Origin: Selaginella moellendorffii
Taxonomy: Eukaryota; Plantae; Lycopodiophyta
Length of the DNA stretch: 64,000 nt
Direction: 5' to 3'
Assembly (NCBI RefSeq): GCF_000143415.4
Contig: NW_003314275.1
Coordinates: 2,546,908 to 2,610,907, forward strand
Shown: positions 1 to 64,000 of the stretch, in pieces
Layout of the letters: the number at the start of each line of letters is the position of its first letter
Numbering within the stretch: position 1 is the first letter of the stretch
Program-made: the position numbers and the translations under genes
The notes under the pieces: model-generated
Told to the model about the DNA's origin: nothing
Databases searched by the model: none
Seen by the model: only the letters and a program-made list of their open reading frames with translations

Positions 1-162
1 GCTTAGTTTATTAAGGGGCAAACTACATAAAAATTGGAATTTGTTTCTCATAAAAATTGTTTTCTTATTAGTCCAGAAAGTTATACTGCCTCGCTGCGAT
101 CGATCGTCTCTTTTGTCGCCATGAATGAACTTGCTGTTCTTCGCTCGCTCGATCGATCTTTC

Positions 163-1673
163 TTAGTAAGTGTATCCCTTCTCGAACATCTCCTTCTTGG
201 CAGCGTCGGATTCTCCCTCGGCCGTGTACTGGCCGAGCTGCGCCTTGGAGTTTGCCTTGGCCCGGACAAGGAGAGCGTCTTGAGCCGCCTTGACGTTCTC
301 TGGAAGTCCCTTCCATGTCTGCAACACCGTGTTCTGCAAAGCACGGGCGTACGAGAAGGATACGTGCCACGGGTTGGGGCTCTGGTTCATTGCGTTCAAG
401 TTGAGCGTCGCCTCCACCTCGGATTGTCCTCCAGACAAAAACTGGCAAAGAAAAATCATGAGAAAAGTTCGATTTTGGAACTGAAAAGGAGAAACTTTAC
501 CATGATGCCGGGAACAGAGGGGGGAACTCTGTGGTGGAGCATCTTGAGCGTGTAGTCGGCGACTTCCTGGGGAGTGGACTTGGTTCCCTTGTAGTCTGCG
601 CCGGGAGTGACCATGCTGGGTTTCAAGAGGATACCCTCGAACAGGACGTTGTTCAGTGACAGGTAGTAGAAGGTCTTGGCCCAGACTTTCTCTGCAACCT
701 CCAAGGTCCTGTCAATCCCGTGCTCTCCGTCCAGGAGAACCTCAGGCTCAACAATTGGCACTAATCCATTGTCCTGAGAGGAACCATCAAACGCGATCAG
801 TGAAAGGCAAAGTTTTGATTGTTCCAACCTGAGAGATGGCGGCATAACGAGCAAGGCCCCAAGCGGCTTCAGTCACTGCTAGCTCGGAAGGACCGTTTGG
901 AATGCTAATGACTGTTCGCCTGTTGATAGAAAAAACATTGTTTGTTAGACAAACAAAAAATATGTCAAGACAAACTAGAAATCCATCCAAGGCTTACCAC
1001 TTCGCAAACCTCGCACCCTGGCCGTAGTAAGCAGCTGAGCGAGAAGCCAAACCGTCAAGTCCTTGGCACCACGACTCGTTGTTGGATCCAGCGAGTGGAA
1101 CGAGACCCTAGTGTTAGATCAAAAGTGTTAGATCAAAAGGAAAGAAAGAGATCAGAAGTCTTACCTTGTCGACCTTGATTCCAGGCACGATGTTCTGCTC
1201 CTTGAGGCAATCCACGAACGTCTTGCCTCCTTTCGCCGACTGGTAGAGCGTCTCCTCGAACAAAATCGCGCCAGAAATGTAAGATCCCAGGCCAGGGGTG
1301 GTGATCAGGAGCTCCCTGTAAGCTTGTCTGTTGTCCTCGGTGTTGTCGAGGCCAATCGATGCCAATCTCTTGCCACAGGTCGCGTTGGACTCGTCCATGG
1401 CAAGAATTCCTCGGCCCTTCGATGCCACGGTTTTCTACATCGCAAGAAATGGAAATCTTCCAGTCAGCAAAACCTTTTTCCAGGATTTCCGCAGCAAAAT
1501 CGAGCACTTACAGCAGTCTTGACGAGCTCCTCATCGTATCCCCCAGCTCTGACGACCAAAGAGGCGCTGCGGCCGGACGGCGAGCAATTCACTGTAGAAA
1601 GCTTGACGCTCTGCCCCATGAACTGAGATCCAGCGAGGCTCAACGTGTTGTTGAGCGCCATAGCCGCGGCCAT
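163..1673 (-). CDS. FBA: Plastid fructose-bisphosphate aldolase, class I (multi-exon)
   Basis: Transit peptide [13 protein letters not shown]..., [70 protein letters not shown]-terminus KGYTY*. GT-AG introns. Confidence 0.97.
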
Positions 1674-2198
1674 TGCTCCTCGCAACCAAGGATCGATGAG
1701 CACCCTGCCTGGAAAACCCTAAAATTCCACACACCACTCGCAGACGGACACAAAAAAGAAGGCTACGTTGGCTCATATCGGACGGCTGCCGCCGCCCCTT
1801 TATACATCCAACGGCTGGTAGCGCGCCTCTAATCTGACGACAGAGTGGATGGTCCATGTTTCTCCTTTGACGAGAGCCACAATGTAGCAAGCGGCGAATG
1901 GACGGCCCAGATTTTGTGTCCTCGGTTGCCACACGACCTTTATCATTCCCATCTGGGAACAATAGTGGATGCCATTGTAAAAAATTTTAGACTAAATTTT
2001 CTCGTCCACTATATCCAAATTCTTCCAAGCTTTTGTGTCCAATCCTTTAATCTTCGAGGACTTTCGGAGTTACACCTCATTCCATATCAGGCTTCTTCTA
2101 AAGTTGACGCTTTGATAAAATTTTACACTCTCATGGTCTATGAACTACTGATACCTTTCGAGTAACTATGTCGTCCCTGGTTCATGAAAAAACAACCT

Positions 2199-5100
2199 CT
2201 AACTTGTCATGGACAGAGCTTTTCCTTGGGCGAATTTCCCCGTCCACGACTTGGGATACAACTCCACAGGCTCGCTGGAGATAATCTCGTCCAAAAACGC
2301 AGACATTCTTTGCCGCTTACACAGGCTGCCTGGAAAGCTTTTCTCGTGGGGAGCCTCGGGAGAATGAGTGTGTGTGAGATACCTTGAATTAAAAAACGAT
2401 CAATCAGCGTAGGATCGGAAACAAGAGTTTAGTTTACTCACAACTGCTCTTTCGCACGGGTGATTCCAACGTAGAACAGCCGTCGCTCTTCTTCGGGGTC
2501 CGAGTTTTCGTGTGGCAAGATTCCCGCATTGACACCGACTATGAAGACACAGGGAAACTCCATTCCCTTTGAGGCATGGAGCGTCAGCAAGCCAACGTGT
2601 TCCTTGTTCGTTTCCTGTAGAAAGCTAACTTTAAGCTTTGCAGCACTTGAAAGGCTATATACATTTACCTTGTCATCAGAGGTTATTAGCATGACGTCTT
2701 CAAGGAAGCCGGCCAGGGCACGACGCCCCTTCCCATGCTTGCCTTCGGCAGAATCTGCGCTTTCCTGCACTTCAATAATTCAAGCCAACATTCGAAAATA
2801 AAAACGAAAAACTACACCTTGAACTGTTCCACGACTTGACATCTTTTCTCAAAGATCCTCTGATCTTCCGTGTGCTCTTCCAAGTATTTAATAAACTGCG
2901 TCCTGTATATAGCCCGTGGTCTCAGATAATCTCGTAAAGAATCGAACTTACTTGTCAATTACAGCCTGAAGCAAGTTAGCAGAGGACTCCTTTTCACTGA
3001 GCTTCGTCAGCGACTCTAGAAGCTCACAAAAGCTCAAAACTGCCGTTCTGTGACAAGCACGACATAAGCGCCTAAAAAATAATCAGCCAAATGTGGATTC
3101 TACTTTGCCTTCGCTGTTATTCCCAAGTGCTTGTGTCCAGGATCATCCTCTTTGAGTTTCTGAAAAAAACTTCTTTAAGAATCACAAGAGATGTCAACGA
3201 GCCTGTACCAGTAACGCTTTGAAAAGTGGTAGATCTCGTTCCGAAGCCCATTGTTTGAGATGGAAAATTGTTTTCTCACCAATTCCTGTATTAGCCCACT
3301 CACTGGTTAGCGACAAGTTACACGGTACGTAACTTACCCCGAGGTGGCGTATTGATAATACGTGCCAGAGCGAGTTCATCATTACTATTGTGAATAAGTT
3401 TCAAGTAGCTGAGAAGGTCCTTTATCACCTTGTGCGAAAACAGTGGAGTTGCTCCTAGCAGCTTGTATGGTATATTTGCCTTGATTAATGCTGATTCTAG
3501 AAGAAAACTCTGCATAAAAGAAACTGATTGCTGGAAAATAACAAAGAAAAACGCGAGATACCTGTCTGTGAGTTCGATAGAGCACCGCACAGTCGCTCCA
3601 TCTATCTTTCCTGGTTCGAATGATTTCATCGGCAACAAAACGACTTTCTTCAGTGGGGTCACTCAGCCAGCAGACCTTTACAGGTGCCGTCCAGGGCTGT
3701 AAAGTTCAAAAAGTTATATCGCATTATCGTATTATTTTTCTTACCTTAATGGAGATAGGCTTCAGAGCTTCTAATTGTCCAATGCGACGACTCATCATAC
3801 TGTTTCCGATTATTTTCGAAGCAGCACTGAGAATAGCCTTAGATGATCGATAATTCTTCCGCAGCTGTAGGTGATGTAAAATGTCGAAAGTAACTAAAAA
3901 GTTTTGCATAAATTACCTGAAAAGTAGCTATCTGCGGGAAGTCGTTACCCAGGAGATATTGCATATTTCGTGACTCAGCACCTCGCCAACCATATATTGC
4001 CTACACCACGGACAATGTCAACAAAAAGTTGCAAAAATTCAACACGGCTGTGACTACCTGATCGATGTCACCGACCACGAAAAGATTTTGATTTTCAGAG
4101 CAGAGTAAACGGATAAGCTCATACTGGGCCTGTATCGAAGCGTTCAGAAACATATAACGAACGATCCTGTTGGTACCTTGTCTGTGTCCTGGAACTCGTC
4201 GACAAGCACGTAAGACCATCGCTTCTCGAACCTCTGACAGCAACAAAGAAAAATCAAATCAAATCAGAAAACGAAACAATCGCTCAATCAACAAACGACC
4301 TTTGCTCCAGACGCTGGCAAACACTGTTCCACAATCAGCGTGTTTCAGAGTAGAGTCCAACCTTTCGAGCTGACGGAGTCCGATGAAGCTCCATAATCGT
4401 CAAATAGATCAAATCGTCAAAGTCAGCCGCATTGTTCGCTCTTAGATGTTCCTGCGACAAGAAAAATAAGACGTGCCGAAGAGAAAGTAGAAAGCACCTC
4501 AAACATATGCAAAAGCTTGCTGACATCGTCGGTTAGAACCTTCGGGCGGGACGGAAGGTCTTTGCAGCGCTTTAACGCAACAAACCTCTCCAGGTACCAG
4601 CCTTTGGCTAATCTCATGAGAAAAAGTCCTCGCTTCAAGTCCTCCGAAGGTATGCGAAAGTGAACCGGTTTTTTATCGGTGGATGTGTGGCTGGAAATTT
4701 CCAAGCCACCGAAAAGATTAAGAAGGCCCCATTTGGAAGCACCGGAGTTGCATTCGGATAAGTGACCCTCAGCTACCTGAAAACATCAAACGTGAATATG
4801 TTACATACCATTTCCAAGTATCACCGTACCTTCACATATATATCTTTGAGAATCTTCTCACAGTCAGCTTCGTCATAGATAACAAAGGCCTGGCTTAATC
4901 CAGACTCGGGCTTTATGTCTGGAAGAAGCTGCTTCAAAAGCTTCGTACAAAAGCTATGGAACGTAGATATCTAAGAAAAAAAGATCAAGAAGGAAACAAA
5001 AGAAAAACACCATTCTTCCTTACCGTGATTTTTCTCGCAGCATCAATCCCCACCAAGGACCCAATCCGGTGTCGGATTTCTTGCGCAGCTTTGTTTGTGA

Positions 5101-5422
5101 ATGTAATGCACTAGAAAATTCCACTTTCAGGAACTTCAAAGCCTACATTTTTACGTACCAAAATATTTTCCGGATCGATTGTGTTGTGCTTGATCTCGTG
5201 CACAATGCGATGCGTGAGAACCAGCGTCTTCCCGGAGCCCGGACCCGCGACAACGCGCACGCATTTCTCTGTGGTTGTCACGGCCGCCTCCTGCTCGTCG
5301 TTAAGCCCCGAGAAATGGAGAGCCGACACGCAAGAAATCCTGAATCCACCGCGCAGCCGGCCACGGCAGCGCATCAGCGTCCCATACACTGGGAGAAATC
5401 GGCATTGCGGCGCGAGCATCAT
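2199..5422 (-). CDS. UvrD/Rep/PcrA-family (SF1A) DNA helicase with Arg-rich N-terminal extension; many short introns
   Basis: Q motif GLNDEQ, Walker A AGPGSGKT, VDEFQDTD, VVGDIDQ-AIYGWRGA, LRKNYRSS, INTPPRGIG, TLHASKGMEF, EEERRLFYVGITRAK. Last exon ends ...KALSMTS* at 2199. Confidence 0.92.
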
Positions 5423-5630
5423 CGCGAAGCGCGCAGCTTTCCACCGCGAGCGCGCCAAGAACGAGCATTCACATAAACCCTAAAGCCCAGACTAAAAGAA
5501 CGAATATAGAAACCAAATCTTTGTTTTATTTGCATCTAGCTCACAAATGTGAAATTGGTGTCTTTCTTCCACAAAAATGATTTTTATTTCTCCTCCCCCA
5601 CAAATCTTTTCCCTTTCACTCTGATCACTT

Positions 5631-5655
5631 GTGTTGTTGTTGTTGTTGTTGTTGT
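5631..5655. repeat. (TTG)n microsatellite downstream of the trehalase stop codon
   Basis: gtgttgttgttgttgttgttgttgt read directly. Confidence 0.9.
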
Positions 5656-5795
5656 ATGGTTTTGGGCTTGAATCTTCCCATTGTCACGTCTTTTTTCTTC
5701 ATCGTCGTATCGTCTGGCGCCTCGCTCGTCTCGTCTCGTCGTCAAGTATCAGAAAGAATATCGTGTCGTTCTCTCCTCTGTGGAAAAAAGAAGGC

Positions 5796-8741
5796 TCACT
5801 CGCAGGTCAATTTCTTCTCAGCGGCCCATCCAAATCTCTCGAACAGGCTCAGCACCACACCATTGCTCCATCCAAATCCAGCCTAGAACACGAACACAAG
5901 AACTTCTTAGAAAGAACTTCGAGAAAACAACTTTAGCTTACCTGTGGCAAGTATTCTCCTCCCGATCCAACTTTACCACAGTACCGAGCATCGTACTTCT
6001 CCTGCATCTCTCCAGTCTCCAGGTATCCTACATAGTTCGTCTCCAACCACCGTCTAGAGATATCCTTGGCCAGAGCAATCCCTTCTTCGTTCTCAGTGAG
6101 CGCAAAGCCCTCTATGATCATGTGTTGAAGAGGAGCCCAAGCATTTGGGTAATCCCTGTTGAAGCAAAGCAACACAGATTAGCACCAGGGATTCCGCAAA
6201 CAACTCCACTGTTCTCACCATTGTTGTCCTGTTTGTAAAAGCGAGGTCGTAATCCCAGCTGGTAGCAGCAGTCCCGATTCTTTGAACGACGCTATCATTT
6301 TTTGGATTTTCCTATCGCCTGTATGCAGCAAAAGATTTCTTTATGAGAAACCATCGCACTTGGGAAATTCTTTTTACCTGGTGGAACAACGCCGCACCAA
6401 AGAGGTATAAAGTTGGACGGGTAAGCGTCAGTGTTGTGATGTTCTGGGAGAAAGTCGTACGTAACCTGTGAAAGCAACAAAATCAATGACCACGTCTCAC
6501 GGAAAAAAAAAAAAAAAAAAAGGGGGCCACAAGCCATCACGGAAGAGATGGAGCCTCTTCCCTGATGGCTTATGGCCCCCTTTTAGAGGTTTTTCGGGTT
6601 TAGAAGGTACCTCAAATGCCTTGTAATTGGCGGCGCTGTTTGTAGCGTTTCGCTTGACGAGCCAGTAGTCGAGATACTGACCCATCTCTTCATTCCATAG
6701 AATGGCGTCCATTGCAATCTTTCTAGAGTTTGCAAGCTTATAAAAGTGTTTCTCATAGTCAGACTTTCCAAGCAACTTCGCAAAAAGAGCAATGTTGTTT
6801 TCCATCTGAATGCGCAACCAAGCAAATACAAATTATTTAGTCGCAAATACTTAACCATCGCTGTTGTTACCTGTACAAGAAACGCGTTTAGATCCACTGG
6901 CAGGATGAAAGACGTCTTCATCGTTTTAAGATTGTGACGATCCCTGTGGGAAGAGAACCGGGATTAGAAATCAGATAAGACACAAAAAGCATTTAGACGC
7001 ACTCCATCCAGCGAGAGCTGAAGTCCCAGCCACTCTCAGCAGCAGTGGCAATGTGGTGATAAAGCTCAGCTCGCTGGTGTCGCTCCAAACCTTTCGCAAT
7101 TTGCATGTCCTGTGAAGACAAAAACAATAATTAAGAACGGGTTAGAAAGAGATTGTGATCTTACAATAGTGGAAGATTCGGGCCGTGGTTCATCCCACAT
7201 AGCATAATATCTTGTTAACACATGCTCAACACCGTTTGCGTCACGGATATGAACTCGGTGAGGATCTGGATCACCGAAAACGTTCAGCGAAACAAGGCAA
7301 GACGGATTATAAAACCAACAAAAACTCACCAGCACACCAAAAGTTATGCTCCTTGAGAAGAGCCGGGAATGCCTTTTCCACAAACGAAACGTCCTTGGTC
7401 TCATGATAGATGGCCATGACGGCTTCGCTAAGCAGCGGGGGTTGGCTTCCTGTCAAGTCAAGAAAACGCATGAGTTAACCACATAACTTGCGAGGCGTTT
7501 AGGAAACTTACGGTTAGTGTAATAGGTGCGAGCACCATTTGGAATAAATCCAAAAGAATTGGCAAGGAACATCAGATTCTCCACGACATTCCTGGCCGTT
7601 TCGTAGAGCTTACTCACGAGAAGACCTCTGCAAGAAAAAAATGAAAAACCAAGAGAGATTTACACTTTTGAGGAAGAACACAAAAAGAAAAACGCGAGAA
7701 AAACTCTAGACCAACCTGACGATCCAGTAAGTATCCCAGTAGTAAACCTCCCTGAATCTGGCACCGGGAACGACGACTGGATTTGGAAGAGGTATCAGAG
7801 TGTGCTGGTGTGGATCCTTGTGCACCCTCTCCTTAACTTTCCTCGCCAAGAGCCACCACAGCGAATGCATCTTGAGCGCAAAGTCGCGAGCCGCGGGATT
7901 TGTAACATTCGCGAGGAACCCCTCTGGCTCGTTCTTAAAATCGGTGAGGTTGTCGGGTAGGAGATCGCTCCCGGGTTTGTCACAGAACTCGTTAAGGAAA
8001 TGGTTAAACTCGCCTGCGCCAAGAAAAGAAACCAAACGGGTGTTAGATCGCGAGAGAACGAACACAATGCATCGAATTCCACCACGAAATTGAGAAAGAG
8101 AGGGAAGATTTCTTGCCTGTGTCGACGCTACCGTTGTTGTTCTGGAAGAGACTGACGAACGCCTCCTTGGTCGATGGCAGCGAGTGCTTGAGCGGCAGAT
8201 CTACATAGACCTTAGGGTCGAAGTCGTGATCCCCTTCCACCTGGAGCGCCGCGTTCTGGATCATCACCAAGAACGACTCCAAATCCGTGTGATTCCTCAT
8301 CACCACGGGCGTGCGGTAGCAACCATTGCAGCAAGGGATCTCCTCCATGGCCGAGATAGATCCGAGGGCCCGGCCGCTGGATTGAAGCTGCGGCTGCGCC
8401 GATTGCTCCTCCCCCGTGACGAATCCGCCCTGCCGCAGCGACTGGAGGCCCGATGCTACCGCGGATGCCGAGGGCGGCGGCGGCGACGCAGTGGCGCTAG
8501 GGTAGGCTGCTGCCGATGGCGATGGCGAGGACGACGATGCGGCGATGAGATGCGGCAGCCGTGCGAGCATTATCACCAACAGCAGAGCGGGCGAGGAGGA
8601 TGATCGGGCGCGAGGAGGAGGAGTGGCGGAGGAGGAGAAGAGGCGCCGAGGCGGAGACGAAGCACACGGAGAGCACGAAGAATGATAAACAGGGGAAGAG
8701 AAATGGACGACCTGGCTCACCACGGGATTTGGGACCGCCAT
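5796..8741 (-). CDS. TRE1: Trehalase (GH37), multi-exon, with long low-complexity N-terminus
   Basis: FDPKVYVDLPLK, VVPGARFREVYYWDTYWI, PNGARTYYTNRSQPPLL, PRPES, AAESGWDFSSRW, ILPVDLNAFL, WDYPNAWAPLQH, EKYDA...GGEYLPQAGFGWSNGVVL. The start codon (8741 versus a later Met) is uncertain. Confidence 0.95.
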
Positions 8742-11439
8742 GCGCCCGCCCAGTGTGAATAGGGAGCTCCAGTCATAAATCAAATAAATCAAAAAGTTTT
8801 ATTAAAGGATTAAAAGGAGGAAAAAATGGGAGAAAAGGGATATACCTCAAGCCGGCGGTTGATGCCTCGCCTAGATCAACGCCTGTGATGCGGGCGCACT
8901 GGAATTAGGTGGCTGCGTGTGTGCGACCAAACGAACGAGCGATACGAGAGCACCGATGCGCGGAGAAACCCCAGTGGCTTCCTAGGGCATTATATACCCA
9001 CCACCTTTTGTTTGGATCCTATCGAAGCTCTCTCTGTCGCGATGGCCTCTTCCTCCACGGTACCAAAACTTAACAATGTGGCGATGCTTGCAGTGTCAGT
9101 CTAGGATCCACACACAGCCAAATTTCTCTTGCGTCTCTCGAATTTTTTTTGTGGCGATGGGGGTTGACTCGTGTAACTACGGTATTGCTCGCCGCCAGTA
9201 CGCTTAGTCACTGGCGCGATGTGGCAACGCACGCAGCCGGGTGTCTATACGCAAATTCATCTCGGCTAGCTAGAGTATTGTGGCAGTGTCGTTTGGTTTG
9301 ATCGAGTGGGGATGCTTGACCAGTGGGTTTGATTGATACTAGCCCAGTGAAACACTCCATGTGACAAAACCATGTGGGGCACAACGACGCCACCTCCCTT
9401 ATCTATCCACAACAACAATTATACATGGTGTTTTAAACACCGTATATGTGCGTGTCTTGCGGTTGAGAGCCGGCCCTGGACACAAATGTAGGTGGCGTTC
9501 TCTTGCGGGTCAAGATTCAACAGCCAGCTAGGTCAAGCTCCCGCGGAATCGAACCCGGCAACGAATATGATCCCGGCCAATGGCACCCGTGCCGTACGTG
9601 GATGCGCGTGCGCACGCAAAACACGAGGTGGGTTGGGTACGGCATTTACCTCGCGCCCCCATGGATAAGATCGAACTGGCGAAGGAGCACAGTAACTTAA
9701 GGTTAAAACCTTATCCACAACAAGAGAAGGCCACAAACATGACATTGCGTTTCGTGGAGTCGTGGTGACAGTTAGGTGACAACCGAGGACAGCAGCCTTT
9801 TGGAGTGCTGTCACTAGATTCGCATCCCGCGAATATTCCCATCGTCACGTCAAACTTAATGCCCCCAGTTCCATCCTTCTTCAAGAAAGAAGAAAAGACC
9901 TAATTTATTCGAGAAGAAGCTCTCTGTTCTTTGGATCTGAAACTCGAATGGAAAACGACGACTGCGAGATCTAACTTGAATCTTGTGACTTGTAAACAAA
10001 TCGGAGCGCAGGGCGGATTAGTTTACACCTATCCTGTCCCGGAAGATGGAAGAAATCTTATATAAAACGTGTGATACTCCGTACGCTCGGGTACTGGGCA
10101 TCCGTACGTCCGGGCTGGACTGTACATGACATGTTTGGGCATTTTCGCTGTCCCCGGCGACAAAAAATGGAATCAAGTGTACAAATACGTTGCCAGCACT
10201 TGCGTGGTTGTGACGTGGTTGGCATTCCCTCGAATCGGCAAATGCCGGATCAAAGGCATCTGCTATACGTGGTCCGATCTGCCTGTTCTAAGTAACGTTC
10301 TTGTCACTCACACACTTCCACACACAAGAACACAATCAGACAAAGAGGTGGACAAAGGTGGCATCTCCACCCGGGGTCACACTTGGAGACAATGGATTGG
10401 GATTGATGGATAGGTGGATGTCGCAAAGAGAATTTTGTTTAGTCAAACCTCCACATCTAACCTTCAAAGATACGGAGGCTATAGTTTCGATCACCCGCAA
10501 TGTCTCAGACAATTTCTCAACGGGGTTCCATCCGCAATCTTTGAAATTTCCATTAATCCAATCTAACAATGGTCTAAGTAGTGGAAAGTTGGTTGTGTCC
10601 TGTCTGGATAACGGCCGTACACCGACGTGGTGCCACGTCCGCCCGGCCATCGCCCGCCACAAGCTCCCTCCTACGCGTCCACGTCACGCGCGTCCCGAGG
10701 CCCATGTCATATAACAAAAGCGCGAAAAGCCGCCCACCACCAGCACATTGGCCGGGCTCGATCCCCGGATCTTTCCCCTCAGCCCCTGGCACAAGGTGGT
10801 CCCGGGTTCCAGTCCTCTCCACTGCTCCCACATCGCTTTCGCGATTCGGTTCCTTTGTCGATATCGCCAAGCAGCCTGGCACTACAATAGCAAGAAAAAG
10901 GAAGAAAAGATGCTCGCCCGCGACGAACAGCATCCCTAGATAGCGACCATTTGGGGCGAGAAGCTTAAAAGTCGCCATTAGCCTCGTGTCTATCGTCAGC
11001 ATATATACACAGCGTTGCCTTCTCTTTAATGGACGGACATGGCGAGCTTTGTGTGGCCAGGGAGGGAACCCTAGACCAGTCCAAGAATCACGGACCCAAG
11101 CTTTGGACCTCATGGAATGGAGTGGAGCCCTAGATATCAAGTAGTCCAAGAATCACGCTAACTTGTGAAACCCTTGGAACGCGTGATATTCTCTCTTTTC
11201 TTCTTCTTCTTTCTACCACGCGCGGGCGCTGGCCTTGGGCGTGTGTGGGGGTTTTTTTGAGTAACGGGATTCCTGTATGGAATCCTTGGCCAAGCGCCAC
11301 AAACGCTTGTGGGGGGACTTTAACGCCTTACTCGCGTTCGCGCGTAAACTAGCAGATATTTCAAAATTTTGAATTTGAACTTTAAGGCTAGCGAATTTTT
11401 GAATTTGAATTTTAGGGTTCATGTGTCAAGAGGGATTTG

Positions 11440-13599
11440 ATGCTGCGCGCGCGTCGCCATCGCGCCACGATCACTCGCCAACATCGAAAGGGATTTGCTT
11501 CCAGCAGCGGCACTGGTCACGACAGCGACATTAGAGGATTGCGAGCCGCGATTGAGGAGCTGGAGCTCTGCGATCGTGTGCGCTGCGACGAGGTCTACGC
11601 CCGCCTCCTCCGGCAGTGCGCGGATTTGAGGGCGCTGCCCGAGACGCGGCGGATCGACGCGCACATCTCCGCCTCGGCAGAGTTCCATGGGAATCGATTC
11701 CTGGGAAATCTCCTCGTCAAGGCGTATGGCAATTGCGGCAGCGTGGACGATGCTAGATCGGCGTTTGCGGGCATCCGGCAGACGAAGAACAGCCACACTT
11801 GGAACTTGCTCCTGGCCGCGTATGCCAAGAACGGGCATCGCGAGAAATGCGTGGGTCTCTTCGAGCAAATCCCAGAGAAGAACGTTATGTCGTGGAATTT
11901 CCTGATCCAGGCGCACTCGAGCAAGGACGAGCTTGTAAATGCGCGAAAGGTTCTTGAGAAAATGCCCCACCGCAACATGATCTCCTTCACGATTCTGATA
12001 TCCTGTCACACCCAGTACGGGGATTTGGATCTCGCGAGAGATTTCTTCGATCAGATGCCCGAAAAGGACACCGTCGCATGGAATTCGATGCTCCAGGCAT
12101 ACGTCCGTCACCGAGATATTGTCTCCGCGAAAGAGATGTTCGACGCCATCGCTCCCAAGACCCTCGTCACGCTCACGACAATGATTCGCGCGTATGCCCA
12201 GACAGGGCATATCGATCATGCCCGAGAGATCTTTGATACGATCCATCACCCGGACGCCATAGCCTGGAACATCATGATACAGGGCTACTGCGACGCTGGC
12301 TCAATCGATCAAGCAAGGATTTTGTTCCAGAGAATGCCAGATCCAGATGCCTTTACTTGCAGCTTGATGCTATCGGGATTTGCCGCGATGGGGCTTGTGG
12401 ATGATGCAAAAGCTCTCTTTGATAGATCGCGGCAGGAGGACCCAGTCGCGTGGAATTCTATGATCACGGCCTACGCTCACAGTGGCCGTGTTGAAGAAGC
12501 CAAATTTCTCTTCGATCAGCGCCCGGATCATCACAAGCACGTCGCGAGCTCCTGGAACGCGATGATCGCCGCGTATGCCGAAAACGGGCATCTAGTCGAG
12601 GCAGCGGGCTTGCTGGAAGCAATGCCACCGGCGATCCAGAACGAGATCTCTTGGAACACTCTTCTCTGCGGATTCGTGAGCCGCGATATGTTGGATCAGG
12701 CCAAGGATGTCTTCGAGAGGATCCCAATCAAGTCGGTGCTCGCCGCCAACACCATGCTCGCGGCGTATGCCCTCACCGGGCAGCACATCAAGGAGGCGAT
12801 GAGCGTGTTCACCACGATCGATGATCCGGATCCCGTGTCGTGGGCGTCGATCGTGGGTGCCCACGCGCGAGCTGGGCAGGGAAGAGAAGCGATCCGTCGA
12901 TTCCAGCTCATGGATCTGGCCGGGGTGAGGCCGAAAGAGGCAGCCCTCACTGCTGTTCTTGACGCCTGCTCCTCGATCTCCTCCTCGGGGCTGCGATTTG
13001 GCCGCATCATCCACGGCGAGATTGAGGACGATCGAGGGCTGGCGCTGGGGAATTCGCTGCTCAACATGTATGGGAAATGCGGTGCTAGCATCGAGGAGGC
13101 CGAGATGGTCTTTGCAAGAATGGCGACGAGGAACACCGTGTCGTGGAACGTGATGCTCGCGGGCTATGCACAAAACGGGCATAGCTCGCAAGTTCTCGAG
13201 CTCTTCGCGGTGATGATCCTGGAAGGCGAGGCCCCGCCCAGCAAGATCACTCTCGTCTCGGTCCTCTCGGCTTGCAGCCACGCCGGGCTCCTCCACGACG
13301 GCCTCGCTTGCTTCGCATCGATCCGCGACGACTTTGGCATCGGTGCGCATGAGGATCACTACAAATGCGTCGTGGATCTTCTGGGCCGATCAGGCCAGCT
13401 CGAGGCGGCCGAGAGTTTCATCCAGAGCTTGCCGTTCAAGGCCGACAGTGGAGTGTGGACAGCGCTCTTGAGCGCTTGTAGCAGCCAAGGAAGCGTCCAT
13501 GGAGGAGCTCGAGCGGCGCTAAGCATGGTGGATACTGAGCCAGGGGAATCGTCACTGCCATACGTGATGCTCTCCAACATCCATGCCACTACTAATTGA
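11440..13599 (+). CDS. Intronless PLS-class PPR protein, E-type without DYW
   Basis: About 720-aa ORF with tandem SWNxMIxAYA repeats, VSVLSACSHAG, HYKCVVDLLGRSG, VWTALLSAC, ending PYVMLSNIH. Confidence 0.93.
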   Translation: MLRARRHRATITRQHRKGFASSSGTGHDSDIRGLRAAIEELELCDRVRCDEVYARLLRQCADLRALPETRRIDAHISASAEFHGNRFLGNLLVKAYGNCGSVDDARSAFAGIRQTKNSHTWNLLLAAYAKNGHREKCVGLFEQIPEKNVMSWNFLIQAHSSKDELVNARKVLEKMPHRNMISFTILISCHTQYGDLDLARDFFDQMPEKDTVAWNSMLQAYVRHRDIVSAKEMFDAIAPKTLVTLTTMIRAYAQTGHIDHAREIFDTIHHPDAIAWNIMIQGYCDAGSIDQARILFQRMPDPDAFTCSLMLSGFAAMGLVDDAKALFDRSRQEDPVAWNSMITAYAHSGRVEEAKFLFDQRPDHHKHVASSWNAMIAAYAENGHLVEAAGLLEAMPPAIQNEISWNTLLCGFVSRDMLDQAKDVFERIPIKSVLAANTMLAAYALTGQHIKEAMSVFTTIDDPDPVSWASIVGAHARAGQGREAIRRFQLMDLAGVRPKEAALTAVLDACSSISSSGLRFGRIIHGEIEDDRGLALGNSLLNMYGKCGASIEEAEMVFARMATRNTVSWNVMLAGYAQNGHSSQVLELFAVMILEGEAPPSKITLVSVLSACSHAGLLHDGLACFASIRDDFGIGAHEDHYKCVVDLLGRSGQLEAAESFIQSLPFKADSGVWTALLSACSSQGSVHGGARAALSMVDTEPGESSLPYVMLSNIHATTN

Positions 13600-13734
13600 T
13601 AATCAGATTGTAGTGTGTTGTTGATTATAATTGACTATCGTTGACTTGAATTAGAAGCCTGGTGGGCCCATATACGTTAGTGTCCTGACCTAGCCAGACG
13701 CTTAAAATTTGTACATTTTAAATATTTTGCAAAC

Positions 13735-13806
13735 ATCAGAGTGGCGCAGCGGAAGCGCGGTGGGCCCATAACCCACAGGTCGGAGGATCGAAACCTCCCT
13801 CTGATA
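13735..13806 (+). tRNA. Cytosolic initiator tRNA-Met (CAT)
   Basis: ATCAGAGTGGCGCAGCGGAAGCGCGGTGGGCCCATAACCCACAGGTCGGAGGATCGAAACCTCCCTCTGATA (72 nt). A1-U72 pair, GATCGAAAC T-loop typical of eukaryotic initiators, and a T-tract Pol III terminator just downstream. Confidence 0.97.
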
Positions 13807-13969
13807 ATCGCGTTTTCTTTTTCTTACATTGGCCTGGATCTTATTGCAATGAATCAAGACAATGTTGATACTACCAAAAATGTCTTTTCACTATAGCTAA
13901 AAGCTCACAGCAATTCTTCTTGCAGTCTGTATTCACAAGTGTGCAGCTGAGGGTTCTTCTGTCTACATG

Positions 13970-15515
13970 TTAAAACAGTCCAATTCTCGGCGATCCGTAA
14001 TGTTTCTGGCTCCTGATGAGTTCTTGAGTTCGTTCCATGATCTGCAAGAAAAATGTTCTTGTGAGTTCCTGAGACAATGAAAGAGAAAACCAAGATTAAT
14101 GCAGTTAACTTGCCTTCACAGCGATTATTGACGGAGTAAGTTCACATATGTCCTTGGCATTCATCTCATTCGCAATCACTGCATGCAAAGGATGTGAGCG
14201 ATAAGAAAACCATCTTTGTTAGAAAACTTACTCTTTAGGCACACGGAAACGTCAGCGTTCTTGTAAGCCATGCCTCTCTCCTCGTAAAGCTTTGTTAATC
14301 GAGCTAACGTCTGCAAATAACAATGACCAGAAAATTAAAATATAAGACAAAAGATAAGAATGCTTTCAAGCTATACCTGTTCATGAGCAAACTCTCGCTG
14401 CGGCTCTCCCAGAAGTGGTCTCTTCTCCGTCCCAGCAGCCACAACACGCTTGGCTAATGCGTCCAATGGAACATCCAGATAGACAGTGATCCCATGTCTC
14501 ATATAACCCCTGACAACGACACCACAAGGCGTTCTTATCCTCTTCTCTCGATTATAGAGAGAAAACGACTATCTTATCTTACCAGTTTTGTGGTCTCACC
14601 ACAGCACCTCCTCCTGTCGCTACTACCAATCGATACATCCCAGATAATTGGCTTAAAACCTCACTCTACATTATCCACAAAACAATAGAAAAAACATCAG
14701 ACACTGAAGATAGACACGTTTCAAGGCCACAAGACAGTGGGGATCACTCACCTCAGCATCGCGAAAGCCTTCCTCGTTGCTTTGCTTGAAGATCTGAGCT
14801 ACACTGGCGCCGCCGGCGGCCTGCTCAACAAGCTTGTCACTGTTTCTCCACGAAGAAAGTCCATCAAGTGGTGCGACGAAGCAAATCGAAAGAAAAAAAC
14901 GAGATACACCAACCTGTCAAAGAAGTAGTACCCGAGCGCGTCCGACAAGTGCTTTCCCACAGTACTCTTTCCACTGCCCATCATCCCTGTGGACGAGAAA
15001 ACGAAGTTGTGTTAAAGAAAAAGAGAAAGAGAAAGGAGAACGAGAGAGAAAAGCGAAGTGGTACCAATTAGAAACAGGCACGTCCCTTTGAGGTCCCTGG
15101 CCAATTCCTTGCCTTTGCTCTGAGAATGTATGGTCGTCCACTTAGCATTAAGAGGAAAAGAAGAACACAAAAGGAACCTATGGATCGCACCTTTAGAGCT
15201 GTATCGACGCTGGTGGATTCTGTGGCTGCGAGAGAGAAATCGATCAGACGAAAAAAACGTGTTCTCGAAATTCGAGAGAAATTCTCGGCACATACCAGCT
15301 ACATTCGCGTTCTGCGAGCACAGCAGCACCACCGGGCGCCTGGCGCGATGATGAATCTGCGACGGATTCCTGCAAGAGACGAGATTGATGCGCGATTGCC
15401 TCCCAAAATGCAGCTCCTCACGAGAGAATCCCAGCCTCCGGAATCCATCGCCGCCGCGGAGCTCCACGAAATTCGAGGACGATGTCCCTGCCGAAGGCGC
15501 CAAGACGCAATCCAT
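13970..15515 (-). CDS. SK: Plastid shikimate kinase (copy 1)
   Basis: Transit peptide MDCVLAPS..., GMMGSGKSTVG, FFDSDKLVE, FRDAE, VVATGGGAVVRPQNW, ITVYLDVPLDALAKR, RPLL. Ends ...PRIGLF*. Confidence 0.93.
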
Positions 15516-15769
15516 GGCGCACGATCGATCGAATGCCCACAATTTCTTGAGCTAGGGTTGGGCTTTTATCTGCTGCACAACCACAGCCGTTCGATGTGAC
15601 CAGCCCAACGGCGGCGATTCAACGCGATCATACGAGTCAACAAGCTTACATTTTTGAATGGTAGGCCGCCGGCGCTTCTGGACTTGACAGCCGTTAGATT
15701 TGGATTTGGGAAGGGCAAGGCGGGGTATATTCCGTCCACGTCTTAGGGCTAACGAGGCAAAAGAAAAAA

Positions 15770-18231
15770 ATGAGCTGGTGCGCTCGAGCTAGGGCGCCGG
15801 GCGGGCGCGCTCTCCTTTTGTCCTCGAGATTTCGCCGCTTCTACGCGTAAGTCCCTCCACATCCTTCTCGGGGCTGGAATTTCTCGTGTTTTTGCGCTAG
15901 AATGCTTGAATTTTCGAGATTTTTTTGCCTATGTAGCAATGCTCTCGAGGCTGGCTGGAGCTTGAAATGCCTCATTTTTGCTACTGATTTATTCCTTTCT
16001 CGTTCCTTTCAGCTCTGCGACAGCGCAGCCATCTGAAACAATCGATGATTTATCGCCGCAGCCTTCAGCTAGACCACCATGTAAGCTGGCAATTTTCTAC
16101 TCTTCTTGCGTTTGAATTTTGTAAAAAAAATTTTCTTGTTTCTTTTTTGTTCGTGCAGCAGACGATCTCTTGTCGGCTGAGGCACTCACTCCCGCGAAAG
16201 TCGTAGCTTTGTTGGATCGTCACATCGTCGGCCAAACCGGAGCCAAGCGTGCGGTTGCAGTGGCATTGCGTACGCGCTCGTCAGCCTTTGCTGCTGCCTG
16301 TTATCTGACTCCATAGGTGGTGCACTAGAATTTTCTCTTTCTTTTTTTTTCACTTCTTCTTTCATGCCTTCTTTTAGAAACTTGGTTGCTTTTTGCGTGT
16401 AAGTTTCTAGATTCTGTTGTACTGAAGTTCTTGAGCCGTCTGCACGCAGGAAATCGATGGCGGCGACACCGTATTCCTTCTCAATATCGAGAGGAGATTC
16501 TTCCCAAAAATATACTTATGATCGGACCAACTGGTTGCGGGAAAACGGAAATTGCGAGACGGTTGGCTAAAATGGCGGATGCTCCGTTTATAAAAGTGAG
16601 GAAGTGTTTTTATTCTTCGTTTGTTTTTAACTCATATTTTCTAACAGGTGGAAGCTACGAAATTTACAGAAGTTGGATTTCATGGCCGAGATGTGGACCA
16701 GATCATTCGGGACCTTGTTGAGAATGCTATATTACTGCAACGAGAAAAGGTGTTTTAAAACTCAACAAAGCGAGTTTTTTCAACTCTCTTCTTTCAGGTG
16801 CGAACCAGAATTTCAAAAGAGGTGGAGGAAGCTGTTGAGAACAGGATCCTGGACGCGTTGATCGGTTTGACCCTCGCTATTGAGGTTTTTGTTTTTGCGG
16901 CTTTTTGGTCTGTCTGTGGCTGAACATGTTTTAGCAGGAGGACAATGTGGATACGAGTTCATTGGAGACACTACGCAAGGCTTATAAGAAAGGGGAAATT
17001 GATAACCGCAAGCTAGTGCTGGACGTTCCCGAGGGAGGAAGAGTGCGCGTCCCTATTGAAGTCACAGGAGGTGGTCTTCCTATAAACGATCTTATTTTCA
17101 AGGTACTACGCCTCTGCATGAAAGGAATTGGTATTGACGTCTCGATTTCCTCTAGATAGAGAAAGCTTTGAAATCCCCGAAAGTCGAACGCCGTGAAGTA
17201 ACTGTCGCCGAGGCCAGACAAATGCTCTCGGAAATGGAAGTCGAAAAACACCTTCAGTCCGATCAGATCATCAAAGATGCAATACGTGTACACGCTAGTG
17301 TTTTTGGTCTCGTTTCCCTGGATGTTAATGGCTTCCACTTGCAGGCAACGGAGTCTGACGGCATTGTATTTATAGACGAGATCGACAAAATCGTTACAAC
17401 TAGCGAAGCCAGATTTGGAGCGGATGCAAGTGCGGAAGGTGTACAGCGGGACTTGCTTCCTATTATCGAAGGCAGGTAAATTATTACCACGTTGGTTTTC
17501 CTTCCGTGCTAAGCTGGTCCTCCTTTCAGCGTTGTAAACACGAGACACGGGAATGTGAACACCGATCACATTCTTTTCATTTGCAGTGGCGCCTTTCACT
17601 CTTGTAAGCCAAGTGACATGCTTGCTGAGCTACAAGGACGTCTGCCTATCCGTGTTGAACTGAAAGGTCTCACTCGCACGGTAAGTCGCGCTGGAAGTGT
17701 TGCAGCATCTCTACCATGCTAACAGCCATTCTTTCCAGGATTTGTACCGTATTCTAACCGAGCCTGAAATAAATATGATCAAGCAACAACAGCTTCTTAT
17801 GGCTACCGAAAGTGTGGAGCTTGTTTTCTCCGACGACGCCATAAAGGAACTAGCCAATGTTGCGGCTGAGGCAAGTGTTCTTGTGGGGATTTCTTAGCTT
17901 ACTCATTGCTGAAAAATAAAACACGTTACAGGTGAATACTTCTTTGGACAACATTGGTGCTCGGAGACTTCACACGGTAACGCATTTTCTTCCTCAATAG
18001 CGAAATGTTCCCACTGGTTTTGTTTGATCCAGGTAATTGAGAAGGTAGTAGAAGATATTAGCTTCAATGCTCCAGAAAGAGCTGGGCAAGCTTATCACAT
18101 TGACAAGCAAGTAAGTTTCATCGATCGCTTGACGAATTCATGGTTCTATTTGTTTCTTTCTTTCGCAGAAAGTAAGAGATGCTGTTGGAGAGCTCTTGAA
18201 GAAAACCGACTTATCAAAGTTTGTTCTCTAA
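15770..18231 (+). CDS. hslU: HslU (ClpY) AAA+ ATPase subunit of the HslUV protease, with probable mitochondrial presequence; about 13 introns
   Basis: [120 protein letters not shown]-terminal DLSKFVL*. Confidence 0.96.
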
Positions 18232-18801
18232 AGAGCACTCGCCCAGGTAACTGGCCACAGCCTCAACAGGAAGATTGGGCCCGGGCACAAGAAGCTCAAG
18301 GATCGCGCCATCCCTCGGTTGAAACCCATCTTCAGCTGAAAACCACTTGGCATCTCAGCATCCCAAAGAGGACATGATGAATCAGCTTGGTGGCGGCGGT
18401 ATTGAAACCATGCTGAGGCGCAAAAGTGTAGAATCCCGGTTGATCAACGCAAAAACCTTCACACAAAAAACAAGAAAACAAAGAAAAGAAGAGGAGTTGA
18501 TCCTGAAACCATCGTCTGGAAAACTTTCTTCGATTTGGATTTGGATATTTGCACGGAGATCTCCCTGAAGAAAATTTTGTCCAGCAACCAGAGGGTTACC
18601 AGAAGCAGCCTGGAATGGTTTGTCCCCTGAAGGCTCAAACAATCTCCTAAGGTTTCTCAGCTTCATTGGATTTTCCAGAAACGCTGCTGATCAAAATGTA
18701 TACCAGTATGAAAAGATGATGGTCCTTATTGCTTTATATATTGATGATTTGATCCTGGTCACAAAATGTCTTGCTTTTCTACAAATGATCTAAGAGTAGA
18801 T

Positions 18802-18929
18802 TGATCTCGGCAATATTAAGTTCTGTCTTGGTCTTAATACTGGGACAATTCATTGCTCACTCACAGTGCTGTGAGGGATGAATTGTCCCAATATTAAGAC
18901 CAAGACAAAACTTAATATTGCCGAGATCA
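18802..18929. repeat. Inverted repeat with 52-bp arms inside the copia remnant
   Basis: 18802-18853 is the reverse complement of 18878-18929 with 2 mismatches. The loop contains the inner palindrome ctcacag-tg-ctgtgag. Confidence 0.92.
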
Positions 18930-19342
18930 TCTGCTCAGCGCTATGAGGAAGGAATTCTGAAACGGTTTAATATGCATGACTGTATTCCAGTTTCCACTCC
19001 CATGGAACTTAATCTTCAGCTTTGCTCATCTCAGTCTCCGACCACTGAAGCTGAGCGCACATCCATAAGAGTATTTGGTATCGTGCACCAGTTGGAAGCC
19101 TTATTATCTGGTTATCTGTACCCGCCTTGGCGCTTAAATACTCTCCGTGTCCCAGATGAGTAATTCCAATTGCGAGGTTCTGATTGAGCCGGTGACAATG
19201 ATACAAGAAAATCCACATCTGATGCCTCAACTTTAATATGGAGGAGCAGGAAACAAAGCATCACAGCTCTGTCTTCTGCCGGCGTGCAAGGAAGCTGTCT
19301 GGCTTAGCTTGTTGCTCATAGAGATTGGACATTTTCCTCTCT

Positions 19343-19550
19343 AGCCAACGATGCTATTTTGTGACAACATCAACACTATTGCTCTTTCAGCTACATCTAA
19401 GTTTCATGACCGAACCAAGCACATCCAGCTCCATTATCTCCGGGTGTTATTCTCCTCCAATTCTGTTCGACCACTGAGCACCGGTCATGAATTTGGATGT
19501 AGCTGAAAGAGCAATAGCGCTAATATTGTCACAAAGTAGCATCGTTGGCT
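19343..19550. repeat. Inverted repeat with about 70-bp arms inside the copia RNaseH remnant
   Basis: agccaacgatgcta...ctattgctctttcagctacatc...tcatgaccg (19343-19412) versus cggtcatga...gatgtagctgaaagagcaatag...tagcatcgttggct (19482-19550). Confidence 0.9.
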
Positions 19551-19598
19551 GTTGGCTGGAGTCCACAATCTAAGCCAGACAATAGACTGATGAGCCAT

Positions 19599-19820
19599 GC
19601 CAATGAGTAGGCCTTGACCTAACTAACTTTCTTGTGACAATTCTCTAGCTTGCTTACTCAAATTAAAAACACTTACAGGTAAATACGCCTTTGGATAGCA
19701 TTGATTTGCTTGATCTAGTGGAAAATATTAGTTTCAATGCTCCAGAGAGAGATTATCACATTGACAAGCAAGCAAAGAAAAAAAAAGCGATTGTAGAGCT
19801 CTTGGGTTTATCGAAGTTAA
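19599..19820 (+). pseudogene. Degenerate duplicate of the hslU 3' end
   Basis: [18 protein letters not shown] matches hsl[22 protein letters not shown]. The flanking intron sequence (gcttactca...acttacaggt) also matches 17898-17933. Confidence 0.85.
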
Positions 19821-20010
19821 AAATTAAACTTGTGGCTTCCACTGCGCCACGTCGGAAAACGCCATCCTTTTGCAATTGGTCCATGTCAGCAAGATACTCA
19901 AGCAGTGATTGGTACACGTCAGCAGCCCTAAATACCTATCGGGATTTCATCACTCTTGTGGAGCTCTTCGAGAAACAAGAGCTACATTTTCTCGACGAAG
20001 CGCGGGCGCG

Positions 20011-21543
20011 ATGGCGGCAGCAATGTCGGCGGCGAGCGTCGGTAATGTAAAGGTGGGAGGATTTCTTGGCAGCTCCAGGGGATTCCAGGCGAATCGGGGC
20101 CGAAATATCGTGTTCTCCAGGAAGATCATGGCCAGCGCCACGAAAGAGGCCCCAAGAAAGGGCGCCAAGGAGGCGATGAAGGATACACTGCTGACGCCGC
20201 GCTTCTACACCACGGATTTCGACGAGATGGAGCAGCTCTTCAATACCGAGATCAACAAGAAGCTCAACATGGAGGAGTTCGAGGCGCTGGTGGCGGAATT
20301 CAAGGCCGACTATAACCAGACGCACTTCGTGAGAAATCCCGAGTTTAAGGCCGCCGCGGACAAGATCACGGGGCCGATGAGGAAGATCTTCGTGGAGTTC
20401 TTGGAGAGGTCGTGCACGGCCGAGTCTCAGGGTTTTTGCTCTACAAGGAGCTGGGAAGAAGGCTCAAGGTACTTTTTTTTCTTCTCTTCTCTCCTCTTTA
20501 CTACACTTCTTTTCTTTCTGCTCTTCTCTTTCTTGCAGAAAACAAATCCCGTGGTTGCGGAGATTTTTACGTTGATGTCACGGGATGAAGCACGGCATGC
20601 AGGGTAAGTTCTCAGTTACTCAGCTGGAAAAAAAGCATCGATCATTTCCTATNNNNNNNNNNNNNNNNNNNNNNNNNNNNNNNNNNNNNNNNNNNNNNNN
20701 NNNNNNNNNNNNNNNNNNNNNNNNNNNNNNNNNNNNNNNNNNNNNNNNNNNNCGACTTTAACTTGGCTCTGGATCTTGGATTTCTGACCAAAGCCCGGAA
20801 GTACACCTTCTTCAAGCCACAGTTCATCTTCTACGCGACGTATCTCTCGGAGAAGATCGGCTACTGGAGGTACATTACTATCTACAGGCACTTGAAGGCC
20901 AATCCGGACTACCAGCTTTACCCGATTTTCAAATACTTTGAGAACTGGTGCCAAGACGAGAACAGGCACGGCGACTTCTTCTCGGCGTTGCTGAAAGCCC
21001 AGCCTCAGTTCTTGAACGACTGGAAGGCCAAACTCTGGGCTCGCTTCTTCTGTCTCTCGGTAAAGCAAACCTTTGGCTCTTCTTGGAATTTTTAGATGCT
21101 CATGCTTCCGCTCTTGCTCTTCCAGGTGTACGTGACAATGTACCTAAATGACTGCCAAAGAACTGCCTTTTACGAAGGAATAGGCCTCGACACTAAAGAT
21201 TTCGACATGCATGTCATCATCGAGGTATTTTAAAGTGAGATGAGAATAGGAACTCACGATCGTTTGTTTTCTCTGACAGACAAACAAGACAACAGCACGA
21301 ATCTTTCCGGCCGTGTTGGATGTGGAGAACCCCGCGTTCAAGGAGAAGCTGGATGAGCTAGTGGTGCTCAACCAGAAACTTATAGCTCTCGGTGACTCTA
21401 CCACTCCAGCTCCTCTGAAGACGCTGCAGAGGCTACCTTTGATTGCCGGAATGGTGTCTGGAATACTGAGCTTGTACCTGATGACTCCAGTCGAGTCTGG
21501 GTCGCTTGATTGTGTCGATTTTGAGCCGCAAGTTGTCTATTAA
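20011..21543 (+). CDS. CHL27: Mg-protoporphyrin IX monomethyl ester oxidative cyclase; spans an assembly gap and has an apparent 1-bp deletion
   Basis: [73 protein letters not shown]. Frameshift near 20425. Confidence 0.95.
20653..20752. other. Assembly gap (100 N)
   Basis: Run of N. Confidence 1.
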
Positions 21544-21628
21544 CAAGGTTATTTTTCTTCTTACTGTGGAATTAGATAACTGTAATTTTTATATAGTATA
21601 AACTTAAATATTATTTGCATTCATCACC

Positions 21629-22260
21629 ATGCTCGATGTTCTTATCATCGCTTTCGTCCCAAAACCAGCGGGAAGTTTTTTGGGAGCTTGAGGAGTTAAT
21701 GAAGGCTACGAAGACACCTCAAGTCGAGGATCGACAGCAAGTAAGTCCAAGGTTGATAAAAACATTCACGTTATGATCCCGATGCAGCGGCTTAGAACTC
21801 TCAAATACCTTCAAAAATTCTCAAGGTGAGCTAGGCAGAGATAAAGTCATGCGACTTTGAAGAGTATGAGACACTATTGCAATTGCATGCGACTTTGAAG
21901 AGTATGAGTCGACTGATACTCTTCAAAATCGACTTTGAAGAGTATGAGACACTATTGCAATTGCAAGGCGTCAGATTTGACTTTAAAAACGAGTCGAGAG
22001 GTTCTATCTAGAGAAAGGAAAAAATGCAGACTCTCGAGAAGTACCTTGGCAACGGTTTTCTCGCAGGAAGTAGCATCCATGACCAAGAACGATATGAAAT
22101 CTCTCGGCCTTACTAAACAGCAGCAAGTAAGTACGCAAGCATCAACAAAGCTTTACTTGGCCTACCGAATTCGTGATGTCGTTGCAGAAGGCCTTGGAGC
22201 TGAAAGCTTTCTTAGATGATCGCGGGCTTTTCGAGTTCTCCAGGGTGCTGCGTTTTCAAG
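21629..22260 (+). pseudogene. Intron-containing fragments of an unidentified gene with a SAM-domain-like motif
   Basis: Short exons bounded by gtaag/cag: ELEELMKATKTPQVEDRQQ, EVASMTKNDMKSLGLTKQQQ, KALELKAFLDDRGLFEF. Interrupted by a rearranged repeat. Confidence 0.35.
21848..21965. repeat. Direct-inverted-direct micro-rearrangement
   Basis: gactttgaagagtatgag occurs three times in direct orientation, plus one inverted copy (gatactcttcaaaatc) forming a palindrome centred on gtcgac near 21910. Confidence 0.9.
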
Positions 22261-22838
22261 TTCACATGTGTGAGCAATTGAAGTGCTTAGAGCTCGTTAG
22301 ATATTTAAGATCATGCTTCCTAGTTCTGCAAAGTCGTCCTCTAGTTCATTGCTGCTTTTAAAAACATGCTGCGAGTAGCTTGCGCGTGAGAGCTATGATC
22401 AAGTCAGGCTCCATCTCGGACTACCCCGCTTTGGCCATTTGGTTGCTCAACTCGTGCCTTTTCTTCACCCTGTAGTGTGTTATTTTTGGGGTTTAGATAT
22501 TGCCTTGCACATTCAAATGCTCGGCTCTGCTCTTCCACGCCACGCACTAGAGAAAACTGTTGCAATCTGAAGACTCCAGCACCGCCACAGCTCAGGGACA
22601 TCTTGGATCCTGGCACTCGGGATCAGACAAGAATTTAGTGTAGATGAATGGTGGTAAAAGCGAAAATCCTTTGAAACTTACACCATCTTCGAAGTTTTTT
22701 TTCCCCGGATAACAAATTAGACAGCCTTTTCTCATCAACAAATTTTTCGACACTAGCAAGGTCCATCCCAGATTGAAACTCTGCAAAGCCCAAATACTTA
22801 CTGCCAAGAGTTTCAACATAATATCATATTATCAGTAG

Positions 22839-23001
22839 NNNNNNNNNNNNNNNNNNNNNNNNNNNNNNNNNNNNNNNNNNNNNNNNNNNNNNNNNNNNNN
22901 NNNNNNNNNNNNNNNNNNNNNNNNNNNNNNNNNNNNNNNNNNNNNNNNNNNNNNNNNNNNNNNNNNNNNNNNNNNNNNNNNNNNNNNNNNNNNNNNNNNN
23001 N
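22839..23001. other. Assembly gap (163 N)
   Basis: Run of N. Confidence 1.
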
Positions 23002-23046
23002 GAGGAGTGATAGAACCTGTAAGCGGAAAAGTATAGTTTTTCGTTC

Positions 23047-23440
23047 TCAGATTTTCTTTACGAGCCTGCTCCAAATCACGAATTTTTTCTTAGCGGTCAG
23101 CACCAGCATCTTTTGGTGCATTGGTTCGCCACAAACGGAGAAGAGAAAAATGTCAAAGTCACATACCTTGTAGCATGCACCACAGCCTCTGCCTTTTGAA
23201 TAGGATGGGCAAGGCAAGGTGGGAAGTTCACCATAGCCACAAGCTACGCCTGAAAATGCGCCTGAAAATGCGCCTGAAAATGCGGGAGACAAGAAAAGCG
23301 AAGGATTTGCTTACATACCGTAAGTTCCAATATCGCTGTGGCAAGGTCACTTTCCAAGTCTGCAGTTGCCAAAACCATTGGTCTCGTTCGAGCAGCTTCC
23401 GGATCGCCCTGGAAACTGGCACGTGTTATAATACAGGCCG
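23047..23440 (-). pseudogene. Expansin/expansin-like (DPBB) gene fragment
   Basis: GVACGYG...YSKGRGCGACYK followed by a GT donor is the expansin N-terminal signature. The rest is missing or lies in the gap. A 12-bp unit (gcctgaaaatgc) is triplicated at the splice acceptor. Confidence 0.55.
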
Positions 23441-23840
23441 TTGATTAAAGGTCTCTAAAGAATTATAAACAAAAAGAAAAATATCTACTCCCTAAAGGTT
23501 CGGTTCTTGGATTGATGAGGTACACCAAGAAGAATGTGAGCTGCCCAGCAGCTTAGCCGATTAAGGGTTGCCCCAATGAGGTGATCACTATGTAGATGCG
23601 CATGTTGTACCACTTGCATCATATTGACAGTAAAGTATGAACAGCAAGATCTAATGAAATTGGAGGATTCTTGGAGATTTCTTCCCTCCGCATGTTTCAT
23701 GCATTACCCTTGTACAGTTAGTCTTAGGCGCATAAAAAACCCACACCCTCGAAGCTTTTGCCTTGTCTTGCCTTGCTCAGCTCTTTTTGCAAGTATCTAG
23801 TTCTAGATCTCTTCAAACTTCTACTAGTCCACATTCTACC

Positions 23841-25328
23841 ATGCAGCTGCTCCAGCTTGATGGCTTTCATCATCTGTTACAGAAGCATATGGGATTCTTA
23901 GATCTCGATCGAAATATAAAGAGCGCTCCTCTGATTCAAACTTTGTCGGAGGATCTTGGCGGAAGAGAGGAGGTAGAAGCTTGGATGCGAGAGTACATTG
24001 CTGGGATCTTCATTCACTACCGCCACCACCGCCCCTTAGGAGGCTACTTCTTCTTCTCACGGATCCAGACCACCTTGTTCCAATGTCCGTGAGAAATGCC
24101 ATCTCCGTCTGGATTTGTTTCTAAATGGTTTTCGTTCAATTTGGATGTTGCAGCTCCAGTGATTCGCAAGGTTCACAACGATTCTGCTCTCGCTGTAAGC
24201 ATCTTGATCGATTGTCGGCGCAAAGCTTTCGATTTATCAGGATTAACGAAACTCCACGACCACGTTTTTCCTGTGTTCTCTCGCAGATCAAAGGCAGAGA
24301 AGTCGCCGGGGATCTAAGCGGGACGTGCCTGTTTCTAGTTGGTGAGTTGACCAGTTCGGCATTTTATCTTTTTCTCTTTTTTCCACTTGCAGGGATGATG
24401 GGCTGCGGCAAAAGTACCGTCGCCAAGGATATCTCAGAGGCGCTCAGCTATGAGTTTCAAGACAGGTTGAAAACAAAATAAATAAAGGAAAAGTGTCACG
24501 TTGTTTTTTTGGTACAGTGACAAGCTTGTCGAGAAGGCCGTCGGCGCTACAGTCGCAAAGATCTTCAGCGATTCCAGCGAGGAGAAATTCCGAGCAGCGG
24601 AGGTTTGTATAGTTCGAATGTCAAGTGGCAAAACATTGAAGCCTCTTCTTCTCTATGGTATAGAGTGAAGCGCTTAATCAATTGTCCGAGACCTCCAACG
24701 TTGTGGTGGCCACGGGCGGTGGCGCGGTTGTAAGAGACGAGAACTGGTAACATGAGTTACATCTAAGGTTTTTTTTTTTTGACTTTTTTTTTTTTGACCA
24801 TGGGATGATTTTTACAGGAGGTATTTGAAGCAAGGGATCACCATTTATTTGGACGTTCCCGTGGAAGCTCTGGCACAACGCGTGGTGGCCGCTGGATTGG
24901 AAAAGCGGCCACTTTTAGTAGCATCAGGGCCGGACAATTCGCCAGGCAACGCTCACGAACAGGTTTTTCTCGTGCTCGATTGTTTGTCATTGTTTCATTG
25001 CAAAAAAATTATAAAAAAATATTTTCAGGCTTTGGCTCGTCTATCAAAGGTGTACGAAGAGAGGAACAAGGCCTACGAGAGGGCTGATCTTAAGATCAGC
25101 GTGGCAAGTATGTTCATAGCTTGTTTTTTTGTTTCATTCTTACAAAACGATTGTTTGGGTCCAGAAATTGCGAGTGAGCTAGGTAGAGACTTGAACGAGC
25201 TGCCCCCATCGATGATTGCTCTCAAGGCAAGTTAATCCCCACAAATTCCTTGTTCTTGAAAGATTTCTATAACATTGATCTCTATTCAGGTGTTAGAAGA
25301 AACGCAAAGGCTCATTAATCGCCATTGA
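23841..25328 (+). CDS. SK: Shikimate kinase (copy 2); 5' end uncertain
   Basis: KGREVAGDLSGTCLFLVGMMGCGKSTV, QDSDKLVE, FRAAE, VVATGGGAVVRDENW, ITIYLDVPVEALAQR, RPLL. Ends VLEETQRLINRH*. Exon structure parallels copy 1. No clean start codon was identified. Confidence 0.85.
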
Positions 25329-25465
25329 AGAGCACCCATCAAATTATTCTTGGCATATCCAATAATGGCCGTTGCATTTTTGCAATAATGGCCGTTAGAT
25401 GTGAGAGATCCAGCGGTTGAGATTAAGTGAGACTAAGAAAACTCTTTTACCCCTTTGAGAATGTA

Positions 25466-28400
25466 ATGCCATGGCTCCTCCGCATTCGCAATCTATGCAC
25501 TCTCGTCTCCGGCGATGCGGTCGGCGATCGCGCCCGCGATCGCGATGTCCAGCTCCTCGTCTCGCAGATCCGAGCTTGCGGCATGGCGGGGAGCCTGGCG
25601 CGGGGCAAGAGCATCCACGCCCACATCCTCCACACCCGGCCGGAGCTCTCGCGGGACCGATACCTCGCCAATTTCCTCATCCAGATGTATGGGCGATGCG
25701 GCAGCGTGGAGGACGCGCGCTCCGCCTTCGATCGCATCCAAGAACCCAACGTCTTTTCCTGGGGCGTCTTGATCGTGGCATATGCCCACAATGGGCATAT
25801 GCGCGAGGCGAAGAGATCGTTTGATTCCTCGCCCCAGCGCAACGTTTTTCTCTGGAACTCGACTATCTCGGGGTTCGCACAGTGCGGCCACATCCAGGAA
25901 TCGCGAGCAATCTTTGAAAGGATCCCGGCGCGCGATGCTTGCTCGTGGAACTCGGTCGTCCAGGCGTATGCCCAGATCGGGGATCTTGCCCGGGCGAGCG
26001 AGCTGCTGGATCGAATGCCGCAAAAGGATCTCATTTCTTGCAATGCGATGATCGCGGCCTACGCCCATGGAGGAGAAGTCTGGCGATCAAAAGAGGTTTT
26101 TGATGTGATGGAGAGGAGGGAAGTGGTGTCGTGGAACAGCCTCATGTCTGGGTTTGCACAGAACAAGTATTACAAGGAAGGAAAACTCGTGTTTGATCTC
26201 ATGCCCGCGTGGAGCATCGTTTCGTGGACGGCTCTGATCCAGTTCTTTGCCAGGAACGGGAATCTCGAGGAATCAAAATATACTTTCGATAGAATGCCCG
26301 AGAGGAATCAAACTTCGTGGAATGCAGTTATGTCGGCGTATGCGCAGAACGGGTGCTTGGAATATGCTCTAAAGATTCTCGAGAAGATGCCCGAGCAAGA
26401 CGTGGTGTCCAAGAACACGCAGTTGTCAGTATATGCCCAATCGGGGCATCTAGAGAGAGTAAAAAGGCTTTTTGATTCAATGGATTGCGATAACCCTCTC
26501 ACGCTAAGCACAATTCTTCACGCGTACGGAGACGCACGTAACTTTGATGCTATGAAGAAAATATTTGAGAAGAGGTCGTACAGGAATCGAATTACGTGGA
26601 CAGCCATGGTGACGGCATACGCCTCAAATGGGCATATCCCGGAATCGAAGAGAATGTTCGACAAGATGCCCGAGCATGGAATCCTCGCTTGTAATTCCAT
26701 GCTGGCTGCTTATTCTCAGGAAGGTCATCTCAAAGAAGCCAAGGAGACATTTGATAGAATGCGCGAGCACAATGTGGTTTCGTGGACGAGCATGGTTCAA
26801 GCCTACGCTCAAAACAAGCACTTGGACGAGGCAAAAGCCACTTTCGATCAAATGCCCGACAAGGATTCCATCTCTTGGACAAACATGATCACGGCTTACA
26901 CGCAGTGTGGTTGCCTGGACGAAGCTAAAGCAATGTTTGAGGATATGAGAAACCGGGGGATTTACTCGTGGACGGCCATGCTCACTGGCTATGCTCAAAG
27001 CTCCAACTTGAGTGTTGCGAGGAGAGTTTTCGATCGAGTTCCACAGCGAAATGTTGTGACTTGGAACGCGATGATCAGTGCGTACTCGCAGGGTGGTCAT
27101 GTTGCTGATTCTCGTCTGCTGTTCGAGCAAATGGTGGATCGCAACATCGTGTCTTGGAACGCATTGATCTCTGGATATGCGCAAAATGGCTTCGTAGCCG
27201 AATCGAGGAAGGTTTTTGAGCTCATGCCCGAGCAGGACATGGTAACTTGGTCGAGCATGGTGGCGGCTTACGGCCAAAGTGGTCATATCGAGGAGGCCGA
27301 GCAAGTGTTTCATCGCCTCCCGGAGCACGACACCATCTCTCTCACGACCATGGTTGCTGCTTACGGCCAAAACCTGTGCCTCGGCAAAGCAAAATGTCTT
27401 TTTGATGGGATTCCCAGGCAGGACTTGATCGCTTGCAACGCGATGATCGCTGCCTACACCCAGAACGGCTGCCTGGAGCAAGCAAAATCCATGTTTGATC
27501 GCATGACCGTGCTGAGCTCCTTCACCTGGAACGCTATAATCTCGGCTTACGCTCACTCGGGCCAAGGCAAGGCCGCCATCGAGCTCTTCAAGCAGATGTG
27601 TCTTGGAGGCGAGCAAATGGACGAGATTTGCTTCGTGAGCGTCCTCACGGCATGTAGCCGAGTCGGGCTCCTCGGCGAGGGGCTGAAGTATTTCCTCGTC
27701 ATGCGCGGCGACTACAAACTTAAGCCGGCTGGCGAGCACTACTGCTGCATGGTCGACGTTCTTGGAAGATCCGGGCTCTTAGAAGAGGCCGAGGAGCTTA
27801 TCTACGAAATGCCTTTCCTTCCAAACGTTGTGGCATGGGCGACTCTGCTGGGAGCTTGCAAGATCTATCGAGACGTGAAGCGAGCCGAGAGAGCTGTGGA
27901 TAGATACTCGGAGCTCGATCCAGATAGCATCACTCCGTTCGTGCTGCTGGCCAACATTTACGCTGCTGCCGGCATGGAGGCCGAGGAAGCGAGCGTGAGA
28001 AAGAAGATCAGGGACAAGAAGGCGAAGAACTTTAGAAATCCCGGGTGGCAGAAGGTTCCCGGGATAAGTTTGATCGAGGTGGACAACCGGGTGCACAGAT
28101 TCATAGCGGGCGATAACGAGCATCCCAGGATCGAGGAGATTCGCAGCGAGCTCGAGAAACTTCACTGCGCGATGAAAGAAGCTGGTTATGTTCCAGACAC
28201 GCGGGAAGTTCTTCACGATGTTGACGAAGAACACAAAGAGGGGATTTTGAGTCACCACAGCGAGAAGCTGGCCATTGCGTTTGGGCTCATGTCGTTGGAT
28301 GATCGTTGCAAAGAGCCAGTTCGAGTTGTCAAGAACTTGCGAGTGTGCCTGGATTGTCACACCGCTACCAAGTTTATCTCCAAGATCACGGGAAGGAGGA

Positions 28401-28471
28401 TCATTGTCCGTGATGCAAACCGGTTCCACGAGTTTGACAACGGGACATGCTCGTGCCAAGATTTTTGGTAG
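25466..28471 (+). CDS. PLS-E-DYW PPR protein (organellar C-to-U RNA editing factor)
   Basis: About 1000-aa intronless ORF with many PPR motifs, PG box KVPGISLIEV, GYVPDT, HSEKLA (HxE), KNLRVCLDCH (CxxC), terminal CSCQDFW. Confidence 0.96.
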   Translation: MPWLLRIRNLCTLVSGDAVGDRARDRDVQLLVSQIRACGMAGSLARGKSIHAHILHTRPELSRDRYLANFLIQMYGRCGSVEDARSAFDRIQEPNVFSWGVLIVAYAHNGHMREAKRSFDSSPQRNVFLWNSTISGFAQCGHIQESRAIFERIPARDACSWNSVVQAYAQIGDLARASELLDRMPQKDLISCNAMIAAYAHGGEVWRSKEVFDVMERREVVSWNSLMSGFAQNKYYKEGKLVFDLMPAWSIVSWTALIQFFARNGNLEESKYTFDRMPERNQTSWNAVMSAYAQNGCLEYALKILEKMPEQDVVSKNTQLSVYAQSGHLERVKRLFDSMDCDNPLTLSTILHAYGDARNFDAMKKIFEKRSYRNRITWTAMVTAYASNGHIPESKRMFDKMPEHGILACNSMLAAYSQEGHLKEAKETFDRMREHNVVSWTSMVQAYAQNKHLDEAKATFDQMPDKDSISWTNMITAYTQCGCLDEAKAMFEDMRNRGIYSWTAMLTGYAQSSNLSVARRVFDRVPQRNVVTWNAMISAYSQGGHVADSRLLFEQMVDRNIVSWNALISGYAQNGFVAESRKVFELMPEQDMVTWSSMVAAYGQSGHIEEAEQVFHRLPEHDTISLTTMVAAYGQNLCLGKAKCLFDGIPRQDLIACNAMIAAYTQNGCLEQAKSMFDRMTVLSSFTWNAIISAYAHSGQGKAAIELFKQMCLGGEQMDEICFVSVLTACSRVGLLGEGLKYFLVMRGDYKLKPAGEHYCCMVDVLGRSGLLEEAEELIYEMPFLPNVVAWATLLGACKIYRDVKRAERAVDRYSELDPDSITPFVLLANIYAAAGMEAEEASVRKKIRDKKAKNFRNPGWQKVPGISLIEVDNRVHRFIAGDNEHPRIEEIRSELEKLHCAMKEAGYVPDTREVLHDVDEEHKEGILSHHSEKLAIAFGLMSLDDRCKEPVRVVKNLRVCLDCHTATKFISKITGRRIIVRDANRFHEFDNGTCSCQDFW

Positions 28472-29613
28472 GAATTACTAAAAGAATTCGCAATTTTACA
28501 TTCGAATCTCGAAGTGTTTGAGAGCGGGTCTTTGCAACTGTGGATTACTGCTCATGAAAGACAGGATTTCTGATAATTTGTGTCGGAATATTTGTCCTTG
28601 TTAGCTTACAATCCCTCAAGAACAGCATGATCAAAACCACGAAAAACAGGAAAAAAAAAACGATTTTTTTCTTTGCAGGATCGTCCGCACGTCCTGCAAG
28701 AACATGCCATGAAGAGAGCGCGTACTGTGGATGAAAACAAAAGCGGATCGCAGTAGAGTCATAGTGTCAGCCTTTCGTGACTTTGAGCGCTCACCAGATG
28801 TATTCCTTGATCTAGGAGACAAAGAGCGAGTAAAACTCCATGCCAGGCGAAATTGGTCGATCGATTCATCCAAAGAGTAAATTCTCCGCCAGAGATAGAG
28901 AGAAAAAGGTCCATCCATCGATCCAAAGAGTGTAAGTCTCCCAATCTCCTTGCCGGGAATTACTGCTACAGTGTGAGACTGTATCATTCAATGCAAGCCA
29001 GCTCCGTCCACCACCATCGCCATGAATGAAACGCTTTTCTTCCTTTGTTTATTTGTTTACCCCTTCATCATTCCCGTGGAGGAATGTGGTGGCGGTGGGA
29101 AAGAATTCCGCCCCAGAATCCCCGGTGTGGAATTCCGTGGCGGAATCGACGGGTACGATGGATTCTGGGACGGAATGTGGCTATGTGGGGACTCTTTAGC
29201 CGTTGGAAGAAGGGAGGAAGTAACATTCTTTGCCAGCGAATTATACCGCTCTCTTGGTTTTATAGGTCTGGAGGTCGTAGCAAATATTTTGTGTGTCCAT
29301 TCCCGATCGATCGATTGTTAGGGTTCTTGGAGCGCGCGCGCGCGACAGAGGGATCGTCGCGTCGGCCATCGGCGCTGCATTCGAGGTGTGTGTGTGCGTG
29401 TGTCTCCTCGCATTCTAGTTTGGGGCTATTCTCTGGTGAATTCTTGGCTGGACAATCCAGGAGCTCGGCTTTTGTCTGTGGCATTCGATCCGTGTTGACG
29501 AGGATTCTTGCAGGAGGATGCTGCATTGCGTGGTCGAGAAGAGGATTATCTCATTCTTGTGAGCTCCTAGCTGCCGAGGGGGAAAGGCTTGCATTGATCG
29601 CTAGGATAGAGTG

Positions 29614-31552
29614 ATGGCGGTATCGAAGAGCTCTAGCGCGCTGCCACCAGAGCTTATCAGGCTTCTAGACGGCGATGACAACCAGAAAGTCCGAGCTCAC
29701 ACTTACTATATCTTCAATCGGTCTACATTGCGGCATATGAGCCTTCTCAAGGCCTTCTGCCTGTTCGTTTTCCTTCTTGTGACGTAAGTTCTCTTCTTCG
29801 GGAAAATCTTCTCTACACTCTTTTTCTTTTCTTTTCAATGCAGGGCTGCTTACTTCTGGACTGGATCGTTTCCTTCTCATAACAAGCGGACGGATTACAC
29901 AAATCCCGCTTGGTCGGACAAGGTCCAGAAGTCCGCAATGAAAAAGGTGCTGTCCAGTTTCTTAGCTTGGGATGCTTCTTCGTGTGCTAACAATGAGTGT
30001 GACACACAGAGAGGGGAGATGGTTGTGCTAGTCACGGGGGCAGCAGGATTTGTGGGCTCACATGTCTCGCTGGCTTTGCGAGAGCGTGGAGATGGAGTTG
30101 TAGGGCTGGATAACTTTAACAGCTACTATCCAGTGGCGCTGAAACGGGCCCGCGCGAAGAATTTGCTCAAAGACGGAGTGTAAGTAACATGCTCATCGTG
30201 GCTATTGCTCGCTGATTTTGCCGGACAGTTTTGTCGTAGATGGGGATATAAATGATTCGGCATTGCTGGAGAGATTGTTCGCTCTTGTGAAGTTTACACA
30301 TGTCTTGCATCTAGCTGCTCAGGTACGTTCGGCTCGAACTTCTTTGCAGTGAACTAAATTCGGTGGAGTGCAGGCCGGGGTTCGGTATGCTACCCACAAT
30401 CCTTTGGCGTATGTGCACAGCAATGTCAACGGTTTTGTCACATTGTTAGAACAATGCAAGGTGGAGAGCTTTAAAATGCAACGAGGTTTTGTTCTAATTA
30501 TCTGTCTTGACTTTTCTTGCAGAATAGTAATCCGCAACCAGCAATAGTTTTTGCTTCTTCGAGTAGTGTGTATGGTCTCAATGACAAAGTACGACTGTCG
30601 CATCTCAAGCCATTTCCTGACAAAGTCCGGTGCAGGTTCCATTTTCAGAAGGGGATACCACCGACCGACCTGCAAGCCTCTACGCAGCGACGAAGGTAAC
30701 AGGTTTTTCAGTCGTCTTTTCTTCTTTTGCTAATGTCCAGACGTTCTGTCTCGCAGAAGGCGGACGAGGCGCTTGCACACACGTACAATCACATATATGG
30801 CTTATCTATCACTGCGTTGAGGTGAAGCTCACGTTCATTGACTTCATATATAATTTTTTCGACAGGTTCTTCACGGTCTATGGCCCATGGGGCCGTCCCG
30901 ATATGGCGTATTTCTCGTTCACGAGGAACATCGTGGAGGGACATGTAGGTGCCGTTGTCCGTCACTGTGAATCACGCGATCTAAACCGCTTATGTTATAA
31001 CGTGTGTAGCCGATTAGAATATTTCAAGGTCCACATGGGGAGGAGTTGGCCCGCGACTTCACTTTCATCGACGACGTTGTGAAAGGCTGTGTGGCCTCTC
31101 TGGACACGGCGACTCCAAGCACCGGCAGCGGAGGCAGGAAAAACACTGCCGCACAGCACAGAGTTTTCAACCTGGGGAATACGCATCCTGTGAAAGTCGG
31201 CACACTCGTGAGCATTTTGGAGAAACACCTCAACAAAAAGGCAATCAGACAGTAAGCGCCTTGGTGTTGAAGACTTTTATTCCTTCTCTAACTCTTTGAT
31301 TGCAGCATTCAACCGATGCCAAACACCGGAGACGTGATGTATACACATGCTAACGTGACCAAAGCACGCCTGGAGCTGGGGTGAGAATGCTTTCCCTCTG
31401 TTTGACTCACACTCGCGTTTATTTTTTATCTCAGCTACACACCCACGACCAATCTGGAGCTTGGTCTCAAGCACTTTGTGAAATGGTACCAAAATTATTA
31501 CAAGTCGGGAAGCGCGCACGAGGCCAGTATGAGCGGATACAAGCCTTACTGA
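29614..31552 (+). CDS. GAE: UDP-D-glucuronate 4-epimerase, intron-rich
   Basis: N-terminal TM segment, VLVTGAAGFVGSHVS, GLDNFNSYY, HLAAQAGVRYA, FASSSSVYGLN, PASLYAATKK, RFFTVYGPWGRPDMAYF, ARDFTFIDDVVKG, GDVMYTHANV. Confidence 0.94.
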
Positions 31553-31775
31553 GGCAGTTTCTAAACCATACTGTGAGTTATACCATAGTACTAATAGTGT
31601 ATAGATATTGAAACTTCCAGGTGCTTATATGTATCCTAGCACCACCTCTATACTTTTTTTTTTCTGGCGGAAGGTTTCCTCAGAGTGTAATGTAACAATT
31701 CTTTTTATTCATTCAAGTTTGCTTTTCTTCCAGTGTAGGATATTATCGGCGTAAAGATTGGCTTTATGTGAAGCT

Positions 31776-32220
31776 ATGGCGATGGCTGTGCCAGTGCTCC
31801 ATAGGTTCGTTCCATTTCTTCATTCACGCTCAAGGGGTGCAGGGCCTTGCCGTTTTGGAGGACGAGATTGGGCTGCTGCTATTCACAAGCAGAGAGATGT
31901 AGTGGTCTCTTGTGCGCCTTCTTCGCCATCTCCACAGGAAGAAGCTTCAAAAAACAATCAATCTCGGGCTCTACTACCGCCGGTATTCTGTCATTCAGGC
32001 TTCGTATGCGTTCTCATGGCTTGTGTCTCAGGAGGACGCGAGGTACATTGCGAAATTGATCGCTGGATGTGTAGGTGGTGCTATTCTCATCAAGTATGGG
32101 AGCTTGATCGTTCCAGATATTGCAAGACCCAGCATTCTCCAGGCTCTGGCAATGATATTCACTCCTGTTGTGGTGAGCGTGGCTGCTTTGTGGAATGCGA
32201 GCTCTAGAAAGAAGCCATGA
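31776..32220 (+). CDS. Small uncharacterised, probably plastid, membrane protein (2 exons)
   Basis: Transit-peptide-like start MAMAVPVLHRF...VVSCA and two hydrophobic segments (LIAGCVGGAILIKYG; ILQALAMIFTPVVVSVAAL). Confidence 0.65.
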
Positions 32221-32327
32221 TAAGGTCTGTTTTGCAAAGTTCGTTTGTTCTTCTCAGACTGAGCAATCGATGTTTTTTTTTTGTAGATTTGTAAAAGAAA
32301 GTCACCAAAAAAATTCATATGTTTTGT

Positions 32328-33740
32328 TCAAGAGCTCGTGCACACTCTGGATAGAAGCACGAACGCTTCTGCATTTCCCGGGTCAAGCTCCAGCATTTGC
32401 TTCCCAGCGACGCCACCATAGCGTCCAACTTGGTGCACGGAGCTAGCTCCCAGAAGTGCCCTCCACACGGGTCCGTGAGCCTCGAACGGCATGGTGACGC
32501 TCAGCTCCTCCGCCCGGTCCAGCTCTCCAGCTCTCGCAAGCAAGCCCACCATCGCGGAGTAGTGCTCCGGCCGAGCACTCAATCCAAAGTCACCACTCAG
32601 CGACGCAAAGAGCTGCCAGCCCCGGTGGACGAGACCGCCATAGCCGCAAGCGATAAGAGCCGCCAGGAAACACACATCGTTGCTGTCAAGCCCACTGCAA
32701 TTCAGCTCCTGGAAGCTCTCGAGTCCCTGCCTCCAGGCCCCGGCCAGGACGCTAGATTCGATCAAGCAGCTCCAAGAGACCGTGCTCCGCTCGGGCATTC
32801 GGTCGAAAAAGAGTTTCGTCAAGCTCAAGCTTCCGGAAGTGACGAACGCATGCAGAAGGCCCGTCCAGGCGACGACATCCCGCTCCGGCATGGCTCGAAA
32901 CGTTTCCAGCGCTTCCTCGAGGAACCCATTCCGGGCATAGGCGTGAAGCATCGACGTCCATGACTGGAGCGTCAGCTCGGGCATTTGATCGAACAAGCTC
33001 TTGGCTTCCTCAAGATGCCCGCTCAAAGCATAGGCTTGCAGCATTGTCGTCCACGACGCAACGTTATACTCCGGGAAGCTGTCAAAGATTTGCTTGGATC
33101 TGGCAAGATGCCCAAGCTCGGCATAGCAGTGGAGAAGAGCGTTCCAAGATATCAAGCTGGTCTCCGGCATCTTCTCAAAAATTTCATCACAGTTTTGGAG
33201 ATTTCCAAGACGTCCGTACATCGCGATCACTGTGTTCCACGAGACCACATCGTGCTCTGGCATGCAAACGAAGATCTCTTCGGCGAGTCTGATATGCCCA
33301 GATTCGGCATGAGCTGCAAGAAATGCGTTCCAGGAAACCATGTCAAGGACTGGCATCTCCTCTTGGAAGATTTTTGCTCCTTTGCAAATCCCAGCTCTTT
33401 CGAGAAACGAAGTGAGTATGATGTTCCACAAGACAATGCTATGCTCTGGTGCGAACTTGAGAAGCGAGTAAGCTCTCTCTAGATGCCCATTCCTGGCATA
33501 TGCCGAGAGAAGGATACCCCAAGAGAAAACGTTGGGTTGGCTGATTTGATCAAAGACTTGTCTTGCCAGCTCCAGGCTCCCGCACCTTCCGTACGCATCC
33601 ACAAGTAAATTAGCCAAAAACCTGTCCTGCGTGAGTGAGCTACTGGTGATTTGCTTGTGAATTTTGGAAATGTCTGCTATTGCAACGCAATTTTGGAGAT
33701 GATCCGCGAGGAAAATCCTCGCTTGCTCACTCGAGCACAT
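32328..33740 (-). CDS. PLS-class PPR protein, E-type without DYW
   Basis: 470-aa ORF with DRFLANLLVDAYGRCGS, repeated VSWN/SWT motifs, HYSAMVGLLARAG, VWRALLGA. Confidence 0.9.
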   Translation of the reverse strand: MCSSEQARIFLADHLQNCVAIADISKIHKQITSSSLTQDRFLANLLVDAYGRCGSLELARQVFDQISQPNVFSWGILLSAYARNGHLERAYSLLKFAPEHSIVLWNIILTSFLERAGICKGAKIFQEEMPVLDMVSWNAFLAAHAESGHIRLAEEIFVCMPEHDVVSWNTVIAMYGRLGNLQNCDEIFEKMPETSLISWNALLHCYAELGHLARSKQIFDSFPEYNVASWTTMLQAYALSGHLEEAKSLFDQMPELTLQSWTSMLHAYARNGFLEEALETFRAMPERDVVAWTGLLHAFVTSGSLSLTKLFFDRMPERSTVSWSCLIESSVLAGAWRQGLESFQELNCSGLDSNDVCFLAALIACGYGGLVHRGWQLFASLSGDFGLSARPEHYSAMVGLLARAGELDRAEELSVTMPFEAHGPVWRALLGASSVHQVGRYGGVAGKQMLELDPGNAEAFVLLSRVCTSS

Positions 33741-35089
33741 TCAATGTGCTATCCTCAGATGCTTTCTTGACATTCTTGTCATCTACAATTGTGATTCTTC
33801 AAGATAAGAATTCAAAAGAGAAGAACTACCTAGTGAAAAAATAATCAAGTATCTAGTGGAGATTTATTCGTGGGAGTAATGTTTTTTAAGGGTCTTGCAG
33901 TGCCCAACAAGTGGAGAAAAGTCGTAAAGAACACAAATCACTCAAAGGTTTTGGCGTGACAAAGCGAGGTTTTTCTTTGTGATAACGTAATTAGTTTGGA
34001 AGTTTGGGGAATCCACGCCCCTTGCAAGCGGCGAAGGATAAGAGTCTCCTTTTACAACAGCGCTCTTGGATTTCCAGCTTCAAGGCACTTTGCGACATTC
34101 ATTTGTATCCAGAGCTGCCTCATGCTTACGCCATGCGGGAGATATTATCAACAAGATGGGCATGGAGAAAAAAAGATAAAAGGTGGCGCCCAAGACGTTG
34201 AACTTCCATGTCGTTTTTACGTGTGTTATTTGGTTTGTGCCTCGTGGCGATGAATAGATGGGTGAGGTAAAGTCTACGTGTCAACAGGACAAGTGCCATC
34301 AATTCCAAGTGGGCTCTTTTGTTGCATGGCCAACTTTCAATGTGGCAGGGTGTAATTTCATCCCAATATATTTCTGAGCTAGTAGTTCGCTTTAGAAAAC
34401 GTTGTTATGGAAGCAGTGGAGCAAATCATACGGGCACGGACGCACAACTTCGTCTTGCTGCCCCGGATTTTACGAATTAGTCAAAACCGTCACCTCTAGC
34501 GAGGAAACCGGCGGCTTACAATTTCACACGTTCACATGCGCGCCACGTGGTCAACAGGTAGAGAATATGCTTCCGTGCGGCGTCCGTGCGAGCGTTGTGG
34601 CGGATATAAATCGGCCACGCGAAACCATCGCTACCGGGAAAGAAAGGAAGAAAAATCACATCGCGCATTAAATGCTTGCCCTTGAGAGGCGCTCCTCGCA
34701 TGTGATCCACTCGCCCTCGACGAATCCGACTAGTTTAATCCATCAAATTCTATTCTAGCCGCGATCCATCCATTCTTGTTCCATCGATTTCCATTCCAGG
34801 CTTGCAATCTCTGCCCGCTCACGCGATCGATCCATCAGCGCTGCGAGAGATTGTCAGGGGTAGCTGGCGGTAGCTCTCAATCGCGCTCGGTTCTTGTGCG
34901 TTGCGCCAGATTCTCACAGGCAATTTGTCAATCGTTGCAGGAAATCCCAAGAACAGGCTAGGTTCTTGGCCAGGAATTCCAAGAACAGCAAGATACTTCT
35001 CGATCTTGGCAAGACTCCAGAGATTTCGAGGAGATTTCGAGCTCCTTTCTCGATTCTCTCTCGATCTTGGCTGGAACCCAAGAATCTCG

Positions 35090-35677
35090 ATGGGGAATGC
35101 TTGCAGGATATCGTCGATAGACTACTCCAGCGACGACGAGAGCGGCGGTGGCGGTGGCACGAGCCGGTGGATCATCATCCTCCAGGCCAAGGGCGACGTG
35201 ATGAAGCTGGATCCCCGCGGCGCCAAGATCAAAGCCGGCGATGTCATGCTCCAGCACCCCCACCATTTCCTCTGCCTCGCCAGCACCATCCTCGTGCGCC
35301 GCAAGAGCAAGATGATCCCGGCCAAGGCGACGCTCCAGCCAGGCAAGATCTATCTCCTCCTCCCCTTGCCAGATCCGGAAGGCCAAGAACACGACCAGGA
35401 GGAGCGCGAGGGGCCCAAGAATCTGGACGAGCCGCTACTCCCCACGAGAAACAAGGCCGAGGGCACCACCAAGTTCATCATCTCCAAGCACTACCTGGAC
35501 AAGATCTTGAGCGAGAGCAAGCAGCAGGGCAGCAGTAGCAGGAGGAGCTCCATCCGGCGCAGCGCTCCAATCCCCCAGAGAAGATCCTCCTCCTCCAAGC
35601 GGAGATCATGCGAGTCGAGCGTCCAGCGGAGATCCATCGTGTGGAGCCCGGCACTGGACAGCATTCCCGAGAAGTAG
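35090..35677 (+). CDS. PADRE/DUF4228 family protein
   Basis: MGNAC N-terminus, IKAGDVMLQHPHHFLC, LQPGKIYLLLP, C-terminal WSPALDSIPE. Confidence 0.88.
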   Translation: MGNACRISSIDYSSDDESGGGGGTSRWIIILQAKGDVMKLDPRGAKIKAGDVMLQHPHHFLCLASTILVRRKSKMIPAKATLQPGKIYLLLPLPDPEGQEHDQEEREGPKNLDEPLLPTRNKAEGTTKFIISKHYLDKILSESKQQGSSSRRSSIRRSAPIPQRRSSSSKRRSCESSVQRRSIVWSPALDSIPEK

Positions 35678-36456
35678 GGAGTGAGTTTTCTCTATTAGCG
35701 CGCGCGCGCCCGGTATTCCTTGTCCGAGGTGTCCGAAGTGGAGTGTCCGAGGTGATAGTCGGTGTCCGAGGTGGTAGACCGAGCATACGTTTCCATCGAG
35801 TGGTCGTTTACGATGTTTTCTTCGTGTTCTCCTCTTGATCTTTAAAACAAAGATAGCTACGAATTAAGAACAGTTCCATTCCACGCCGCCACGGAACAAA
35901 TGATAGTCTAATCTTTTCTTTGCACCAACCTTTTGGGAAATCTCCCTGTGGTTTTGTTTGACCGGGAAGCGATGCATTGATTCAAAGATTTCACGCCATA
36001 AAAACTGGAGCGACCAGCGCTGCGACAAACTTGGATGAACATGCTATCATGTGGAAGGCGGCACACCAAATCCAGAAAATCCAAGCAGCGTAGTTTATAT
36101 ACGCCGGGACAAACTCGCCGTTAAAGAGCGCGCACAAGCTATTAAGCCAACCAGTCATAGTTCTTTCGAGACAAAAAATGGGAAGAACAAAGAAAGCCAA
36201 TAGTTGTGTGCTTGCTTGCCGTGGATGGATTGGAAACCAATGCGTTCATACGGAGCAAAGATTTATTTCTTCTCAAAGCCATCCTGCCAAAACAAGCAAA
36301 CGAGAGAAAACGCATCAAAACAAAGAAACAAAGATTCGAGACAAAGTGTGCGTGCGAGTACCTCTCTTTGTTGCTTGCCGAGACACAGGCTAGGACGACG
36401 AGACGATGCATTCCATTTGTTTCTAAGTCCGCGTTGATAGAAAAATTGGTTTCCTG

Positions 36457-39378
36457 CTAGTAGGCCGCGGCTCCATAATTCCCTCGTCCAGATCCCGAGG
36501 CTTGGTTTGGACAATCTCTGGCCCAGTGACCGCCTTGGCCACACTTGAAACAACTATTTCCCGAGGCACCGCCTCCACCACCGCCGTAAGATCCTGTATT
36601 GCCACGACCGCCACCACTGCCATATCCACCACCACCACCGCTACCATATCCACCACCGCCACCACCACCGCTACCATATCCACCACCGCCACCACCACCG
36701 CTACCATATCCACCACCACCACCGCCGCCGCCGCTACCATATCCCCCACCGTATCCGCCGGTATAGCCACCTGAGTTGTTGCCCCCGAAACCACCGGCGT
36801 TTCCACTGAATCCGCCACCTCCTGTGTTACCACCGCCGCTGTTGCCACTGAATCCGCCACCATAGCCACCACTGGTGGTACCACCGCCAGTGTTGGCACT
36901 GAATCCGCCACCGCCACCATAGCCACTACCAGAGTTGGCACCAAAGCCACTTCTACCACCGCCAGAGTTGCCGACGTAGCCACTGTATCCTCCTCCGCTA
37001 CTTCCACCACCGCCAGCATTTCCGCCGTAGCCACCTCCACCAGCGTATCCACTTGCACTCCCGCCATATCCTCCGCCTCCAGTGGTAGCGCGGTACCCAG
37101 CGTCCGCTCCAGACATACCGCTCATCGTTTGCGCCGAGAAGCTCGCCGTGTTGTTGATAGGCTCGCCTCTCCTGAGCTTCCCGATCGCGTCAATCATGTA
37201 CTTGCTCTCCGCGACGAAATCCAACTTCTCGGCTCGCTGGATATTTACTTTGACCCGCTGCTCGTCGTTGAAACTTTCTTCCTTGATCCTGACCTTGAAA
37301 TGGTGCTGGGTGAACTGGATGCTGGCAATGTGGTCAAGGAACCGGCCGTTGTCCTCCTGTTTCCACATAAAGAGGTCCTTGGCTTTCACGCCCAAGAGTT
37401 CTTCCGCGGCCTCCTGGAAGCCAGTGAGCCAGGTAGCGCCCGTGTGATCCATCACTTGAATGGAGAGCATATATCTGTAGTCGCACTCGGGGACGGTTCG
37501 GTCACACCGCTCACACCGCCAAGTTCCGTCTCCATTGTTCGTCACCTTTTTGCTGCACTGCCTGTCTCCAATTTGCAGCGGGCATGCTGTGTAGCAGAAG
37601 CTGTCCGTCTTTATAAAGTGGATGGTCGCTCTTATAGTGACGAAGTCTGGCTTCTCCGATCTGCCAAGTCCCTCGTCTTTAATCTGCGACACAGTCTTCC
37701 GGTTCTCCGTCCGACCACCACCGCCCGCTCCTTCCCTGGAAATAGACTGCGCCTGTGCGTGCCTACCCTCGCGTTCAAACCACAACTGCAGGGAACGTGC
37801 TTCTGGATGATCGGGATTGATTTGGAACCGCGTCGAGGAAATAGTCCCCAGGCTCTTTCCGCTGAAATCGCTTACTCGACCTGCTTTGATTGCCAGTATG
37901 GGACTTTGGCCTGAATCACATAGCTCCTGGAGGTGCTGTCCTTCTTGAGTACAAAAGTTGCCCCACATTGTGATCTCGACGCTCTTGCCAGACCTGTCTC
38001 TAAGCTGCAGCGTCCTCCGTTGTGTCTCTGTACCGTTTTTTCTCATTATAGTCGTTGTTTGGTTGACCCCGACCACCACTCCAATGGCGTCAACCATGGC
38101 ATTGTTCGGCAGATTCTCGATCTCACTGACCTGCTTGAAGTCAAACACTTGCTGCGGAACTGACGAGTCCTCAGGACACGGGTCGAGCACTGAGTCCTTC
38201 TCGAACATAATCTCCCAGTCGTTCTTCAAGTGATTGAACTGCTTCTGTGCCGCTCGGAGGGATCCTTTGGAGACCATATACAACCGACCGACCTGAGCAC
38301 GCTCGTAAAACTCGTCCGCAACGTTGTTGAAGCAAGTAACTCTGATCTCACCACCCTCGGCATCCAGAAGATCGAAGCTAAACACCCTGCCATCACCTCG
38401 GGCGTTGTTGAAGCGACGGAGGTCGCTCTTAGAAGTGATCCTCGCTTTGATCGTCCAGCGGCCGTGATACGGGTTCAAAGCTGCTATAGGAACGAGTCCA
38501 GGCGGCCCCTCGTTCCTTGCAATAGGCCCTCTATTCGTGTAAGTTGGCGGCGGTCCATATGGAGGATTCGGAGCATAAGACCCGATAGACTCTGCCGGTC
38601 TTCCACCGTACGCAACTGTTTCTCTTCTAGCCTCTGCTGGCCTTCCATAAGGACTCACAGCGGGAGTTGCTTGTCCTCCAAAAGAACCCGGCTCTGCTGG
38701 CCTTCCATAAGGACTCACAGCGGGAGTTGCTTGTCCTCCAAAAGAACCCGGCTCTGGTGTTCTTCCACCGATAGAGCTCCCCTCTGCTGCTCTTCCACCT
38801 AGAGAGTTTGTCTCTGTAGGCCTTCCACCGAAAGAGGTAGCCTCTGCCTGTCTTCCCCCGAAAGAGCTCACTTCCGTTGGCCTTCCACCGAAGGAGCTCA
38901 CCTCTGCTGGTCTTCCACCGTAGGAGCTGACAGCGGACGCTGTTTGGTTCCCACTAGGACCAGGAGGATCAACTACCGCTCCAGGAGGTTGATCGCTCAT
39001 CTCTGCATTTGAAACAAGAACATCCAAGTTGAGGACAATCACTATCCTGTAAAAAAAGGAAAAGAAGCTCGCACAAGAAGACAAGGATAGAAAAAGAGTA
39101 GCTTACTTTCTATCTTTCACGGTGTTGCAAATGTACTCTTGAAGCTTCACGATGCTGCTCTTCATCAAGGTTCCATTCTTGACGACCTCGTTGAGCTGCG
39201 TGGCGAGCATGGCCTGCTGCACAGCGGTCCCATCCGACAGCACCAAGCGATAGCGCTCTTGGACGTTCTGATTCGACCCAATCTGCTTCACGTCCAGTAC
39301 CTGGACGATGGGCCGGAGCTCCAAGTCCCCTCCCAGGAGCGCCACAATCGCATTGGGGGTGAGAGACGGCTGCGCCAT
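36457..39378 (-). CDS. RPA1: Replication protein A 70-kDa subunit, RPA1C/E-type with Gly-rich tail and CCHC knuckle (2 exons)
   Basis: ERYRLVLSDG...MLATQLN, PIAALNPYHGRWTIKARITSKS, CYTACP...CSKKV...CERC, YRYML, CFKCGQGGHWARDC. Confidence 0.96.
38634..38757. repeat. 60-bp tandem duplication within the RPA1 linker
   Basis: Lines 38641 and 38701 are nearly identical and encode EPGSFGGQATPAVSPYGRPA twice. Confidence 0.92.
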
Positions 39379-39389
39379 GAGAGGAAAGA

Positions 39390-39586
39390 ATCGCCAAAAC
39401 CCTAGACGACGCAAACAATACACCCAAGCCGCGATCGCGGCAGAGCTTACCCGATCAAACAGCCTGGCGATCGAGCCGCCTTCGCGATCGCCACGCGTGA
39501 GGCGGTGCCAAAATATCCAAACCCTAGATTAGCGCGCCAAAAAATAAAGAAGCTCAAACGCAAGAACCCTATATTGGGCGGCAAAA
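39390..39586. promoter_or_regulatory. Divergent promoter with E2F sites and telo-boxes
   Basis: gcgcgccaaa at 39532-39541 (TTTGGCGCGC on the minus strand), ggcggcaaaa near 39577, AAACCCTA near 39398 and 39519. Confidence 0.65.
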
Positions 39587-39588
39587 GA

Positions 39589-39912
39589 ATGGGGCTGCTT
39601 TGGGGGCGCAAGAAGAATGCTGCGCCGGCTCCAACTCCAGCGCCGCCAGCGCCAGCGCCGGACCCAATTCCAGCCGATCCTCCCGTCTCCGCGGATGTCG
39701 ACGCAGCGGCTTCGTCGGCAGTGAGTAGTAGTAGCGATGGCGTTGCTGCAGGATTGCTGGCGGCGGAGACGAGCGTCTTCGAATTTGGGAGCGCAGGAAG
39801 AGAGAAAGTGACGCTGGCTGGCTACTGCCCGGTGTCCGATGCCCTGGAGCCCTGCCGCTGGAAAATCCTTCCCTCTGGCGATGGAGCGCCCAAGTTCCGG
39901 GTTATCTTTTGA
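39589..39912 (+). CDS. Small uncharacterised plant protein with Pro/Ala-rich N-terminus
   Basis: MGLLWGRKK... ending FEFGSAG...VTLAGYCPVSDALEPCRWKILP...APKFRVIF*. Coding-like GC content. Confidence 0.78.
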   Translation: MGLLWGRKKNAAPAPTPAPPAPAPDPIPADPPVSADVDAAASSAVSSSSDGVAAGLLAAETSVFEFGSAGREKVTLAGYCPVSDALEPCRWKILPSGDGAPKFRVIF

Positions 39913-40949
39913 TAAACCCTAGCTCGTCTTTTTGCCTTTGTTAAGGCACGTGGTTCGAATCTTGTGTGGATTTGATTAAGGGCCAATTACCATCCTTTTT
40001 ATTTTCCTGCAACGTGTCCACGTTAACATCACTATTTAATGTCTTCCGTACGCCTGGGATGTGGGGAATATCCGGTCCAGTCAAAAAAGTGGACGACGTG
40101 GTGCCACTTGTCGCCATCAGATTGATCGAAGGAACTGGAATATCCCCGGAGTTGGGACATGCTACATAGAAGCATATAACAACTATATGGAAGGTGACAT
40201 CCAATAATCCACCACGTCCCATGATGATAATGAATCACATACATGCATAGCATTATATGCCACAAGTGGGGATTTCGCTCCTTAGAGCACCGGTTGAGCC
40301 ATATTAGTACCGTAGAACCTTGAAATTCCCTGGTTGAGGCATATATGTATGTGGATGGTTAGTGGCACACATACATTAGTGCGTTTTGTCTCACATCCCC
40401 CTGGGCCCTGGCCGGCGGGGATAACAGCGTAAAGAAGAGAATTTTACCATTGGACGAGGGAGATAACATAACATTAGGCCTTCCTTCCCCACAAGTGGCC
40501 CAGTTAGCGTCGTGTAATGGCCTCAGCCGCGCTGCAGCCTAACGAGTGGCTAACTGTGGCGAGTCCAGTTTGTTAGCCTCGCCCCATTGCCCATTAAGAA
40601 AGTGGGAGTAGCAATACAGGGAGGTGTGCTGTGTAGTGTGTGTAGGCTATAGCGGCCCTAGAGTTCTTTGTAATGGGGAAGAGAGAATGTAGGCGCTGGG
40701 CGAGGGCGAGGGCTTGGAGGAGGCGGCGATGAGCGCGATCGAGGCGCGGGATCGAGGCGGCGCTGCTCCAGGTGCGTGAGGCGCGGTGTGGAATCCGGCT
40801 GCGCGGCCGCGGCATCGAGAATCTCCGCCCAGGGTCTGGATTTAGGTCATCGAGGACTGTGCGCGAGAATGCGGCAACGCTCGCGGCAGCTGGGGAAGGA
40901 ATGTAGGAGTGGCGGTGAGCTCTAGTGTCGAGGCAGGGAGGAGCGAGAA

Positions 40950-43480
40950 ATGGGGTGTGCGTGCACCAAGGAGAATCCTCAAGAGGAGTCGGAGAGCCCC
41001 AAGGTTGTGACCAGGGCCAGCAAGCGGGTGAATGGATCGGCGAGGACCGAGGCTGCGGTGGCGAATGGGATTGTGGAGAAGGAGAGCAAGGAGAGGCCGA
41101 GAGGTAGGAAGCAGCAGCAGCAAAATGGGACTGTGGGACTACATGGGGATGTGGTGGAGAGGAGGAGAATGCCGGAGCCCAACCCCCGGCTCAGCAATCC
41201 CGTCAAGCACATAGAGGGCGAGCAAGTCGCTGCTGGATGGCCTGGGTGGCTCTCGGCGGTGGCGAGTGAGGCCATCCGAGGTTGGATTCCCCGACGAGCA
41301 GATTCGTTTGAGAAACTAGACAAAGTACGGCCTACTATTGTTCCTTGCTCTTGTTCCTTGGCTCTAACAGTGGTGCTTGCTTCCTTTTTCTCCAGATTGG
41401 CCAAGGCACGTACAGTAATGTCTACAAGGCACGCGACTTAGATAACGGACAAATTGTGGCGCTCAAAAAGGTCCGTTTTGATAATCTCGAGCCAGAAAGC
41501 GTCAAGTTTATGGCCAGAGAGATCCAAGTTCTCAGACGATTGAACCACCCCAACGTGATCAAGCTTGAGGGTCTCGTCACGTCCAGGATGTCCTTCAGCC
41601 TCTATCTCGTGTTCGAGTACATGGAGCACGACCTTGCCGGGCTTGCTGCGTGTCCAGGCATCACGTTTACAGAGCCGCAGGTGAGACGAGACGTGAATAC
41701 TTCCTTGATTTCTGATTACTGAATGCGAAAGCCGACAGGTGAAATGCTACATGCAGCAGCTGATTCGTGGTCTGGATCACTGCCATACTCGGGGAGTATT
41801 GCACAGGGATATAAAAGGATCAAACCTTCTCCTGGACAACTCTGGGATTCTAAAAATCGCTGACTTTGGCCTCGCCACTTTTTTTCATCCCGACCAGAGG
41901 CAAGCATTGACAAGTCGGGTTGTGACTCTTTGGTACCGGCCTCCAGAATTGTTGCTTGGAGCAACGGAGTATGGGGCTGCTGTTGACCTTTGGAGCACCG
42001 GCTGCATTCTTGCCGAACTGCTTGCGGGCAAGCCGATAATGCCTGGTCGTACAGAGGTAAAAGAAAACGTTTTAAATTTCGATTGCTAACTTGAATGCAT
42101 TCACAGGTCGAACAGCTGCATAAAATATTCAAATTGTGTGGCTCTCCTGCGGAAGAGTATTGGAAGAAGTGGAAGTTGCCACACGCCATTATTTTTAAGC
42201 CGCAGCAGCCTTACAAGCGTTGCATTGCGGAAACGTTCAAAGATTTTCCCGCTTCTGCATTGGCGCTTCTAGACACCCTTCTTGCTATCGAGCCTGCGGA
42301 TCGACAAACTGCAGCGGCAGCCTTGGAGAGTGACGTACGTCTTACAGTGGCATATTAAATACTTTCAGGGAGCTAAAGTGTTTTTGTTTTGCATGGCAGT
42401 TCTTCACAAAGAAGCCGTATGCATGTGAACCTTCAAGCTTACCACAGTATCCTCCAAGTAAAGAGCTGGATGCCAAATATCGCGATGAAGAGGCTCGCAG
42501 GTACATGTTTGTTTGTCTTGTCACTGTGGCTGTTTCTTAGAAATGAAATCTGCAGGCAAAGGGCTGGCAGGCATGCCGGCTCGGATGCCAGACGAGGTTC
42601 CAGGGAGCGGAGTAGCAAGGCGGTTCCGGCGCCAGATGCAAATGCAGAGTTACCAAGCTCATTGCAGGTACACTTTCTTTTTAGATCTCGAACTCTTAGA
42701 TCTCAAGCTCTGATATACCATCCGTATTTGTACGACAGAAACGCCGTATTCATTCTCACTCTGCAAAGAGTAAAAGTGAAAAGTTCCTTCCAGCAAATGA
42801 GGACCCAGCAATTGGTTTTCCGATAGATCCACCAAGACAATCAGATGTAAAAGGTGCATCGCCGGTCGGTCGTCTCCCTCCTGCTTCCTCGCGGTCCGGC
42901 CCAATGACGAGGAAACAAAAGGAGGATGACGTGAGAATGGCCCCTCCCAGAATGATGACGCGGACGTCGAAGACGGTCACTGACTTTAATGCTCCCGCCC
43001 AGCCAGCCGACTTGTCGAGCTACTCGAGCTTGGTCGCTGCACGGCATGGTGAACGAAGGGAAAGGCGAGAAAGCAGGCACAGGGAGAAAGAAAAAGAAGG
43101 CAACAGCGGCTCCGCAAAGCCGAGTCTTTCGAATGGTAAGGCTGAGAACGTAGAGAAACCGGCCGAGACATCCAAGCCTGTGGAAGATTTGCAAAAGGAG
43201 TCGTCGTATCTCAAGGAGCAAACTAGTTTGGAAGCTCAAAGAACAGACGGTCTTCCTGCTCTGGTAAACGATCTCTTCTTCTTAGTTTCTTCTCCTTTGC
43301 TTGCTGAAAACTTCGTTCCAGGCACACGAGAACCGGATGTACCACTCGGGTCCCTTGCTCCGCCCAGGCTACTCCGGAAACGCCATAGACGAGTTTCTAG
43401 AGGACCACGAGAGGCGGCTCCAGCAAGCAGCGAGACGAGCGGTACAGGCGGAGCAAAACGCGAAGGCAGCGGATAAGTGA
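40950..43480 (+). CDS. CDKC-related (IBS1-like) Ser/Thr kinase
   Basis: MGCAC N-terminus, EQVAAGWPGWL, IGQGTYSNVYKARD, ESVKFMAREI, HRDIKGSNLL, DFGLA, SRVVTLWYRPPELLLG. Last exon MYHSGPLL...EDHERRLQQAARRA..DK*. Confidence 0.94.
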
Positions 43481-43807
43481 CGACCACTATACCACAAGAT
43501 AACTCAGTATACTCCTACGCCAGGACTACTCACGCAGGTTGGGTCTCGGATTTTCATTCTCTCGCTTGGTTTGGTCGTACTAAAATGAGAGCTTGGGTGA
43601 TAGATCCATCTATCCAGGACCAGAACACACTAAATAGAGAAGTGAACAAAGAGAAAAAAGAGGGGGCCATTCTTTTTCTTAATCTGTTCAAACTCATCAG
43701 TTTTTACATAAGAGAGAACCATTTTTCTCTTGGGGATGTCAAAGGTTCGTGGTTTTCTCCTTCTCTCATTCGCAGTTACTAGGGTAGTAGTGAATAGCGT
43801 AGAGGAA

Positions 43808-44608
<801 letters not shown>

Positions 44609-45059
44609 ACTCTCCCCCTCTTTTGCCTGTGGGTTTGCGATTTTGGAGAGACAGTCGCAACCTTCGCGACATTGTTGTCCTTTATCTCGTAGTTAGAAAA
44701 TAAATTACTAATTATTCTTTCTTTTTTTTTCGTTTTTCGTTTTTTTTTTTTTTTTTTGGCTAAGCTCGAGTACTTGGAAGTTTTGTGTTGAAATTATCAT
44801 TTGTGGTTCTCATTTGTGGATGTGCAGTATCTCCCAGTCGATCACCCCCAAGCGCTTCTCGGTTGTTTATCTCTTTAGTCTTCGCTGTGCCATGTATAAC
44901 TTTGAGAATAGCTCACTGGGACGTTATAAGCGGCACAACATTTGCTATAAACCCAATGGCCAGCTCCAGAGAAGCAACATCGACCTTAACAGCTGTTTCA
45001 ATGGAGGCAGCCTCAACTGTGGCAGAAACTTTGCTGATTCGTGCCAACATAGTCATCAC

Positions 45060-46682
45060 CCGATAGTACCAGACACGTCACGCTGGGAGACACCTCACAA
45101 TCTCAATTGAATAGTATCAGAGGGCTAACCGATTCAGGATGAGCAGGAGACCAAGGATCATGCGTGTGAAGCGGCCTTTCCTCTTGAAGAGGTCCTCCTC
45201 CTCCTCCAACTGTGAACCAGATCCTGCTGCACCTCCAGATGCACAGACCCGGTGAAAGTTGCGTCACAAGAGCCTGCGATTTGTGGATGACACTTTAAAA
45301 GCCACATATTCACAAGTTAATCCGATGGCAATGTCCGAAGCATATCGTCTTCTTACACACGTTGCAGTGGTCAAACAGATCCTGCCTGTTGGTGCACAGA
45401 TGGATGAAGAAAAGGAGTGCAAGCATCTTCTATGCACGCTTCCTCTTTCTTTTGATACCACGATTCTAAGCTCTTCAGCCTTCCATCCCCAAAGCTGGTG
45501 AACCTCAGTATTGTTGAGAGCTATCATCACGTCTCTCGATCTTGGCTACGGGAATGGAAGGCTGGAGAGCAATGAGGAAGGTGCATCGAAGATGCTCACA
45601 TTCCTCTTCTTTGTCCATTTGTGGGAAACTTATGCTTCGTGCTTCAGACATGGTCATCTTTCAGCCAATCAAGAATAACCATTTTCTTTGGTGAAAGCAG
45701 CTCCGCCCGGGCGATGTGGAATCCCACCATCAAGCTCAACCCAGATCATACAGCTACAAAGCACATCTAGTCAGGATAATGGTCAGCTTGACCACTGGTG
45801 CAAAAGTCTCTGTGTAGTTCACTCCAGCGACTTGAGAGTAACCTTTCGCTCTCGCTTGACCACTGGTGCAAAAGTCTCTGTGTAGTTCACTCCAGCGACT
45901 TGAGAGTAACCTTTCGCTCTCGCTTGCCCACCAAATGGATGTAAAGACCGCATTTCTGAATGGTGAGCTCGATGAAAACATCTACATGGAGCAGCCTGAA
46001 GGATACAAAGTTCCAGGAAAAGCACAAGGTAATCTGTGGCTTGAGACAGTGGTAGAAAAAGCTTGATGATTTTCTCAAGAGAAAATCAAGAGAGTGGGAG
46101 CAGATGCAATCTACATCACTGTCTATGTGCATGATTCTTTTCTTGCATGCAACAGCCAGCAGTTTGATGTAGGTTACTTCTTACATGCTACTTCCATTTT
46201 TGGCCTTCTTTATACGGTTCTTACTGGACAGGGTGTCCAGACTCTCACACACTGGCTATTTCTTTAGCCTTCATGAACAAGAAACAGAGTGTGGTTGCTT
46301 GTTCGAGCTGTGAAGTATCTTGCTGCCAATGCGGCCTGCAAAGGAGCTATATGGCTACACCTTCTCACTAATTGGGGTACTCTCCTCCAGGTCCTGCACA
46401 TATTTATTGTGACAATCAAGGCAGCATTGCAGCAAAATTCGTAAGATTTCATCGTGAAACATGGCACATCAGTTTCTTCGTGATCAGTATGAAAATGGCA
46501 TCATTGAGCTGGTATATTGTCCCACGCAGGACATACCCTTACCAAACCTTTATCTGCGCCGAAGTTGTCCTCAGCTCTCAGTGTCAGCTCGAGTGGGAGT
46601 ATTAGGATATCTGGCATTGATATCAAATACCATGTGCCCTGGGAGACACGTTCGTCTTTCATGTTGTTCAAAATTCAATTGA
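45060..46682 (+). mobile_element. Internally deleted Ty1/copia element with LTR remnants, PBS, PPT and candidate TSD
   Basis: PBS tagtatcagaggg at 45112-45124; gag LLCTLPLSFD; RT HQMDVKTAFLNGELDENIYMEQPEGY; RNaseH IYCDNQGSI; PPT gagtgggag at 46591; ends share ctgggagacac...caattgaa; ATCAC at 45055-59 and 46683-87. Confidence 0.85.
45786..45926. repeat. Tandem duplication (about 67-bp unit) of an inverted RT segment
   Basis: gcttgaccactggtgcaaaag...ctttcgctctc occurs twice. It encodes AKGYSQVAGVNYTETFAPVVK on the minus strand, while the rest of RT is on the plus strand. Confidence 0.9.
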
Positions 46683-46959
46683 ATCACAATTGGAACCACA
46701 ACATCCCCCGATTCTGCCGCATCCGCGCAATGTTATGGCGAATGGATTCCTCCAGGAAGAGTGATATTTCAATATCAAATAAATTGGTTGTTTTATCAAA
46801 GAAAACTTCTTACCTTTTCTAGCCCTTCGGTTTTTTGGAGGCAACAGGTTTGAAGCGGATGTCCAAGTTCTAGAGGACACAACCTGGTTTGCCAAAATCC
46901 TCGTCAAAGTGACACGAAAGTTTCTTCTATAAGACAAGCACCTCTCAAGGAGAAGATCT

Positions 46960-47900
46960 TGTGCCGTTAGGCGGTGAAGAAACCAGCCAAGAGTGTTTGT
47001 CTCTGGCATCGATCATCCTTCTGTTCTTGAGCAACGCCACGAGCATGGCATTGCACGGCGGGCATGGCGTCAAATGTCTCTCACGACAGCCAAATAACTT
47101 GGGCATACGCGTTAATAATCGCTGTCCACGATGAGGATCTCTCGAGCATCCGATCGAACAGGTCTTTTGTTCGATCTAGCTCCTATTCCTGGGCGAATCC
47201 CGCAAGCTTCGCGTTCCACGATGTCACATTCCTCCGATCCATCGCCTCAAAGGCCTTGCACAGATGCCGGTTCTGGGCATACGTCGAGATGAGGATGCTC
47301 CAGGAGAGAAGGTTGGGTGACGCCATACCCGGCGAGTTTCCTTTTCGCTGCTACAGCACGGGAACGCATCGATCACGCGGCAGCAGATCCGGCGAAGAAC
47401 CAACATGGTCGCCTGCAGGCGCCTGGCAAGCTGCAGATCCGAGCAAGCTCCCCCGTCAGTGATCCTCGCAATCCCCCCCCCCCCCATTGATCGTCCAAGT
47501 TTCTAAAACCTCCTGTGACGTTGAGGAGAACTCGATCGATGACCAGGATCTCTCGGGTGGCAGGCGTCGTTGGCGCTGGTATAGGAGATTGCCGAGTAAG
47601 TTCTGTGGCGGTGCTGAGTCTGATGGATCCGGCCGTTGCTACGTCTTCAATCGCATCCTGAGATCCAATTGATTCTCTTGGAACATTATGATGCTGGCGA
47701 GACATCTCGGTCACATTGACAGGCTCTTGCCCGCAATCTAGACTACTCAAACGCGATGTTCGCAGCATATGCCACGAATGGGCATTTTTATTTTATGGAG
47801 ACAATATTGCGATGAATACAGATCGGGAACGTTATGTCATGGAACATACTCTTGTTTTTCTATGCAGAACATGATGATCCAATATATGGAAAGAAGATCT
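46960..47900. pseudogene. Fragmented PPR pseudogene(s)
   Basis: Minus-strand remnants SWTAIINAYAQ and SWSILISTYAQNRHL; plus-strand remnants ARYVFNRI...SWNIM and AAYATNGH. Many frameshifts. Confidence 0.65.
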
Positions 47901-48371
47901 TTCACGAGGTGCAACTTAACTAGATGGTGTGCCTCGGCCTCGGGTATTTGTAGAGGGTTGACGTGCTCTTCGATTGGATAATGACGGGGCTTCTTGATTG
48001 TTGCGGTCCAAGGGGACCGAGCTCGGCCGGGCATAGAGGCTCTTCCAGAGGATGTCGCTGAGGAACGCGGGCCGCGATGCTTCACGCGCCGGAAATCTCA
48101 CTGCTCCACCAGATGCCGCAGCAAGAGGCGGAGCTTGTCCTGGCCCTGATCGCGGCATACCCAAATTCCAGGCGACCTCTGCCAACATTCCAGAGAGATT
48201 CCAAGATTTTTGAATGAAATGTCGTTGGTGATCCAGTCTCTTTTGGTAGAAAGAGTTTGTTTGAGCTACTACTTGAAGTTTCGTGTTGGAACTTCTCGTT
48301 TTATAAATAGCTCCCAGTCAATCACAACGCATACAATCTCCACAACTCAAACTCCATCCATCCATTCCAAC

Positions 48372-48724
48372 ATGTCACAGTTTATTATCTCGTTACTCTT
48401 TGCTCTTGTAGCACTCGCAGGGACGCTGTAAGCTCTTCATTAGAACTGTAGCTAATCAAAGTTTTTGCAACAAGACCTCAGAGGCTAGAAGTGGCACAAC
48501 ATTGACTGCCAAACCCAATGGCCAGCTCCAAAGGAGTAGCATCAACTACTTCAGCAACAATGGAAGCAGTTCAACTATGGCAGAAACTTTGCTGCTTCAT
48601 GCCAGAACATAGTCATCACCATCCTCCAGCATCCATCACTATGGAGGTGGCCAGTATCATACATCAGTTCTCAATAACAAGTGTGTACAATGGATTCCTC
48701 CAGTGTTGTATTTGCAAGTGATAA
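48372..48724 (+). pseudogene. CVNH pseudogene 2 with signal peptide
   Basis: TATA (tataaata) near 48302; MSQFIISLLFALVALAGTL* (premature stop); SGTTLTA-KPNGQLQRSSIN..FSNNG...YGRNFAASCQNIVI...GGGQYHTSVLN. Colinear with copy 1. Confidence 0.72.
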
Positions 48725-48844
48725 GTTTCAAGTAAATTGGTTGTTTCACACTGTTCATCCTTTCCAATATCAACCCTAGATTCCAAGAACATTCGGCAGA
48801 GAAAATTTCAAATATGAAAACACAACGGTCCTCTTTGCCTTTCC

Positions 48845-51185
48845 TCATGAGATGTAATCGAAGTACTTGGGATCCGAGGGGAAATCGTACTCCACTTTCA
48901 TCTGCAACGTTTCCAGATCCAAATGACCAATCAATCAATCGATCACGCATTGTCAAAGCCTCTAAACTCACCTTGCCTTCGTCCGAGTCGGACTGCCTCT
49001 GGGGGAAAACAACGCGCAAGTCGCCGTAGAGGTAGAACCTCCGCTTGTCCGCCGCCGCCGCTGCTGCCCCGGGCGTGCTTGGCTTCCTCGCCCTCGCCTC
49101 CTCTTCCTCCTCCGCGTTCTCTTCTAGCTCCCGCTTCTTGAGGGGCGCACACATGAATCTCATGTGAAGCGCGTACCGCAACACCGTTCCGGAGCTCTCC
49201 TCGAGCCTGGAAGCTTTGTCCTGCTGCTGCTGGAACAGAATCTCTCTTGCTTTTTCCTGCTGCTGCTCCCGGAATGAAATCTCTCTTGCTTTTGCCTGCT
49301 GTTGCTGCTGCTGCTGCTGGAATGAAATCTCTCTTCCTTTCTCCTCATCCTGCTGCTGCTGGTGCGGCTTATTCTCTGTCGACTGTACAAATCTCTCCTT
49401 CCCCGTGTTATTTTTTATGCTGCTGCCACTACTGCCGCTAATGATTCCTATCCTGTCCTCTACGCCTCCCAAATCGTTTGTGCCTTTCTTGTCCTCCTGC
49501 CTATCCCCACTACTCCCCTTAAATAGTCTGCGGCCACACGATATGTAGTCCCTCGTGACGCTTCGAGGCTTGCTGAGACTTCCCACAGTGGATGCTAACG
49601 ACAGCTTTTGCCGCATGAACGTCTACACAAGGCCAACCAAGAGCACATAAGCGCTAGAGCCTGGAGAAAAAAGTCACGCATAGACAGACCTTGGTTCCTG
49701 GTGGCATATCTGTCAAGTCATAGCTGCAGATGAATGTATGTACAGGGGTCTTTTCTGGATTGCTCACCACCTACAACCAATAGAGCCCTTGAGAAAACTA
49801 GGACACCTCAACGAATAAACACTTTACCAGTTGCACTCGGCCCCGGATTGGAACTCTGAAGCGGGACCCCTTCCATGCACGCGTCTCCTCTTTTATACAA
49901 GTGTTTGCCTGCTGCGCTTTGGCTTTGGAGTGGATGATGTCAATAGAAGCGTAGTATAGCAAGCAACTGTCGCCGTCTATACACGAAACCGAGAACGGGA
50001 GCTTGCGCATCTGGGGAGACCAGCTACCGCCCGATACACTCAGCAGCGCTAGGAAACCATCCAGTTTCTGCAATCCATTGTCAGAAAACACTAGGCCAGT
50101 AAAGAAGTAAAAAGGAAAAGACGAACCTGACAAGACTTTCCAGCTAGAAAACGTCCAGACAGCAAAGACTCCTCAAAAGAACCAACCAGAGATCTTCTCG
50201 TCGGCAAACCATTCTTTAAGCAAGTTCCCAAACCTGCGTCGTGGAGCGCGAGCTTGTCATCTCTAAACTCGTAGTCATCGTCCAGGGACATGCTTCGTAT
50301 TTGCAGCCGGTTTGATATCGCTGCCGGATCCCACATCTCCGTCTTGGTACCAGGATACCTCCGGCCGAGCGGTGACAGTGTGAGCATCTGAGCCACAGTT
50401 TTCTTCTTGGTCGGCGACTCCCAGCTCTTGTTGTTGATGGTGGTGATGGTTGTCTCTTGATTCTTAGTGCTCGAGCAAACATCGATGGAGAACTTCAGGC
50501 CTTGTTGGACGTCGCAAGCCCCGGGAATTGGAACGGGCGTGCTCACGCCAACTCTCCTGGAGAACTCGTATACGCATTCGTTCTTCACCTTGCATGGAAG
50601 CGCAAGAGCCTGCTCCTGTTCTTCCGGAGGAGCAACGCTCGTATTCTTCTTGACAGCGCTCGCGGTGTTGTCATCATCGGACGTGTAGTGGAGCAAGCCA
50701 TCGTTATTTGGATCCGACAAGATGTCCGCGAGTGGAGAGATCTTCCTCCTGTTATTGTTCGTGGTGGTGCTGCGGCTGGTGAAAATTCCACCATCTTTCT
50801 CTGCCGTCTCTCGAAATCCTTGCTCTTGGGCCGGAGGAGACTCAAATCCCACGATCACTTTGCTGCTGGAATTGAATGTACCACGGATCGTCGTCGTCGC
50901 TGCTGCTGCTGCCGGGGAGAGCTTCTTAGAACCGAAACTTGTGGGCGATAGTGGCGGCGGTGGATACTCCCACACGCCACCACCATTGCCACCATTCTTC
51001 CCACCGGAATTGCTAGCTCTGGCCTTGGAATCCAGGAAATCCCCGTGCTTCCTCTTCATCTCATCCTCCGGCTTGAGCTGGACCCTCTTTCCCTGGCGCG
51101 AGAAAGATCTACGCGAATTGCTGGTATTGCCCGCTACGTGATGCTCCTTTTCTTCTTCCTCAATATTAGGACGCAGCAAACCCAT
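48845..51185 (-). CDS. ATOS/FAM214-like protein (DUF4210 plus C-terminal domain)
   Basis: [110 protein letters not shown]. Confidence 0.9.
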
Positions 51186-51870
51186 CTCTCAAGCCAGTTT
51201 GTTCTTCTTGCGAAAGAAGCTAAGCTCCGCTGCGCAACCTAATCGGAGAAAGAAGAGATTACCTCGTCCATCGCTATGAGAATCCCGATTCGCGTTTGTC
51301 GATTCGCAAATCCGTCATTGCCGATCCGCAGGGGAAGAAAGGGGAAAGAAAGAATTCCCAAAGAAGATCGCTCGCTCCCTATCTAGCCAATTGCGGCTGC
51401 CTCAATCCGCGATGCGTTGCGCGGAAGGGCGATCGCGCATCGAGCATCGCGGGTCGGCGCGGCGGAGCGCCCTCGCTCTCTCTGGCCTAGGGCACCCACG
51501 AATGATGATGGGGAATTTGGTGATATGGGCATGGGCATGGGCAGGGACACAAAGAACACACACTTTTGTGGCGTGGCTTTCAATTTTATTCTCATCTCTC
51601 ATGGATTTTCTTTAACAAAACCGATTGGATTTTTTTTTTCTATGACAAGGTTAAAAGAGTGATCGATCGCTAGAAGAAAATTTGTTCCAAGCTGCTAAGC
51701 ACGAAAGAAGATCATTGATGCTCCTCCCACGATGGTGGAATTATTTTTATTTTTCTTCTCGCGCGAGACTTTGGTTGCGCGACGAAAATTTGAGTAGAAG
51801 TCATACGCTTTGCCTGAGCACACATAAAGATGGCGCTTGTCAAACCAGGGAAGCGTTCTTCTACCTTGAG

Positions 51871-52863
51871 TTACGCGGTGATGCGGTAGACTCTGGAGCC
51901 GAGATCCTCGACTTGGAAGCCGGCGTTCCCACAGTCGGCGAAGAACAGTGCCTCGTCCTCTTTTGGAATTCGTCGTCGCCAGCTCATGACAAAGCATGGC
52001 TTCCTCGAGAGTGGGAGCTTCCGTGAATCTCGATCACTGGCTAGTAGAAACTTGAGCGTTTTGACGAGATTCGGGTACTGCTTGACATCTGCCAGGATTG
52101 ATAGAGGAATAAGAAAAAGAAAATGTTTAAGACGTACACAAGAGAATGTCGCTGGCGATGACCAAGTCCCACGCCGGAGCATCTGCAGGAAATCGTTCGC
52201 CCCACGTATCTGAGCAAAGAGAAGTTCATGAGAAATACTTCGAAGAAAAAACTAAAAAACAATCAATCTAGCGAGTCAAGCTTTGGAGACTCTCGAAGAC
52301 TTACGGCGGATATGAGGGATTGGAGCCATGCCATTGAGCTTACAATTGTGCGCAATGTTCGCTTCGATCTCCTCGTCGTCGTAGTCACAAGTTGTGATGT
52401 CCACCGCGAGTGACTTCTTCAAGAAAATCGCGAGAGCTCCAGTTCCACTGTTACAGACTGCGGGTGTCACAGACTCCGCGAGGAACACGAGAGTAGAGTA
52501 CCTTCCAAGCTCGAGCACCCGACTGCCCTTGACAAGTTCCCTGTGCTCCACGAGCCACTGCGCAAAAATCGTCGAGCCGGGCCAAAGCAGATTCGCATTG
52601 ACTTGGTGGAACATAAACTCACGAACTTTGAGCGTCTGAAAAGAGATCCATTCAAGTCAAAACGAAAGATGGTTTTTTTCTTCAAAATAGAGCTCGAAAA
52701 AATACCATCTCTGGAAACGAATGCTCTCTTTCGACAAATCCAGCATCAGCTGGGAAACAAGGAAAACAAATTAAGTCAGCACAAGATCACAACTAGAACC
52801 TGATTCTTCGCCATCGCTGTCTTCCCGAAAGAGATCTCCAGCGCAAACAAACGCTGGATCCAT
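51871..52863 (-). CDS. METTL21/EEF1AKMT-like lysine methyltransferase (Methyltransf_16)
   Basis: FHQVNANLLWPG, VLELGSGTGALAIFL, ITTCDYDD, HTWGER, VKQYPNLVKTL, MSWRRRI, FQVEDLGSRVY. Confidence 0.9.
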
Positions 52864-52986
52864 TTGACCGCCTGGAAATCAAAGGCAAGGACCAAAGAAA
52901 AACCCTAGGAGGAACGATCAAGCAAAAGTATTGGAAATTCTTGGAAATCTGTGTTACAGGAGCAAAACACTCAAGATCCGGGGGAA

Positions 52987-53292
52987 TTAGGCGCTGGCGG
53001 ACTTGTAGTGGTAGAGCTTGCCTACCACATGAAGCGCCGTCACAAACCCTATGAAGCAGAGGCTCATCACGAGCACCATCGTCGGCGTGATCTTGAGCCC
53101 CGGCGCATCGTCTGTGTAGAACCTAAGCATATTTCCGCCGCTGCCCCCAAATCCTCCACTCCCGGACGAAGCGCGCCTCCGCCGGAGCCCCGATGCGTTG
53201 CCGGCAGCTCCGCGGGGGCCCGATCCGGCGCCTCCACGGCCAGCGGCCACCACCGATGCAGCTTGCTGACTCTGCGACGCGCCTTTGGCCAT
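52987..53292 (-). CDS. SEC61B: Protein transport protein Sec61 subunit beta
   Basis: LRRRR...[38 protein letters not shown]. Confidence 0.97.
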
Positions 53293-53413
53293 TGCTCTGT
53301 TCTGAAGAACCCTAAGTTTGTAAGGAACCCTATAACCAGTTTATAGAACTTTAAGCCACGTGGCGATAAAGGAATCTGGCATCTTTTGCCGTTTGAGAAA
53401 GCCCTAGGAAGGA
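53293..53413. promoter_or_regulatory. 121-bp bidirectional spacer with perfect G-box
   Basis: gccacgtggc at 53355-53364 and aacccta motifs, between divergent ATGs. Confidence 0.6.
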
Positions 53414-54370
53414 ATGCTAGCGAGAATTTCCCAGTGGGTCGCCAAGGCCAGTGGCGGCAGGAGCGTGGCGTGGATTGTGAAGCTCAATGGCGGCAAGGAG
53501 CTCATCGGGCGGGACGATGGCGGGAACACGTATTTCCGGAAGCCTTTCGTCAATGATCTAGGCGTTTGTGAGTAGAAAATTTTCGGTTTTTCCAGTGTTT
53601 TCGAGCGAATTTTTGATCTGGGAATCGTTGCTTCTAGCAACAGAGAAGCGGTGGATGGAGTTTGCAGGCGATCCAGATCCCACAACCGTGCCGGGTATTT
53701 TTAACTTCTAGATTTTCTTGTTTGTTCTTCCTTCTCAAAGTTTCTCTAGTCGAGTGGAGTAGATGGCTGACTTACACGAGAAAGGATGCGCCGACGCCAC
53801 AGGCAAGAAAGATTTTTTTTTCTTCACTTGAGATGATAATTCCTTTTTTCTTGTTTTGTAGGAGTTAGTGGACAAAGCTTTGTATCGCAAGAATGTGAAG
53901 ATCAAGGCAGCATGTAATGTTGTGTGAAAAATGGTTTTCACTTTAACACAGGATCGATTGCGCAGTAATACAGAAGGAGGAAGAGAAGCGAATTTTCAGA
54001 GCCAAGAGCTTGAAGAAGGAAGGAGGTATGTTTGCTGGGTTTTTCTTCTTCCAAAAGTCTCTCAGAGATTTAAATCTTGTAATGCAGTCGATATGAGTCC
54101 CCAGACTATGGAAAGGTTTCTACGTCAGGTTTCATCGCAGGGTAAATGCTTTCCTCTATGTCTATTGTTTTTCCTGTCCTTCTGTAACATAGCTTAAGTA
54201 ATTCTTAGATGAAAAGAGCCAAGATACCAGTGATTGGAGCCCGGTAGATTCTTCAAGGTACCAATTCAATATTGCACTTGCCTTGTAAAGAACTCACTCC
54301 TTGATTTGGTAGTTCAACGGAGCCTTCAGGCACAGGCGACACTTTTGTGCCAGGGAAATGGCGACCTTAA
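53414..54370 (+). CDS. NDUFA12/NDUFAF2 (mimitin)-family complex I assembly factor
   Basis: LIGRDDGGNTYF, EKRWMEF, TVPVEWSRWLTYTRKDAPTPQE, C-terminal EPSGTGDTFVPGKWRP*. Confidence 0.85.
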
Positions 54371-55599
54371 ATTAGTTTGGAATAACTAATAGATTTAACT
54401 AGCAGGGCTCCCAGCTCCGCTGGGAAAAGTAAAGATGAAAATATGTTGTTATATATACTTTGGAGCAGAACAACATGTAAGTCTGAAAAAAATAAAAGAG
54501 ATAGCCATGTCTAAAAAAGTGTTAATAGTCATTTACAACTTTTGATGTTACAAGTTAGTGATAGTAATTTTGTAGGTACATGATGCAAGTGCTAAGAACT
54601 TGCATCCACTCTTGCCATATAGAAGAGGGGAAGAATTACTGGCAAAGATCTTGGGATTGTCCTTTTCTAAGGCTGATAGGCCATAGTTTATCACAAAAAA
54701 AAAATGGGAAGAGGGGAAAAGGAGGAAATATAGTAGTGTTGCCATTACTTCTCTCCTTGCATCCTCCCCACTGCTAGCAAGTCTTCTAGCAATTTATCCA
54801 ATGATAATGAGCTTTGCCATGAGTGGCTAAGTTGATTAAGCATAACTTCAAAACCGAAAGAAAGAGTATAATGGTACTTCAAGAATTCATTGTTGCCACC
54901 AAATTTGATAGTAAAAAGTGGATGTTTGTATACTGCTCATTCAAAATTTATGTTTGTTTCTATTGTGATGAACATTTAACACGTGACTCATTCAAAATGT
55001 CTGCCAGGAAGTAATGCTTTGAGTCATAAAACAAATTCCCATAAATATGGAAATTCAACCACTATCATCTTCCAAATCTTATTTGTAAAATGTTGTAACT
55101 ACTCTTGCTTCATCACGACCAAAACCTAAAACACTTGAAAAAGAATGTAAAACACTAAATTACCAACATTTATCCTCTCTAGTTCAAAATTCTTTTGCAA
55201 GAAAATGACTAAAACAGTAAGGTTTACACACTTTCCATTTATTTTGTCACTAATTCTTCCACTCCTTGTCATTCGATGGCTAGTGATTGTAAGCCATCAA
55301 GAAGCACATGCAAGTAATGCAATCAGCTTGGAATCCTTCTCGTTACATCCTCCCAAAGTTTTTTCAAGCACATGGAGAGCATCTTGACAAGGTATGAATC
55401 TAAATGTCCTATCCAAGTCTGTCTCTATCTGAAAATCCTTCTTAGAAACACTTTTGACATGACTTGAACATTTTGGATGTACACAGTGTCCTCCTGTCTT
55501 AAGAAGCCAAGACAGGATTTTATGCAATGCAACATGCTCAAGGTACTTTGCTTTTGTCATCCAAGCTTTCTTTTCTCCCAAGGTTTAAAATTCTACTCT

Positions 55600-58500
55600 C
55601 TGCTAGGAAGTTTTCCTGACCCCTCCAAGATTCTAATCAAGAGACTCCTCAAGTTTCTAATCAACCATTTCCAGAGCATCTGCTCACAGCTATATAGAGC
55701 CTCTGCCCTCAGCTATACAGATATTTCTAGAGCCTTTTTGGTTCTTTTTTTTTTTTCTATTCTTGTTTTCATCTCTCATTTTCCAGGCATCTTCATCAAT
55801 TTGCCTAAAACTCAATGATGATTTTGATCTTGCCGCGAGCAACACTGGCAGGAATGTCACTGCTGGTGGACAACAGCAGCACCGACATGACCTGAAGCAT
55901 AGCAATCTCATTCTTTTCGTCACTTTCAGAGAGAAGCATAGAGACATCCAACAAGAATGCCAAACCTGGAGTGCCTCTACTTCATTCTGCCATGAACTAT
56001 CATGCTGCATAAGCTCCTTGCCATTAAAGCAATTCACAAAAACTAAGGGTTTCTCCATATTCGACCAGTCATAGCTGTACGTGCTATTTCGTCTTAGCAT
56101 GATGCTAGAGCCACCTCAAGCTCCTGTAAAATGGCTTCCACCAACACTCGGAGTAGGAGACACCCCTGATTGGCTTTTGCATGTCTTCAGTACATGCATC
56201 TGACAGCTTCCACCTCAATACAAATCACAGTCTCAAAAACAACCAATTCTTCGCCATTCAAACACATGAAGATGAGACTCAATCCCTAGGCAGGACAGAA
56301 AATGACAACTGGAATCGGAGTAAGCCCGGCAAGGATAATCAAAATAGCATACCTCACATGCGATATACATTTGTGCTGGCTTATATTGCATTGACAGCTT
56401 CCCATGTCATTGTTTCCAGATCAAAGATGTTGAGGTCATTGAGCAAACACATTGGAGTCTTCTCCACCAAACATGACTCCACTAAGCAGGATCCGATCAG
56501 TGAAACAGACTGGCCCCTCAAACAGCAAATGGTCAATCTCAGATTCGTGATACAGTATGTCACATTCACCGGAGCTTGTCCATATGTTGGAAAACGCAAC
56601 CAAATGAAAGCCTGCGTATCAAAAACATGAATTGGAGATAGAGAGCACTGAAGTGAGACACTGAAATGCATTATATTAACCTGAGATAGAGTCAAGGGTT
56701 TCTCAAGTGGCCACCAACAAACAGCATCCTGTTCTTCAGATTCTAAAAACACTCGGGAATATTGCAAGATGAAAGTATAAAGCTAAGAAATGACCGGCAC
56801 AGGGTGGGATCAGTGGCATGGACAAGGACAAAAGGAGACATTGGGAGCTTTTACTCAACTTTGGACCAGGTGGGTGTTCTTAAATTGAGCATCTATGGCA
56901 AAGGTGCAACATCAGATATTAGCAAAACACTACATACCTGGACATCGTTCCACCATTTGCTGATGGCAGCAAAGGGGATGGAGGAGAGTTGTTTATAGCA
57001 GGGATGTACTCCTGAAGGCTTGGATTTAAATCATTGTCTTGCATAGGCTGAAAGAATGCTGCAAAGGTTTAGTTCTAACACAAAAACGAACAAATATAAA
57101 GCCATTTCAACAATTCCCTCAACTTTTTCCCCTTGCGACTTGACTACCAGTCTGGATCCGCAAGTGAAACTGAAAGTCCTCATGTCAAAAGCATGAACTT
57201 GAGATAGAGAGTACTGAAGTGGATGGATCTCAAAGCTCCTCTACATTACATTAACCTGAGACAGAGTCGGGGGAGTTTTTTGAGTGGCCACCCACAACAA
57301 ACAGCATCCTGTCTCTAAACATTTTTGCTCTGTGAAGGCCGAATCCTCACCCCTGTATTTCCCATCCGGCCAGATTCCAAAGCCTATGCGATCCACAAAA
57401 GTTCTCCAGGATCTGGCTGTGAGGTGGAAGAAGCAACACATCCGCAAACTCCACGGCATCCTCCACAATCTCCTCAATCTTCTTTTCGAGGGCTTTCAAC
57501 TCTGCCTCACTGGCTAGTCTTTCTTCCAGCAAGTACTTCTTGAAAGGAGGGATGGGATTGCGAGCGGCATGCTTGCTCTTTTGCTCTGGGCAGAAAGAAA
57601 GAACAAAGTTTAGCTTCCAAAGAACCAGAAGAGAGCGAAGAACAAAGCAAGGCACTTACCAGGCTTGCAGAGCTCGTCCGGATCGGCGAGAGAATGACCT
57701 CTATATACCGATAAGTCTCACACTCCACTAATATCGGGCCGTCACCCTCCGAGCTCTCGCAATGGCTTCCTTGGCCACCTCGCTGACTTTGAGCACGTCC
57801 ATTCCATCAACGTAAACTCCATGCATACAAAAGCCTCTCTTTTCTTCCAGATCTCTGGCACTAATGTAGCTCGAAAGTGGTCCATGCCAATTGCCCAGAG
57901 GTTGTTCTCCACCACGTGGACAATCGAGGTAGACAGATACCAGAGGTGAAAACCATTCATTGCAAACATCAATCTCTCCATAATAGTGGAGCACTTGACA
58001 TAATTTTCTTCCATTTTCACCTCCGTGACAATCCCACCATTTGCTGATGGCAGCAAGAAGGATGGTTGAGAGTTGTTTACAGCAGGGATGTCCTCCTCCT
58101 GTCTTGCATAGGCTGAAAGAATGCTGCAAAGTTTTAGTTATAACACAAAAAAGATAAAATATAAAGCCATTTCACCAATTTCCTCAACTTTTTGCCCTTG
58201 CGACTTGACTACCAGTCTGGATCTTGTTCCTGCACGTGAAAGTGAAAGTCCCCGTGTCAAAATCATGAACTGGAGATAGAGAGCTCTGAAATGAGATGGA
58301 TCTCAAAGCTCCTCTGCATTACATTAACCTGATACAGAGTTGGGGAAGTTTTTTGAGTGGCCACCCACAACAAACAGTTATTAAAGAGCGAAAAGCTACA
58401 TACCTGGACATCGTTCACATAGTGGTTCCCTCCAATCATGAACATCTTATCATGTACAACCGCTGCTGCATGCTGCACACCAAGGTTTACAATGTAGTTT

Positions 58501-58880
58501 CACACAAAAAAAAAAGACAAACCTGATAGTGAGATGCTGATCTTCATCCAGATACCAGAGGTGAAAACCATTCGTTGCAAACATCAATCTCTCTATAATC
58601 GTGGAGCACTTGACATCACTTTCTTCCATGTTCATCTCCTTGGAAAGCCCACCATTTGCTGATGGCAGCAAGGGGGATGGAGGAAAGTTGTTTACAGCAG
58701 GGATGTACTCCTCCTGAAGGCTTGGATTTAAATCATTGTCTTGCATAGGCTGAAAGAAAGCTGCAAAGTTTTAGTTCTAACACAAAAATGAAAAAAATAT
58801 AAAGCCATTTCACCAATTTTCTCAGCTTTTCTCCCTGGCGACTTGACTACCAGTCTGGATCTTGTTCCTGCAAAGATAAA
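55600..58880 (-). pseudogene. Scrambled mosaic including kelch-repeat ACBP4/5-like fragments, partly triplicated
   Basis: QHAAAVVHDKMFMIGGNH..YVNDVQV, LRGQSVSLIGSCLV...LLNDLNIFDLETMTWEAV, coiled-coil tail. Repeated modules at about 56950, 58034 and 58649. Confidence 0.7.
57330..57930 (-). pseudogene. Plastid pyruvate dehydrogenase E1-alpha 3' fragment with retained intron
   Basis: VVENNLWAIGM, VDGMDVLKVSEVAKEAIARARR, ECETYRYRGHSLADPDEL, LEKKIEEIVEDAVEFAD. Frameshifted, with a gtaag...cag intron at about 57590-57660. Confidence 0.85.
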
Positions 58881-59066
58881 TAGATGGAAACTCTCAAAAA
58901 ACATTGAAATACTTACTTTCAAGGTTCTAAAGAAGAGCCGCATAGCTTCAGTCAATGGCCCACTTCTCCACTACGAGCGCAAGCCGTGAGAAGCAGCAAA
59001 TGGCTTGTCTCATCCGGGCACACAATCTTCATTTCCAAAACCTTGCTCCAACTAAAGGAAATATTA

Positions 59067-59082
59067 ACACACACACACACAC

Positions 59083-59126
<44 letters not shown>
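59067..59126. repeat. Compound (CA)n(GA)n microsatellite
   Basis: Read directly. Confidence 0.97.
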
Positions 59127-59132
<6 letters not shown>

Positions 59133-62100
59133 GCTCACAATCTGCCCAATTGCCCTAAGAAATTTCACTTGATTTGAAGCATCACTAAAATCATATTGAA
59201 GCCTTTGGCACTTGATCTATGCCATCTATTTGAAGTTTTTGAACCATTAGATTATAAGCATATTCATAAATAATATTTTAAAAATGGAATAAAAGACATC
59301 AGATGCCATATGCCAATAGCAAGTTTAAATAAGGGAGTTTGATTATTTGTGGTGTCACATATTCCATTTTTAGAATATTATCATTTAATTAGGACTTTTA
59401 ATTATAGAAGGATAAGATATTTAGACAAGAAGAAGATTGGAAACCTGGCTACTGGCGAAGTGGCAATTGGCTCACTCACCCCCTCCCACTCTAGCCTATT
59501 GAGCTCGTTGCATAACAACCTCACCCACATAGCTCTTATTTATTATATAACCACATCAACTACAACTGCAAGAGCAGCACATTGTCTGGTGGGATTTGCA
59601 TTGGTTAACAAGAAGCTTGTTATATTCCTTTTGAGCTTGAGTTTGGAATATATGCCTTTTGAGCTTAGAATTGACAACATAGAGGGCATAATTTGTTAGA
59701 GTAAAAAAAAAAAAAAAACCCATGAATAATAACCCTTTTTTGTATAATTTACCCTAAAAATAATTTGTTGAGAACATCTTATTCCACTTCATGCTTGTTG
59801 TTGCAATTAAAACCCATAGGATGAACAAACATTAGTATTGTTATAGCCCTTCCTGCCTTCTTCATAATCATTTTGAGATGTATAATTTTGTTTGTATATT
59901 CAAGACTTAAAATGATCTGAACAAAATAAAGTTTGCTATTAGAAATAAAAAATTGCATCCCAAGCACTTGATTATCTGTCTTCCCTAAGTAATACATTCC
60001 CCTCCTTAACACTAGTAGCTTTTGGATTATACACTATTAACACCATTAGGGAAAGATCACTATGTAGTCTTAACACATTCATCAAAAACCTTATATTGGA
60101 AAGTCTTCTCATTGTAGATTAATTTATGCATTTCCCATTCTACTTCTTTATTATGCATTTTACCAAGGTGGACGTTTATATTTTTTTTTTTGGTCCTCAA
60201 ACAATGTGTTTTTCACAACCTCAAATTTGGATTTGTTCAGAGTTATACCTATATGTATACACCTTCTAGTAAAAAATGAAGAAAGAAACATCGTGAAAAA
60301 AGAAAAAATGGATAAAAGAGTATCAAAAGAGGAATTTTTAATAGCTATTAAGGTGGAAAATGAGATAAGAAGAAGGAAATATGCTAAAAGTTTAGAGAAT
60401 ATAAAACCTTCTATTATAAAATATTTCAACCATCACAAGATAAGTAAAAGATTCATACTATTTAACTTCTTTAATGTATAATTCAACACTTGAAATGAGA
60501 AAATTAATAAAAATGTTTACACACTCAAAAGAAACTTCTCAAAAACAATAATAAAACAAAAACGTTTAACAACACCCATAATTAAAACTTTAATAAAAGT
60601 GACTTAACATTTGGAACAAAAAAATACTCTAATAAAAAACTCTGCCAATAAAATAAAATCAAGATTTTCAACTTTACACACATGCTCAACATTTAGATTA
60701 ATATGAAGAGGATAAAAAATACTCAACTCAACATTAAATTGAGAATGAGAATCATAAGAGATATAAATGATTAATATGTTAGAAGAAGGAAATACTATAG
60801 GTGAAAAAATACTATGAATATGAGAGGTGGTTTAAGTCTAGAAATAATAAAAAGTTGGGAAAGAGTAGAAGGTAAAAAGAAAAGATTAGTTGGTAGATTA
60901 AAGAATTGATATCTACCTCGCAAAATCATTAACTTATCTTCAAAACTATCCTTAAAGTAAATGAATTATTCATTAATAAAAATCCACTCAAGCTCATAAA
61001 CATCGTCTTTCCATAAACTCAATTCTTGAATATTCTCCAAAAAATTGAATTACATCATTTATAACTCTTCAATTAATATCACAATAACACTCCACATTAA
61101 TATTAAACATTAATACACTAAGAATAAAAAACACTATATAATCACATCCCATAGAAATTAAAGATGGCAATAGACTAGTGATTAGAGTAGTATCAATAAA
61201 ACACCCTACATAACATCAAAAACTTAATATAAAGAGAATTCAACCATAAAAACAACATTGTTGGATGACAATAATGATATATTATTTGTAGTTTAGAATG
61301 ACACACTCCTTGATTAATGATAACATGGCATTACAAAATTGTTAGAATCCCTCTTTACTTTTAAATTAGGGAGTTCAAACTTTAAGTGATGATGCATTTA
61401 TCTGTTTTTTCCTATGTTAAGGGGCTTTCCTTTCAACATTTAGTGACTCCATTAAAGAAGATTAATTCTTAGTCAATCCTCCCCTTAATTCTCTAGTTTT
61501 TTAGTTGTTTTTTGTGGATCGGGAGAAAATTTGTAAACAATTTGATAGCGTTAGCACTAAAAATATCCCAAAGGCAAAGATGAGTGTGTTAGATTATAAA
61601 ATTTATCATGTTATGCCAAAATTCTAGAAAAGCTTTCAGATTTTCTTCTTTTTAGACAATAAATAATGATTTTTTTTATTCTACACATGAATGATTGATG
61701 TTTTTGGGCTGTAGAGATAATGACTTATAGACCTTGTCAAACTCTTCATCTTAGCATAAAAATTGCTCAATTTAACTTTTAAAATATGACATGCAAGATA
61801 TTTTCTCTCATGGTGCAAGTAGTAGTTGGTTTGGAAGGTTATGTGTTACTATTTCTTCCACCATTTCAATCTTTATTAAGTGTTATTGGTAAATTTACTT
61901 CTGCTCTTTCTATAGATAATTTTCATATGCATTTTTGTAAACACTTAATTATTTTGAATATGGAAGAGTTCTCATGCAATCTAAGGTATTATAAAGGGAT
62001 ATTTTCTTACATGGCCAAATGGATCTTGTAAAGAGCTTTCCAAAGCACTTGATCTCACTCTTTATATGCCCTATATAAGTAGAAACATAATTAAGGTATA

Positions 62101-62879
62101 TACTTACTAGTTTTTTCAACAAGTTTTAGCAAGATTTTTATGAGATTTCTTTTGAGAGACATGTTGTATATACTTTTAGCTTCCCTTTGCATTCAATTTT
62201 GTCAATTTTCATATGCTTAATAGAGAGTTTGAATGAGTCACACTTTGTTCTTTGTTGTGAGGAGCTTTTTAAAAGCAAGTTTGGTAATTTTTATGCTTTA
62301 ATTCTATGCTTTGAATATGTGACATTATGTTTTCCCCATCTCCTTGAGTTGAGAGGCATTTTTGTGGTGTAAAGCTATGTTTTCTTACATTTTTCACTAT
62401 AGAACAAGTTTAGAGTCATTTGGAGTCTTCAAGTTTTCTTTCTAAGTGCCTAGCAAGCACATTACATATCTTTAACAATTTTGTTTTACTCAACTTAGAT
62501 CTCTCAGCAAGTATTATGATTGGGCAATTGCAATGATCTACATATTTCATGCTTGTGCATACGAGGAGTATAGGAAGTTAGTTGGTCCTTGGTTCTATGC
62601 ATGTTGGAAGTTTTCTAGGCTCTAACAGGAGTTCTATTATTATACAACTCATTTAGAGAGTAAGTGTTCTACTTTTAATACTATGTAGATCTCCCAAGTT
62701 AGTATTTGATTACAAATTTTGCTTCTGCTAGTGATCCACCACATCCACTATAACTAAGATGAGTTTTTAGCATTTTTAAGCCTCCATCAACAACTATGCA
62801 TCAATGTGACATGGCATAACCACCACCTTTATTGCCACCGATGTTAATAACATATGTTTTAGAGTAAAGAATGGAGTTG

Positions 62880-63910
62880 CCAATCTTTGAGCCAAGAATT
62901 GGAATCTCTATGGATGATCATTTTGTGTCTTTCTCTTTATATTGTGCTAACAACTGAATCACCAACAATCCGATGAAGTGTGGGGTATTTGCTCAGTTGA
63001 TGCATGGATGTATGAGATGTTGGGTTCTTTCCCTTGAGCTAGAGGAGAAGCATGATTTCAAGACCTTGGTTATGACCTTCAAGAGCACATTCTTGTAGAA
63101 GATTCTTATATAGCAACATGTTTAAAACATATTCCTCTTTCAGCAAGGAGATAATGAATTAGTCTTCAATTACATAATATGATTTAAGTCCTAAAAAATT
63201 TACCTCAACAACCATATAACAAAAGAGGAGTCCCTTGGAGTGTCAGCCTTTATGCAAGGCCTCAAGCCCAGGCCCTAGAGGAAAGTGGTCAAACATTACC
63301 ACGATGTTTATGCACACACTACAAAACTTGAGTTAAAGATGTTTCACAAGTTTAATGTCTTATTCATTGAAGAGCTCATCCAAGTCTTTTTTGCAGTTTT
63401 TTTTTGCATTTTTACTCGTGACATAACTCCCCAACTAGTCATTGAGAAAATATTTGCAGCAGTCAAATTGGTGTTATCGAAGTTCAAGGAGTAGAAGAAA
63501 ATTCTTCAACAACAACAAAAGTATCAAATCAAGTTTATAGAAGAACTCTAAGCATTGAGAATGTTTATACAAAAATGTTATCAGTGACAACCAAAATAAT
63601 GCAAGGTTGAAACACATAGCATTATTCACTATTAGAGGTTGCATTTAGAATTCTAACCACAATACACACCATTGCACAAGCAATGAATCTAGCAACAACT
63701 ATTTGTAAAAATAACCCTAGCTTCATCCTCCATAGATTATTATGAGATATTTCAATAAAGAGCCATGGAAGCACCACTAGGAAATAATCGTGCATCAGTG
63801 CATTTCGTCACCAATTCCTAGGATTTTGGCAGTAACTTAAGACTTTAATATGTGCTCTAAGTGGTGTGACTTCCTCTCTAGCTTTAGACACAACTCCCAT
63901 TCAGATCATT
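62880..63910 (+). mobile_element. Highly decayed Ty3/gypsy-like gag remnant
   Basis: Broken reading gives DFKTLVMTFKSTF...FQQGDNELVFNYII*F (gag Q..ESV..Y..RF motif), AFMQGLKP and KWCDF...HNSH knuckle-like motifs. Confidence 0.45.
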
Positions 63911-64000
63911 AAAGCCATTTTTGCTCTTGATCAGAGTGCATTCATCATCCCGGTAATGATTGTAGGGATTGATATGGAGACACTTGTCGACTCTAGCTCA

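Follow-up and report, generated by a model that had tools for sequence, protein, structure and literature searches.

The hslU locus and its transcripts

The window, the whole stretch of 64,000 nucleotides analyzed here (Selaginella moellendorffii contig NW_003314275.1, positions 2,546,908 to 2,610,907), includes an hslU (clpY) gene located at nucleotides 15770 to 18231 of the forward strand. The coding sequence begins with an ATG at nucleotide 15770 and finishes with a TAA codon that ends at nucleotide 18231. The short open reading frames found between these points are consecutive pieces of HslU, and joining them under GT-AG rules defined a structure consisting of 14 exons and 13 introns (Table 1). 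Twelve of the introns are of the GT-AG kind and one, encompassing nucleotides 17871 to 17931, is GC-AG; introns 4 to 13 (n = 10) have lengths of 48 to 61 nt each. The product is a 495-amino acid protein in its major form, or one of 496 amino acids. When spliced, the 495-amino acid translation agrees at every residue with P0401, the S. moellendorffii LOC9632693 isoform X2, which carries the RefSeq name 'uncharacterized protein LOC9632693 isoform X2 [Selaginella moellendorffii]'. The gene is already present in the public annotation, though unnamed there. The proteins P0251 and P0266, both 495 amino acids long, were considered as the Selaginella protein and discarded as different proteins of the same length. 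The neighbors of hslU on the window are plant genes coding for a PPR-DYW protein, shikimate kinase and a CHL27-like protein.

Table 1. Features of the S. moellendorffii hslU gene (coordinates of the window)
Feature	Coordinates	Strand	Content and remarks
Exon 1	15770..15846	+	N-terminus resembling a presequence (residues 1-25 plus two bases of codon 26); junction 15846/16013 in 3 runs
Exon 2	16013..16080	+	remainder of the N-terminal extension; junctions in transcript contigs
Exon 3	16159..16269	+	conserved HslU core begins; profile position 1 is residue 58
Exon 4	16450..16595	+	Walker A GPTGCGKT at 16524-16547
Exon 5	16648..16749	+	pore-1 loop GFHG at 16675-16686
Exon 6	16798..16884	+	first part of the I-domain (I-domain about 16735-17287)
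Exon 7	16938..17102	+	I-domain; alternative NAGNAG acceptor at 16935
Exon 8	17156..17287	+	last part of the I-domain; junctions in transcript contigs
Exon 9	17345..17475	+	Walker B at 17363-17389
Exon 10	17530..17680	+	sensor-1 FICSGAF, KPSD, arginine finger LQGRLPIRV (17630-17656)
Exon 11	17739..17870	+	small AAA+ subdomain; followed by the GC-AG intron 17871-17931
Exon 12	17932..17976	+	sensor-2 GARRL at 17956-17970
Exon 13	18033..18110	+	junctions in transcript contigs
Exon 14	18169..18231	+	C-terminal tail DLSKFVL (18208-18228), stop codon
3' UTR	18232..18316 at least	+	contigs from three runs (X2, X3, X7) end at 18316

Transcript contigs of four runs, each from a different study, were aligned to the window. 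All 13 introns appeared as clean skips at the predicted boundaries, and a single 1577-nt contig spans the whole mRNA; it starts a few bases before the ATG and extends 85 nt beyond the stop codon. These contigs show that hslU is transcribed in Selaginella and that all its introns are removed. A preliminary description of this DNA had proposed a complete HslU gene with about 13 spliceosomal introns and had named splice support in RNA as a way to examine it; the number of introns is exactly 13, and every one of the junctions was recovered. Variation was observed at the acceptor of intron 6: the joint 16884/16938 was present in 4 runs, while 16884/16935 was present in 1 run at lower depth. Use of the upstream acceptor of this NAGNAG pair leads to a minor form with one added Gln. 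In addition, 27-42% of the 31-mers sampled from the hslU region were present in twenty public runs (ten studies), a share that we estimate to be about what is expected for exonic words alone. The library type of the runs is unrecorded, but an RNA source is indicated by the fully spliced form, which was recovered in several independent studies. Between the transcripts and the window the coding sequence differs at five single bases; all five differences are synonymous, and the coding sequence shows signs of purifying selection.

Relationship of the predicted protein to HslU

The NCBIfam equivalog model for hslU, TIGR00390, matched P0401 with a score of 525.7 bits (cut-off 362.45), and the complete profile (positions 1-441 of 441) aligned in one stretch to residues 58-495. 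The exon-by-exon scan was colinear with this alignment. The Pfam domains present are AAA_2, AAA and ClpB_D2-small. The Walker A motif GPTGCGKT is located at residues 111-118 and Walker B at residues 303-311; K117, D307-E308, R377 and R445 align with E. coli K63, D256-E257, R325 and R393, respectively, so that the AAA+ catalytic set (Walker A Lys, Walker B Asp-Glu, sensor-1, arginine finger, and sensor-2 Arg) is complete. The pore loop GFHG (residues 144-147) aligns to E. coli G90-Y91-V92-G93 and differs from it in the substitutions of Tyr91 by Phe and Val92 by His, which keep the aromatic G-[YF]-x-G pattern, and eukaryotes typically have this version of the loop. Between Walker A and Walker B the TIGR00390 alignment places the I-domain, at about residues 164-296. 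The sequence KPSD at residues 366-369 holds the equivalent of E. coli Pro315, and the protein ends in the tail DLSKFVL (residues 489-495), which has as its E. coli counterpart DLSRFIL and keeps the F441 equivalent. The intact Walker A and B motifs, the GFHG pore loop and the DLSKFVL tail that had been described from the sequence at the outset are each found at their locus. Among 18 streptophyte HslUs the catalytic motifs are invariant, and the motifs and the tail taken together are invariant or nearly so.

With 40 homologs as input, AlphaFold2 gave a model with a mean pLDDT of 77.9 and a pTM of 0.75. Residues 1-48 are predicted to be disordered (pLDDT <50), and the I-domain region is modeled as long helices over residues 150-301, with low confidence at 234-245. 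The best 50 fold matches of the model in the PDB were all HslU/ClpY chains, aligned over about 440 columns. Taken with the profile and motif comparisons, which are sequence-based, this shows the predicted protein to be a full-length HslU ortholog that includes all the catalytic and pore motifs.

Selaginella HslU is colinear end to end with bacterial HslU and has 49% identity to the E. coli protein (PDB 1E94, 1DO0, 1G4B) and 55-56% identity over about 430 amino acids to those of Alphaproteobacteria. Both have the same Walker A and B, sensor-1, arginine finger and sensor-2 elements and an I-domain inserted in the AAA+ module, and the equivalents of Pro315 and Phe441 are present. The differences are nevertheless clear. 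The Selaginella gene is nuclear and interrupted by 13 introns, and its product carries a 54-amino acid N-terminal extension that has no bacterial counterpart. While bacteria have the pore loop GYVG and a Val in Walker A, GFHG together with a Walker A Cys (GPTGCGKT) was found in Selaginella and in all the green rows compared, 18/18 from streptophytes and 11/11 from chlorophytes. Alignment to the alphaproteobacterial proteins shows an insertion of 7 residues and a deletion of 6 in the I-domain. Finally, hslV lies directly upstream of hslU in the bacterial loci, whereas no hslV adjoins the Selaginella gene.

Green-lineage distribution and ancestry

Orthologs were identified with a profile made of a sparsely sampled backbone (P0007) and the well-conserved exon pieces of the window and of L081, a gene that comes from a basal streptophyte and lies on a metagenome contig. 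The search yielded orthologs from charophytes (Chara, Spirogloea, Mesotaenium, Closterium), liverworts (Riccia, Calypogeia, and Marchantia, where the protein is named HslU), mosses (Sphagnum, Ceratodon, and Physcomitrium, with two clearly distinct proteins), the lycophyte Diphasiastrum, the fern Ceratopteris and the gymnosperm Ginkgo. These named orthologs show that hslU is no peculiarity of Selaginella, and the initial view has to be corrected on this point. The profile matches listed extend down to 376 bits, just below the fern at 377 bits, and for this reason the absence from angiosperms is taken here from the literature (PMC7050145, PMC7412383). An exhaustive representative search with exon 8-intron 8-exon 9, the sole two-exon piece free of stop codons, returned numerous HslUs that resemble eukaryotic ones and carry long extensions at the N-terminus. 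These were mostly fragments, the closest full-length match being the prasinophyte protein P0011, and a word search with P0011 led to chlorophytes and marine picoalgae only. The gene L082 (P0057), considered as a close relative, was set aside, since it belongs to a green alga that is rich in GC and whose intron positions differ.

Selaginella includes a second intact hslU gene, LOC9652181, whose product has 71% identity to the one described here and a different N-terminus. Its 13 introns all match in place and phase, 10 of them coinciding exactly and 3 lying in variable regions. The two paralogs, which have this 71% identity and are grouped with the other lycophyte (98/91, see below), appear to be the outcome of a lineage-specific duplication.

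A maximum likelihood tree was calculated for 54 rows under LG+C20+F+G4 (supports are given as ultrafast bootstrap/SH-aLRT). Bacteria and eukaryotes were separated with 100/99, and the eukaryotic side gathers Selaginella in one clade with Chlamydomonas, Trypanosoma, Leishmania, Plasmodium, Andalucia and Diplonema. The streptophytes formed one clade (100/98), within which the land plants (99/95) and the lycophytes (98/91) were recovered. The branching order of HslU mirrors plant phylogeny, from charophytes through liverworts, mosses and lycophytes to the fern and Ginkgo, and quick trees agree with this careful one. Of its 13 intron positions, the Selaginella gene shares at least six with L081, and possibly as many as eight. 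Vertical inheritance of hslU within the green lineage is thereby shown.

On the bacterial side, a 50-residue pattern from exon 10 was scanned against one genome per species in 185,579 prokaryotic species. The best 80 loci had identities of 71-82% and belonged almost exclusively to Alphaproteobacteria, an affinity that is biased by the use of a 50-residue pattern and that the tree shares, as its bacterial rows were drawn from the same scan. Among these best 80 loci hslV was generally found just upstream of hslU. The phylogeny against alphaproteobacterial HslU that had been suggested as a check placed the Selaginella protein in the eukaryotic clade, with Alphaproteobacteria as its nearest bacterial matches. 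By these comparisons hslU is an old nuclear gene of the endosymbiotic type.

Two ways in which the gene could be something else were considered. As the family is typically bacterial and the identity to alphaproteobacterial HslU reaches 55%, the locus might be a product of bacterial contamination of the assembly or of a recent horizontal transfer. We attach practically no probability to this. Thirteen spliceosomal introns are removed in RNA, the genes that flank hslU are those of a plant, as listed above, and the gene nests inside the streptophytes and has intron positions in common with other streptophyte genes. The placement in the tree, together with the intron positions common to L081 and to the paralog, excludes contamination and recent transfer; the preliminary description had already argued from the introns that the gene is not bacterial. 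It is equally improbable that the gene codes for a ClpX-type or other AAA+ ATPase mislabeled as HslU, or that it is a decaying pseudogene. In plant mitochondria the known Clp ATPase of class II is ClpX, the partner of ClpP2. Like HslU it is an AAA+ unfoldase with a single ring and belongs to the HCLR clade, and AAA_2 and ClpB_D2-small occur in both. However, the ClpX equivalogs NF003745 (215.4 bits, cut-off 359) and TIGR00382 (188.6 bits, cut-off 370.75) both scored below their cut-offs, while the HslU equivalog passed its own by a score of 525.7 against 362; these values rule out the ClpX identity, which had been named beforehand as an outcome that would contradict the assignment. Furthermore, Selaginella HslU has the I-domain instead of the zinc-binding N-domain and IGF loop of ClpX, and in HslU docking takes place via the C-terminal tail. 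As for decay, hslU has kept an intact reading frame and is expressed as mRNA, and within the coding sequence its transcripts differ from the window by synonymous changes only. Selaginella HslU belongs to the eukaryotic organelle-type HslUs, a known family, and is no new kind of machine; one feature that sets it apart from the mitochondrial HslUs of algae and protists is its host, a vascular land plant.

Targeting, a possible HslV partner and biological meaning

The N-terminal extension of Selaginella HslU consists of 54 residues and is rich in arginine. Residues 1-33 include 6 Arg and neither Asp nor Glu; the N-terminus that the preliminary description had given as Arg/Ala/Ser-rich and devoid of acidic residues is present as written. 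The sequence R-F-Y↓A-S at residues 23-27 fits what we take to be the plant mitochondrial -3R cleavage pattern. The extension looks like a mitochondrial presequence. N-terminal extensions are also found in other eukaryotic HslUs, and the presence of two paralogs is a feature of many eukaryotes (PMC4106860). One study (bioRxiv 10.64898/2026.04.02.716084) treats HSLU1, HSLU2 and HSLV1 of Chlamydomonas as mitochondrial proteins, and HslVU of T. brucei is mitochondrial (PMC2277460). From the presequence-like features and the Chlamydomonas precedent we infer that Selaginella HslU is probably imported into mitochondria. No HslU entry was present in a moss N-terminome supplement.

The preliminary description had predicted an hslV gene unlinked to hslU. 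With HslV as query, tblastn detected no match in the window, nor in L081 or L082. A word search was also carried out with an over-long stop-free alphaproteobacterial HslV frame, a choice aimed at proteins of precursor length, and the 120 matches listed were all of bacterial type. One of the listed matches carries a EukProt label at 79% identity and was taken as contamination. The HslV-docking tail is conserved across the 18 streptophytes compared, as is the Pro315 equivalent. This conservation argues weakly for a retained HslV partner, the argument being weak because the C-terminal tail is also buried within free HslU (PMC4106860). Of the two kinetoplastid HslU paralogs, one is described as differing from the HslUs that take part in functional HslVU complexes (PMC4106860). 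Both Selaginella paralogs differ from the kinetoplastid HslU2, with its Tyr/Thr pair, in having the Phe tail and Pro315, and by these two markers of PMC4106860 both copies are assigned to the bacterial or 'HslU1' type.

We consider it probable that this nuclear gene is functional and that its product, an HslU (ClpY) of organelle type, is an AAA+ unfoldase that would work in a mitochondrial HslUV-type mechanism. The mechanism is proposed on the basis of homology to bacterial HslUV and to the trypanosome mitochondrial HslVU (PMC2277460, PMC4106860, PMC6429459). The 54-residue extension would direct import into the mitochondrial matrix and then be cleaved off, after which mature HslU would form an ATP-driven hexameric ring. 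The inserted I-domain would recognize and capture substrates, which the aromatic pore loop (Phe145) would grip and thread through the pore. Upon ATP binding the DLSKFVL tails would enter between the subunits of a dodecameric HslV threonine protease and open it, and the unfolded chains would be fed by HslU into HslV.

Other readings of the function can be weighed against this one. HslU could act without a canonical HslV, either working on its own as an unfoldase or chaperone in mitochondria or passing its substrates to another partner, and of the alternatives this is the one with the most to recommend it, although we still regard it as unlikely. The kinetoplastid paralog set apart from the HslUs of functional HslVU complexes speaks for it (PMC4106860); on the other hand, the docking tail and the Pro315 equivalent have persisted for hundreds of millions of years in the 18 streptophytes compared, and Chlamydomonas keeps HSLV1 beside its HSLUs. 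A stronger version would be that land plants below the angiosperms keep HslU but have ceased to use a canonical HslV, with Selaginella HslU working alone or serving divergent proteasome-beta-like domains. We hold this to be very improbable; if true, HslU with proteasome-beta-like domains would be a rewired organellar 'proteasome'. A further possibility concerns the destination and not the partner: this HslU, or else the paralog LOC9652181, might go to plastids or be shared between the two organelles instead of being purely mitochondrial. Plant organellar N-terminal extensions are often ambiguous or dual-targeting, and the two Selaginella paralogs have different N-termini. Nevertheless, the extension is rich in Arg and not in Ser/Thr, it has no acidic residue in its first 33 amino acids, and its R-F-Y↓A-S end presumably conforms to the -3R pattern. 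The nearest bacterial matches are alphaproteobacterial and not cyanobacterial, and the algal and protist homologs have been reported as mitochondrial. Plastid or dual targeting seems distinctly unlikely, and the mitochondrial HslUV-type mechanism is the reading that we favor.

Plants have been said not to encode HslUV, or ClpY has been placed in bacteria (PMC7050145, PMC7412383), while a 2006 survey, in the form in which a passage of PMC2277460 cites it, counts 'plantae' among the holders of HslUV. In the literature on HslU and HslV in Selaginella, mosses and streptophytes we found no paper on land-plant HslUV, and the literature searched contained no description of land-plant hslU genes, of their distribution up to Ginkgo, or of the two Selaginella paralogs. 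Selaginella hslU is an ordinary but under-recognized member of a known family. The statement that plants lack HslUV can be true of no more than a part of the plant kingdom, and the distribution, with its angiosperm side taken from the literature, suggests a late loss of hslU toward the flowering plants. Marchantia and Physcomitrium are tractable models in which the role of HslUV in the plant mitochondrion could be addressed. The results suggest that a bacterial-type unfoldase may belong to the organellar proteostasis set of non-flowering plants.

A second Selaginella hslU gene

The genome holds a second, intact hslU gene, LOC9652181, whose 509-aa product shows 71% identity to the HslU encoded in the window and shares with it the C-terminal tail DLSKFVL. 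An older model of this gene, SELMODRAFT_439468, is 489 aa long and has no match to Walker A. LOC9652181 includes 13 introns that match those of the window gene in position and phase, so the pair arose by an old duplication at the DNA level.

Splice variants and intron positions

Exon 7 of the window gene begins at a tandem acceptor, where use of position 16938 yields the major form and use of 16935 a minor form with one additional Gln, presumably RefSeq isoform X1. Intron 11 is of the GC-AG type (donor GCAAGT), and its splicing was found in all four sequencing runs whose contigs were compared with the window. This intron, like introns 3 and 8, has no counterpart in the hslU gene of a basal streptophyte located on a JGI metagenome contig (L081). 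The long introns of this L081 gene include degenerate additional copies of its exons 10 and 11.

Locations of features in and around the hslU genes
Feature	Location	Strand	Remark
PPR gene 1, intronless	window 11437-13599	+	
Shikimate kinase-like gene, GSGKST P-loop exon	window ~14370-15000	-	upstream flank of hslU
NAGNAG tandem acceptor	window 16933-16938	+	hslU exon 7 start
hslU intron 11	window 17871-17931	+	
Copia-like reverse-transcriptase fragments	window 18600-19600		e.g. ...ALYIDDLILV...
Short inverted repeat	window ~18801-18930		identical peptide readable from both strands
Degenerate hslU exon 13 copy	window ~19690-19790	+	9-bp deletion
First exon of a CHL27/CRD1-like gene (Mg-protoporphyrin monomethyl ester cyclase)	window 19909-20607	+	downstream flank of hslU
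PPR gene 2, intronless	window 25427-28471	+	E and DYW deaminase domains
PPR gene 3, intronless	window 32328-33740	-	
RPA70-like protein, long ORF	window 36457-39084	-	OB folds, Rep_fac-A_C, terminal CCHC zinc knuckle
LOC9652181	L084:3001-5465 (GL377571.1 of GCA_000143415.2)		intact hslU paralog
Degenerate exon 10/11 copies	L081:7059-7532 and 9178-9477		

The 3' side of hslU and the neighbouring genes

Each of the four runs has a further contig that matches the hslU 3' UTR only over some 53 nt (18252-18304), with unrelated sequence on either side, and word depth is raised across 18175-18388. The shared stretch may be a short repeat or belong to a related transcript from another locus. At 1.5 kb downstream of hslU, adjoining retrotransposon debris, lies a degenerate copy (~100 bp) of exon 13 and small parts of the sequence on either side of it; it carries a 9-bp deletion, and part of its peptide can still be read in an ORF. 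From translated sequence only, the genes flanking hslU are read as encoding a shikimate kinase and a CHL27/CRD1-like cyclase. The three intronless PPR genes in the window are typical of the RNA-editing gene expansion in Selaginella.
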